Positions 1 through 64,000 of a DNA stretch of 64,000 nt are shown one piece after another. The DNA comes from Camelus ferus. Taxonomy: Eukaryota. The stretch covers positions 57,476,001 to 57,540,000 of the forward strand of contig NC_045696.1 of the NCBI RefSeq assembly GCF_009834535.1. The letters are read 5' to 3'. A program made the position numbers and the translations under genes. Within the stretch, counting starts at the first letter, position 1; each line of letters starts with the position of its first letter. The notes under the pieces are model-generated. The model searched no databases and was not told the DNA's origin. It was given only the letters and a program-made list of their open reading frames with translations.

Positions 1-25
1 GACAATCACAGAAAGATTTTCTTAC

Positions 26-125
26 CTTTTAACCTCAACAGTATAACAGGGACATTCTGCTCAGGACTGTTTGCAACTTCAGCAGCTAGAGATAAGATCC
101 TTGGGTCTGTACCTGTTGGCTTCAT
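26..125 (-). CDS. IQCB1: IQ calmodulin-binding motif-containing protein 1 (NPHP5), first coding exon (exon spans 26-137; gene continues beyond the window start)
   Basis: Minus strand reads MKPTGTDPRILSLAAEVANSPEQNVPVILLRLK+G, matching the IQCB1 N-terminus. Acceptor AG at 139-138, donor GTAAG at 25-21; 100 coding nt. Head-to-head synteny with EAF2. Confidence 0.95.
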
Positions 126-519
126 TTCTCATACCACCTATATTTTAGCAGAATCAGAAAAATAAAGATCAAACAGCCCTCATATATTCACCCTCTATAT
201 ATCTGAAATACAGTTTCAGTATAAATGAAAACCATTTTGCTTGGTTGAGAAGTGAAGGGTAGATTTTTCTCATTTCTTCCTTATAGCAAACTCTGGTTTT
301 CCCAACTAGTGTATCTGTAAAAGAGCTAGAGATCATCATACCTTGTCATAACAGCTACAGGAGGTACTGTTTATTATACACTCACTAAGAGTCAAAAACT
401 GTGCTTAACATTCACTCTCTCTAATCTGCACAACAATACTAGGTTAGGAATTAATTTTCTTTTATCATAAAAGAGAAACTGAGTGTACAGAAAAGAGCTA
501 ACACAAGCCTAAGACTGCT

Positions 520-1036
520 ATCATTTTTTAAAGATCACCTTACAAGGTTGGCCCGTGGCTGGTGTCTAGGAACTTGGATTTCAGAACTGTTTCCACCAGT
601 TTCCTAGTAAGAGTGACCAACTGGCCTAATCCGTTTGTAAAAACGACATGGTTTATGCTGAACACCTGCTTTCCTTCCTGAAGTTTGGAATTCTGGTATG
701 TGGTAGCAGAGGATGCCCACATGACCACCATTTGATAAAGACTCTGGTCACTGAGTCTCTAGTGAGTTACCCTAGTAGGCAACACTTCAACATGTTATTA
801 CAACACATTGTAGGAGGAATTAAGCTGTCTTATGTGACTCCACTGGAAGAGGACCCGTGGAAGTTTGCACCTATTTCCTCTGAATTTCACCTTATGTGCC
901 TTTTCCCTTTGCCAATCTTGCTTTTATCCTTTCACTGTAATAAGTCATAGCCATGAATGTAATTATATCCTGGGAACTATGAGCCCTCCTAGCAAATCAC
1001 TGAACATGGAGTAGGTCTTGGGGATCTCCAACACAC
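520..1036. mobile_element. Old LTR fragment, MER21-like
   Basis: Ends GGTCTTGGGGATCTCCAACACA and contains CTCCTAGCAAATCACTGAAC, resembling the MER21 consensus (recalled, not searched). Left boundary approximate. Confidence 0.6.
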
Positions 1037-1254
1037 AACTCATAAATGTTATTAAAAGATAACCAAAGCTTGTTTATAAATAGCATAATGAATAAAATCA
1101 ATTGTCTTAAAATTTTAAAAAAATCCACATTACAATTTAATTTATTGCTAAAATTTTTCTTCATAAAAGTTTTAATTTAAGGCATTCAAACCTCAAAGAT
1201 ACCATCATTTTTTAAAAAGTAAAATCTTTACTTACTTAGAATTAATGAAAGCTA

Positions 1255-1470
1255 ACATGTATTAAGTGTTTACTATGAACTAAGCATTGTGCTAAGTGCT
1301 TTGCAATGCATTATCTTATTAGCCCTCACAACAGGACTATGAGGTAGGGCCTGTAATCATCTCCATTTTACAGATTTAAAAAAAGTAAAGCTCAAAGAAG
1401 TTAATAAACTTGTCATGGTTCTACCAGCATGATGTGGTGGAGTCAGTATACAAATCCAGATTAGTTTACC
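1255..1470. mobile_element. MIR SINE relic
   Basis: MIR core motifs CCTCACAACA..TATGAGGTAGG..CCATTTTACAGAT. Confidence 0.65.
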
Positions 1471-1819
1471 ATTTTATATAATGTTCATTATATTGCCTCC
1501 CATGTAAAAGAGTAAGAAACACAAAACATATTCCCAAATGACCAACTTCTGACTCACTTGTTTTCCCTAACTCACTTTTTAAGCTATTATTCTTCATAAC
1601 TGGTACTACAGTTCATTCTTTATACTGAAGAGTTGACCATAATACATGGATCCAAAGATCATTCCTTAATAGGTAAAATATAAATCATCAAAAAACAAGT
1701 TTTTTGGAAATATTTTTAAAGCAAGCCCAACACCACTTGTGGCACATAGTAGGCATAAAACTTTCCAAGGGAATGGATATTGCATTCTTTCTAGAGTGCA
1801 TCAAAATATATTTAAACAT

Positions 1820-2600
1820 CTCCTCTATTAGAAGTCATTTAGTGTATGCTATTACAAGCAATGCTGCAATGAATATCAAAGTACAAGTTTTTACGTACTC
1901 ATGATAGTACTTTGCAGGCTGAATTTCCCTTGAAGTCAGGTGGCTGGGTAGGAGGATACATATTTTGAAATTTTTGATTAGATACCAAATTTTTTTCCAA
2001 AATGAGTGTTTCAATTTATATTTCCAACAATGTACAAAGGTGATCATTTTACTATACCTTCACTAATACATAATGTTATATTTTATGTTTTTGCCAATCT
2101 GCTGGGTGAAAAATGGTTATAATCTTGTTTTAATTTCTATTTCTTTGATAATTGGGAGGTTAGGAAGCTTTCATGTTCACTGGCCATTTCTTCTTTTATA
2201 TATTTTTCTATTCATATTCCCCAACAATTTTTCTATTGGCTTGTCTTATTATTTTGTAGAAGCTTTAAGCTTTTCACAGATGGATGTGAACCCTTAATCT
2301 TTTATACTGGCTGTAAACATTTTCTCCTTGCCTGAATTTTTTTTTAAGTCTGATTATAGTTTTACCATAGTTTTACAATTTTTATGTAGTCAAGTATAAC
2401 AATCTTTCCCTCTATGGCTTTTGCCTTTGATGTCATGTTTAGAAAGGTCCTTTCTATCTTAAAAGTTAAAATATATTCTCACTTTTTAAATTGTTTTTAT
2501 GGTTTTGTGTTACTTATATCTTCATTTACTTATAGCTTTATTTATATCTTCAATTCACATGTAAGTTATTTTTGTGAATGGTGTAAGGAAGCTAATTAAA
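1820..2600 (-). mobile_element. Ancient L1 (L1M-type) ORF2 3' fragment
   Basis: Degenerate similarity to the antisense L1 ORF2 ends seen elsewhere in the window (e.g. AATGCTGCAATGAATATC, GTTTTAATTTCTATTTCTTTGAT). Confidence 0.55.
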
Positions 2601-3797
2601 TTTTTTAAGTTAGATGAGGTTACAGATTGGTGGAAAAGAACAAGTGCACGTAACTGTCATAAATTCCTGAGGTAACTTATCATGAATGCATACAACAGAA
2701 ACAACCTGAAACATCACTTGGGTATATTTTTGGATTCTATTTAGTTCATTAATGTATCTGTTTATTCCTGGGCTAGTACAATATAGTTCATTTCAACATA
2801 TGATGAGAGAAAATTCTCATTAGAAGGTAAGCTTCATGAGGGCAAAACTCATACCATCCTCGGTGGCCACCTTCTTATCTCTTTGGTTCACTGGTATATT
2901 CCTAAAGGCTAGACTAGTGCTTGGGATGTGGTAGGTATTTAATACTAATAAATGTTGAAAGAATTAATAAATATACAAACTTTGGGCATTCCAAAACCTC
3001 AATTTCTTGATGCTCTGCTTTTCTCCTTGTTAGTAAATGGAAACCTCAGATTTCTAGTTGAAAGCCTTTTTAAGATAAAACAGGCTTAAAACTCTGTTCT
3101 TGCCCACTGGCTAATGTAACAAAACATCACTGAAACATTATCATCATCACCAAAAGTGTGCATAATCCTATGTTAGATGCAAGGGTCACAAAGATTTTAT
3201 ACAGCAGATTCCTCACTCATGTTCTGGTTGGAAAAGTATACACACATACCCATATATACTCATATGTAAAATAAAATATTTAATTATGTAAAATATGTTA
3301 AATGTCATAAAGATGACACAGATGATGAGGATAAAGACCACAAAGTCAGAGGACTGGGCTTCCCTGAACAAGCTTTCTATCTGTAAACAAAATAATAATT
3401 ACTACCTCTTAGAATAATTCAAGAGTTAGAATAGAAGGCAGCTACCAAGGATGGTCCTAAAGTGTTGCATGACAGTAAATTCTCAAAAACAATAACCATT
3501 TGGAGAACTTTTACTGTATGCCCATGAATTGTTTTAAATGCTTTCATGTGTTTATTCATTTAATCCTCTCAACAACTCTAAGGTATAAGTGCTATTATTT
3601 TTCCCCCAATTTTAATGATGAGCACATTTAACTTTGGTTTGCACAAAGTCACACTGTAGAGTATGACGCTGGGGTACTAACTCAGAGATTCTGGCTCCAG
3701 AACCTGAGCCCTTAACTACCAAGGAAACAGTCTTAATACGCCTTAAAAGAGTAGAATTTAGACAAACAGATAGGTTGAGGGAGACTCATTCATCTAC

Positions 3798-3864
3798 CTA
3801 CTTGGAATAATAAATTACAATACGCGAAGGTAAAGTAAGGGAGTAGTCTGATTCTGTGATTACC
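3798..3864 (-). other. IQCB1: Candidate non-coding 5' UTR exon of IQCB1
   Basis: Minus-strand TTTTTCAG acceptor ending at 3865. Possible donors are GTAGAT (3797) or GTAGGT (3801). It lies between the promoter and the first coding exon. No transcript evidence. Confidence 0.3.
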
Positions 3865-4059
3865 CTGAAAAACCACCACTGCTATGGCAACCATTTGTAA
3901 ACTAATTCTCTTGGGTGCTTCTCCTCTAATACAGCACTTTTCTCATCTTTACCCTTAAACTCACGAACTTTTGACAGGAAAAAAAGACAATTATTTTTCA
4001 ATTATTAATGCTATTACCCTGTTGCCAGAGCACAAGCTCCGGCCTTGACCTTCTGGGAA

Positions 4060-5200
4060 GTTTGTCTCCGTGGCCGTGCGGTTACTGCCTCCACGGATCA
4101 CTGTGAAGGAAAGAAGTGAAGAAGGCAACCCAATCTAGTTGCAAACGAGCCTAAATATCTGCAGCTCCTAACTCTGAACCTTTTTCCCGTCTTTCCCCCA
4201 ACCCCCCAACCCCCACCCCCACCCCTGCTCTCTGTCGCGGTCCTAATACCACCGGGAACTTGCTCTGGAACATAGTCAGAAGACGACTGCTGAGGTAACG
4301 GCGTCGCTCGGGTCAGGTCCAAGGACCGCGGAGCTCTACTCCAGATTCTAGACCCCGCTTTGGCGCTGCGAGGCCTTGGGCAAGACACCAGGCCTCGTGC
4401 CCAGGCCCCGCCCCTCCCCAGGCCTCAGTTTCCACCCCAGATCTCCACAGAAAGGGCGTGGAGCAGGCCGACTCTTCTCTTAAGAACGCCTAAATGCCAG
4501 GTCACTTGGTCCAGAAGCCAAGTATCCGGGCCTCCCGGTACCCCGGGACCCTCTGCTTCCCTAACTGGCACCTCAGGTCCGCTACCTCATTCCCGCTTCA
4601 CGTTCCTCCACCAAAGGACCCGACTCCCACCGCGCACCTCAGAAGCGCGGCCTTCTTCGGGCGGCGTGCGTCTCAACGCGGGAAGTCGGGCGGGGCTACG
4701 GGACCAGGAGCCTCGGGGCCAAGGGGCGGGGCGCCCTCTCCAGGCAGCCAATCAGCACGCGAGGGGCGCCGGAGGGGCCGCGCTTGTCCGGCGCGGGGCG
4801 GGGTCTGTGGTGGCTGCCCCGGCTGCAGCAAGTGCAGCTGCTTTAGGCTGAGGTGGCAGATGGTAATGAGCGCTGGTGGCCGAAGCCAAGTCGGAGCTGG
4901 AGGATAATGATGAATGGAGTAGCGAGACCCTCGCATATTGACAGTCGCGAGCGGATTCTCAAGTTAGGCGAGAGTTTTGAGAAGCAGCCGCGCTGCGCCT
5001 TCCACACAGTGCGCTGTGAGTACGGACGACGCCGGGAGGGAAAAGGGGGAGCTCTGGTTATGCGGGTGCAGAGAGACAACCCTCCCCAAGTCGTGTTCGC
5101 ACATACCTTCTTATTCTGAAGGAAAGTGGCTGCCCAACGTGATCCACTGCCTTGTCCCGCGTCCTAGGGTATCGGTGGAAGCAGCTGCGTGGAGCAGCTG
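4060..5200. promoter_or_regulatory. CpG island / bidirectional promoter shared by IQCB1 (-) and EAF2 (+)
   Basis: Sharp GC/CpG enrichment against an AT-rich background. ETS-like CGGGAAGT at 4679-4686, GC boxes at 4688-4695, 4723-4731 and 4795-4803, CCAAT box at 4748-4752. No obvious TATA box. Confidence 0.9.
4910..5015 (+). CDS. EAF2: ELL-associated factor 2, coding exon 1 (an in-frame ATG also exists at 4907)
   Basis: MNGVARPSHIDSRERILKLGESFEKQPRCAFHTVR matches the EAF2 N-terminus. Donor GTGAG at 5016; 106 nt. Confidence 0.95.
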
Positions 5201-5332
5201 TGGGTAATTTGGGGCAGAAATTTAAGTTAAGACCAACAGGCAGAAAGGGGTATTTTGTGGAGGTCTGCAGGAGTGACTATGGATAGGAGATAGACATGAC
5301 GGGTGGATGATGCAGAGATGGAAGGGAAAATT

Positions 5333-5659
5333 CAATTGACCCTTGAACAAGGCAGGGGTTAGGGGCGTGGATCCCGCGCAGTGGAAAATCCACATATTGC
5401 TCTCTCTGCCTCAAAAACTAAAGAATTGATACGTGACTCACCCAAGGTCCGGAAGCTGAAACCATTTGGATAGAATCAGGACTCAACCCCTAGTTCTTTT
5501 AATTCCGCGTATTGTGATCTCTAATCGAACAAACTTTTCCCACACTTCGTTAATTTAAAATCTCTAAAGATGAAAATACAGATACTATATGTATTGAAAA
5601 AAAATCCGCAAGGAAGTGGACCCTTGCAGTTTACACCCTTGTTATTCAAGGGACAACAG
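5333..5659. mobile_element. Tigger-family (TcMar) non-autonomous DNA transposon relic
   Basis: Terminal inverted repeats CAATTGACCCTTGAACAA / TTATTCAAGGGACAACAG. Confidence 0.7.
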
Positions 5660-7653
5660 TAATAAGGTGACAAATGGAAGAGAGCGAAGGACTGAACTAT
5701 TATTATGCTGGGGAAAGGGATTGCCTTTAGGTTGGTGGGGAAATAGTCTCTTTACTTTAGGTATTTCTGGCTGATGAGGGTTCTTATTTAAGTGTGTTCC
5801 CAGAGAGAGATTCTGGACCATTTTAATAATCTGTATCTCTTTTGGACTCCCAATTTCAGTCAATCATCAAATACTGGTTATCAAAGTATTGAAGGATGTA
5901 TTATTAATTTATTAGAAAGATATTTCCCCCCTATGATTTATCCTTTTGGTTTCCTTTTGGTTGTCTTCTGGAACTAGTTTTGATACATTTTTGTATTTTA
6001 TGTTGTTGAAGTAGAAAATGGAGCTCTTTTGCTTTAATAATTGGATGATGTAAGTTTCAGGAAGAAAAATATAGTATATTATGATTTGGTATGTAAAACA
6101 TTCATTCTTTGCCCTCATAGAATTATAGAGTGGGAAGGAAACTTTGAGATCATTGAATCATAACCTCTTATTTTTCTGTGGCAAATTGTAAAGTAGGTAT
6201 TATTTCACTTCCTCTTGCTAGCCCTGCCCTTCCTTAGTGTCTCATCACTCCACCTTTTTCAGTTATTCTGGCCTTAGACTGTTCAAAGATCTTTATGGTT
6301 TTTATTCTGAAGTATTTCATGCTTCAATCAGAACACCCAATTAAAATTCACATTTTACAGAAGTTTACTTAAGTTCGACACAATCTAATTACAGTAACTC
6401 ACAGTAAAGGTATGAAGAACCAATAGGTTTAACTCTCTATGGATATATTTACATTTTATAAAAGGGTTTTATTTAGCAAAATTGATATCCAATTGATAGA
6501 ATAAATGGGAAGACATTTGCAAACAGATCTCAACAGTGTTCCTTTTTGTTCTTCTTTACCATACTTTGTGGTCCAGGGCTTACCACAGTGAGACAGCTAG
6601 TGCTGGCTGTGCAGTTTCTCTCTTTCTTCAGTCTCGTTTTCCAAAAATATGATATAGTTCTTATCTGGTTTCTCCGTGCCTTTCTCTTAAATAATATCTT
6701 CTCTCTCTCCTTTCCTCTTCTTTCTTAGGTATGCAGTAGTCTTAGTATTAATTTTTTTAATTACAAGGTTTAAGATTACACAATTTTGCTCAAGAAACAA
6801 AAATTTTCAAAATGCTGGAATTGTGTCTTCAGAATTAGAGAATTGGATGATCTAGTTACAAGAATGAAAATAGAACAGCAATAATAATAACCACAATAAA
6901 CCCAGATGTTTGAATACACTTTTAGTCCTATGGAAGACATTATAAAAGTTTTCAGCCCTTAGTTTTATTCTTCTTGTTGAAGCAGATAGAACTTTTCTAG
7001 ATTTATTAAAATAAAACCAATCATTATTCTTGAGGATAGGTTCATTTCCCATATAATTCTTACTCTTAAAGACTCAGAGTGAGGGATAGAAACTATAGAA
7101 TAGGAGTTCTGACTTTGATACAGGTGAACCTAATTTGTTTCCTTTTAATTGTACATTTTTCTTTCTGGAAACAAAGAATATTTATTATTTTTACTTTATT
7201 TATCAGTACTACATGTGAAAGTATGTTTTTCTTCAGGGAGAATAAATAAGACCTTGTTTCTGTTTTTTAAAAAATATATTCATGTTTAAGCTCTGTAATG
7301 AAGTAGAACAGAAAATACACAAATACATTAATTCAGCTTTTCTATAGACTGTGGAACTTTAGACAATTCACTTTAAGATGCTAAGTTCATCTTACCTATA
7401 GAATGAAGCAATAAATTCAACCATTCTCATTTTTTATTAAAATTATTAAATGCCTTTAAATTGATAGGTATGTGAAAAATACAGTGTTTCCAGTATCAGT
7501 TTTACATAATGCTCACAATTTTCATTCATTCACTCAATGTAAATATTGTTATAATCTAAGTTTTTTAACAGGAAGGGTGTGAAAATATTGAAAGTATCAT
7601 GATAATTCGTAAGGATGATTCAAATATATTTTAGCATGACATTTATTTATTTT

Positions 7654-7880
7654 AAATTTTTTTGAAACATAGTTAATATACAATACTATGTTAGTTTCAG
7701 GTGTGCTACATTATGATTTGGCATTTGCATACAGTTATGAAATGATCACCACAATAAGTCTAGTAACCGTCTGTCCCCACAGAGTTATTACAATATTATT
7801 GACCGTGTTCCTTATGTTGTGTATTACATCCTTGTGACTTGTTTATTATAACTGGAGGTTTGTACCTCTTAATCCCGTTC
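7654..7880 (-). mobile_element. L1 3' UTR fragment
   Basis: T-rich tail followed by TTAGTTTCAGGTGTG..CATTATGATTTG, similar to other L1 3' ends in the window. Confidence 0.65.
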
Positions 7881-9146
7881 AGGGTGGATTTAATTTATAA
7901 CACTCAAAACAGTGTTACCTGAAAGAAAGTAATATCCTATCTTTATGTACTTAGGTAATTGTACCTGTTCAGTATGCGGAGGCTTTGGAAAAACCTGGGT
8001 ATGAATTCTGACCTTTACCACCTATATATGCAGTGTACCTTCGGTAACATTATCTAAGCTTTCAGCCTCAGTTTTCTTATATGTAAAATAGTGATAATAA
8101 TATCTACATTTCAGAGTTTCAGGATTAAATAAGATAGTATTGACAACCTAGCACAGTATTTGGACAGAATAAATAGTAGTCACCATTATTCTTGAAGGGT
8201 TATATTCATGTGTGTATAAGGAGTACCAATACATGTAATTTACTTAGACTTTCAAAAAGCATTTATCAGGGCTTTGCAATAAAACCTATCAAAAAGATAG
8301 CTTGGCGTGTGGTAGGGAGGACGTGGGATGTTCCATAAATGATAAAATAAATGCTTAGCAGCAGATGCCTCACTCAGTAGAAGACCTTGAGCAACAGGAC
8401 TCACTAAAATAAATTTTGGTTTGGGCTAATACTAGTTTTACAATTTATATCATATAAGGGAATAAAGATTGAAATTCTTAAGGCTGTAAATGACACCACT
8501 TTTTGCTGTCACAAAATAATGAGCTCATGGGCATTGACTACAGAAAGATTGTCTGGGACATCAAGGGGAGCCATTCCCAAAAAAAGTGGTTGTTAAGCTT
8601 TGGTGTGAGCAAATATTAGAAAATACGCTAATGAAATATAGGATTAAAATTATATTTACAGTTAATGTTCTCTGATTAGTGTGGTATATTGGAAAGGGTG
8701 TGGGTTTTAGAGTTAGTTAAATTAATTCAAATCCCAGGAAATAAATTTATGATACTAATTGTGGACTCTTTCATGAAGATATTGACATTGTGTGATGCTA
8801 CAGCCAAGTAGTCAGAAAAGTGAGCAACACTAACAGAAAAATATTAAGTACAAAGCAGGAAATGTTTTTCTACTCTTTATGTAATATAAGTAATTATATT
8901 ATAAACCTGAAGAAAATAATATAGATGAAGGAAAGCCAGAGAGAATAAATAAATGATAAAATTAGTGGTGAGTTTTCCAAACCAAGAAAAACTAAAAGAA
9001 ATAAACTATTTGGCCTGGAATCAGCAACTTAGAAGAAAATATATTTGACATTTGGAAGCATTTGGAAAGCATGAACATGAAAATCATTCAACAAATTCTG
9101 TAATTCTAGAGCTATTAACCCCTTGACACTCATAAGTTGTATTCTT

Positions 9147-9508
9147 TTGTTTTCTTTTCTTTCCTTTTTCAGTTTTTTAGGTAGAATTATTACAGTTTGA
9201 CTGCACATATACATTATATTGCATGTAAATACAATATATACAATATACTGTACTTTTTTTAGTTTATATATATTTACTAATCGTTGTTTCTAAGAGAAGA
9301 TTAGAGCTTTAGCTTTTTAAACTTACATAGTTATCAAAGGAGTAAAGCCAACCATAAAATTAGAATCAACAAAAATGTGGTGATCCAATCATACAGGACA
9401 GTCAAATGTGCTTACACATATTCAAGAAATCAATCATCTAAGTTATAAATAATAAGTAATTCATTTGTATCCTTATTATTATTATTATTATTATTATTAT
9501 TGTTATTA

Positions 9509-9550
<42 letters not shown>

Positions 9551-10553
9551 TAGATTCCACATGTAAGTGATATCATATGGAATTTTTCTTTCTCTTTCCA
9601 GACTAGTTCACTTAGAATGATGATCTTCAGGTCCATCCATATTTCTGCAAAAGGCATTATTTTATTCTTTTTTATGACTAAGTAGTGTTCCATTGTATAT
9701 GCGTACCACATCTTCTTTATTCAGCCATCTGTTGATGGACATTTGGATTGTTTCTAAGTCTTGGCTATTGTAAATAGTGCTGCTGTGAACATTGGCATAC
9801 ACATGTCTTTTTGAATTTTATTTTTCCCTGGTTATATGCCTAGGAATGGGATTGCAGGATCACACGGTAAGTCTATTTTCAGTTTTTTAAGGAACCTCCA
9901 TACTGTCCTCCATAGTGGCTACACCAGTCTGCACTTCCACCAGCAGTGTAGGAGGGTTCCCTTTTCTCTGCACCCTCTCCAGCATCTATCGTTTGTAGAC
10001 TTTTCAATGATGGCCATTCTGGCTGGTGTGAGGTGATATCTCATAGTTTTGATATGCATCTCTCTGACAATTAGTGATACTGAGCATTTTTTCATGTGTT
10101 TATTGGCCATTCATATGTCTTCATTGGAGAATTGCTTGTTTAAGTCTCTTGCCCATTTTTGGATTGGATTGCTTGTTTCTTTGACATTAAGATGTATGAG
10201 CTGTTAGTATGTTTTGGAAGTTAGTCCCTCGTCGGTTGCATCATTTGCAAATATTTTCTCTCATTCTGTTGGTTGTCTTTTTGTTTTGTTGATGGTATTC
10301 TTAGCTGTGCAAAAGCTTTTAAGTTTAATTAGGTCCTATTTGTTTATTTTTGTTTTTATTTCCATTACTCCAGGAGCTGGTTCAAAAAATATACTGCTGT
10401 GATGTATGTCCGTGGGTGTTCTGCCTATGTTTTCCTCTAGGAGTTTTATAGAATCTGGCCTTACATTAGGTCTTTAATACATTTTGAGTTTATTTCTGTG
10501 CATGGTGTTAGAGAATGTTCTAATTTCTGTCTTTCACAGGTAGCTGTACAGTT
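9147..10553 (-). mobile_element. 5'-truncated L1 with atypical (chimeric) 3' segment
   Basis: L1 ORF2 C-terminal sequence at 9552-10553; 17-bp TSD TCATAAGTTGTATTCTT at 9130-9146 and 10554-10570. Confidence 0.9.
9473..9551. repeat. (TTA)n microsatellite at the position of the L1 3' UTR internal A-tract
   Basis: About 26 TTA units with two interruptions. Confidence 0.95.
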
Positions 10554-11002
10554 TCATAAGTTGTATTCTTAAAAAGAAACTTGTATGAAGGTAAATAGAA
10601 GACAACACTACTTAATATAACAAGTAATAAAAACTGGAATTTATTAATTCTAACAGTAAAAATAATTAGAAACATAGATTCAGAATAATTTTGCTAGACT
10701 TACTGGTTATAAATTACTGCTTATCATTAAGTAAAGCTGCAGATACTTTGAGTACATTTCTGTCTGTTATAGGTATCTTATAATATCCTATGAACATCTA
10801 TGGCATGGGCTTCAAGGGCTTGTGAATCCCTTGAAATTACATAGTATTTGATATGTATGTTAATAAATGCATTTTTCTGCAGAGAGGATCTATGGCTGGT
10901 CTATAATTTCTTCAGATTCCCATAGGGACTTATAACTGTCCCTCATCTAACACCACCCTTGCTGCCCCAACACATACACACACAAATTCAGAACTGTGGA
11001 TC

Positions 11003-11154
11003 AAGGGAGGAGGATATAGCTCAATGGTAGAGTATGTGCCTAGCCTGCATGAGGTCCTGGGTTCAATTCCCAGTGCCTCCATTAAACAAATAAATGAATA
11101 AGTAAGTAAACCTAATTACCACCACCCCTCAAAAAAAAAATAAATATTTAAAAA
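11003..11154 (+). mobile_element. tRNA-derived SINE (camelid Vic-1-like)
   Basis: Pol III A box TAGCTCAATGG, B box GGTTCAATTCC, A-rich tail; TSD AGAACTGTGGATC at 10990-11002 and 11155-11167. Confidence 0.9.
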
Positions 11155-12285
11155 AGAACTGTGGATCTAAGGCAAAGAGACTATATAATATGGAGTGGGT
11201 AGAGTATGTGACTTGAGTTCATTACTTTAGAGGGATTCACCATTGGTAAAATATGGATGAGAATATTCAACTCAAAGAGTTGTTATAAAAATCAAAAGTA
11301 ATGATATAAAGAAAAAGAATCAGCTTTTAAACACTGAACAGAGGTTATAGATTAACAGCCTATCAGCTGATTTTGAATTTAGAGATGCTTTCTTTGACTC
11401 ACACAGTTGTTTTAACATGAATTAGTTGTAAATACCCCAAAATCAAGATCTTTTATACAAAAATCTGGATTACCGGCCTCTCTTTAAAAAAACAGAAGAT
11501 AATCTGGCAATAGCAAAGGAATTCTATATCAGAATTATTATTAGTCATTGATACATATTGATGTGAATTATTTTTCAAGTAACTTTCATATCTTAGTGGT
11601 TTTTAAGCTTGTTCAGCATATGAAGTATCTCAGCACCCTAAATTTGTTCTCAGTGATATATTTTAATATCATTTGAATTATGATTTAATTCAAAACAAAA
11701 ACTTCTTTTAATTTCTTCTGGCAGATTTAGTTAAATTTACACATCTTTTAGTGGCATATATTTCTATGAAAAACTCAAGCTGTTAAACTAAATAAATTTT
11801 TTTAAAAAGTTTCCCCTTAAGTATGTGTGTGCTGTGTTTTCACTCATTTTGTATTCTGCTAGGACAACAGGCAAGTGGTAGTAGGTGCCGAAGATGGTTT
11901 TTAAAAATGTATGGGAGAATAAGGCTGAAAATTGAAAATGTTCTACTGATAACAGTTTTTAGCAAATTGCGAAGATACTGACATTATTTAGTTTTTAGCA
12001 GTAGAACACCTTAGTCTAGTTCATCTTGATGTAAACAGAATCCCAAGGGATCATGATTTGAGGAATATTGTTTTAGAGTATAGCTATTTCTTTTTTTCTC
12101 AGAATTACACATACAGAAATAAACTGTACTGTGTTTTATTTGTAACATTAAGACCCTTCTAACCCTTTTTAATTACTGGCTGTTGAAAAATGATTTATCA
12201 CTCTGAAGCATGCTCATATTTTTGATATACAGATGTTCAGATATTGTTCCATCTCATAAAAATCTGTATCTGTATCTATTTTTAG

Positions 12286-12380
12286 ATGACTTCAAACCTG
12301 CCTCTATTGACACTTCTTGTGAAGGAGAGCTTGAAGTCGGCAAAGGTGAACAAGTGACAATTACTCTGCCAAATATAGAA
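12286..12380 (+). CDS. EAF2: EAF2 exon 2
   Basis: tttttAG acceptor, (Y)[31 protein letters not shown], donor GTGAGT; 95 nt; phase fits exon 1. Confidence 0.96.
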
Positions 12381-15300
12381 GTGAGTATTTCTATATATTT
12401 AGATTGAAGAGATCTTTTTGCAGGATTTCCATTAAATTTAAATGAAAACAATTGCACAATTCATGTAGTGTAGTCAGTTAAAGTAATTAAACAGAACAGC
12501 AAAAAATCTTATTTTCAACTATTTTAGGTAAAGCAATCTTAAAATACTTAAACTCTACTTTGTAAGTTTTGAGAACTATCATATTAAGTGATTTGAAATA
12601 ATTAGAGGTCTAAACAGATATTTATTAAATCACTATTATGAGCAATTTTGTATTCCAAACTAGGAATAATAACATATCCCCTACCTTCTAGTCCTAATCT
12701 GTCACAGCAGACAGACACAAACATCTAGTGCTATAGATTAGAGCATAGACAAATTCTGTTTAAGCACCTAAGTGGAGTTAAATACTCTGCCTGGTGGAAT
12801 CTTGAAAGGCTTTAAAAGGCAGATGCTATTTGACTGAGACTTAAAGGACAAGTAGAATTTCATTGTGTAGAAGGGAGTGGAATATTCTAGGCCAAAGTAA
12901 CAGTATCTGAAAGACTCCAATGAGAAAGAACAAGAATTTTGTGGAATAAATGAATTAATGTAGTAAATTACAGGGTAATGAAAAAATGACTGATAGGAAT
13001 AGTGACTGGAAAGGTAGATGGGCATTATATTATGAGGAATCTTTTATGTTATAATACAGAATTTGGAGTTTATCTCATAGGTATTAGAGAACCATTAGAT
13101 GTTTTTTAGCAGAGAGCTAACAAGATTAGATTCGTGCTTTGGGAGTGATTTTAGCAATAATTTGGGGAATGGGTTGGAAAAGAAAGTTTAGGTCAGGGAG
13201 GCCTTAACCAAAATTTTCACCCATTTTAAAATGTTCCGGTGTATCACAGTAACACTGTTCAATACTGTTTACATAAATACACAAATTCTTTGTTGTATGC
13301 TTTTTTCCCTCAGTCCTTGAGTTAGAAACTTCTTAGCTTTCATGTTGTTTCTTTTTTTTCCTTCTGTATTGACTTGATCTGTTCTCAGAGAAAACCAAGA
13401 CTTAACTTTGTACTTTATTGTAGAGAACACTGGACTTTCTGAGATTTTTTTCCCCTTTGTTTTGTTTAATTTTTGTAATAGGAATGGTTTTGTGCTAGAT
13501 CATCCACATTCTCTTGTAAGCATTTATGAGATGGCTTGTCATGTTCAGAGATATAGCAAACAAACTCTATTCTCTATCTAGTCTTCCATCTTTTTCTTAT
13601 TTTTATCAGTCAACACTATATATTGAGACCCTGCTTTTATGTCAGAGTGTATCAGTTGCCTCTGACGGTTTCCCTAAGGTTAATTAAATTTGCAGGGGCA
13701 CTTTATTGTATATTTCTCATTTGCTTCCTTTGAAATTGAAGGAAATGAAAAATCAATTCAGTACAAGACATTGTAGATAAGTTAGCCTTTGTATTACTGT
13801 GTTATGAAAAAGTGTTCAGATTCTGGTGCCTCTTAAATAGTTTGGAAATTAAGTACCTAATAATCTAAGGCTTTTTTGCTTTATGAGGTTTATTAAAGGA
13901 AAACCTAAATCATTCATTTAATTTTAAAAGTTATTAAAAAGCATCAAGTAGATAACAGGTACCACCTTTTATCCTAGTCTCAGATTATAGGATTATTGAC
14001 CAGTGATGATTGGTTTGCAGAACCTTAGTTGAGTTCTTTGCCATGTAGAATATTGTTTTCTAAAATAACATTCCTCCCATCCTCATCTCTTGCATTGCTT
14101 TTCTACTCCAAGTAGATGGGGATTCTTACACTTATTAATAAACCTTTTTCATTCACACATGATCCTGCTATAATCCAGAGTTGTTATCCACCATGTGTTT
14201 GATTATGGTCTCAATTAAAAATACTTCTTAAAGGAATGACAACTATAGGAGGAAATTTTCAAGCCTACAAATTGTAAATTTTTGAAACAGCAAAGAAATC
14301 ATTTGTGGAAAAGTAACTCCTTCCCCAGCCCACCAGACATATGTCCAAAATGAATATGCCTCAATATTTTTGGGTGTGTATATGTGTACATGAGAAAGAG
14401 ACAGATAGCTAGACCATATACACATGTATTTTCTGTGTGGCAAGTCCTTTGCTAGGTAGCTTTTGGGAATACAGAGGTAGACTAGACATGGTCAGTGTCC
14501 TAAAAAATACTACCATTTAATGAGGAAGGCAGGAGATAACTGAAAAATTTTGTAATATAAGGACTATCATAAGAGAATACACAGAATATTATGGGAGTAT
14601 AAAAGAGAGGTAACTCAGCCTGCGGTGGGAGGGAGAGGGGAGAGAGAGGAGACATCAGGATATGCTGTCTTAAAGATGAGTTGGAATTACTCATGTGAAA
14701 GAAAGAGGGAAGAACCTTTTAGGCAGAGAAAGAAAAAGACATGGAATAAGACAAAGCAACAAAAGAGTCTGTTACACTTGAAGAACCACATATAAGTATT
14801 CTTGTATTTATATGTGGCTAGGTAAGAAACAGTGGCTAGGTAAGAAGGGGGACATATGGGGACATAGTGAGAGATGGAAAGGTATTTAGGAATCAGATAA
14901 AGAAGGGCCTAATGTGTAATGCAGAAAAATTTGAATTTTATCCTGGGACTCTTTCAGATCGCTGGAATGAAAGAAAACTGTTAAAATTACTACCTGTTAA
15001 GAGCAATTTTTTTTTCCTGCTGGGCGTTAGAGTCCTTAAACAATTGTAAATAAGAATAGAAATTACATTCTTAAATTTTGTGGATTTTTCCCCTAAATTA
15101 AAGAACTTCTTTAAATAAGTAGGAGGTTTACATTTCTTCAGTGTTACTAATTTTGTGGGCATTTTGTGGAAATATAATGATCATTAGTTTGAAGCGTTTA
15201 GATTCTCTGATTCTCTTTATGAACTTGCCTTCATATCTTGGTAAAAATGCCTAGATGCTTGGAGACATTCCATAAGATAGAAATTTTATACTTTTAAGAG

Positions 15301-15875
15301 TACCTTCAGGTTCTGGTGGTTCTTTGATAGGGTAGATTTTCTAATTCTCATTCCTCTAGGTTTTCTTTGGTAGTATCGAATAGAAGAAACTAATAAAAAT
15401 GAAGACTGTTAAGGGGATTAATAATGAGCATTTGCTAATCTCTCCTTTTTACAAACAATTCTCTATGGTTGACTGCTATAAAATCTCAAAATGTTGAATT
15501 TTGAAAGGAAAAAATTTACTTGATTGTTAGGATTTGTCATATTGTTAGTGCTGGCTCTCTATTTTGTGGGGTACTTTTGTGGGCCTGGATTAAATAGCCC
15601 TCAGCCTTCCAACTATACTTCCTGTTATGCAACGAATGCATCTCTAGTGGTTGCTTAACAACTTTAGCCCTCAAACCCTGGACTTGTGAGAGTTCCACAT
15701 GTCTGACAGATTGCTATACCACTCTGGACAACCCTCCAATCCAAGGTGAACCTAGTCTGATTCTTTCCATTGAGTTTACTTAGCTCACATGGGAAGATAG
15801 CATAACACATTCTTGGGACTTCAGCTTATTTTAGGACCAGAATCCTATTTTAATGTCCTGTTACAGTATACTTTT

Positions 15876-16169
15876 TTCCCCTTTTTTTCAAATTGAAGTA
15901 TAGTCAGTTTACACTGCTGTGTCAACTTCTGGTGTACAGCATAATGTTTCAGTCATACATGTACATACATATACTCCTCATATTCTTTTTCATTGTAGGT
16001 TACTACAAGATATTAAAGATAGTTCCCTGTGCTATACAGTATAAACTTGTTGTTTATCTATTTTATATATAGTAGTTAGTATCTGCAAATCTTGAACTCC
16101 CAATTTATCCCGTCCCACCCGCTCCCCCATAACCATAAATTTGTTTTCTGTGTCTGTAAGTCTATTTCT
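15876..16169 (-). mobile_element. Short L1 3' UTR insertion
   Basis: L1 3' end; TSD AGTATACTTTT at 15865-15875 and 16170-16180. Confidence 0.85.
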
Positions 16170-17202
16170 AGTATACTTTTAAATGAATTATATATTTTAT
16201 CATTGTATAATAAACCTTTTTTATCCTGTTTTTGTGATTTTAAGCCTAATACCACCTTATTTAATATTAATAGTGCCACTTTTGCTTTCTTTTTGTTTGC
16301 ATGTTCATGGAATCTTAGTGTCTCTACTTTTTTTTAGCTTACATTTTGTTTTAAGTATATCTTTTGTTGACAGAATATTCTGTGTTTCATTTTTAAACCC
16401 GGTGTAATGCTTTCCATTTTTGTTAGGAGAATTCTATCCACATTTAGTTCAAAGTCAATATACTTGATTTTTATTTCTATCATCTTATATGTATTAGTTA
16501 TTTGAATTTGTTTTCTCTTTTTTGTTCTTTATTGGTTTCATCAAACATCTCTTCTTTTCTTTTTGTTTTCCCTCATGTTTAGGAGCGCTACTGTACTCTT
16601 CCATTCCATTATGATTATTTCTTTTTGTGGTATTCATAATCAGGCATCATCAGGATTTGCCGGTCAACAGATAGGAAACAAAATTGGAAGGAGAGTAGGA
16701 AGGAGGATGATGGTAATCTAGGTGAGACAATGATTGAGTTCTGAAGTTGGGTTATAGCAGTTAACATGGAGATGGTAGGATGTATTCAGTGGTTACTTAG
16801 AGGCAAGGAAAGTTCATATGCTTAGAAGTTTCCTGGTACCTTGATATTTTAATACTCTTTATTTGGAGAATTGAATCAGGGACATGGCAAGAAATTGAAG
16901 TTTAAAATAAGAAGATGCTCACTTTAATGAGGAAAAAGTTTAATTAAAAAAAACTTGTTCAAAGTGGAAAAGGCAGGTAGAGAGTATATGAAAGGTTTAT
17001 TTCATTTGTTATTTATGATAAAAATGTTCACATTGTTCATATTTGGCATTCATTGAGTATCTGTGAAGAGCTTAGTACTTTAGGTGCTAAGAGCAATAAA
17101 AAAAAAATTCTGATCCAGTACTTATTCTTCAGAAACTCAGAGTACAATAATGTATTATAATTTAAAAAAGTATCCTATTCTGGGTAAGAATACAAATTAA
17201 AA

Positions 17203-17206
<4 letters not shown>

Positions 17207-17241
<35 letters not shown>
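17207..17241. repeat. (TG)n microsatellite
   Basis: About 17 TG units followed by TA-rich repeats. Confidence 0.95.
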
Positions 17242-17243
<2 letters not shown>

Positions 17244-17686
17244 TTATATATATACATAGATATATATATAGTATGAGTCTTTTAAATGTAATTTGGAGTC
17301 CTTGGATTGCTATTTTGGAGTTCTTACTTGTTTTCAGTCAAGACATCTTAAAAATAAGCTTACCAGCCAGGTAGGCCCAACTTAGTTTTGTCATGATCGT
17401 GCTCCTGGCTCTCTACCTGACCAGGGCTTCAGCTAAGTACTCCACATCTCCCTCTTCTAGGACTGCTCTGGATGTGTCCTCATCTGTGTGCTATGCGTAC
17501 TTGACTTCCTGTAGATCATTTTCATCTTAGAAATAAGGGGGAAAACCTGTTCCTTGCTTTGGTTTCATCAATTTCTCTCCCAGCCTCTCAGAAGTCTAAC
17601 CTACGCCTCTTTTATGGCATTCTCAATGACCAAATTTATCTCATACTCCTCCTTGTGGTCATATGTTAAATCTCTACTGATTGTTA

Positions 17687-20682
17687 ATTTTTTTTCCTTT
17701 TTTTTTTAATTGAGTTATAGTCATTTTACAATGTTGTGTCAAATTCCAGTGTAGAGCACAATTTTTCAGTTATACATGAACATACATATATTCATTGTCA
17801 TATTTTTTTTTCGCTGTGAGCTACCACAAGATCTTGTATATATTTCCCTGTGGTATACAGTATAATCTTGTTTATCTATTCTACATATGCCTGTCAGTAT
17901 CTACAAGTTTTGAAATCCCAGTCTGTCCCCTCCCACTCTCCTCCCCCTTGGCAACCACAAGTTTGTATTCTACGTTATAAGTCTGTTTGTTTTGTATTTA
18001 TGTTCTTTTTTTTTTTAAGATTCCACATATGAGTAATCTCATATGGTATTTTTCTTTCTCTTTCTGGCTTACTTCACTTAGAATGACATTCTCCAGCGAC
18101 ATCCATGTTGCTGCAAATAGCATTATGTTGTTTTTTGTGGCTGAATAGTATTCCATTGTATAAATATACCACATCTTCTTTATCCAGTCATCTGTTGATG
18201 GACATTTAGGCTGTTTCCATGTCTTGGCTATTGTAAATAGTACTGCTACGAACATTGGGGTGCAGGTGTCTTTTTGAAGTAGGGTTCCTTCTGGATATAT
18301 GCCCAGGAGTGGGATTACTGGATCATATGGTAAGTCTATTCCTAGTCTTTTGAGGAATCTCCATACTGTTTTCCACAGTGGCTGCACCAAACTGCATTCC
18401 CACCAGCAGTGTAGGAGGGTTCCCTTTTCCCCACAGCCTCTCCAGCATTTGTCGTTTGTGGATTTTTGAATGATGGCCATTCTGACTGGTGTGAGGTGAT
18501 ATCTCATTGCAGTTTTGATTTGCATTTCTCTGATAATTAGTGATATTGAGCATTTTTTCATGTGCCTATTGATCATTTGTATTTCTTCCTTGGATAATTG
18601 CTTATTTAGGCCTTCTGCCCATTTTTGGATTGGGTTATTTGTTTTTTTTCTTATTAAGTCGTATGAGCTGCTTATACATTCTGGAGATCAAGCCTTTGTT
18701 GGTTTCATCGTTTGCAAAAATTTTCTCCCATTCCATAGATTGTCATTTTGTTTTACTTATGGTTTCCTTTGCTGTGCAGAAGCTTGTACGTTTCATTAGG
18801 TCCCATTTGTTTTTTCTTGCTTTTATTTCTATTGCTTGCCCTAGGAGAACATTTTTGAGATGTATGTCAGATAATGTTTTGCCTATATTTTCTTCTAGGA
18901 GGTTTATTGTATCTTGTCTTTTTTTAACATTTTTTATTGATTTATAATCACTTTACAATGTTGTGTCAAATTCCAGTGTTCAGTACAATTTTTTAGTTAT
19001 ACATGAACATATATATATTCATTGTCACATTTTTTTCTCTGTGAGCTACCATAAGACCTTGTGTATATTTCCCTCTGCTATACAATATAATCTTGTTTAT
19101 CTATTCTACAATTTTGAAATCCTGTCTGTCCTTTCCCACCTTCCACCCACTTGGTAACCACAAGTTTGTATTCTATGTCTATGAGTCTGTTTCTGTTTTA
19201 TATTTATGTCCTTTTTTTTTTTTTAGATTCCACATATGAGCGATCTCATATGGTATTTTTCTTTTTCTTTCTGGCTTACTTCACTTAGAATGACATTCTC
19301 CAGGAGCATCCATGTTGCTGCAAATTGCGTTATGTTGTCAGTTTTTATGGCTGAGTAGTATTCCATTGTATAAATATACCACATCTTCTAGAGCTGATAG
19401 AAGAATTCAACAAGGTAGCAGGTTACAAGATTAACGTTCAAAAATCAGTTGCACTTCTTTACACTAATGATGAATCAACAGAAAAAGAAAGTAAAGAAAC
19501 AATCCCCTTTAAAATAGTACCCAAAGTAATAAAATACCTAGGAAGAAATCTAACCAAGGAGGTGAAAGATTTATACACAGAAAACTATAAACCACTGATA
19601 TTGTATCTTGTCTTATGTTTAAGTCTTTGATCCATTTTGAGTTTATTTTTGTGTATGATGTGAGGGAGTGTTCTAGCTTCATTTATTTACATGCCGCATC
19701 CAGTTTTCCCAACACCATTCGCTGAAGAGACTGTCTTTATTCCATTGTATGTTCTTGCCTCCTTTGTCAAAGATTAGTTGACCAAAAGTTTGTGGGTTCA
19801 CTTCTGGGCTCTCTATTCTATTCCATTGCTCCATATATCTGTTTTTGTACCAAAACCATGCTGTCTTGATTACTGTAGCTCTATAGTATTGTCTAGGTCT
19901 GGGAGAGTTATTCCTCCAGCCTCTTCCTTTTCTTCAGTAATGCTTTGGCAATTCTAGGTCTTTTGTGGTTCCATATAAATTTTATTATGATTTGTTCTAT
20001 TTCTGTGAAATATGTCCTGGGTAATTTGTTAGAGATTGCATTAAATCTGTAGATTGCCTTGGCCAGTATGACCATTTTAACAATATTGATTCTTCCAATC
20101 CAGGAGCATGGGATATCTTTCCATTTTTTAAAGTCTAATTTAATTTCCTTAATCAGTGTTTTATAGTTTTCCATGTATAAGTCTTTCACCTCCTTGGTTA
20201 GATTTATTCCTAGGTATTTTATTACTTTGGGTGCTATTTTAAAGGGGATTGTTTCTTTACTTGTTCTGTTGATTCATCTTTAGTGTAAAGAAATGCAACC
20301 AATGTTTGAACGTTAATCTTGTAACCTGCTACCTTGCTGAATTCTTCAGTTATTTCTAGTAGTTTTTGTGTGGATCTTTTAGGGTTTTCTATATATAGTA
20401 TCATGTCATCTGCATATAGTGCCACTTCTACCTCTTCTTTTCCAATTTGGATTTCTCTTGTATTTCTCTCTCTTGCCTGATTGCTGTGGCTAGGACTTCC
20501 AAGGCTATGTTGAATAGGAGTGGTGATAGTGGGCAACCTTGTCTCATCCCAGATTTTAGTGGGAAGCTTTTGAGTTTTTCACTGTTGAGTACTATGCTGC
20601 CTGTAGGTTTGTCATATATAGCTTTTATTATGTTGAGATATGTTCCCTCTGTACCCACTTTGGTGAGAGTTTTTATCATAAA
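17687..20682 (-). mobile_element. Relatively young 5'-truncated L1 (ORF2 RT to 3' UTR) hosting a nested L1
   Basis: ORF2 fragments [23 protein letters not shown] and the 192-aa C-terminal ORF 17998-18576 ([14 protein letters not shown]). Confidence 0.95.
18921..19598 (-). mobile_element. Nested L1 with 5' inversion (twin priming)
   Basis: 16-bp TSD TATTGTATCTTGTCTT (18905-18920 and 19599-19614). An antisense 3' end at 18921-19389 is joined to a sense-oriented ORF2 piece at 19388-19598. Confidence 0.92.
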
Positions 20683-22146
20683 AACTTTTAAATATGATAT
20701 GCCCTTTAATCTTTTTAGAAATCACCTTTTTCTAACCTGATCTAATATTACTATTGTATTTGACAAAATTATTATAATCGGTCAGTGCTCTAAAAATTTA
20801 ATGTTCTTTTGTAAACTTCAAAACCAAGTAAATATAATGATATATTGTTTAGGGATACTTATATGTGGGATAAAATAAGAGAATGAGAAACATAAAATTC
20901 CTTCAGGGTTAAGGGAGGCAGAGACAAAGGACAGAGGAGGAGCATGTAGGTAGATGTTAGTTATTAGTAAGAATCTAGGATTCTTAAATATTTTATTATG
21001 AAAAATAGAATAATATAATGAACTCCACCAGGTACTCATCACTGACCTTTAATAGTTATCAGCATTTTGCTAATCTTTTTTATATCATTTCCTACTACTT
21101 TTTTTTCCTGACATATGTTAAAGCAATCCCAGCCAGACATGCCATTACATTAATGTTTACATACTCATCTCTAACTGATAAGGATATTTTTATTTTTACC
21201 TAACTACCATACTAACCAGACTGTTATCACCCATAGCAGAATTAATTATAAAATTTAGTCCATATTCATATTTTCATGATAGTCTCAAAAAATTTTTTTT
21301 CAGTTTTTCCCCCTCGGAATCCATCTAAGAGTCCTATTATTGTATTTTGATATTATGTTTCTTAAGTCTCTTTTCTTCTGTAAAAGTCCCTCCCCACTTT
21401 CATGCCACTGGTTTGTTGGTGAAATCAGGTTACTTGTCCCAGAGAAAATATCCACATTTTGGATTTCAAATTACTTCTTTCTGGTATTATTCAACTTGTT
21501 CCTCTATTCCTCATATTTCCTATAAACTGGTAGTTGTATCTAAAGGCTTGACGAGAGTTAGATTCTTTGTGGGGATTTTTTAGGCAAAAATACTTTTATA
21601 GATGATTCTGCATACCTTTTATATCACATCATGAAGCATATAATGTCTGATTGTCCCACTTTTAATGATGCTAAAATTAACCAGTAGGTTTAGTGTAACA
21701 TGTTTCTTGATACATTCATTTTCCTTAATCTGCATAGGGAAGCACCACTTTAATGAAATGCCAGATTTAAAAAATTAAACTTAGGAAGGAAGAAGAGGAG
21801 GGGTAGGAAATATGATTCAGGGTTTCTTTTCCCTTTTTTGTAAGAAATATTGGTTGCATTAGAATTGAATCCCAATTGCCTATTGCAGATCACATCTACA
21901 CATCTGCAAATTCTTCCTCAGGGCAAGTACTTCCTCTATTTTCTTTCCTCAATGACAGCAGCTTTGAGATCTCAGCCTGTCTTTATCTGTATTTTTTACT
22001 GTAGTACTTGTTGCCAGAGTAGTAAGTTTAGGTAGTTAGGTAACTTGAAGTATAAAATAGATTGAGAAAGACAGAAGATCTCAGTGGCCCTCCCAACTGA
22101 ATTTCTATTATAAATTTCAAGTAATAATAATTAACTTTTTAAACAG

Positions 22147-22283
22147 GGATCAACTACACCAGTAACTGTTTTCAAAGGTTCAAAGAAACCTTATTTAAAA
22201 GAATGCATTTTGATTATTAACCATGATACTGGGGAATGTCGACTAGAAAAACTCAACAGCAACATCACTGTTAAAAAAACAAG
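22147..22283 (+). CDS. EAF2: EAF2 exon 3
   Basis: aacAG acceptor, [46 protein letters not shown], donor GTATGT; 137 nt. Confidence 0.96.
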
Positions 22284-24035
22284 GTATGTGGTTAATAAAA
22301 TAAATTTTATTTTATCAACACATAAATTGCTAAGGAAATGTCAGTGGAAAAAGCTATTGGATTAAGTCACATTATTATATAAGGATTATTTCTGTGTGGT
22401 ATAAAAATGTTATTATCTTTTTCTAAGTTTAAATTTGATGGAGATCTATATCCAAAAGCTTTAACCATTTCCCCCTGTGATAATGCAAAGCTTGTTTTGC
22501 TTCTGAATATTTTCTGTATGTATAGGTGTATCTCTTATTCTGTTGTAGGTGCTTTCATAGAACTGGACTGAAAGAAGTCATTATATACTTTTTTAAATAA
22601 TTTCATATTCATTAGTAAAAATTTATCAAGCATCTAGATATGTAAGGCACTAGAAAAAGGATAGTTTCCTTTACAAATACTAACCTCAAATCTTAAACAT
22701 TTTAATTGGATTAACAGACAGTTCCACTAGAAAAGACAATAAGAGAATATAGCCATCTCAAAAAAATTTTTGGAAATAGGCAGTGCATTAATTAACATGT
22801 AATATGAGGGATACGCTCTAAAAGCCATACAAATAGTATAGACAAAAATTGTTCTAGGAATTAAAGGAAGGAAGAGGTTATGATTGATTGGAGCATTCAG
22901 AGAGCCCTTATTGATGTACCTTGAGAAGAAGTTAAAATTTAGGGCTTTTTCCCCCCTCAAATATATTTAATGGTAGGAATTACCTTTGAGTGCTTGTTAA
23001 ACATATTAGTTCCCAAATCTAAGTACAGACCGGAGAAGGAACCTGGGAAGCTCTATTTTTAAATTACCCATTTCCACAGGTGATTTTTATTTGTAGGAAA
23101 GTTTGGAAACTACTGATTTAAATGATCAGAGAGACCATGAGGATGTAAGCAAGGCCTGAAGGCAGGGATATATATGACTTACTTGGAGCCTATGAGTAAG
23201 ACTTACTTGAATAGAGCACAGATTTGTTTTTGTGCCTTTGTAGACTATTAGAAAGTGGGGATCGTGGTTGATAGTAGACTAGAGGTTATTAAGGTAGGTT
23301 GAGGCTAATGCCTTCAATATTAACTATGAAATTAGGACCTTGCCTTATTGGCAGTAATTACATGTTAAAGTGTTTTTTACCAAGAATCTAATTCTTGTTT
23401 TAAAGTATGAATCCACCAAACAAACTAACTTAAATGAAACAATGTGTGAAACAAAAATGCATAAATCATGGTTTTTGAGATTAAGAATGAAGAGAAAAGT
23501 GAAGTTCTAAATGCCTTGTGAAGGAAGAACTAAGAGGATGTGGTGACTGATAATGGGAGAGGCAAATTCAATATAATTGTATTGCATATTCTTTTCTTAA
23601 AAGTATTGAAGGGAAATTATGTGACTCTCCTTTAGTAACATGTCTTAACGTTATGAATGAAAAATGGTAAAATGGTTTAATTTTAACAGAAATGATAACT
23701 TCAGAATTTAAGGTCTATCTTATACCTTATACACTTACGTATAATTTCATTTTATTTTAGTCACTTGTGTATGTCTTATGTATTCAATTTTGAGTAGTGA
23801 TTTTGCGTTTATTCACATTTGTATCCCTCAGTGGACTTGTGTGTGTGCTATGCATATAGCAAGGCTCAATAAATATTTGTTAAATAATGAATTAAATTAA
23901 TGTTTAATCCTTGAATATCACTTTAAAGATCTCTAGGGAAAAGAATAAGTGGTCAACTTCAGTAACTTTGTGAATTGAAATTGTTGTTATATTGCTGTTA
24001 TACTTGTTTTGACCTTTTGATATTCTTAATTGCAG

Positions 24036-24181
24036 AGTTGAAGGAAGCAGTAAAATGCAGTATCGTATAGAGCAACAGCAGCAACAAATGAGGAATTCAA
24101 CTAGGACTCCCAACCTTGTAAAACACTCTCCATCCGAAAACAAGATGTCCCCAGCATCTCCAATGGATGATATTGAAAGAG
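24036..24181 (+). CDS. EAF2: EAF2 exon 4
   Basis: tgcAG acceptor, VEGSSKMQYRIEQQQQQMRNSTRTPNLVKHSPSENKMSPASPMDDIER, donor GTAAAA; 146 nt. Confidence 0.96.
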
Positions 24182-26210
24182 GTAAAATCTATGTGTATAT
24201 AATGTCCCTTTACAAGAAATTATTAAGAAATGTTAAGTGAAAATTTTCATTTTAATTGACAAGGAATCTAAAATTCTACTGAGAGCAAAATGTCTTTTTC
24301 ATGGATTTTTCCTGGGGAAGAGTGTAGGTTATGATTTGGAGTATTATGTGCATAAGCCTATACCTATATGAGAATTTATATTTTTTTTAATTATTCAGGG
24401 GAAAACAGTAACTATTTAGATATGTGTAACTGGAGTTTTCTTCCTTTTGACAGTAGTGATGATTCAAATTCAGTTCTTCACAGCATCTTCCTATTGAAGT
24501 TTTTTGTGTAGAGCCAGACTGTAGATGTCTAAGATGTCACCAAACCAATAGTGAAGTAGGAGATGTAGTAAGCTGAAGCAGCGGGCAAGTTCTTCTGAAT
24601 TGCTGCTTACTTCTCAGAAGGAAGATGTTTCTAGAGAGGCACAGTCATTTTGAAAGTAAGAAAACTTAAATCTCCGTTTTTTTCCTAGCTGCAGTTTGGG
24701 TGTTGGTGTTATGGTAATTGTAGTAAGAGTAAGACCCTGGTCACCAAAGTGTATTTGCTTCTAAATTTTTCCTTCATAACTTGCATATAGCTATTTCCAC
24801 TTGCCCCTTTCTAGGCCACTGTAGTATTAGTTCCCTAATATATTAGTGTTCCCTTTACAAACAGAAAAGAAGATATAAGTTCAGAACCTTTTTGCTAGAA
24901 GGGATCCTGAATTTTATTTTATTATTATATCATATCTGTTTCCAAAATGGATTTGAATCATGGTGTCATTTTATGCATGTGTATAATAAAATACTAGAAC
25001 AGAAAATCAAGATTTTGAAGGGGAAGAGGAAGCAAATTTGCCAATTATTAACACATTGAATTTATATCTGAGCTTCCTATCCACTAATGCAAAAATGAAG
25101 ACCTAAGTAGCATATTTTGTATTATTTAAGAGATAGGTTCCAAAGACTCAAGACTCTTTCCTCCTACTAAATTTTAAAAGGAATTTGTCATATAGAACCT
25201 GTTGTTTGGAGCATTAAACTATATAGTATCTTCAACAATAATTTTACAATACAAAAAGAGGTTCCGCTATATGGCAGTTTTTTAGCAGAGATCTTAATAA
25301 AAACATTGTATTGAAGCATTGTATTGTGGAGGATAAGTTAACATTATCTAAGCATAAAGATCTAACTTTGAATAAGAATTTACCTTGAGATGTTTGTATA
25401 GGATGTTCCTTAGACTGTCTTCTTTTGAATATTTTCTTGACCCTGCTATGCCAGTGCTTACTGCTCAGGTTGAATTATTTTTTCAGGTTTATCTTTAGAT
25501 GTCTGTCAATTGTACTAGTGTTTCTGTGGTTTAATTTTTACATTTTCATGTTTGAGATGTCTGGAATTTTAGTTTAGGATTTAAGAATCTAAATTTCCCT
25601 CCTCTGCAGCAGTATATTTAAAATAGGTATTGAGAGAGACTTGACAAATGTGGTATTTGTAAAGAGTGTATATCAATATTCATTTATTGAATAAGCCTCT
25701 ATTTCTGGTATAAAAAGCCATTTTTATCACCTGCAAAATTTCTATCTGGATTTAAGTCTGTCTCACAGTATAAGATATGCAATGGCCAGTAAATATATGA
25801 AAAATTGATCAGACCCACTAATGCTTTCAAAATGCAAATTTTAAGATTAAAAGATTTTTTTCTAATAATTTAATAGTTTCATTCCTACAGTATCTGACAC
25901 TATGAAGGAGTTACATGAGTATGCCTAGACATGAATAAGCCAAAAATTTAACATAATTTCAAGGAGAAATTAATAAATTCATTTCATAGTAGGAGATTTC
26001 TAGTATACCCCTCTCAGAAATTGATAGATTCAGGAGACCCCAAATTAATACAGTTTGCAAAGTATCATTAAGAAGCTTGACTTAAGTAGACATATATAGA
26101 ACTCTGCATGAACAGTTTGAGATATACAGTTTTTTTCAAGTCCACGTGAAATTAAAAAAAAAAAAAAAACTGGCCACGTGCTATATAGCAAAGCATCTCA
26201 TAAAAAAAAC

Positions 26211-27830
26211 TTTTTTTAAATTGAAGTTTAATTGCTTTACAATATTATATTAGTTTCAGGTGTACAACATAGTGATTTAATATTTTTATAGATTATAATC
26301 CATTTAAAGTTATAATAAATTAATGGCTGTATTCCCCTGTGCTGTACAATATATCCTTTTTGCTTGTTTATTTTATATATAGTAGTTTGTATCTCTTAAT
26401 CCCATACCCCTGCCCCTTCTCCTCTCCCCATTGATAACCACTAGTTTGTTCTCTATGTATGTGAATCTATTTCTGTTTTTTATATACATTCATTTCATCT
26501 CTTAGATTCCACACATAAGTATTAACATATTGTATTTGTCTTTCTCTGCCTGACTAAGCATAATACCCTCTAGGTCCATCCACATTTTTGCAAATGGCAG
26601 AATTTCATTCTTTTTTATGCCTCAGTAATATTCCATTGTGTATGTATATACCACGTTTTCTTTATCCAGTCATCTGTTGAAAGACACTTAGATTGCTTCC
26701 ATATCTTAGCTTTTTTAAATAATGCTGCTATGAATATTGGAGTGCATGTATCTTTTTGAGTTAGTGTTTTTGTTTTCTTCAGATATATACCCTGGAATGG
26801 AATTGCTGGATTACATGGTAGTTCTGTCTTAAGGTATCTTCATACTGTTTTCCATAGTGGCTGCACCAATTTACATTCTCATCAACAGTGTACTAGGGTT
26901 CCCTTTTCTCCACATCCTTGCCAACATTTATTATTTGTAGGCTTTTTAATGATAGCCATTTTGATAAGTGTGAAATGATTTCTCATTGTGGTTTTGATGT
27001 GTATTTCTCTGATGATTAGTGATGCTGAGCATTTTTTCATGTGCCTTTGGCCATCTGTATATCTTCTCTTTGGAAAATGTCTACTCAAGTCTTCCACCCA
27101 TATTTTAATCGGGTTTTTAATTTATTTTTGATACTGACTTGTATGAGCTGTTTATAGATTTCAGATCTTAACCCCTTATCAGTCATATGATTTGCAATTA
27201 TTCTTTCCTATTCAGTAGATTGTCTTTTCATTTTGTGGATGGTTTCCTTTGCTGTGCAAAGCTTTTAAGTTTATGTCCTATTTATTTTTGCTTTTGTTTA
27301 TTTTGCCCTAGAAGACAGATCCAAAAAAAAAAATATTGCTGCAATTTTTATGTCAAAGACTGTTCTGCCTATAGTCTTATCTAGGAGTTCTATGATTTAG
27401 GTCTTATATTTAGGGCTTTAATCCATTTTGAGTTTATTTTAATAGATGGTGTGAGGAAACATTTGAATCTCATTCTTTTAGATTTCCATTTAGCTGTCCA
27501 GTTTCCCTGAAGAAACTGTCCTTTCTCCAGTGTATAGTTTTACCTCCTTTGTTGTAGATTAGTTGTCCGTAAGTGTGTGGGTTTATTTCTGGGCTGTCTA
27601 TTCTGTTGCATTGTTTTATGTGTCTGTTTTTGTGCCAGTACCGTGCTGTTTTGATTACTGTTTTTTTAACTTTATAGTATAGTCTGAAGTCAAGGAGCTT
27701 GATTCCTCCAGCTTTGTTCTCTTTTCTCAAGATTGCTTTGGCAATTTGGAGTCTTTTTGTGGTTTCATATAAATTTTAGGTTATTTGTTCTAGTTCTATG
27801 GAAAATGCCATGGGTATATTGATAGGGAAA
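26211..27830 (-). mobile_element. 5'-truncated L1 (older subfamily)
   Basis: 3' UTR plus ORF2 pieces ([35 protein letters not shown]). Confidence 0.9.
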
Positions 27831-28419
27831 CATATTTTTCCATTTATGTGCTTGGCAGTAGCTAAAATTTTTGTCAACAGCCAGTACTGGTGAGGATATA
27901 AAGGGAAACAAATATGTTCATACATTTTTGAGGAAGTATAAATTGGCACATACTTATTTTTTGTAGAGGCATTTTTTCTACAAAGCACTTAGAACAGTGT
28001 CTAGTACCTAGAAAATACTATAAAAGGTTTTGCTATCATTATCATCATACTTATTTGCTAATAACTATTAAAAATGTGCCTATTCCTTATCTAGAAATTC
28101 CTCTTATAATGAAACTTGTACAGATAGGTAGATATCTACATAGATATATCAGTATCAATCACATAAGAATGTTCTGTGAAGCATTTTTCATTCTAAGGGA
28201 AAAAATGGAAAAATTTTAAGTGTCCATCAAGAAGGGATTACAATATTACACATCCATTTAAAAAAGGGGTTAGACTACATTTTAGGAACAAAGAAGGATA
28301 TCCAGATATATTGTGAAGCAAAAAAGTTAGTTTTTGCATATTATATAATGTGTGGGGTGTGTGTGTGTGTGTGTGTGTGTACCATTTTTGAAAACAGAAG
28401 GCATGTATGTATTCTCCTA

Positions 28420-30995
28420 GACTGTGAATTTTATTTTTTCATCTCTTAACAGTGACATTTGAAGAGCCAAAGTTTTTACTTTTGAATACACCCATTTTGT
28501 CAGTTTTTTTTCTAGATTGTCTTTTTGGTGTCATGTTGAAAAAAAATTTTGAAGACTAAACCAAGGTCACAGTAACAAAGGTTTTCTCCTATGTTTTCTT
28601 TTACAAGTCTTATAGTTTTACAATTAGGTCTAAGTTACATTTTAAGTTAATTTTTGTATCAAAGTTTATTTTTTTGCATGTGGAGATTGAATTATTCCAA
28701 CACCGTTTGTTGAAAAGGCTAATTATTCTCAAATGGATTACGTTCGCACCTTTTTTAAAAAAATCAGTTGTCCATATATGTGTGGGTCTATTTCTGGACT
28801 CTTTATTCTATTACATTGATACATTTGTTATTTTATGCCAGGCACACCACATTATCTTGATAACTGTAGTTTTATAATAAGTCTTGAAATCAGGAAGTTT
28901 TCGTCCTACTACATTATTATTCTCTTACAGTGTTGTTTTGGGTATTCTAGGACTTTTCCATTTTCATATAAAGTTTAGAATTAGCTTCTCAATTTCTTAA
29001 AAATCTTATTGAAATTTTTGTTGTGACTGCATTGAACCCATAGATCAATTTCAGGAAAATTGATATTTTAACAGTATTGAGTCTTCTGACCCATGAACAG
29101 AATATTTCTCTCCCTTTATTTAGATCTTTAATTTCTTTCAGCAGTGCTTTATGGTTTTCAGCATACATGTTCTTCAAATATTTTGTTAGAGTTATCTATA
29201 ATTATTTAATTTTGAGAAGCTATTATAAATGCTCTTATTTATATAATTTTGATTTCTAATTGCTCATTGCTAGTACATAGAAATACAATTAATTTTTGTA
29301 TATTGTTCCTATATATTTAACCTTGCTAATAAACTCACTATTCTAGTAGCTTTTTTGTAGATACCATGAAATTTTCTACATACACAGTCATGTTATCTGT
29401 GAATAATGACAATTTTACCTCTTTCTTTCCAATCTGGATGGCTTTTATTTCTTATTCATGACTTACTGTATGAGTTAGAACCTTCAACATGATGTTGACT
29501 CGAGGTGGTCAAATTGAGAAGCCTCGTATTTCTGATGCTGGAGGGAAAATATTTAGCCTCTTACAATTATGTATGATTTCAGCTGTAGGCTTTTCCTAGG
29601 TGTCCTTCATCAGATTAACTTCCCTTCTGTTTCTATTTTGCTAAGAGTTTTTTTATCAAGAATGTTAAAATTTCTACTGTTTTGAGATGGCTTTTAATTT
29701 CCAGTTTTTAATATGGTGAATTATATTCATTGATTTTTGAAAGTCTATATGCCTTAGAAAACCCCACTTAGTCATGTTGTATTATCCTTTTACTATATTA
29801 GCATTTCTCAACCTCAGCAATATTGGCATTTGGAGTTGAATAATTCTTTGTCAGGGGCTGTCTCACTCATTGTAGAATGTCTAGCAGCATTGCTAGGTTC
29901 TACCTATTTGATTCTAGTATCAACATTTGCGCCCAGTTGTGACAACCAAAAATATCTCCAGACATTACCAGATGTCTCTCTAGGTGACAGAATCATCCCT
30001 GATTGAGAACCACTGTTGTGTATTACTAAATTTGATTTGCTAAAATTTTCTTTAAATTTTTTGTATCTGTGTTCATAAGACAGTGTTGATTTGTAATTTA
30101 TTTTGTAATGTCTTTGTTGGATTTTGTATCAGTAATTCTAGCCCTAAGGAATGAGTTGAAAAGTATTCCTTCCTTTTTAATTATATGGAAGAGTTTGTAT
30201 CAAACTGGTATTATTTCTTCCTTAAATGAGTGTAGAATTCACTTGTGAAGTCATCTGTAGTTGGAGATATGTGTGGGGGGAATAGGGAGGGTTTTAACTA
30301 TAACTCAACTGTCTAAAGAAAACTTATGAATTTTCAGGTATCTGTTTCTTCTTGAGTGAACTTTAATAGTTTGTGCCTTTCATGCAGTTGATCCATTTCA
30401 TCTAATTTGTTGAGTTTTTGGGCATAAAGTAGTTCACAGTATTCCTTCCTATTCATTTAATTCTGTAGGATCTGTGCAGTCACCCTTTTGACTCCTGATA
30501 TTAGTAATTCATGTCTAGTATCTTTTTTCTTGACACACTTTGTAGAGTTTTATCAATATTACTTATGTTCTCAAGCAATCAGTTTTTGGTTTCATTTATT
30601 TTCACTACTTTTCTCTGTTGTCTTTGTTTCTTGCTTTTACTATTTTTTTCCTTTTGCTTACTTTAGTTTTAATTTGCTCTTCTGTCTCTAACCTCTTAAG
30701 GTACAGTTTATTTCATGTAATTGAGACCCCCCCCAATATAATCATTTAATGTTTTAAATTTCTCTCTAGGCTATACTTTAGTTGTATTCCACAGATTTTG
30801 ATAAGTTGTGTTTTCATTTTCATTCGATTAGAAGTATTTTCTAAATTATTTTTGATTTCTTTTTTGACCCATGGGTTTTTTAGAAGTGTATTTACTTATC
30901 AAATATTTGGGGATTATGTACGTTCCACTTATAAATTTTAAATTTTATTTTGTTTTGGTAGAGGACATACTCTGTATAAATCCAGTGTTTTAAAA
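28420..30995 (-). mobile_element. Ancient L1 ORF2 segment
   Basis: Degenerate ORF2 peptides (ENHKALLKEIKDLNKGREIFCSW); boundaries approximate. Confidence 0.8.
29799..30015 (+). mobile_element. MER20-like hAT MITE nested in the ancient L1
   Basis: About 217 nt; ends TTCTCAACC / GATTGAGAACCACTG; internal CAGTTGTGACAACCAAAAATATCTCCAGACATT. Confidence 0.85.
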
Positions 30996-31002
30996 TGTAT
31001 TG

Positions 31003-31900
31003 TGGGACAAGATGGCGTAGACTTATCTCTTTCTGCTTCTCCCCACTAAGTAAAACTATAAACCCTGGAAATAACACAAAAGACAACCAAAGGAGAACTC
31101 TGAAAGGTGGAAAGAGCAAGGTAATCTGGTTAGGGACCCCAGGAAGGACTAGAGGAACAGTATAGTCAGGGTATCTTATAACCTTCCCCTCCCAGAAGAT
31201 GACAATTCAGGCCTAACATGTCTTGACCCCCAACTTAGCTATATAAGGCATCCCAAATTCATTCTTCCCCCAGATTGAAAGAAGTATCCAACACTAGGCT
31301 AGTTCAGACAAGACAAACAGCAGGGATAGATCTGCTGACAACTTGTCACCAGGGAAAATACTCTCCTTTCTCTCCAGGCCTGAGGTTCCATTTCCCTACC
31401 CAGAGGATATTGGCAAAAGATAGTGTAGGGTCCCACCACAAAAATGGCAAGGGAGATCCCACCATAAAAAGGGTACACCCCAAGAAACACTCCCCTTCTC
31501 CATCCAGAGACATCTTGTGTGTATGTTTATTGGAGAGAGATGTTTAGTGGCAGAGGAGTCATACCACAGCAAGCAACCCGCTTGGGAATTTTCTTTGTCC
31601 CTGTGGGCCTGAGACTCTTCTTCCCTACCAGAGACACTGTGTGGGCTACTTTATCAGCAAAGGGGATCATGCCACAAAAGCAGCCCTGGCATGGGAAGTG
31701 TTGTTCTTCTCTCCTAGGCCTGGGACTCCCCTCCCCCACCCAGAGACACCATACAGCGAGGAGTACTGGCAAGGGAGATCATGCCACGAGTGGCTCCAGT
31801 CTTGGAAGTTCTCTCTTTCTCTGCCTGGCCTGATACTCCTCTCCTCAATCAGAGATACCACATGGCCAGAAGGCACTCATAAGTGGAATCCCACTATGAC
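31003..31900 (+). mobile_element. Old L1 5' UTR-like segment
   Basis: Starts GGGACAAGATGGCG (YY1-type motif typical of L1 5' ends), higher GC, with internal repeats of CCAGAGACAC. Confidence 0.5.
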
Positions 31901-31914
31901 AAGTGGAACCTTAT

Positions 31915-33936
31915 GTCAGGTCACAAAACTAATCTTAAGAAATTTAAAGAGAGTGAAATCATATTAAGTATCTTTTCCAACCACAACAGTATGAAACTAG
32001 GATTAATAAGAGGAGAACCGGGAAAAAATGTGGAAATTAAGCAACACACTCCCGAATGCCAGTGGGTCAAAGAAGAAATCAAAAAGGAAATTTTGAAATA
32101 TCTTCAAATAAATTAAAATGGAAGCACAATACACCAAAAATTATGGTACGCAGCAAAAGAAGTTCTAAGAAGGGAATTTATAGCAATAAATGCCTGCATG
32201 AGAAAAAAGATCTCAAAGAAACCACTTTTATACCTCAAGAAACTGGAAGAAGAACAAACTAGGCCCAAGTTAGCAGAAGGAAGGAGACAGTAAGAATCAG
32301 AGCAGAAATAAAATAAAAATAGACTAGAAAAACAATACAAAAAATGAATAAAACTGAGTTGAATTTTTAAAAAGACAAAATTGACAAACCTCTAAGTAGT
32401 CTAATGAAGAACAAAAGAGAGACAACTCAAATAAGTAAAATCAGAACTGAGACATTAAATTGATACTACAGAAAAACACATATTCATAAGACTACTATGA
32501 ATAATTATATGCCAACAAACTGGATAACCTGGAAGAAATGGATGAATTCCTAGAAACACACAACCTGCTAAGACTAAATCATCAAGAAATAGAAAATCTG
32601 ACAGACCAATTATTAGTAAGGATATTGAATCAGTAATCAGAAAACTCCTAGCAAAGAAAAAGCCCAGGATCAGATGGCTTCACTGGTGAGTTCTACCAAC
32701 TGTTTAAAGAATAATTAATCTTTCTCAAACTATTCCAACAAAGTGAAGAGGAAGGAACACTTTGAAATTGATTTTATGATGCCAGCTTTCCCCTGGTACC
32801 AACCAGACAAGGACACTATAAGAAAAGAAAATTACAGGCCAGTATCTCTGATGAACATAGATGCAAAAATCATCAACAAAGTACTAGCAAACAGAATTCA
32901 ACAGCACATTAAAAAGATTATACATCATGATAAAGTGGGATTTAGTCTGAGATGCAAGGATGGTTCAACATACACAAATCAATAAATGTAACACACCATG
33001 TTAACAGAATAAAGGATAAAAATTATATGATCATCTCAATAGACACAGAAAAAAAGCATTTGACAAAATTCAACATACTTTCATGGTAAAAATCTCAACA
33101 AATTATATATAGAAAAAATGTATTTCAACATTGTAAAGACCATGTATGGTAACATCATACTCAACAGTGAAAAGCTGAAAGGTTTTTCTCTAAGATCAAG
33201 AACAAGGCAAGAGTGCTCACTCTCATCATTTCTATTGAACATAGTACTGGAAATTCTAGCCAGTGCAACTGGGCAAGAAAAAGAATTCAGTGACATTCAC
33301 ATGAGAAAGAAGAAATAAATTTTGTCTCCGTTTGCAGGTGACACAATTTTGTATAGAAAACCTTAAAAACTTCACTAAAAAAACCTGTTAGAACTAATAA
33401 ACTCAAAGTGCAAGATACAAAATCAACGTACAAAGTCAGTTGCATTTCTATTACTAACAATAGGCTATCAGAAAGAGAAATAAGTGAAATAAGCTACACA
33501 GATAAAGACAAATACTGTATGACATCACTTGTATGTGGAATCCAAAAAAAGAAAAAAAGTCAAACTCATAGAAACAGAGTGTAGAAAGTATGCCAGGAGC
33601 CAGGTGTAAGGGAAAAAGAGGAGCTTATTGGTCAAAGGGTATAAACTTTTAGTTTTAATGTCAATAAGTTCTGGGGATCTAATGTACAGTAAGGTGTCTA
33701 TAGTTAATAATACTGTATTGTATACTAGAAATTTCCTGAGAGAGATCTTAAGTGTTCCCATCACATACACACACACACACACAAACAAAATGGTAACCAT
33801 GTGAGGTGACCAATGTATTAAGTAACTTGATTATGGTAATCATTTCACAGTGTATATGTATATCAAAGCATCATGTACACTGTAGAGATATACAAGGGTT
33901 TTTTTGCTAATTATACCTCAATAAAGTTGAAAAAAA
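31915..33936 (+). mobile_element. Sense-oriented L1 ORF2 fragment and 3' UTR with internal deletion
   Basis: [35 protein letters not shown] and RTRQECSLSSFLLNIVLE; 3' end AATAAA at 33920 followed by an A-tract. Confidence 0.9.
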
Positions 33937-34038
33937 TTCATCTGTATGTGTTGCATTGAATTACATGTATTGGGGAAATAAGAAAAGTATTAGAGGATGA
34001 TTTCTATCAGAATAGATTTTAATTTTTACATTTTTTAA

Positions 34039-34713
34039 CTTTTTTTATTGAGTTATAGTCATTTTACAATGTTGTGTCAAATTCCAATGTAAAGCACAAT
34101 TTTTCAGTTATACATGAACATACATATATTCATTGTCACTTTTTTTTTCACTGTGAGCTACCACAAGATCTTGTATATATTTCCCTGTGCTATACAGTAT
34201 AATCTTGTTTATCTATTCTGTGTATACCTGTCAATATCTACAACTTTTGAAATCCCAGTCTGTCCCTTTTCACCCCCCTTCCCCCTTGGTAACCACAAGT
34301 TTGTATTCTATGTCTATGAGTCTGTTTCTATTTTATATTTATGTTCTTTTTTTTTTTTTAGATTCCACATATGAGTGATCTCATAAGGTATTTTTCTTTC
34401 TCTTTCTGGCTTACTTCACTTAGAATGACATTCTCCAGGTCTATCCATGTTGTTGCAAATGGCATTATTTTATTCTTTTTTATGGATGAGTAGTATTCCA
34501 TTGTATAAATATACCACATCTTCTTTATCCAGTCATCTGTTGATGAACATTTAGGCTGTTTCCATGTCTTGGCTATTGTAAATAGTGCTGCTATGAACAT
34601 TGGAGTGCAGGTGTCATTGTGAAGTAGGGTTCCTTCTGGATATATGCCCAGGAGCGGGATTACTGGGTCATATGGTAAGTCTATTCCTAGTCTTTTGAGG
34701 AATCTCCATACTG
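34039..34713 (-). mobile_element. Young 5'-truncated L1
   Basis: Near-identical to 17700-18370; approximate TSD TTTTTACATTTTTT on both sides. Confidence 0.9.
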
Positions 34714-35398
34714 TTTTTACATTTTTTTAATTTTCCTTTTTTGTATATTTTATTTGAATTACTTGTGTATTTAAGTATAATGGTATAAATCTAGTGTTAA
34801 CATTTAGATATTGCCTATATCTTTTACCTTTCATAATCCCAAAATTGAATATGGCTTCACTTAATGGTAGATGAGGTTTTTATTTTATTTTGGTGGTGGG
34901 GGAGGTCCTAGGCCTGTGCATGTATGTTGTCCAGAGATGGGACAGGGAGAAAGAAGTACTACCAGAGAACTGCTGAGAAAGAAAGGAAGACTTGGGTCCA
35001 GGGCTGCAATTTTTGCTAGAAAAGTTGCCCCCCACCCCCATTTTTTTTCAACTCTTGGTTGGGTGGTAACAAAGAGCACGCTCAATCTCTAACAATAGAT
35101 AAGTTGGGTGTCAAAATCTAAAATACCATTTTCCAAGCAGAATTTTAAAGCATATGGTCACAAAAAAGTTAGCAGTGATTATTCCTGGGGAGTAGGATTA
35201 AAGAAACTTGAGGAGGGGCTAGGAAAGAGCAATTTTTGCTTTTCCTTTTGTACTTGTAGGGGAACTTTTTAAATAAAATGCTTTGAATGCTGTAAATGTG
35301 TGTTTAGTCTTATTTATGCCTCATAAATAGTTTTTTAGAAACTCATACATTCAAATTTTATTATATTTATTTAATATTTACAGCTCATATTATTCATC

Positions 35399-35541
35399 TT
35401 TTTTTTTTTTTTTTTTTTTTTTTTTTGGAGAGGGAGGTAATTGTTTATTTATTTATTTACTTGGTGGAGGTACTGGGGATTGAACCCAGGACCTTGTGCA
35501 TGCTAGGCATGCACTCTACCACTGAGCTATACCCTGTCCCC
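35399..35541 (-). mobile_element. tRNA-derived SINE (Vic-1-like), antisense
   Basis: Reverse complement of the 11003 element (GGGATTGAACCCAGG, CTCTACCACTGAGCTATA) with a 28-nt poly-T tail. Confidence 0.9.
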
Positions 35542-35595
35542 TTACAGTTAGTATCATTTATTTAACCTTTCTATTATCTTTTCTTTTATTTTCAG

Positions 35596-35853
35596 AACTG
35601 ATGGCAGAGGCTAGTCTAATGGACCAGATGAGTAGTTGCGATAGTTCATCAGATTCCAAAAGTTCATCATCATCAAGCAGTGAGGATAGTTCCAGTGATT
35701 CGGAAGATGAAGAGTGCAGATCCTCTCCTTCTGATCCAGGGAATTATATCTCAGGACATCCTACCATGTCTGCCATGCCACAGCCCAGGATTCCTGAGAT
35801 AGATGCCAGTCATAATAAATATGACAACAGTGGCCTTCTGATGAATACTTTAA
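35596..35853 (+). CDS. EAF2: EAF2 exon 5 (Ser/Asp/Glu-rich acidic region)
   Basis: Long pyrimidine tract plus cAG, ELMAEASLMDQMSSCDSSSDSKSSSSSSSEDSSSDSEDEE...GLLMNTL, donor GTAAGT; 258 nt. Confidence 0.96.
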
Positions 35854-35959
35854 GTAAGTATACATAAGCGTGAGTAACTGGAAAAGTAAGAATTCACAGT
35901 GGAGCCATTATGGTCTAAAAACTGGATAAAAAGGAAGACTTCTTTTTTATTCATTTGAC

Positions 35960-37140
35960 AAGATTAACCATTACCTTCTTATTGAATTATTCATTTTTTT
36001 TACTCTGTGGCATAACGCCTTATTGGTGTTTCTCCTATCTTTCTAGATACTTTTCTGTCTCTTCTTTGCTGGTTTATAATTTTCAACTCGGTCATTGGAG
36101 CTGGGGTTCCTCAAGGTGTAATTCTAGTTCCTTGTTTCTTTTTATTCTATTTTCTTTCCCCAGATAATCTTCATACTTCTATTTTGGTTAATACTTATGT
36201 GTAAATAACTTGTAAATTTGCATCTATGACCAGACCTCTGACCTCTAGGCACATAAATCCAACGTTATCTCATGTTAAAAGACATTTCAAATTCACTTTG
36301 TCCAAAACCATTTTATAATCTTTGACTAACTGTGTTTCCTTCTAGTGAAAGGCAGAATTCATCTAATTGTGCAAACCAGAAGCCTGATTGTATCCAAGGG
36401 TTGACTTCCTCTCCCTTTATATAGTTTAGTCAATTTTTCACCAAGTCTTATTTATTTTACCTCCTTAATCTCAAATTCATCTACTTCTGTGCATCTCAAC
36501 TACTGTCACTGTAGTTAAACCTATTATTTTTTTGCTTTAAACTATGCAGTGACTTCTTAACCAGTTCACCTCTTATCAGTTCAAACCCATTTTTGATCAC
36601 TAAGTACATTGCAGCCATGTCAAATGTATTTTGCATAATTCAAATATATTTTGTCTCTCCTACTTTATGCTTTTCAGTAGCTTATAATTTCTTTTAGGAT
36701 AGAAACAAAACATTTTAACATTATGGTCTTGCTCCTTTTGTTATAGCAACATTTGCCTTCTTTTTGTCACCATTCTCAAATACTTTAACCTACCCCAGGG
36801 CCTTTACATGTGCTGTCCATTCAGCCAGAAGCACTTTCTTCTTTTCATGTGTTAACTTTTTCTCCTTAAGGTTACAGTTTAAGGTTTACTTTATCAACAA
36901 AGACTTTCTTGACCTTTTTGACAGGGTCAAATCCCTCTTGTTATAGACCTTCAGAGCAATGTCTTCTTTATATCAGTTGTCACAATTATACATTTATATT
37001 TGTGTGATTTGCTTTCTTCTAAAGTATAAGTTCTGGAAGGACAGTGATCTTGTTTATGTTGCTTATCATTGAATACTAGTACTAACACCTAGCACAGTAC
37101 CTGATATATAGTAGATGCTCCATAAATTCTTTTTAATGAA
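35960..37140. mobile_element. L2 LINE relic
   Basis: Pyrimidine-rich degenerate sequence ending CCTAGCACAGTACCTGATATATAGTAGATGCTCCATAAAT, typical of an L2 3' end. Confidence 0.6.
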
Positions 37141-38018
37141 GGCATGCAGGCTGATACTCTGGGGGAGAATGGGACTTTCTGTTTGGTTAAAACTAATTTC
37201 ACTATGTTAATTAATAATGATAAAGTGAGCAGCTAGGAAAGACTGAATAGCTGTAGCCTAATAACAGAACTAAACAAGGGAGGAGCCACAAATGGGTGGT
37301 AGAGAGTTAATATAAAACTATGAGTTAATTAGGGACCAGGAGAGGTCTTTTGAGCTTCTAGTTATTTGTCTTTAGTGCTATTATCCCTAACCTGAGAGGT
37401 GAAATTTTAGCATCTGATTTCTTGAATGGACAAATGACGAAAGTTCAATTTACCAGAGGGATAAACAGTTATGAATCTGTATGCCCATAATAATACACCT
37501 TCATAATCTATGTACATATATTAAAGTATGTAGTTACATATGTGTGTATACTTAAAACAAAATTTGACAGAAATAGGAGAAACTGACAAATCTATCATAA
37601 TAGTAGATTTAATGTATCTCTAATCAAGCAGATAGAATTTAGTAAGGGTATAAAATCTTCAAACAACATAATTAACATGCCCATTCTAATAGTAAATACA
37701 CAGAATCTTACAGTCTAAAAAGGAAAACTAGGCATTCTTTTAAGAATATAAATATAAAGCATTTATAGAAATTACTTTCCATTAGAACAAAGGAAATAAC
37801 ACATTTAAAAGAATTAATATTTTATCAATCATATCATATGACTATAATACAATGAAAATAAAAATAAATAACAAAAATAATTTAAAATACATGCTTAGAA
37901 ACTGTCAGAGCACATAGACTTAGTGACTTACATGTTAAAAGGAAATTATAATGAAATTATAAAATATTTATAAGTAAGCAGTATCAGAAATATCTCAGCA
38001 GTTTGGGGGTACACCTAA

Positions 38019-38461
38019 ATGGTGCTTATAGACCTGGAGAATGTCATTCTAAGTGAAGTAAGCCAGAAAGAGATAGAAAAATACCATGTAATTATCACTC
38101 ATATGTGGAATCTAAAAAAAAAACAAAACAACAACACACACACACACACACAAATGAACTTACTTACAAAACAGAAACAGACTCACAGACATAGAAAACA
38201 AATTTATGGTTACCAGGGAGAAAAGAGAGCGGGAAGGGATAAATTGGGAGTTTAAGATTTGCAGATACTAACTACTATGTATAAAATAGATAAACAAGTT
38301 TCTTCTGTATAGCACAGGGAACTACATTCAATATCTTGTAGTAACCTATAGTGAAAAAGATTATGAAAAAGAATATATGTATGTATATGTATGACTGAAA
38401 CATTATGCTGTACACTAGAAATTGACACAACATTGTAAACTCACTACTACATTAAAAAAAA
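38019..38461 (+). mobile_element. L1 3' end fragment (sense)
   Basis: [17 protein letters not shown]2 tail, L1 3' UTR, A tail. Confidence 0.88.
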
Positions 38462-39376
38462 TCCAAAGAAAGAACATCTTCCCTTTCTAAACATAGGCAT
38501 ATTTTAAAAAATGATATGGAAAAATTAGCAGTGATCTTGTTATACCAGTAATAACCACTTAGGATTTCTTTTTAAAAATTAGTGAATTTCTTTTCCTGAT
38601 ACATTTTATCCAAACTGTAAGTTTCCTAATAAGAGGAAATAAATTCCTTTTTCTTTTTTTTACTGTTACTGCAGTCATCTCATTTCTCAACCTTTTCAGA
38701 CTCAGAATTCTCTTTAATAACATACTATGTTATGGTATTATTATGTTGAAATGAATTTCATAGCTAAGTATCATCTAGGCACATACATCTTTGATAATAA
38801 TTAATATAATAAGACAAAATAAAAATAGCATATATTCTACTTTGAAAATGTTCAGGTATGACCAGAAGACCTAACAAAGTGCCAGAAAATTGCACTTACT
38901 TTTAATGAATAAATTTGAAACTAAGAGAAGCAAGACAGCATTCAACTCGTATGTCGATAATTTTTCTTTTTATTTAACTTGTTCAAATAAGGGCTGGAAA
39001 AGTATGTACATATATATTCATAGAATTGCATACGCAGAGAAGTGTTGAGGTACTATACTGCTGATCCAAATACAATGAGCAGCATTGATATCACTGATGT
39101 TTTCAAAAATGATTAAAAAAAGAAAATCCTTGTAAAGTTCTAAAAAAAAAGGTAAAGTCTTTCAGTTTACATGATAGTTGCATCCTTGTAAGTTTCAGAG
39201 AATTTTAAATCTGTGTAAAAGAATACTTTTTAAAAACACCTCTGTTGTGGTATAATTCTTGTACAGTAAGCTACACATATTTCAGATATACAATTTGATG
39301 AATTTTGATAGGTGTATACACATATGAAACTACCACCACAATCAAGATAGCTAACATTTCCATCATTCCCCAAGAG

Positions 39377-40560
39377 GTGCAAATTTTGAACTCCTGATTT
39401 ATCCCTTCCCACCCCCTTTACCCACTGGTAACCATAAGTTCCATAAGTTTGTTCTCTATGTTTGTGAGTCTGTTTCTGTTTTGTACATAAGTTCATTTTT
39501 GTCCTTTTTTTCAATTCTACATATAAGCCATATCTATTCTACATATAAGCCATATTTATCATATGGTGTTTTTCTTTTTCTTTCTGGTTTGCTTCACTTA
39601 GAATGACAATCTCCAGGTCCATCCATTGTGCTGCAAATGGCATTATTTCATTATTTTTTTTGGCTGAGTAGTATTCCGTTGTGTATAAATACCACATCTT
39701 CTTTATCCAGTCATCTCTCAATGGACTTTTAGGTTGTTTCCATGTGTTGGCTATTGTATACAGTGCTGCTGTGAACTTTGGGGTGCATGTGTCTTTTCGA
39801 ATTATATTTTCCTCTGGATATATGCCGAGGAGTGGGATTGCTGGATCATATGGTAAGTTTATTTTTAGTTTTTTAAGGAAATTCCATACTGTCCTCCATA
39901 GTGGACTGCACCAACTTACATTCTCACCAACAATGTAGGAGGGTTCCTTTGTCTCCACACCCTCTCCAGCATTTATCATTTGTGAACTTTTTAATGTTGG
40001 CCATTCTGACTGGTGTGAGGTGATATCTCATTGTAGTTTTGGTTTGCATTTCTCTAACAATTAGTGATGCTGAGTATCTTTTCATGTGCCTGTTGGTCAT
40101 CTGGATATCTTCTTTGGAGAGATATCTATTTAGGTCTTCTGCTCATTTTTTTTAATTGGATTGCTTTTTTAAAAAAATATTAAGCTGTATGAGCTGTTTG
40201 TATATTTTGGAAATTAGTCCCTTGTTGGTCACATCATTTGCAAATATTTTCTCCCATTCTGTAGGTTGTCTTTTCATTTTGTTGATGGTATCCTTAGCTG
40301 TGCAAAAGCTTTTAAGTTTAATTAGGTCCCATTTGTTTATTTTTGCTTTTATTTCCATTATTCTAGGAGCTGGTTCAAAAAAAATATTGCTGTGATTCAT
40401 GTCAAAGAGTGTTCTGCCTATGTTTTCCTCTAGGAGTTTTATAGAATCTGGTCTCACACTTAGTCTGTAATCCATTTTGAGTTTATTTTTGCGTATAGTG
40501 TTAGAGAATGTTCTAATTTCACTCTTTTACAGGAAGCTTCCAGTTTTCCCAGCACCACTT
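39377..40560 (-). mobile_element. L1 ORF2 3' fragment
   Basis: ORFs 39539-39979 and 40152-40475 are ORF2 C-terminal peptides ([28 protein letters not shown]). Confidence 0.92.
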
Positions 40561-40914
40561 TTTTAGCTCTAGCCTCTACCTTGAGCTTCAGACTCATATA
40601 TCCATTTGCCTGTACCATATATACTTGAATGTTTATTAGCTATTTCAAATGTACCATGTTGAAAATTGAACTTGTGATTTTTCTTACAGTCTTGTTCCTC
40701 TGGTGTTTCTCATCTCAGTGAATGATACCACCATTTATTCAGTTGTTTAGACCAGAAACCTTGGAGGTCATTCTTCACTTTTCTCTTTCTCTCATGCACT
40801 AAATCCAATACTGTTGATAATCCTGTAAGCTCTATCTTCAAAGCAAATTATAAATTTGACCATTTAGCATTACCTTCACCTGGACCACCTGAGTCTAAGC
40901 CAATATTATTTCTT

Positions 40915-41669
40915 TTTCTTTTTTCCCCAGTTTTATTGAGATATAATTGGCATACAACAGTGTATAATTTTAAGGTGTACAACTAATGTTTGACTACATC
41001 CATCATGAAATGATCACAATAGATTTAGTGAGCATCCATCATTGCATATAGATACAGCATTAAAGAAATAGAAAAAAAAATGTTTTTCCTTGTGATGAGA
41101 ACTCTTAGGATTTACTTCCTTTTATAACATACAGCAGTGTTAATTCTTTTCATCATATTATACATTACATCCCTAGTACTTATTTATCTTATAACTGAAA
41201 GTTTGTATCTTTTGACTACCTTCATTTGATCTCCACCCCCAACCCCCTACCTCTGGTAGCCACAAATCTGATCTTTTTTCTATGAGCTTGCTTGTTTGTT
41301 TGGTTGTGAACTATAATTGACCTATAACACTATGTTAGTTCCTGGTACACAACATAGTGATTTGATATTTCTGTATACTTCAAAATGATCACCATGATAA
41401 GTCTAGTTATAATATGTCATCAATTAAAGATATTACATAGTTATTGGCTATATTCCCTACACTGTACATTTCATACCTGTGACTCATTTCTTTTATAACT
41501 GAAAGTTTGTACTGCTTAATCTCCCTCACCTATTTCTCTCCTCACCCTACCATTCTCCCTTCTGGCACCTATTTGTTTTTTGCATTCATCACTCTGTTTC
41601 GGCTTGTTCATTTGCTTTGTTTTTTGCATTCCACATATAAGTGAAATCATACAGTGTTTGTCCATCTCA
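40915..41669 (-). mobile_element. L1 3' UTR insertion (two related 3' UTR units) within an L2 relic
   Basis: 18-bp TSD AAGCCA(A/G)TATTATTTCTT at 40897-40914 and 41670-41687. Confidence 0.8.
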
Positions 41670-42714
41670 AAGCCAGTATTATTTCTTGCGTAAGAAACTA
41701 CATAGGCTCATAACTGCTCTACTTGATTCCATGTTTCTTCCACACTATTATAGCCTATTCACTGATATGCGATAGAGTTCAATTCAGTTGCCTGCTTAAA
41801 ATTTTCCAATGAATTGAATTCCCATTACATTTCAAACAAAATCTGAAGTTTTTTTTTTAACCATGACCTCTACAGCATGGTCTTTAGGTATCTTTCTGAC
41901 CTATTTCCTACTGTTCTTTTCTCATTCATTCCACTCCAGCCACAGTGGTGTTCTTGCTGTCAGAGAACACAATAAGCATGCTTCTACCTTGGAGCATTTG
42001 TATTTTCTGTTCCTTGAGCCTGGGCAGTTTCTCCGCCTCCATATTTTCACAACTCTCTCTCAACATTTGGATCTCTGTCCAAATGTTCTATCTCAAGGAG
42101 GCCTTCCTAACTGCTCTGTCTAAATAGCTCCTTCCACCACTCCCCTACACCCATCTTCATTTTTTCATAGTACTTATCCCTACTTGAGATAAATATTACA
42201 TTATATGTTTGTCTACTTGTTTACTATCTGTCTCCCCATTTGGACTGTAAGTTCCATGACTATAACCACATGGATGTATTACAAAAGAATCAATGTGAGT
42301 TACTCTTAACATATACTACTTAATGATTTTGGCTGAAACTTTAAAAAATTATATAACTTTATTTCATTCTTCAAAATAGAATGATCTTCTAAACCACATT
42401 TTCTTCTCATTTCCTGATGTAATTAAATCAGTGGTATAAAAAAGAGGTGATGTTGGTATATGAAAAAAGATTAAAATAGATGTCAGTTAATACTAAAACT
42501 ATACTGAAGATTGATGGTTTATTTTTTTCTTTATAGGCAGTATTATTTGAGTTACTAATGATGTGACTAAATTATAGGATAAGCATCTATGATTATTAAA
42601 GACAAAATACTGGCCAATGAGGATCACTTTGGGGTTATATTTTGCATAATATCTATGTTTTCCAAAAATATTCAATATTAAAATATTGTTACAGTGTTGC
42701 TTTTTTTATTTTAG

Positions 42715-42761
42715 GAAATGATTTGCAGCTGAGTGAATCAGGAAGTGACAGTGATGACTGA
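42715..42761 (+). CDS. EAF2: EAF2 last exon, coding part
   Basis: ttttAG acceptor, (R)NDLQLSESGSDSDD-TGA, the EAF-family C-terminus. Summed exons from 4910 give 789 nt, i.e. 262 aa plus stop. Confidence 0.96.
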
Positions 42762-42821
42762 AGAAATATTGAGCTCTAAGTATAAATTTACAAGACATGT
42801 GATAATTTATTTTATATTAAG

Positions 42822-42827
42822 AATAAA
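42822..42827 (+). terminator. EAF2: Probable EAF2 polyadenylation signal AATAAA
   Basis: First canonical AATAAA, 60 nt after the stop codon. Confidence 0.6.
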
Positions 42828-43466
42828 AATTCCTAAGACTGAGGAAAAGGAATCTTAACTTTTGATGATAAGAAATTAAATCCAGTTCAGAGTTTTTGAA
42901 CTCTGGTTCAGTTAATATTACTTTTTTTCCCTTACCTTTTATGAGTACCAGCATTTTCATTTGTTTTCATTTAATCTTAAAACTTTTATGAAGTTTAACA
43001 GATAAGAAAACAAACCCAGAGGTTAGGTAACTTGCCCACATATTGTTAGTTAACAAGTGGCAGATCAGGTGTTCTAAAGTTCAAGTTCAGTGTTCTTTTT
43101 TTACCACACTGCTGTTTTCAATTGTGAAATGTCAAAATTGTTGATTTATAATAAATGTCCATTGTTTTAATTATATCTCTGAGCCTTTTTATCTGTTGCT
43201 TCTTAAATTTTAGTCGAAAAGTAAGTTATAACTTAGGGTAAAGGTGAAGCTAAGTAATTGTTTTAATGAAACAGTTGTTCTCTTATCTCTCACATATTTT
43301 ATCATGTTCTTTTATCTCTTAGATATTTTTATTTTATTTTGCTTTTGAGGTAAAAATAAGCAGTTGTGTTAATGAGATACATAATTAATATTTATACCTA
43401 TAACATTTTTGAGTTTGTAGGAAATGATAAATATTATAGTTGAAAACTACTGACCAGCAGCAAGGT

Positions 43467-44110
43467 CTTTTTTTTTTTTAATTAAAATTTTATTTTTAAG
43501 AGCAGTTTTAGGTTCACAACAAAACTGAGCAGAAAGTACAGAGGATCCTCATATACCCCTCTTCCCACACATGCACAACCTCCCCTACAATATAAACATC
43601 CTGCACCAGAGTGGTACGGGTTTTTTTTGTTTTGTTTTGTTTTTTACAATTCATGAACCTATATTCACACACCATCACCCAAAGTCCTATACATTAGAGG
43701 TCACTCTTTGTGTTGTACGTTCTGTGGGTATTAACAAATGTATAATGACTTTTATCCACCACTGCAGTATCATACAAGATAGTTTCACTGCCCTAAAAAT
43801 CCTGTACTCCGCCAGTTCATTCCTCCACACCCCAGCACCGGCAATCAGTGATCTTTTTACTGTCTCCTTAGTTTTGCCTTTTCCAGAATGTCTTATAATT
43901 GGAATCATACAGTAAACAACCTTTTCATATTTACTGCTTTCACTTAGTAATATGCACTTAAATTTCCACCGTATCTCTTTCATGGCTTGATAGTTCATTT
44001 CTTTTTAGCACTGGATAATATTACATTGTTTGGATGTATTATTGTTTATTTATCCACTAACTTACTGAAGGAATCTTGGTTGCTTCCAAGTTTTGGCAAC
44101 TATGAAAAAA
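43467..44110 (-). mobile_element. Old L1 3' UTR (L1M-type)
   Basis: T-tail, AGCAGTTTTAGGTTCACAACAAAACTGAGCAGAAAGTACAGA, TTTTGCCTTTTCCAGAATGTC. Confidence 0.75.
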
Positions 44111-44542
44111 ATTTTTATTCAACTTCACCTCTTACTATAGGAAGTTCTGTAGTTATTTTTTTTTTTTAATTCTTAAGTTTTAGTTTTAATCTCTACCACT
44201 GTCTTCTCTCTCCCTTTATCTCTCTGGCCTACCTTCAGTTACAATTTCTTTGTATTCTCACTTTTATATATATTTATTCATCAATACCACAACTGTATTA
44301 TTTATTTCTTAACTAAAGCAAGCTTGAGTATTCAAAGTGTTAGTAAAACATGCTTATCATTTTAACAGGAATACAAATTATAATAGCTTTTACTGCTGAT
44401 TTCTTTTTTTAGTGTTTACTCTGCCAGAAATGAGTACATGTTGATATGAGCTGATAATGCTGAATACATAACACACATTATGTTCTCAAAGTATACCTCC
44501 TGCAATCTAAACAGCTCATCCTTGAGCTATTTAGATTTACAG

Positions 44543-44840
44543 CTTATTTATAAAACAGAAAGAGACTCATAGACATGGAAAACAAACTTTTGGTTACTGG
44601 GAGGGGGAGAGGGAGGGAGAGATAAATTGGGTGTTTGGGATTGGCTGCTACAAACTACTATTACAGAATAGCTAAACAACAAGGTCCTGCTGTATAGCAC
44701 AGGGAACTATATTCAATGGCTTGTAGTAACCTGTAATGAAAAAGAATATGTATATATATTTATGTATAACTGAATCACTATGCTGTACACCAGAAACTAA
44801 CACAACATTGTAAATCAAAAAATAAAAATTAAAAAAAATT
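44543..44840 (+). mobile_element. L1 3' UTR fragment (sense)
   Basis: CTGTATAGCACAGGGAACTATATTCAAT motif shared with the other L1 3' ends; A-rich tail. Confidence 0.85.
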
Positions 44841-46924
44841 TTAATAAATGAAACATATTTCACCCATACATTTTTTTTAAAAGCCCAGCTCCACTCTTTC
44901 CCCCGTTATTATTTCCCCCATAAATGAAACATGTTCTTAAAGATTTTTTTTATGGATTGAATACCTACTGTATCATTCTCTATACCCCTTAAGGGAAAAC
45001 ATAAGTAGTTTAGAGAATAATGAAATAATATCTCCTTTGCTCATGTTATCTCCTTATTTGATGCATTTTCGGATGTTGAAATGTAGGGAGCCATGGATGA
45101 GACAAGTTCTCAGATGTGAGGTTCTCTGTCAGAACCATCCTAACATGACTCTAAGCACATATCTTTTTTTCTCCCAGCTTTAATGAAATATAATTGACAT
45201 ATAACATTGTGTAAGTTTTAAAGTGTACAGTGTGATGATTTGAAACGTGAATATATTATGAAATGATTATTAAAGTAAGGTTAGTTAACATAAGCTCATA
45301 TTCTTTCAGTTTGACCTTTCTGAGTGGTTTGATGAGACTGATGATAATATAAGCATGTAAGTAGGAAAATTAAGTTGGCTACAAAGGAACAAAAATCAGT
45401 GGGCTCTGAACTATTCCATACCTCTGAAGTTAGTAAAGCTGCGTCTGCACAAGGATATGAGTGTGACCTATGAATTATGTATCCACAGTTTGGTAAGAAG
45501 GCATTCTTAGACATGTCAGAATTCAGGAATTATATCATTCACATACTACTCCTATAATAATTACTCCAGTAATTTCCAGTTTTCTTAAGAGATGAATCAA
45601 AATTAACAGCTCAAGAATCAAAAAAAATCATAAAAAATGTATTCTAAAAAGATTGAGAGCTCGCTCCTTCATGAGGACTCTCTCAATTGGTAGGAGTAGG
45701 TAACACCCATGCACAGCAAGGCTGTATGTAGGAATGACCTCTTCAGTGCTGACCAGAGGGGAATGGCCAAGAGTTTAGCCCTACTAGTCTGAGGTTGCAG
45801 TCCTAGTGAAGGCAATGGTATTTCGGGCTCAGGCTGTGTACATGTGCAGCAGAGACCAAAAATGCCCCAACCTATTCACACGCTCCTGCCCAACCCTGAG
45901 GCTATATAAACAGCCTGTACATTGAATGCATTCTCCTATACACTCAGATTCATCAGCAAAGGACAAAGCCTCACTGGCACAAGGTATCTGACCATGACCT
46001 CCACCCAGTCTGTGACCACTCAGAGTAATACCTGCTACTTCACTTCTACCTCCCAAATCTCACTCAAGTTCTGATCTAGATGATTCTGGGAAGCATAATT
46101 CCTAGCTTAAACTAAGACAACAATAGCCAACCCTAAAACTGAAAACAAACCAAATGTCCTTCAACAAAAAAATGGAGAAATAAATTGTGGCATATTTGTG
46201 AGTTCTACTGAACAATGGAGAAAAGAATCTTGTTACAGGCAACAACAGATGAATCTCACAGACGTAATGTTAAGTAACAGAAATCAAACACAAACGTTGT
46301 AAATGGCATTATTTCATTTTTATGAAATTCGGAACAGACAAAGCAAACCTATGGTGATAGAAGTCAAAATACTGGTTACCACGAGGGAGGATAGTTTGGC
46401 TGAGAGACGGAAGGGAAGCAGCAGTTATTACTCTGAAGGGCTTCCAGCACTGAGGTGCTAGAGATACATATTTATTTATATTATTACAAATATGTATGTT
46501 TATTTTATTTATTATAAATATATAATGTTATATATAATGTATTTATTATAAATAAGTATTTACTACAAATATCTTACCTGAGTGGTGGTTGTGTGAATTA
46601 CACATACTTAAAATATGATGGAGTTTTACACTTAAGATTTGTGCCTTTTAAAATCCACAAACGAAATCAATAGAAAAAATATTTGCAATGTCGAGGTTGA
46701 AAGCGTTAATATAAAAGTAGATCTTACAAACTTATAAGAAAGGGACAAATGACTCAATAGAAAAGTGGACAAAGGAAATGAATAGGCAGTTCTAAAAATT
46801 ATAGAAACATACTTTTGTCAAGCAGTCTCACTTCTGGAAATATATTCTACAGATACATTTGACTTACTTGCAAGGTTATTATTGCAGTATTATAATTACA
46901 AAAGACTCAAAAATCTGAATATCG

Positions 46925-47900
46925 ATCTTTTTGTTACTGATTTTTGAAGTTATTTATATAGTCTGGACACAAACCCTTTGACAGACGTATGTAATATGCA
47001 TATTTTCCCCCACATTGTGAGTTATCTTTTTACTCTTAATGGTATCTTTTGATGAATGACAAAATTATTAATTTTAATAGTCATGTATCAATTGTTTTTC
47101 TTTTATGATTGCCATTGTTTATGTCTTATTTGAGAAATGTTGGCTTACTCCACAGTCATACAGATGTTCTTTTATATTTTCCTCTAAAAGCCTTATTTTT
47201 ATTTAACTTTAACAGTTAGACCTGTAATCTGTATAGAACTGGTTTTTATGCATGGTGTAAGATGAGAGTAAAACCATTTTTTTCCATATGAGTATCCAGA
47301 TACTGTTTTTTAAATTGAAAACACCATCATTTCCCCCGCTGCACTGCAGTGTCACTTTTGTCATAAATGATGCCTCAGTGTATGTGTGGGTCTTTTTCTG
47401 TGCTCTGTTCTGTTCCATTGACTGCCGTATCTATGTTTGGGTCAATTTCTCTCTATTATCATTACTGTAGCTTTTCAGTAGATCTGCTACTGAGTAGTGC
47501 AAATCCTCCATTATTGTTCTTCAAGATTGCCTTTGCTATTCTTGGTTTTTTTGCATCTCCATATGAATTTTTAAAATCAACTTGTCATTTTCTACACTCA
47601 CAAACCCTGTTGGATTTTGTGTTGCAACTGTAGATTGGTTTGGGAAATGCTGACATTTTTACAAGATGAACCTTTCAAATCATGAGCATGGTATGTCTCC
47701 ATTTATTTAGATCTTTAATTTCTTTCAATAAAGTTTTAGAGTGTTTGGTATTGATCTCTTAAACATCTTTCATTAGATTTATTCCTAGGTATCTTCTATG
47801 CTATTGTAGCTGGTATTTTTTAAATTCCCTTTTCTATTTGTTTTTGCTGATACTTGTTACAGTTTATTTTTATGTGATTTTACATTCATACACCTTGCTT
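46925..47900 (-). mobile_element. Ancient L1 ORF2 fragment upstream of the ERV
   Basis: Degenerate antisense ORF2 sequence (TTCTTCAAGATTGCCTTTGCTATTCTTGG, CCATTTATTTAGATCTTTAATTTC). Confidence 0.7.
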
Positions 47901-47961
47901 AAGCACATGTTCTCTTTTAATTTCATATTTGCCTCCCCTCTCTGACTATATTAATATCTAT

Positions 47962-48459
47962 TGTGAATGGAAAATACTGCAAGCCATATTAGTAAACAAA
48001 GAATGCTGAAACCATCAAGTCATCAAGCTGCCATCACCCCCTACAGTGAGCTCAGGGTGCAGACAAGCAGGCAGCCCAGCATCTGCAGCCCTCCACAGTG
48101 GTGCCCTCTGAGAGAACTCAGAATGTGAGAGGACAGGATACTGGCCCTAGACAGCTAGGTGCTTGTCAAAGGAATGATTTCAGTGAACCCAGACATTTGC
48201 TCCTTCCCATACACAGAAAAGCACTAAATTCTTTACCTTGAGATGTCTGTTTTTCATTAGTTAACAGTAATCTTTTAATGTTCTGACTACCTGGTCTTTG
48301 TTGTAAAACTCCTGTATATCCTGGCTTCTCCCCTACCTCTTTGGAGCAGTTCCTCAGAGCGATCTGAGAGGCTGTCATTCTGGGCTGAGTCCTCAGAAAT
48401 ATCCACAGAATAAAACATAACTCTCAATTTTTAGGTTGTGCGTTTTATTTCAGTCAGCA
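47962..48459 (+). repeat. ERV 5' LTR
   Basis: Begins TG, ends CA, contains AATAAA near its 3' end; roughly 93% identical to 57264-57756 by manual alignment. Confidence 0.95.
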
Positions 48460-48463
48460 GTTT

Positions 48464-48484
48464 TGGTGACCATTGTGAAGGGAC
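48464..48484 (+). promoter_or_regulatory. ERV primer-binding site, degenerate tRNA-Arg type
   Basis: TGGTGACCATTGTGAAGGGAC just after the LTR resembles the Arg PBS TGGCGACCACGAAGGGA, with CpG decay and a 3-nt insertion. Confidence 0.6.
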
Positions 48485-49437
48485 CCAGAGCAGACTTCTG
48501 TCCTTCACCTGAACTCTACAAGGATCCAGAACCTTGGTACCAGCCGAGGCCTCTTGCACCCATCCTCCTCCTCTGTGAGTCCTGATTCTAGATTCTCCCG
48601 TTATTGGTTGATGATCCTAAGTTTTATTTGGTGGTGTTAAAATCCTCTCTGGAGGAGTAGGTTATCCTTGAAACTTAGTTTCAATAAGGGATACCTGGGT
48701 TATCCTCAGTGAAAGCCACTAGGAAGATTTGTGCTCAGTTTAGACATTGAGTGGGTTATCCTCAGTTAAAAGACTGAAAAGACTTTGCTCAGTTAAGAGA
48801 ACACTGAGTAGGGTTGGACTGAGTAAATAAAGGAAGGCTGGCCTGTCATTTTTCCTTGAACTGGCTACTTTAATAGAGTTTGTTGAAATAAAACTGAAAT
48901 CTTATGAGGGCCTTTCACCTCTGAAGATGGGACTCCTCCTTCTGGCCAGCAACAGCTTTCTCAGGTGACTGAGAAACTTGCAGGAGTGATGGAGGCAAAG
49001 ACCTCATGCCATGCAACTGTCCCTGTAGGGAAACCCACTCATTTTAATTAAAATTTGCTCTACCAGGGACTCGAATAATAATTGGTCATTCAGTGATCTG
49101 AGCACCCATGGTGGTCTTATACCACCAAAGGGGGAACCTGAGACATAGGAGGGAGCTGAGACAACTCTGGGTAAAAACCTAGAGGAGTTAAGCTTTCAAG
49201 CAGCACACGAGCCCATCACACCATCGTCACTAGCAATTTTATTTCAACAAACCAACCTCAGAATGGGTAATAAAGTTCTCAAAACCAAAGAAAAAGGAAC
49301 AACAGATTGCCAGCCTCCAGCTAACACCCCAGCCAGGTTCATATACAATATATATGGGAATTATACTTGTAAATACTTACCTGATTGGGGAAATTATATT
49401 AAAGGAGGTCTCAACCTAAAATGGACAAATTGGGGCT

Positions 49438-50168
49438 TTTATTTTTTTCAATTGAAGTATAGTCAGTTACAATGTGTCAATTTCTGGTGTGCAACATAAT
49501 ATCCCTGTCATACATATATTCATTTTCATTAAAGATCATTGTAAGATATTGAACATAGTTCCCTGTGTTATACAGGAGAAATTTTTTAATCTATTTTTAT
49601 GTATAGTGGTTAACATGAGCAAATCTCAAACTCCAAAATTTATCCCTTCTCACCCCCTTTCTCCAGTAACCATAAGATTGTTTATTATGTCTGCGAGTCT
49701 GTTTCTTTTGTAGATGAGTTTATTAGTGTCCTCTTTTTCCTTTCTTTTTTTTTTTTTTTTGATTCCACATATGAGTGATATCCTATGGTATTTTTCTTTC
49801 TCTATCTGACTTACTTCACTTAGAATGACATTCTCCAGATCCATCCATGTTGCTGCCAATGGCATTATTTTATTTCTTTATGGCTGAGTAGTATTCCATT
49901 GTATAAATATACCACAACTTCTTTTTTTTTTTTTTAACATTTTTTATACCACTACTTCTTTATCCAGTCATCTGTCAGTGGACATTTAGGTTGTTTCCAT
50001 GTCTTGGTTATTGTACACAGTACTGCTGTGAACATTGGGGTACATTTACCTTTTCACATTAGAGTTCCCTCCAGATATATGCCCAGGAGTGGGATTGCTG
50101 GATGATATGATAAGTCTATTTTTAGTTTTTTGAGGAATCTCCATACTGTTTTCCATAATGGCTACATT
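49438..50168 (-). mobile_element. 5'-truncated L1 inserted in ERV gag
   Basis: L1 3' UTR and ORF2 tail ([20 protein letters not shown]); TSD CAAATTGGGGCT at 49426-49437 and 50169-50180. Confidence 0.93.
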
Positions 50169-51180
50169 CAAATTGGGGCTCTTTTGATATTCCAAAACTA
50201 ATATTTTTGCATATGTAGCTAGAAAAAGCCAGCTATAAAATGAAAGACTGAATAGAATGCTTATTTTCATTGATATTTAGAAGCTTCTAAAAGGGGAAAT
50301 GATAAAGTGACTTCTTTGCAGGAAACCAGCAAAAGGTTGCTTGAAACAACATTGGAATTTTAAGAAGTCACTACCATTAACCCTGTCTCTCCCTCTGCTC
50401 CTCCTGTATAATCTCTTTTATCTGAATTGCCCAATCCAGAGGCTATTCCCCTCTCTCTTCCATCAACCCTGCCTACTGCCCCTCCCCCTTCCCCAGAAAA
50501 GGAAGACATAAAATCAGAGGTAATCATAGCTCCCTTTAGGGAGAAACCCATTACGGGAAGAGGATAATCATCCTCAGTGCTTACGTATACACCCCGGACC
50601 CAAGCAGAATTTAGAGATTTAGCTAAGGAATTTTCCGAACCTAGCCAAGATCCGCTAGGATTTGCTAAGGAATTTGAGCTAACCATCCAAACCTATGAGC
50701 CTGAGTTTTCAGATATATATAAATTAATATAGCTATTAGTTTCTAAAAGTAAAACAAAGGAATGGGTAGAGAAAGCAGGGTGGAAAGATCCCTTAACAGA
50801 TTTTTATTTACATAGCCCACAAGCTTGAGCTGAATGCAAGGAATTAGCTCATAAATTACTTAGACTTATCCCAGAGCTTTTACCAAAAGCCATATATTGG
50901 TCAAAGATTCAACAATGCAAACAAAGGCTAGATGAATCAATTCCGGATGACTATAAGAGTTTTGAGAAAACTTATAAACAATATTCAGGTATGACACCTG
51001 AATCATTCTCTAACCACCAAAACAACCCTTTACTTAACCCTTCCTTTTTAGAAGGCATAGGTGAAGAATTGGCTACTCTAATTAAAAGACACAATTTAGG
51101 TTGGTCTGCATTACATACAAATGCCCTTGTCACACTGGCCAACCAAATTTCCAAAACCATTAGGAGGAAGGAAAGGAATA

Positions 51181-51750
51181 TGTTGTGTGACACAACATGG
51201 CAGCCCATTCAGGGAGCCAGTGTGGTCACCAAATGTGTGCACCAAATGTTGTGGGCCGCAACAGGGCCAGTTGGTGGCATGGTGACATATAGTTTAGTAA
51301 AAACAATTTACCAGAGGTTAAGTATAAGAATAGAAAGGAGTTTATCAGGGTACACTCTCATAGACCACAGTGGGCCACACAGACAAGAGGTGTCTGTGTG
51401 AGTGTCGGGGTAAAGACCAAGGGAAAGCTTCAGTAGTTATGCTGCTGTAGGCAACAGCGGGCCACACAGGCGAGGGGTGCCTGCATGAGCACCAAGGGTC
51501 GGTTATTGGGGTCTTTTATAAGGTAGGGTCAGAAGGTGCCTGATCAATTTGTGCCCAAGCCTCTGAATGGCCGTAGGTGAAGTAAGAGGTTTAGGGTCCG
51601 TGAAGGGCAGTGGGATTTGACTCTGATAAGGTAGGCATTACCTGAGGCTATTAGTTCGTTAGGGGAAACATGCCCAGTTAAGAATGTACTTTATCTGAGA
51701 GCCCAGAAATGGGGGTCATTGGACTTTGAAGGACGTTAGTTGGCCCAACA
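51181..51750 (-). mobile_element. Solo LTR of a second, unrelated ERV family inserted in gag
   Basis: 570 nt with TGTTG...CAACA inverted termini; 5-bp TSD GAATA (51176-51180 and 51751-51755); minus-strand TATAAAA at 51520-51514; no similarity to the host LTRs. Confidence 0.88.
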
Positions 51751-51955
51751 GAATACATCTATAAAAATTATGAACTTCCAATTGTGCCAATTAAGTAGCA
51801 AGGTCAGTCGATGATTAACAAACCCCCATCCCCATGACTGACAGAGGAAACTAGCATTTGCTTTTACTGTAAAAAAACAAGCTACCAAAAAAACGACTGC
51901 AGAAAAATGAAAAAAGATTTTGAGGACAGGCTAGATTTCAGACCAGAATACTGAG

Positions 51956-54900
51956 TTGAACAAAATTAGGGCTGCCCCAAGGGAACACTGGGGAGCTTTC
52001 ATCTTCTCTAACACTCTGGGAGAAGTAGAAATGAAAATACAGGGAGAAACAGTTAAGGCTCTAATAGATACAGGGGCCACGTTTTCAGTTTTAAACCCTA
52101 CCAAAATCAAAGGCTCCCTCCCTCAGAGTAATACTTCAATGCAAATGGTGGGGGTCTCTAATGCAATATTAAGACTTTTAAGTCATTATCTTTAGAATTT
52201 TACTTAGGAGAACTTTTTCTAGTAGAAAGTGTCCCTATTCACCTAGTAGGCAGAGATTTATTAGAAACTTATGAAGTCCATATCTCTTTTACTCCTAAGG
52301 GAGAATGTTTTTAGACCTAAAAGAGCAATCAGATTTTCTTCATCATACAGTATCTGTGACCCATGATGAAGGTGATGTAGAACAAGATAAATTGTTAGGC
52401 TTAGTACCTGAAGAATTATGAGCATTTGATCCTACTGACATAGGGAGAATACATTCTGCATCACCGATTAAAATTACCATAGATCAAAATATGCCCCCGC
52501 TGAATATTCATCAGTACTCATTGAGACAAGAGACTATAGAGGGAATAAACTCCTTAATATCAGCTTACATTAAGAAAGGGCTTATTGTCCCTTGCACCAG
52601 CCCTTGTAACACTCCCATCCTGCCAGTTAAAAATTCTAATGGCAAAGGTTGGAGATTTGTACAAGATCTGAGGTCTATTATTATTCCTGCTATTATTATT
52701 CCTCGTCATTCTGTAGTATCTAATCCCCATACCTTACTGTCCTATATCCCTAAAAAAGTGATCTCTTTTCTTTGATCTCTTCTGTGTAATTTTTAGTGTA
52801 CCTGTACATCCTGATGACCAGTATCTTTTTGCCTTCACTTGGAATGAATGACAATATATGTGGACTGTGATGCCACCCACAGGGCTACACTGAAAGCCCC
52901 ACTTATTTTTCTCAGATATTAAAAGCAGACTTAGATTATCTAGTTTTTCCTCATAAATCAGTTTTGATACAATATATAGATTATTTGCTGTTATGTTGAG
53001 ATTCTTTGATAAATAGCCAACAAGATACCCTATACTTGCTTCAGAAGTTAGCTTCTAAGGGTTATAAAGTGTCCAAAGAAAAATTACAACTTTGTAAAGC
53101 TAATGCAGAATATTTAGGACATGTGATGTCAGGAGGGGCTTTTAATTTACCTAGACAGAGTAAAGGGCATTTTAGCTTTCCCTGACCTTAAAACAAAAAG
53201 ACAACTAAGGGGATTTCTAGGTCTTGCAGGTCACTGCAAGAATTGGATTCCAAATTTTTCTTTAGTGACTCAACCACTATATAGTTTACTTAAACAAGAC
53301 CAAACTGAACCTCTTTGCTGGAAAACAGAACATTCTAAAGCCATGGAGACCCCAAAGGACCTCCTGGCAAAGGCCTTGGCTTTGGGGCAACCAAATTATG
53401 ATTTACCTGTTTTTTCTCTTTGTACATGAAAACAAGGATGCTGCATTAGGAGTATTAACCCAACAACCCGGTGGTTACTACCAACCAATAGGATATGACA
53501 GCCAGCAACAAGCCTCAGTAGCCAAAGGCCTCCACCCTCGTCTCCAAGCTGTCACAGCAACAGCTATGCTGTGTCAGACCACAGAAGATAGTCATGGGCC
53601 ACCCTCTCAGTCTTTGTTCCCCATTTTGTGGAAGCCTTCCCTAAGTTCCCCTTTCTGTGGAAGCCTTTCTAAACTCTCATCACACACAACATTATTCAAC
53701 AAGCCATTTAACTTCCCATGAGATTGTCTTGCTCTCACCAAACGTAACTCTCCACAGGTGTAACAAACTTAATCTAGCCACCTTGCTCCCAGAAGAATCA
53801 GACGTCAATAATGAAAAGCATGATTGTACTGTTGTAACTGACAATCTTTTTTATCTCCCAGGATTGATCTTCGAGAAAGCCCAATAGATAATCCTGATTT
53901 TATATTATTTATTGCTGGTTCATATCTGCGAGGACCTCATGGAAAGTACCAGGCTGGCTATGCCATTGTTTCTCTAGTGTCCATCCTTGAAAATGCTCCC
54001 TTGCCTAATGTCTCTTCTGCCCAACAGGCTGAATTAATAGCTCTGACAAGAGACTGTCAAACTGACTATACTATAAAAATATATATTAAAAAGTTGGCAA
54101 AAGGAAAATCTGCTAGTATTTACACAAACAACCGCTGTGCTTTTGGAGTTGAACATGACTTTCTTTGTTAGGCTTTGGAAACAAAGGAGATTTTTAGCAT
54201 CCTCAGGACAGCCCAACAAAAAAGGGGAACAAGTGGCAGAGTTATTAGATGCAATTCTGCTGCCAACTGCACCTGCTATTATTAAGATGCTGGGTTACTT
54301 AAAGGCTGACACTGCAGAAGCAAAAGGACAACAGCTTTACAAAGCAACAATGACCAACTAACCATTATCTTTCCCTTTCAGCTTCCCAGTAACCTTACTG
54401 ATATGTTGTTAAAATTTCAGAGTATGGCACCCAACTAAGAAAAGGACATCTGGATGCAGAAGGGAGGAAAATTCAATTCCAACAAATAGCTATGGATAGG
54501 CCCAAATAGGGAGCCTATCCTTCCATTTGGAGCTCAGTACTCACCATATTTTACAATATGTTCATGAATTAACCCATTGGAACCCAGATATGATGGTGTT
54601 TTGGGGTAACAAATATTTTTGGAAACCTTCTCTCACTATAGCTCGGAAGGTCTATTCGAGATGCAATACTTGTCCAAAATATAACCCAGGGAAGCCATTA
54701 CATAGTTCTCAAGGAAATTTTCCATTACCAATTTTCCATTTCCTTTTGAAATGCGGCAGATTGATTTTGTACAAATGCCTCCCTCCCAGGGTCATCAGTA
54801 TGTTCTTGTTATGATTTGTATGTTTTCACACTGCGTTGAGGCATTCCCATGCAGAAGAGCCATGGCACAATCAGTAGGAAAACTGATTTTAGAAAGAGTG

Positions 54901-55549
54901 ACTCCTATTTGGGAAGTCCGTTCAGAACTACATAGTGATAGAGGAACTGATTTTACTGGACAAATTTTTAAAGAAATTTGCAAGCTTTGGCCAATATGCA
55001 ACATTTCTATCGTGCTTATCATCCCCAGCCTTCTGGGTTAATAGAAAGGACAAACGGAAAAATTCAAACCCAATTGGATAAAATTATGGATGCTTATTCC
55101 TCACATTGGCCTAAGGCCCTTCTGTTGGTTCTCCTCGACCTCAGATCCACCCCTTTTGGAAAACATCATTTGTCTCCCTTTGAGATTATCATGGGGAGAT
55201 TAGATGAAGGATTATATAAACCTATATTATTAAAGGGGGATATATGACATTATTGCAAATGTCTATTAGCTAGACATTCTAAGTTTGTTTCTGAAGCTAA
55301 TCTACCTCAAATGAAGATCAGATACCTCATGACTTGCAGCCAGGAGATTATGTATACTGGAAAAGACATCATTTAAAGGACTGCCTCCAACCTAAATGGA
55401 GGGGCCCTTATCAGGTTCTCTTAACTAGCTCATGTGCAGCAAAACTAAAGGGAGTTGACTCTTGGATTTGTATTTCCCACCTGAAAAGAGCCCCTGCACC
55501 AAACTGATCTGTATAGAGAACTGCTGACCTCAAACTCATCTTAAAGTGA
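51956..55549 (+). pseudogene. pol: ERV pro-pol (protease, RT, RNase H, integrase), multiply frameshifted
   Basis: Protease ALIDTGATFSVL. RT SPCNTPILPVK...WRFVQDLR with catalytic YxDD decayed to YIDY (~52973). RNase H SAQQAELIALTR. Integrase HELTH..C..C, QIDF, HSDRGTDF, YHPQPSGLIERTN and C-terminal WRGPYQVLL. Confidence 0.93.
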
Positions 55550-55637
55550 CTCTCTAATAGAAAAGAAACATCAATGCCTGGATGAGAAGAAGACATCAGA
55601 AGTAGACAGCTATCCCAAGATGCCAGACCTGACCCGT

Positions 55638-57013
55638 ATGTTTATCTATAAACTTTTCTTCTTAATTTCTTGTACCTTTGCACACAAATCAAATGTTTTT
55701 CTATCATGGTCATGATCCTATGCAATTTTTAGAAATCAATCTAACTGCTGGGCTTGTAGTCAATTACCAGTATCCAGTACTTCTGGGTTACCTTGGTGGG
55801 TTTCTCCTCTCCAAGGCTCTGATTGGATGGCCCTTAGAAAATTTATATTAGAAGAATGAAATTACAGTTCTATCAGGGCCACTGCTGATAGAACTAGATG
55901 AGATCCCCTTACTTGGCCAGTCAAACATGCTTCATACTTATTCTGACCCTGGCCATAATTATGAGTTTTCCCTTACTCAAGCTTAGTCAGAAAAATAAGC
56001 TAAATTTCAACCCCCAAATTTAACCTCTTATCTATTAGAAGGGACCTTCCCTTAGTTATGGGATGAATTTATTTGGCTAACACCAGGCCATGGTCACCTA
56101 AGTTTAAAAGCCCCACTCTGTTGGGTAGAGTTAAATCATACTAAAGATAATCAGCCTATCAACAGTAGAAAACTAGCCTGGGTGCCTTATGAAAAATGCC
56201 AGTATGTCATTTCCTTTAAAGGTAATGACTGGTATGGGACAGATTGGGTCAGGTGACCAGAAATACACTGGGTCACACCTAATGGAACTCAATGGCTTTG
56301 TGAGTCCAACTTTGGCCCTGGCTTCCACCAGGGTGGATAGGAAGATGTACTTTAGGATTCCCTTGGGCTAGAGGCCACTTACTTGATAATTTAGATACAA
56401 CCCCATCAAACTTAACCATCAAGGCAAGCCCAGTGGATCAAGAGATCTGTATTTCACTGGTATGATCATTTAGCAGCTATTTTTGTGCCTTCAGTAAGAC
56501 TGGAAGATGTGATTTCTCATATTGGAGCCTTAACAGAATTCACCCAAAAGGCCTTAAATGACAGCAGTCAGGCTGTTAGCTTACTGAATTCTGAGATCTC
56601 TATGATGAGGAAAGCTGTGTTACAAAATCTTATGGCCCTTGACATCCTTACAGCATCTCAAGGAGGCACCTGTGCCATAATTCAAACTGAATGCTGTGTT
56701 TTTATACCAGATGAGTCCTCCAACATAACACATTTAATGACCCACATGCAAAATCAGATTGCTCCTAAGATGACCCACTTCCTAGCCTTGGTGATCTTTT
56801 GGGAAGCTGATTTGGTTCTGGAAGCTCATGGCTTAAATCCCTACATGTGACTTTATTAACGTTACTAGCTGTATTACTTACATCCTGTCTATTTTATAAG
56901 ATTGTTTTCTCTCAGATTTCCCAATGTGTAACTAGACCTCCAACAAGATTAACAATGGCTAAACACCTTGAGCAAATAGATCACATTTATAACCCTGCAT
57001 AGTATAATTGTGA
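55638..57013 (+). pseudogene. env: ERV env, gamma-type, disrupted (boundaries approximate)
   Basis: Signal-peptide-like start and SU NCWAC (CxxC) motif. Degenerate furin site WIKR/S. TM immunosuppressive domain LQNLMALDILTASQGGTC and CX6CC (CAIIQTECC). In-frame TGA at 55713-55715 and later frameshifts. Confidence 0.9.
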
Positions 57014-57263
57014 TGTGTGATTCTAGGTATGGGAAGGAACAGTGAGGGGAAAACATTTACTGGATCATAATAAACTAGTAAGACAGATGATCCAGAGAAT
57101 TTTTGGTTATCAACAGGACTGATCCCAAAATTTGGCACTTTGAGTGGCATGTCAACAGAATCTTCACTTAATCTAGGAATGAGACTTCCTAGTGCCATGG
57201 GACAAAATTGGTCATGAAATGTCTCCCAAAATACTGGTCGAATTTAGGACCAAGGAGGAGCAC

Positions 57264-57756
57264 CGTGAATGAAAAATACTGCAAGCAACATCAGTAAACA
57301 AAATGCTGACTCCACCATGTCATCAAGCTGCCACCACCCCCCACAGTCAGCTCAGGGTGCAGACAAGCAGGCAGCCCAGCCTCTGCAGCCCTCCACAGTG
57401 GTCCTCTGAGGGGACTCAGAATGTAAGAGGACAGGATACTGGCTTTAGATAGCTAGGTGCTTGTCAAAGGAATGATTTCAGTGAGCCCAGACATTTGCTC
57501 CTTCCCATACACAGAAAAGCACTAAATTCTTTACCTTGAGATGTCTGTTTTTCTTTTGTTGACAGTAATCTTTTAATGTTCTGACTACCTGGTCTTTGTT
57601 GTAAAACTCCTGTATATCCTGGCTCCTCCCTACTTCTTTGGAGTAGTCCCTCAGAGCGATCTGAGAGGCTGTCATTCTGGGCTGAGTCCTCAGAAATATC
57701 CACAGAATAAAACATAACTCTCAACTTTTAGGTTGTGCATTTTATTTCAGCCAACA
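57264..57756 (+). repeat. ERV 3' LTR
   Basis: Direct repeat of the 5' LTR (initial TG reads CG here), preceded by purine-rich AGGACCAAGGAGGAG, ends CA, followed by TSD CTAT. Confidence 0.95.
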
Positions 57757-58225
57757 CTATCATTTTAGAGCCGCAGTCTCCTTTTTGTACACAACTGTAG
57801 ACTATCATAATCATTGACGTCACAAATATTTTTTACTTTTCTCACTGATTTAGGTTCTTCTACTTTTCTTATATTTTTTGTCTCTGAAGAGTTTATACTC
57901 TCTTCAAGACTTGCTTTTCTCTTTGGCCTTTTGCCTTTTATCCGCTATCTGATTCAACTTGGCAAAACTAATGGTGTGTAAGAGCCACCTTGATAAGATA
58001 GGACGGCTCTAGAATAGGTCTTGGAGCCTGGGGTTCTAGTCCTTTCTTGGTCCCTCTGAACTCTTATGCAATATTCTTCAGACTAGACTAGCAGAGGGAT
58101 TTCAAACCAGTGTTCACCAAACCCATGTTGTAAGAATTACTGGAGATGCTTATTAAAAATACAAATTCTTAGATCCCTATTTAGATCTATTGAATAAGAT
58201 TTTTCAAAGGAAAGGCCTATAAGTT

Positions 58226-58245
58226 TGTGTGTGTGTGTGTGTGTG
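58226..58245. repeat. (TG)n microsatellite upstream of SLC15A2
   Basis: 10 TG units. Confidence 0.9.
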
Positions 58246-60192
58246 ATTTGCTCTGTAAATTTATATAAATATAAATATACATATATATATCCCTAAATGA
58301 TTTCTATCATCAGGGAAGCTTAGTTTCCATAGGACAAGATTAAGATTCCTTCCCTCTCTGACATTATTTGATTCTATGAATGTTAGCATTGTATTGCCAT
58401 AACCCAAGAAGAATTTTATCTAAACAAAGGAGTATCAGAGAACTAGTGTCAACTATCTAAAGTTTGGTATTCAGGGCACCTATGAGTGCAAATGAATTGG
58501 TGCCTTGCATACATGTGCTATTCCATCTGCTCTGCCAGATCAAATTCTAGAGGTACGAGGCCAGAGCAGGGGGAGCCACTGACATAATTAGATTTTAAAG
58601 GCATCTGTGCCTCTAGTGGTTAACTTGACTAGTAACTTCTGACTGTTCATTTGTTTTTGACCAAACTATGTCAGAAAGGGCAGTGCTTTCTGAAAGAATA
58701 ACTACAGCTTAATCATTAATGTCTCAGTCAGAAATGAAGCTGGACTCTTCTTTGGGTAAAGGTTGGTGGGATAGAAGCGGGACGAGGAGTGTAATAGAAG
58801 CTGAGAAAACATGGTCAAAGTCTGAGATAGAGTTTAGGGAGAAAAGGGTAGAGTTTATCACGGTCTTTTTGTCAATAAATTGCTCAAACAGGTAATGTTA
58901 AAATAGTATGAGAGATAGTCACAGTTTCTCTCTCTCTCTCTCTTGTGTTCTTAAATAAAATAATTCATTCTCCTGTTTCTGGCTTCCTTGTTGGTTTAGT
59001 TCTCATTTTTCTTATCACTCTCTAGCCATTATTTTCCTTTTTCTTTTGACTGACAGCTAGACAAGCCACTTACTCTTCTTTTACCTCTTTGACTTAGCAA
59101 AAATAATACTGTATAAAATGCATCTGTCACTGCCATGTTTGTTCTTGTTCCTCCTCTGATAAGAACTAAATATTATATTCTGGAGCCATTTGGGAGTTCA
59201 TTCACTGAAAATTAAGGAAAATGATGTTTATATTAGTACCTAGAAAATAACTGGTTTATAATTTTTACACAAGTTAAATTTTACTTGCTAATGAAATGAT
59301 GGATTCATCTTGAAGTGAGAAAATGAAAACACAGGGAATGAATTTAGCAAAGGAGAAGAATGATTCACAAATGTACATCACCAACTGTTTACTTTCATTT
59401 CTTTGAGCTCTGCCTCTTTAATTGATATAAGATATATAGAGATATAGATATAGGTACATTTTAAAATATCTAGTTGAACTGAGTTATGTTGAAAACCAAA
59501 ATTTGTTGCTGTCTCTGCAAATTCAATTTGAAGATGACTTTTCCTCTTCAGTGCATCTCAGTTTCCCCATATTCCTGTGTTTCCATTCCCATAGTCTTCA
59601 TTCCTGAGTAATGACCACAGGCATTACTGATACTAATCTCTCTGTCAAGGCATAGTAAAAATTCCAGATCTGCCACTTAATAGCCACATGACTTTGGACA
59701 GATTATGTAACTTCTTGGGACATTAGTTTCTGTAAAATGGGAATAGTAGTAAGAATTAGAACATATAGATATATATGTATTAACCTTGCCTATAATAGGG
59801 TGTGCAATAAATGGCAGCTATTGTTACTTTGAAATTTATTTTTAAATCTGTGCTCTAGGCTGTGCTCCAGGCATTGTAGTCTTAACTAATTTTCATTCAC
59901 TTGCAATTCCCCAGCTTTATCTCATGATGTGTTCTCACTTCCCCATGCTCTACCTTTTACATAATCATTCTTTTGACCCACTCTCTGAGGCCCAACCCTT
60001 TGTTTTTCTGTAGCTGTTTGCTTTTCTCTGGGCCAGGCAGCTGCTGAAGCCTGACACCCACAGGGTTAAACCTAGTTGCTGAAGCCACCCCCTCTTCCCC
60101 TCCCAAGTCCCCCTTTTCACTGTAGGCTGGCAGCTGTCCCAACTGCCTACCGAAGCCAAATGCTTGAAGAGAGAGAGAGTAAGGAGCTAGCC

Positions 60193-60297
60193 ATGAATCC
60201 CTTCCAGAAAAATGAGTCCAAGGAAACTCTTTTTTCACCTGTCTCCACTGAAGAGGTACAACCTCGACCCCCCAGCTTTCCAAAGAAGCCATCTCCG
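60193..60297 (+). CDS. SLC15A2: Solute carrier family 15 member 2 (PEPT2), coding exon 1
   Basis: GCCATG then MNPFQKNESKETLFSPVSTEEVQPRPPSFPKKPSP, donor GTGAGT; 105 nt. Confidence 0.96.
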
Positions 60298-62103
60298 GTG
60301 AGTTCCCAGATTCAGTTCTGCCTCTGACAGGAACAGACTTGCTCTTTTGGTCTCTTCCTTGGCCTCTGGAGCTCAGGCTGAGCTGTATTAGAGTATTAGA
60401 AGCTATTCTCGCTTGGAGTTAGAATTAACCTGTAAACTAAACCTAAACCTTTGTTTAGGAGAGGAAGCAGCAGGAAGAGGTCGTCAGAGTTCTTCAGTTG
60501 GTATCCAGGATTCTGCTGTATTTCATTGTAAATTCTGAGTTTCTCTGGGGTGGAAATAAAAGCTACTTGAATGTCCAGGGAAACTTGGCAGGCACTCCTT
60601 TCTGGAGAACTGTGTGTGACTGTTCTTTCTTTACCAACTTAAAAACTTCCGCCGGTGCGCAGAGTCTATGCTGGACACCAAGAGAAGTTTTAGAATAGAT
60701 CTAGTCTCTATTACTGTATGTTCCAGTTTACAGTGGGACAAAGGACAGAGAAATGAAGAAGTAATAATAATATTTTACTTTATACACTTGTTAAAGCACT
60801 ATCAAATTCATTGTCTCATATCCTCATATCAAAATCCTGTAAGTGGAGAGGATATAGTAAAACTAGCCAATATTTACTGAGTTCTTACTTTCCGCAAAGA
60901 GGTGGTAGTATTCTAGAGGTGGTTGTTTCTTTGAAATAATAGAACTGAAGTATAAAGACAGGTATAGTGACATGGCCAGGGTCAGTATGTTAACACAGCC
61001 AGTGACGGTGTTACATAGCTAGTCAAAGTATGTCAACTAAATTCCAGGTTGCATAATTCTCAAGCTGAGAGCTGGGAAGGTAAGAAGCCTAATTCATTGT
61101 ATCTTTCAAGCAAGTTTTCAACCATACATTAATGTGTATTAATATTTAGGAGGGATGTTTATGTATATCCATTGGATAAAAGAATGAGTACATTATTTAC
61201 TTAGTTCTATATCATCTGGTCCCACAGAATTTAAAGTTGCTCACAAAGATGTCTATACATGTTATGAATAAGAAGAGGCAATAAAAATCTCATGATAAAA
61301 TTTTATTGAACCAAATATGGATATCTCCATCTCCCTGACATGTTAGTTGGGCTGTCATAAGGGGTAGGGATTTGAAATAAAACATGATATTCCTTATACT
61401 CTGACTGATACAGTACATGAAATAGTTTAGTCCTTTTATTGCCCAATAGGATTAGCATGAAAATGTTATAGAATCTCTCTTTCGTAGAAAAAATGGACAT
61501 TTAATTTAACAAGATGTAAGAACTCTCTCCCCAAGTTCAGAGTGATCTGTCAGCTTACATTTAGGAATCTGTATTGAGCTCTGTGCCCAGCTCCAATAGC
61601 CTCTAAATGGTAAACCTTCATATTGCCAGGATTCCTCCCAGCATGGTGAAAAGGGCAGGTGGGGACAGAGGTTAATCTGCACAGTGGAGCTAAACAGGAT
61701 ACTGACATCTGAGTATAGCTGCTTGGACATGAATTCATGTCCAGGAGTCAACTTCTCATTCTGTTCCTAGAAATAAGAATGATTATTCTCCTGCCCAGGA
61801 CCCTAAGCTTTTCATTTAGGACTTGTGGGACAATGAATAGGTCCTGGGTCCAGAATCAAGGAATGCCTGAGCAATTCCATGTTAAATGAACGAGGAATAA
61901 AGTAATATTCAGAATAGTTTCTCTTACTCCTAAATCAAGAATGCAAGCACTTTTAGTATGATACTGTCTGTTTCATGAAGAGTAGGGACCATTGATTCAC
62001 ATTACCTATCATGGTGACTTAAATAATTTTTCAGTGGAGCAATCTAATGGTTTAAATAGGGAAATATATCTCACAGCTGAACCATTGCCTTTTTGTTTCA
62101 TAG

Positions 62104-62191
62104 AAAATCTGTGGCTCCAACTATCCACTGAGTATTGCCTTCATTGTGGTGAATGAATTCTGTGAGCGATTTTCCTATTATGGCATGAAAG
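62104..62191 (+). CDS. SLC15A2: SLC15A2 exon 2
   Basis: catAG acceptor, KICGSNYPLSIAFIVVNEFCERFSYYGMK with the POT-family ExxERFxYY motif, donor GTAGGT; 88 nt. Confidence 0.97.
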
Positions 62192-62761
62192 GTAGGTAAT
62201 TTTGTGTCCCAGAGTCCTGCTCTTCACTCTCATCCCATGTTTGTAACAACCTGGTCTTATATGCACTTATTTCCCTTATCCACTCTTTCTGCCTTCACCC
62301 AATTGGTCCTTTTCTTTCACCAAAACCTCCAATAAATGCCTCATAGGATTTTACCTACTAACTTACACAGGCCAAGGACAGAAAGGCCTAATGGAAACCA
62401 GAACACAGCCTATGAGAACGTAAGTGGAAAAACTCGCATTATCGGCATTCCATTCTTCATTTCTATTCTTCAGGTCTATGAACTATATTGCTGCTGAGAA
62501 GGAGAAGGAAGGGATATTGAAACCCCATGTTCTTTGGGATTGGGCTAAATGATGCTCTGTACACATACACTAAAGGGAGGAATATTGCATTTATACACTA
62601 TGCATAGCCCCATTCACTTTCCCCAAATCCAAAGTCGCTTCACTGATAGGAGTATTGAAGGTCAAGATCACCTTCAAAGACCAGATCAAATGTTCTCCCA
62701 TAAGTCATTTTAATGCATCTATCTTGTTTTGTCTCCTTTTTTTTTTTTTTTTTTGCTTCAG

Positions 62762-62903
62762 CTGTGCTGACCCTGTATTTCCTGTATTTCCTGCATTGGA
62801 GTGAAAACACTTCCACATCTGTATACCATGCCTTCAGCAGCCTCTGTTATTTCACTCCCATCCTGGGAGCAGCCATTGCTGACTCATGGCTGGGGAAATT
62901 CAA
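62762..62903 (+). CDS. SLC15A2: SLC15A2 exon 3 (gene continues beyond the window)
   Basis: Poly-T plus cAG acceptor, AVLTLYFLYFLHWSENTSTSVYHAFSSLCYFTPILGAAIADSWLGKF (PTR2 signature), donor GTAAG; 142 nt. Confidence 0.97.
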
Positions 62904-64000
62904 GTAAGAACGATGGGAGGTCTCAACCCAAGAAGCTTCACAGATTAATTGTGCAGAGGCTATCACTTCTAGCCTCTTGCTTCCAAAGAAGAACATACTT
63001 ATGTCATCCATGACAAATAAGAATCTCTCTCAGACAACACAGAAAGGTTTTGTCTCTTCATTATCAGTTTTTCTAGTATTTTTACATCCTGTTCATTTGG
63101 GAGGGTTTTTTTTTTTCTTTTATCTAATTTTAATCCTCCATTTGGTAGTTTAAGACCAATTCTTGTTCTGATCTCAGGTGTGATAGCGATTGCTACTACC
63201 CACAAGAAAATTTATAATTCAGTGTAGTTATTTGGTATACTATCCATCTCTTCTCCAGATTGAGCCATCCTAACTCTTTTAGTATCTTCTTAGGTGTCTC
63301 TCTTTTCAGCTCTCTTGCCATCTCTGTTTCTCTTCTCTAACCTCCTTCTGTAGTTTCTTAAGACTATAGTAAGTATTTTCATGAATTAGACTAATGGTCT
63401 ATTCAGTTCAGTATCTTTTATGTCTCTGAAAATAGCACCAAGAGATGTCTATGGGATAATGTTATAGTTGTTCCCTACAACATCCTCCTCATAGGCTGGA
63501 GAAGGATCTTGGATACCCATCGCTCACTTATTTTCTACGGACTTGTCATTTATGGAATTGTCTAAATTAGCATTTCTCAAAGTGTTGAAAATTGGTTGTA
63601 TAGGATCGAATGAATATTATGTTGGAGCATAAAGCTCTCATGGTCAAATAAGTTTGAGAAATGCAGGGCTGAATAAAGCTAAAAAGGTTTCTTTACTGGA
63701 TGAATTCTTATAGACTTTAAAAAGCTAATTCACACTGTAAAATCGCCAAAAGAAGGTAAAGTACACAAATTCAGAAGTCTTAAATGTACAGCTGGATGAA
63801 TTTTTACATATGTATCACCATCACCTAGATCACTCTCCTTAGGGTCTTTGTAACCTTAGTACTTTCCTCTCTTGCCTTTAAATTCTTCCTCAGAGACAGT
63901 CTTTTCCTGTATCTAAAGCATGTGAAAATCTCTTGGTAACTTTAAACAAACAAAACTATTGTTAACCTTCCTTTGTGACCATTACCTCCAGATCTTACAA

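Follow-up and report, generated by a model that had tools for sequence, protein, structure and literature searches.

A broken class I provirus between EAF2 and SLC15A2 of Camelus ferus, a probable camelid counterpart of primate PRIMA4

Structure of the provirus and its flanking genes

The window analyzed in this study is a 64,000-nt stretch of Camelus ferus DNA (contig NC_045696.1), in which two host genes lie on the plus strand. The last coding exon of EAF2 is located at 42716–42761 (upstream exons near 4930, 12280, and 22150), and Pfam EAF matches two exons of this gene. The first coding exon of SLC15A2 is located at 60193–60297, and its exon 3 matches PepT2 at 2e-26. The tRNA-Ala SINEs would not by themselves identify a camelid host, because rodents and armadillos have simple SINEs of similar structure. 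Between them lies a class I provirus with two LTRs, a CTAT duplication, a primer-binding site (PBS), and gag–pro–pol–env, every gene of which is broken. The LTR alignment, Pfam domains, and flanking exons agree on the complete provirus that the preliminary description had placed between these two genes.

The proviral features given below are on the plus strand unless otherwise stated. The 5′ LTR (47962–48459, 498 nt) has TG...CA ends and carries AATAAA at 48409, and the 3′ LTR (57264–57756, 493 nt) carries AATAAA at 57706, the motif being intact in both. The left copy of the target-site duplication CTAT (47958–47961) flanks the 5′ LTR, and the right copy (57757–57760) flanks the 3′ LTR, as described earlier; the chance of equal 4-mers at the local composition is ca. 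0.007. A 4-nt duplication and TG...CA LTRs are as in class I ERVs, with the exception that the 3′ LTR opens with CG, not TG. Realignment of the LTR pair over 493 columns gave 23 transitions and 8 transversions with three gap events, exactly the 31 substitutions and three small indels (~6–7%) counted previously by hand. The divergence is 6.3% (p) or 0.066 (K2P; bootstrap 0.044–0.092).

The PBS (48464–48484) starts 4 nt past the 5′ LTR and imperfectly matches a motif that is Arg (R) according to ReTe and Trp (W) in the Leipzig tRNA set. Therefore, the site reported as an Arg-like PBS stands, but its Arg identity is equivocal. The polypurine tract (57245–57263) is likewise present but weak, with purines at 14 of its 19 degraded positions. 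The A content of the internal region (7459 nt) is 31.4%.

Three later retroelement insertions sit within the provirus, which accounts for the nested insertions mentioned previously. An L1 3′ end in antisense orientation (49438–50168, minus strand) with a 12-nt target duplication lies within gag and resembles further L1 ends of the window at 65–88%. The second insertion in gag is a 570-nt LTR-like element (51181–51750, minus strand) having TG...CA ends, a 5-nt duplication (GAATA), and a TATA-like box on the minus strand; no second copy was found in the 64-kb window. The third, a segment of ca. 33 nt similar to an L1 3′ tail (54060–54093, plus strand) within the RT/RNase H region, shows 72% complementarity with the terminal part of the nested L1.

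Gene content and decay

A long leader (48485–49262) contains a splice-donor-like GTGAGT at 48575, and the segment 48945–49346 is weakly similar to a right-whale element described below (34% over 141 aa). gag (49263–51969) starts with MG, ends in TAG, and is interrupted by frameshifts and two of the nested insertions. It carries one degenerate CCHC knuckle near 51856–51912, for which Pfam gave no match. No Pfam or PDB match was obtained for gag, Gag_p30 look-alikes stood at 0.91, and none of the 1330 candidates screened in the homolog search was a relative at E 1e-5. The fold after the gag stop codon (−21.9 kcal/mol, z −1.56) was equaled by 13 of 200 shuffles and gave no evidence of a read-through signal.

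The frameshifted pro (51970–52330) has a DTG motif and matches Pfam RVP at 2e-6. The RT and RNase H region (52331–54350) has two small tandem duplications in addition to several frameshifts; the catalytic YxDD of RT is not intact, and the best PDB match of an RT piece is MLV RT (2e-12). The integrase (54351–55550), also frameshifted, has a GPY-type C-terminal module and matches rve (2e-8), MLVIN_C (3e-14), and, weakly, Integrase_H2C2. env (55638–57010, approximate end) is frameshifted and of the PABL/syncytin-Car1/PRIMA4 type. Its translation carries CWAC (CxxC in SU), CX6CC, and an LQNLMALD immunosuppressive domain, and its best PDB matches are syncytin-1/2. dUTPase and G-patch gave no match in 16 frame scans, which is weak as an absence because the DNA is decayed.

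Thus, gag, pro, RT, RNase H, integrase, and env are recognizable as claimed in the preliminary description, with RVP, rve, MLVIN_C, and TLV_coat above the Pfam cut-off in addition to the RT match. The class I assignment was borne out by the 4-nt duplication and by the three env motifs. Stops and frameshifts occur throughout, so that all genes are indeed dead. The coding capacity is wholly lost; the provirus encodes nothing functional and is now a neutral fossil.

Classification of Gag and Pol

The provirus had been called gamma-like, with HERV9/W, HERV-I, PABL, and MER41 as suggested relatives. We counted RT identities by hand over two blocks (74 aa in all) against the printed partial puteins in supplement 3 of PMC4724089. 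PRIMA4 shared 55 residues and HEPSI3 53, followed by HERV4 (41), PABL (39), and PRIMA41 (36). MLV RT was identical at 30 of 75 residues over an overlapping stretch, and an opossum Pol was nearer (50%). By eye, Gag matches that of HEPSI3 and PRIMA4 in each motif from matrix through capsid and is of the PRIMA4/ERV24 type, whereas PABL and PRIMA41 Gag have none of these common motifs. The GPY module (MLVIN_C) is present, as in HEPSI/PRIMA4. The A content compares with 30.3–33% in PRIMA4, HEPSI2, and HEPSI3, but reaches 30.5% in PABL; A-bias therefore discriminates little. An RT tree of database matches (96 columns) gave no strongly supported set containing the provirus.

These results, obtained by eye with partial puteins, support a probable placement of Gag and Pol in the HEPSI supergroup of epsilon-like class I ERVs (PRIMA4, HEPSI3), not among MLV-like elements. 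Class I holds, but the gamma label appears too coarse, and on the hand counts HEPSI/PRIMA4 fits better than the relatives suggested before. A gamma-type origin of the provirus, whether in HERV9/W or in the HERVFRD-like supergroup (PABL/HERV-R(b), PRIMA41/MER41, HERV1_artiodact), is extremely unlikely. Such an origin would suit the PABL-like env, the relatives of which are called 'PABLB member 1 Env' in RefSeq, as well as the Arg PBS and single knuckle of PABL. However, the Pol counts of PABL, PRIMA41, and HERV4 (36–41/74) fall below those of HEPSI3 and PRIMA4 (53–55), and the Gag motifs are not shared with PABL and PRIMA41. MLV RT as the best PDB match of RT also favors a gamma-type element, but PDB holds no nearer class I RT to compete against MLV.

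Age of the insertion and excess of stop codons

The LTR clock gives an age of ca. 7–22 Myr according to the rate chosen, which supports the previous estimate on the order of ten or more Myr. This range straddles the camel/llama split, placed at 11–25 Myr in PMC1939714, and the site is thus a ready presence/absence marker.

Stop codons were counted in 26 pieces delimited by eye. gag has 10 in 457 counted codons and env 8 in 438; together, these 18 stops in 895 codons compare with 3.7 expected from the LTR clock, while pro-pol has 7 in 1039 codons versus 3.9 expected (Fisher p 0.014 for the contrast, post hoc). TGA accounts for 14 of the 25 stops, partly through CpG decay, which is absent from the model. 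With TAA and TAG only, 11 stops were observed versus 5.5 expected (p 0.026), or versus 7.7 at the upper LTR bound (p 0.15). Since the stops of gag and env exceed the LTR clock and those of pro-pol do not, the template was perhaps already partly dead. The copied RNA may have come from an older endogenous copy in which decay of gag and env had begun, and would then have been packaged by proteins supplied in trans, or else have been recombinant; we rate this at somewhat less than an even chance.

An insertion far older than the LTR clock indicates, with the clock reset by LTR gene conversion and the site perhaps common to both camelid tribes or other artiodactyls, would agree with the total of 25 stops (1934 codons), where 7.6 are expected. 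TAA and TAG alone imply 6.6% per copy (3.3–11.8%), twice the LTR value, and the CpG o/e is at genome background (0.08 in the LTRs, 0.12 in the interior). In addition, PMC8605555 scores ca. 40% of dromedary LTR elements as converted (1,886/4,473), and cetacean epsilon-related ERV lineages are older than ca. 36 Mya (PMC8297934). However, our search for LTR gene conversion found no significant tract: the LTR differences are spread along the length (heterogeneity p 0.085), and no identical tract is unusually long (p 0.15). Greater age is also expected to raise stops in all genes alike, but the density in pro-pol fits the LTR clock (7 versus 3.9 expected; 3 versus 2.9 for TAA and TAG). We consider this far older insertion unlikely.

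A use of the LTRs by the host, which we regard as very unlikely, would make the 3′ LTR a promoter or enhancer of SLC15A2, or the AATAAA of the 5′ LTR a distal 3′ end of EAF2. The 3′ LTR lies in the same orientation as SLC15A2 and ends 2.4 kb ahead of its start codon, AATAAA is intact in both LTRs, and the 3′ junction is present under three close species labels, all of which are in favor of such retention. On the other hand, neither LTR has a conserved tract beyond chance, no RNA run appeared among those containing the 3′ part, in a search directed at DNA, and SLC15A2, as an old gene, should have a promoter of its own. The chances are about even that the family is already curated, as an alpaca/camel ERV1/LTR or cetartiodactyl-wide entry in Repbase/Dfam, in which case only the phylogenetic label would be new. 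Alpaca LTR entries bearing the suffix _Vpa count for this. By 2011, Repbase contained no fewer than 10 older alpaca families (PMC3183009), and the genome-wide LTRharvest surveys of camelid genomes give 1,142–2,455 putative full-length ERV1 per genome by Dfam/Repbase homology (PMC8605555). Against it, a full-text literature search named no camelid PRIMA4- or HEPSI-like family in the portions of text available, and protein searches found no protein >80% identical to the env or RT pieces.

Discussion

Very probably, an epsilon-like class I retrovirus belonging to the HEPSI supergroup integrated once into the germ line here, which would make the provirus the camelid equivalent of PRIMA4 in primates. 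Such a virus would have joined a HEPSI-type gag–pro–pol to a PABL/syncytin-Car1-type env. The TG...CA ends and the 4-nt duplication show an integrase-style insertion. By analogy with known class I retroviruses, it would have been primed on an Arg/Trp tRNA, produced Gag-Pol via read-through of the TAG ending gag, and expressed Env from a spliced RNA. The LTRs were last identical ca. 7–22 Myr ago, and the provirus is now a neutral fossil in which three retroelements later landed.

What is new here is one further member of the HEPSI/PRIMA4-like virus group, in a camelid. Primate members of this group have been described before, and a right whale carries a near relative; the provirus is therefore an ordinary viral fossil, albeit a well-preserved one. 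A more far-reaching reading seems doubtful to us: an uncurated camelid family derived from an epsilon-like retrovirus with a syncytin-Car1-type env, which was still entering germ lines in the Miocene and reached tylopods and baleen whales separately, long after their split, the present copy having been made from a template in which gag and env were decayed. If this were true, the decayed-template copy would testify to spread via complementation or recombination. Epsilon-like class I ERVs are known mainly from primates, horse, carnivores, and whales, and we know of no close living mammalian counterpart. A complete two-LTR camelid copy gives these ERVs one more datable point, of modest weight, and the env clade behind syncytin-Car1 is seen on a HEPSI backbone outside primates.

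PRIMA4 (Repbase PRIMA4-int/PRIMA4_LTR; HEPSI supergroup of Vargiu et al. 2016, PMC4724089; group PE1 of Tarlinton) resembles the provirus in its HEPSI-type Gag and Pol (55/74 RT residues by hand), GPY module, and A content of ca. 30–31%. Its Env is PABL-like with an LQNxMALDILTA-type immunosuppressive domain (PMC4724089) and the same SU motifs, and the provirus env fits subgroup PRIMA4_a/HEPSI2_b (PABL-related). The PBS of PRIMA4 is listed as W, in the Arg/Trp-ambiguous class to which that of HERV24 also belongs, and its canonical LTR divergence (6.6–13.9%, n = 3) is of the same order as the 6.3% found here. PRIMA4 differs in its primate host, and mostly has two zinc knuckles (or one), against the one degenerate knuckle of the provirus; HEPSI1–4 have one. 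About one quarter of the RT residues differ, which points to a distinct virus. HEPSI3, which has one knuckle, is nearest in Gag by eye and is similar in RT (53/74) and A-richness, but has a MER70-type Env (LnNRiALDYLLA) and a Leu PBS. PABL has the env type in common with the provirus, its Gag and Pol being HERVFRD-like (RT 39/74).

The env of the provirus belongs to a broad clade with syncytin-Car1, BERV-P env, PABL/HERV-R(b) env, and syncytin-Rum1, in which BERV-P env was grouped with Car1 (PMC3590765). Identity is 49–50% with syncytin-Car1 and 39% with syncytin-Rum1 (over 240 aa). Those genes are open or co-opted, whereas the provirus env is broken by 8 stops and by frameshifts and lies outside the Car1 and Rum1 clades in the env tree. 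A PABLB-like env of Camelus bactrianus (P0014), which is 40% identical and falls in another clade, was rejected as a candidate member of the family. The cetacean epsilon-related class I ERV lineages 124–282 (PMC8297934, in whose main text the word 'camel' is absent) are of the same broad Pol class, have cetartiodactyl hosts, and predate the split of toothed and baleen whales, ca. 36 Mya.

The nearest named relative is the right-whale element XP_061039941.1 of Eubalaena glacialis ('PABLB member 1 Env polyprotein-like'), which is 69% identical in a capsid piece (49/71) and 73% in env over 197 columns, with a similar leader. The provirus, this protein, and one further protein formed a set with 100/100 support in the env tree. 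The two elements differ by ca. 30% in amino acids and in host order, and the predicted protein runs from gag straight to env, suggesting that the whale copy is internally deleted. This relative, found through both gag and env, shows that the lineage of the virus extends beyond camelids; probable lineage specificity, as proposed earlier for the insertion, may hold for this insertion but not for the virus lineage.

Structure and genomic position of the provirus

The class I provirus was complete at 47962–57756 on the + strand. As the preliminary description had placed it, the provirus lay between EAF2, ending 5.2 kb upstream, and SLC15A2, whose start codon was 2.4 kb downstream. Its LTRs (47962–48459, 498 nt; 57264–57756, 493 nt) showed 31 substitutions (23 transitions and 8 transversions) and 3 gap events across an alignment of 493 columns (p 6.3%; K2P 0.066; bootstrap 0.044–0.092), exactly reproducing the earlier manual count of ca. 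31 substitutions and 3 indels. The CTAT target duplication was likewise present at both ends (chance of identical 4-mers, ca. 0.7%). A PBS-like site was present but imperfect, and the class described as Arg-like was Arg by ReTe but Trp by the Leipzig tRNA set. The reported polypurine tract exists as a weak purine-rich run (14/19 purines).

The retroviral portion measured ca. 8.4 kb. Pfam domains for retroviral protease, integrase core, MLV-type integrase C-terminus, and TLV_coat were found in 4 of 16 frame scans, and an RT piece matched MLV RT at 2e-12. The gag (49263–51969) gave no Pfam or PDB match and no relatives among 1330 candidates; a language-model search with it led to Gag_p30 clusters at 0.91.

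Integrase-type ends with their duplication, gene order, complete loss of function, and later insertions are directly visible in the sequence. From class I biology, reverse transcription would have been primed by a tRNA, the TAG at 51967 after gag read through, and env RNA spliced from a donor-like site at 48575. The fold downstream of the gag stop was not significant. Position alone would allow the 3′ LTR to act on SLC15A2. At 45660–46100, 1.9 kb upstream of the provirus, a GC-richer segment with a CTATATAAAC box resembled another LTR remnant.

Inactivation and nested insertions

Every gene was disrupted by stops and frame changes, in agreement with the earlier view that all genes are dead. 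There were 25 stops in 1934 codons (26 separate pieces, with limits set by eye), homology shifted frame repeatedly (20 segments), and the RT catalytic motif was disrupted. Two small tandem duplications were seen in pol (52675–52703 and 53629–53670).

The later nested insertions already noted numbered three: the 3′ end of an L1 lying antisense within gag (49438–50168, 12-nt duplication), an antisense LTR-like element of 570 nt in gag (51181–51750, 5-nt duplication), and an L1-tail-like insertion of ca. 33 nt in RNase H. Within the nested L1, 49908–49960 held an extra poly-T run flanked by two near-identical 14-nt words; it resembles a bare poly-A tail insertion, which would be a third nesting level. 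The LTR-like element (− strand) carried two internal repeats of 42 nt and a TATA-like box. Toward its 3′ end, CCACAACA resembled an LTR end; two TTTGGTG words similar to a PBS came after it, ahead of the terminal CA. The element may represent a class III-type LTR with a short piece of internal sequence attached. Because its CpG o/e of 0.28 was above that of its surroundings, this element is probably younger than they are.

L1 ends in the window had what we take to be an artiodactyl appearance, and no ruminant or pig SINE was seen. Two related simple SINEs derived from tRNA-Ala(AGC) were called as tRNA by ARAGORN and Rfam (11005–11150, + strand, with a clear target duplication; 35400–35541, − strand). 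The camel SINE vic-1 is of the simple kind, but SINEs built alike occur in rodents and armadillos (PMC3531059). Overall, a camelid host was judged very probable.

Age and spread of the insertion

The LTR age (K/2r) was 15 Myr (10–21) at 2.2e-9 and 22 Myr (15–31) at 1.5e-9 per site and year, both generic rates of our choice, and 6.6 Myr when calculated here with the rate that Ibrahim et al. 2021 used (2.5e-8 per generation of five years; PMC8605555). The proposed age on the order of ten or more Myr is supported. The camelid tribe split is dated to 11 Myr from fossils and ca. 25 Myr from mtDNA (PMC1939714). The clock is therefore compatible with insertion before as well as after the split.

Among 23 listed runs, 5 of them included by label alone and one holder possibly the window's own source, 18 contained 76–85% of 408 sampled words from env, 3′ LTR, and flank (6 studies, three species labels). 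The insertion is thus common to three close species.

Excess of stops in gag and env

Stop expectations assumed 3.3% divergence per copy since integration, with CpG decay outside the model. Pro-pol (51970–55550) had 7 stops against 3.9 expected, whereas gag and env (55638–57010) together had 18 against 3.7 (Fisher p 0.014, post hoc). An automatic count of well-aligned codons gave 16 stops in 1301 against 5.1 expected, 8 of them in env. TGA made up 14 of the 25; TAA and TAG only gave 11 against 5.5 (p 0.026, rising to 0.15 with the upper LTR bound). Conversion between the LTRs could underlie such an excess, but it would raise stops equally in all genes, and no converted tract was detected in the LTRs (heterogeneity p 0.085; identical-tract length p 0.15). 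What fits best, though given less than even confidence, is a template already decaying in gag and env whose copying depended on trans complementation or recombination.

Relatives of env in other hosts

The env showed 49–50% identity to syncytin-Car1 and 39% to syncytin-Rum1 over 240 aa (14 matches among 194 candidates), and its best TM matches reached 72–74% (32 among 112). One TM-match cluster contained a named member, right whale XP_061039941.1 (identity over 197 env columns, 73%; capsid, 49/71; leader, 34%). Of 27 fetched proteins, 6 covered too little and were dropped; in the resulting env tree of 22 rows, the window, XP_061039941.1, and one further protein formed one set (support 100/100) outside the syncytin-Car1, rodent, horse, and Rum1 groups. 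With this grouping, the virus lineage is not restricted to camelids, irrespective of the distribution at this site. In cetaceans, 159 epsilon-related ERV lineages, all predating the toothed/baleen split, have been reported (Zheng et al. 2021, PMC8297934).

XP_061039941.1 is labelled Env, yet its first 150 residues match the provirus leader and capsid; it would be either an in-frame gag-env fusion, left by internal deletion of that copy, or a join made in the gene model. A Camelus bactrianus env (P0014, 467 aa) was rejected as a family member, having 40% identity and falling in the Rum1-related group; therefore, camelids carry two or more lines of this type of env. P0014 is a long open env that stops before the membrane anchor, and shares with deer P0010 an Arg-rich N-terminal leader, presumably betaretrovirus-like.

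Gag/Pol assignment and comparison with PRIMA4

We compared the provirus translation, by eye and hand count, with the puteins that Vargiu et al. 2016 give for their groups (PMC4724089, supplement 3). Over two RT blocks (35 + 39 residues), identities were 27 + 28 for PRIMA4, 28 + 25 for HEPSI3, 22 + 19 for HERV4, 23 + 16 for PABL, and 22 + 14 for PRIMA41; MLV RT gave 30/75 over an overlapping stretch. Gag tracked HEPSI3 and PRIMA4 from matrix through capsid, whereas PABL and PRIMA41 Gag were unlike it. An RT tree of database matches (23 rows, 96 columns) gave no strongly supported set including the window; the apparent PRIMA4/HEPSI3 type of Gag/Pol thus rests on the hand comparison, by which the former label gamma-like is too coarse. 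PMC4724089 assigns PRIMA4 and HEPSI3 to the HEPSI ("human epsilon") supergroup and puts this close to walleye dermal sarcoma virus, basal in class I; for Gifford et al. 2018 (PMC6114882), elements of this kind are epsilon-like without falling in the genus itself. Among long Pol matches, the named ones came from opossum, crocodile, turtle, lizards, and fishes, which fits a basal class I position.

A full-text literature search, including PMC3590765, PMC6675863, and PMC11089739, showed no paper naming a camelid PRIMA4- or HEPSI-like family, but a camelid survey has already catalogued 1,142–2,455 full-length ERV1 candidates per genome (PMC8605555). The provirus is a real, well-preserved, ordinary viral fossil.

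PRIMA4 mostly has two zinc knuckles and the provirus one, which would speak against strict membership. The A content (30.3% in PRIMA4, 31.4% here), LTR divergence (6.6–13.9% in canonical PRIMA4, n = 3; 6.3% here), and PBS, given as (W) for PRIMA4 and Arg/Trp-ambiguous here, are points of likeness (PMC4724089). The env differs in origin from Gag/Pol. However, PRIMA4 Env is itself PABL-related, with an immunosuppressive domain of the same type (PMC4724089), and therefore the mosaic of HEPSI-type Gag/Pol and PABL-related env is one already known, in PRIMA4.
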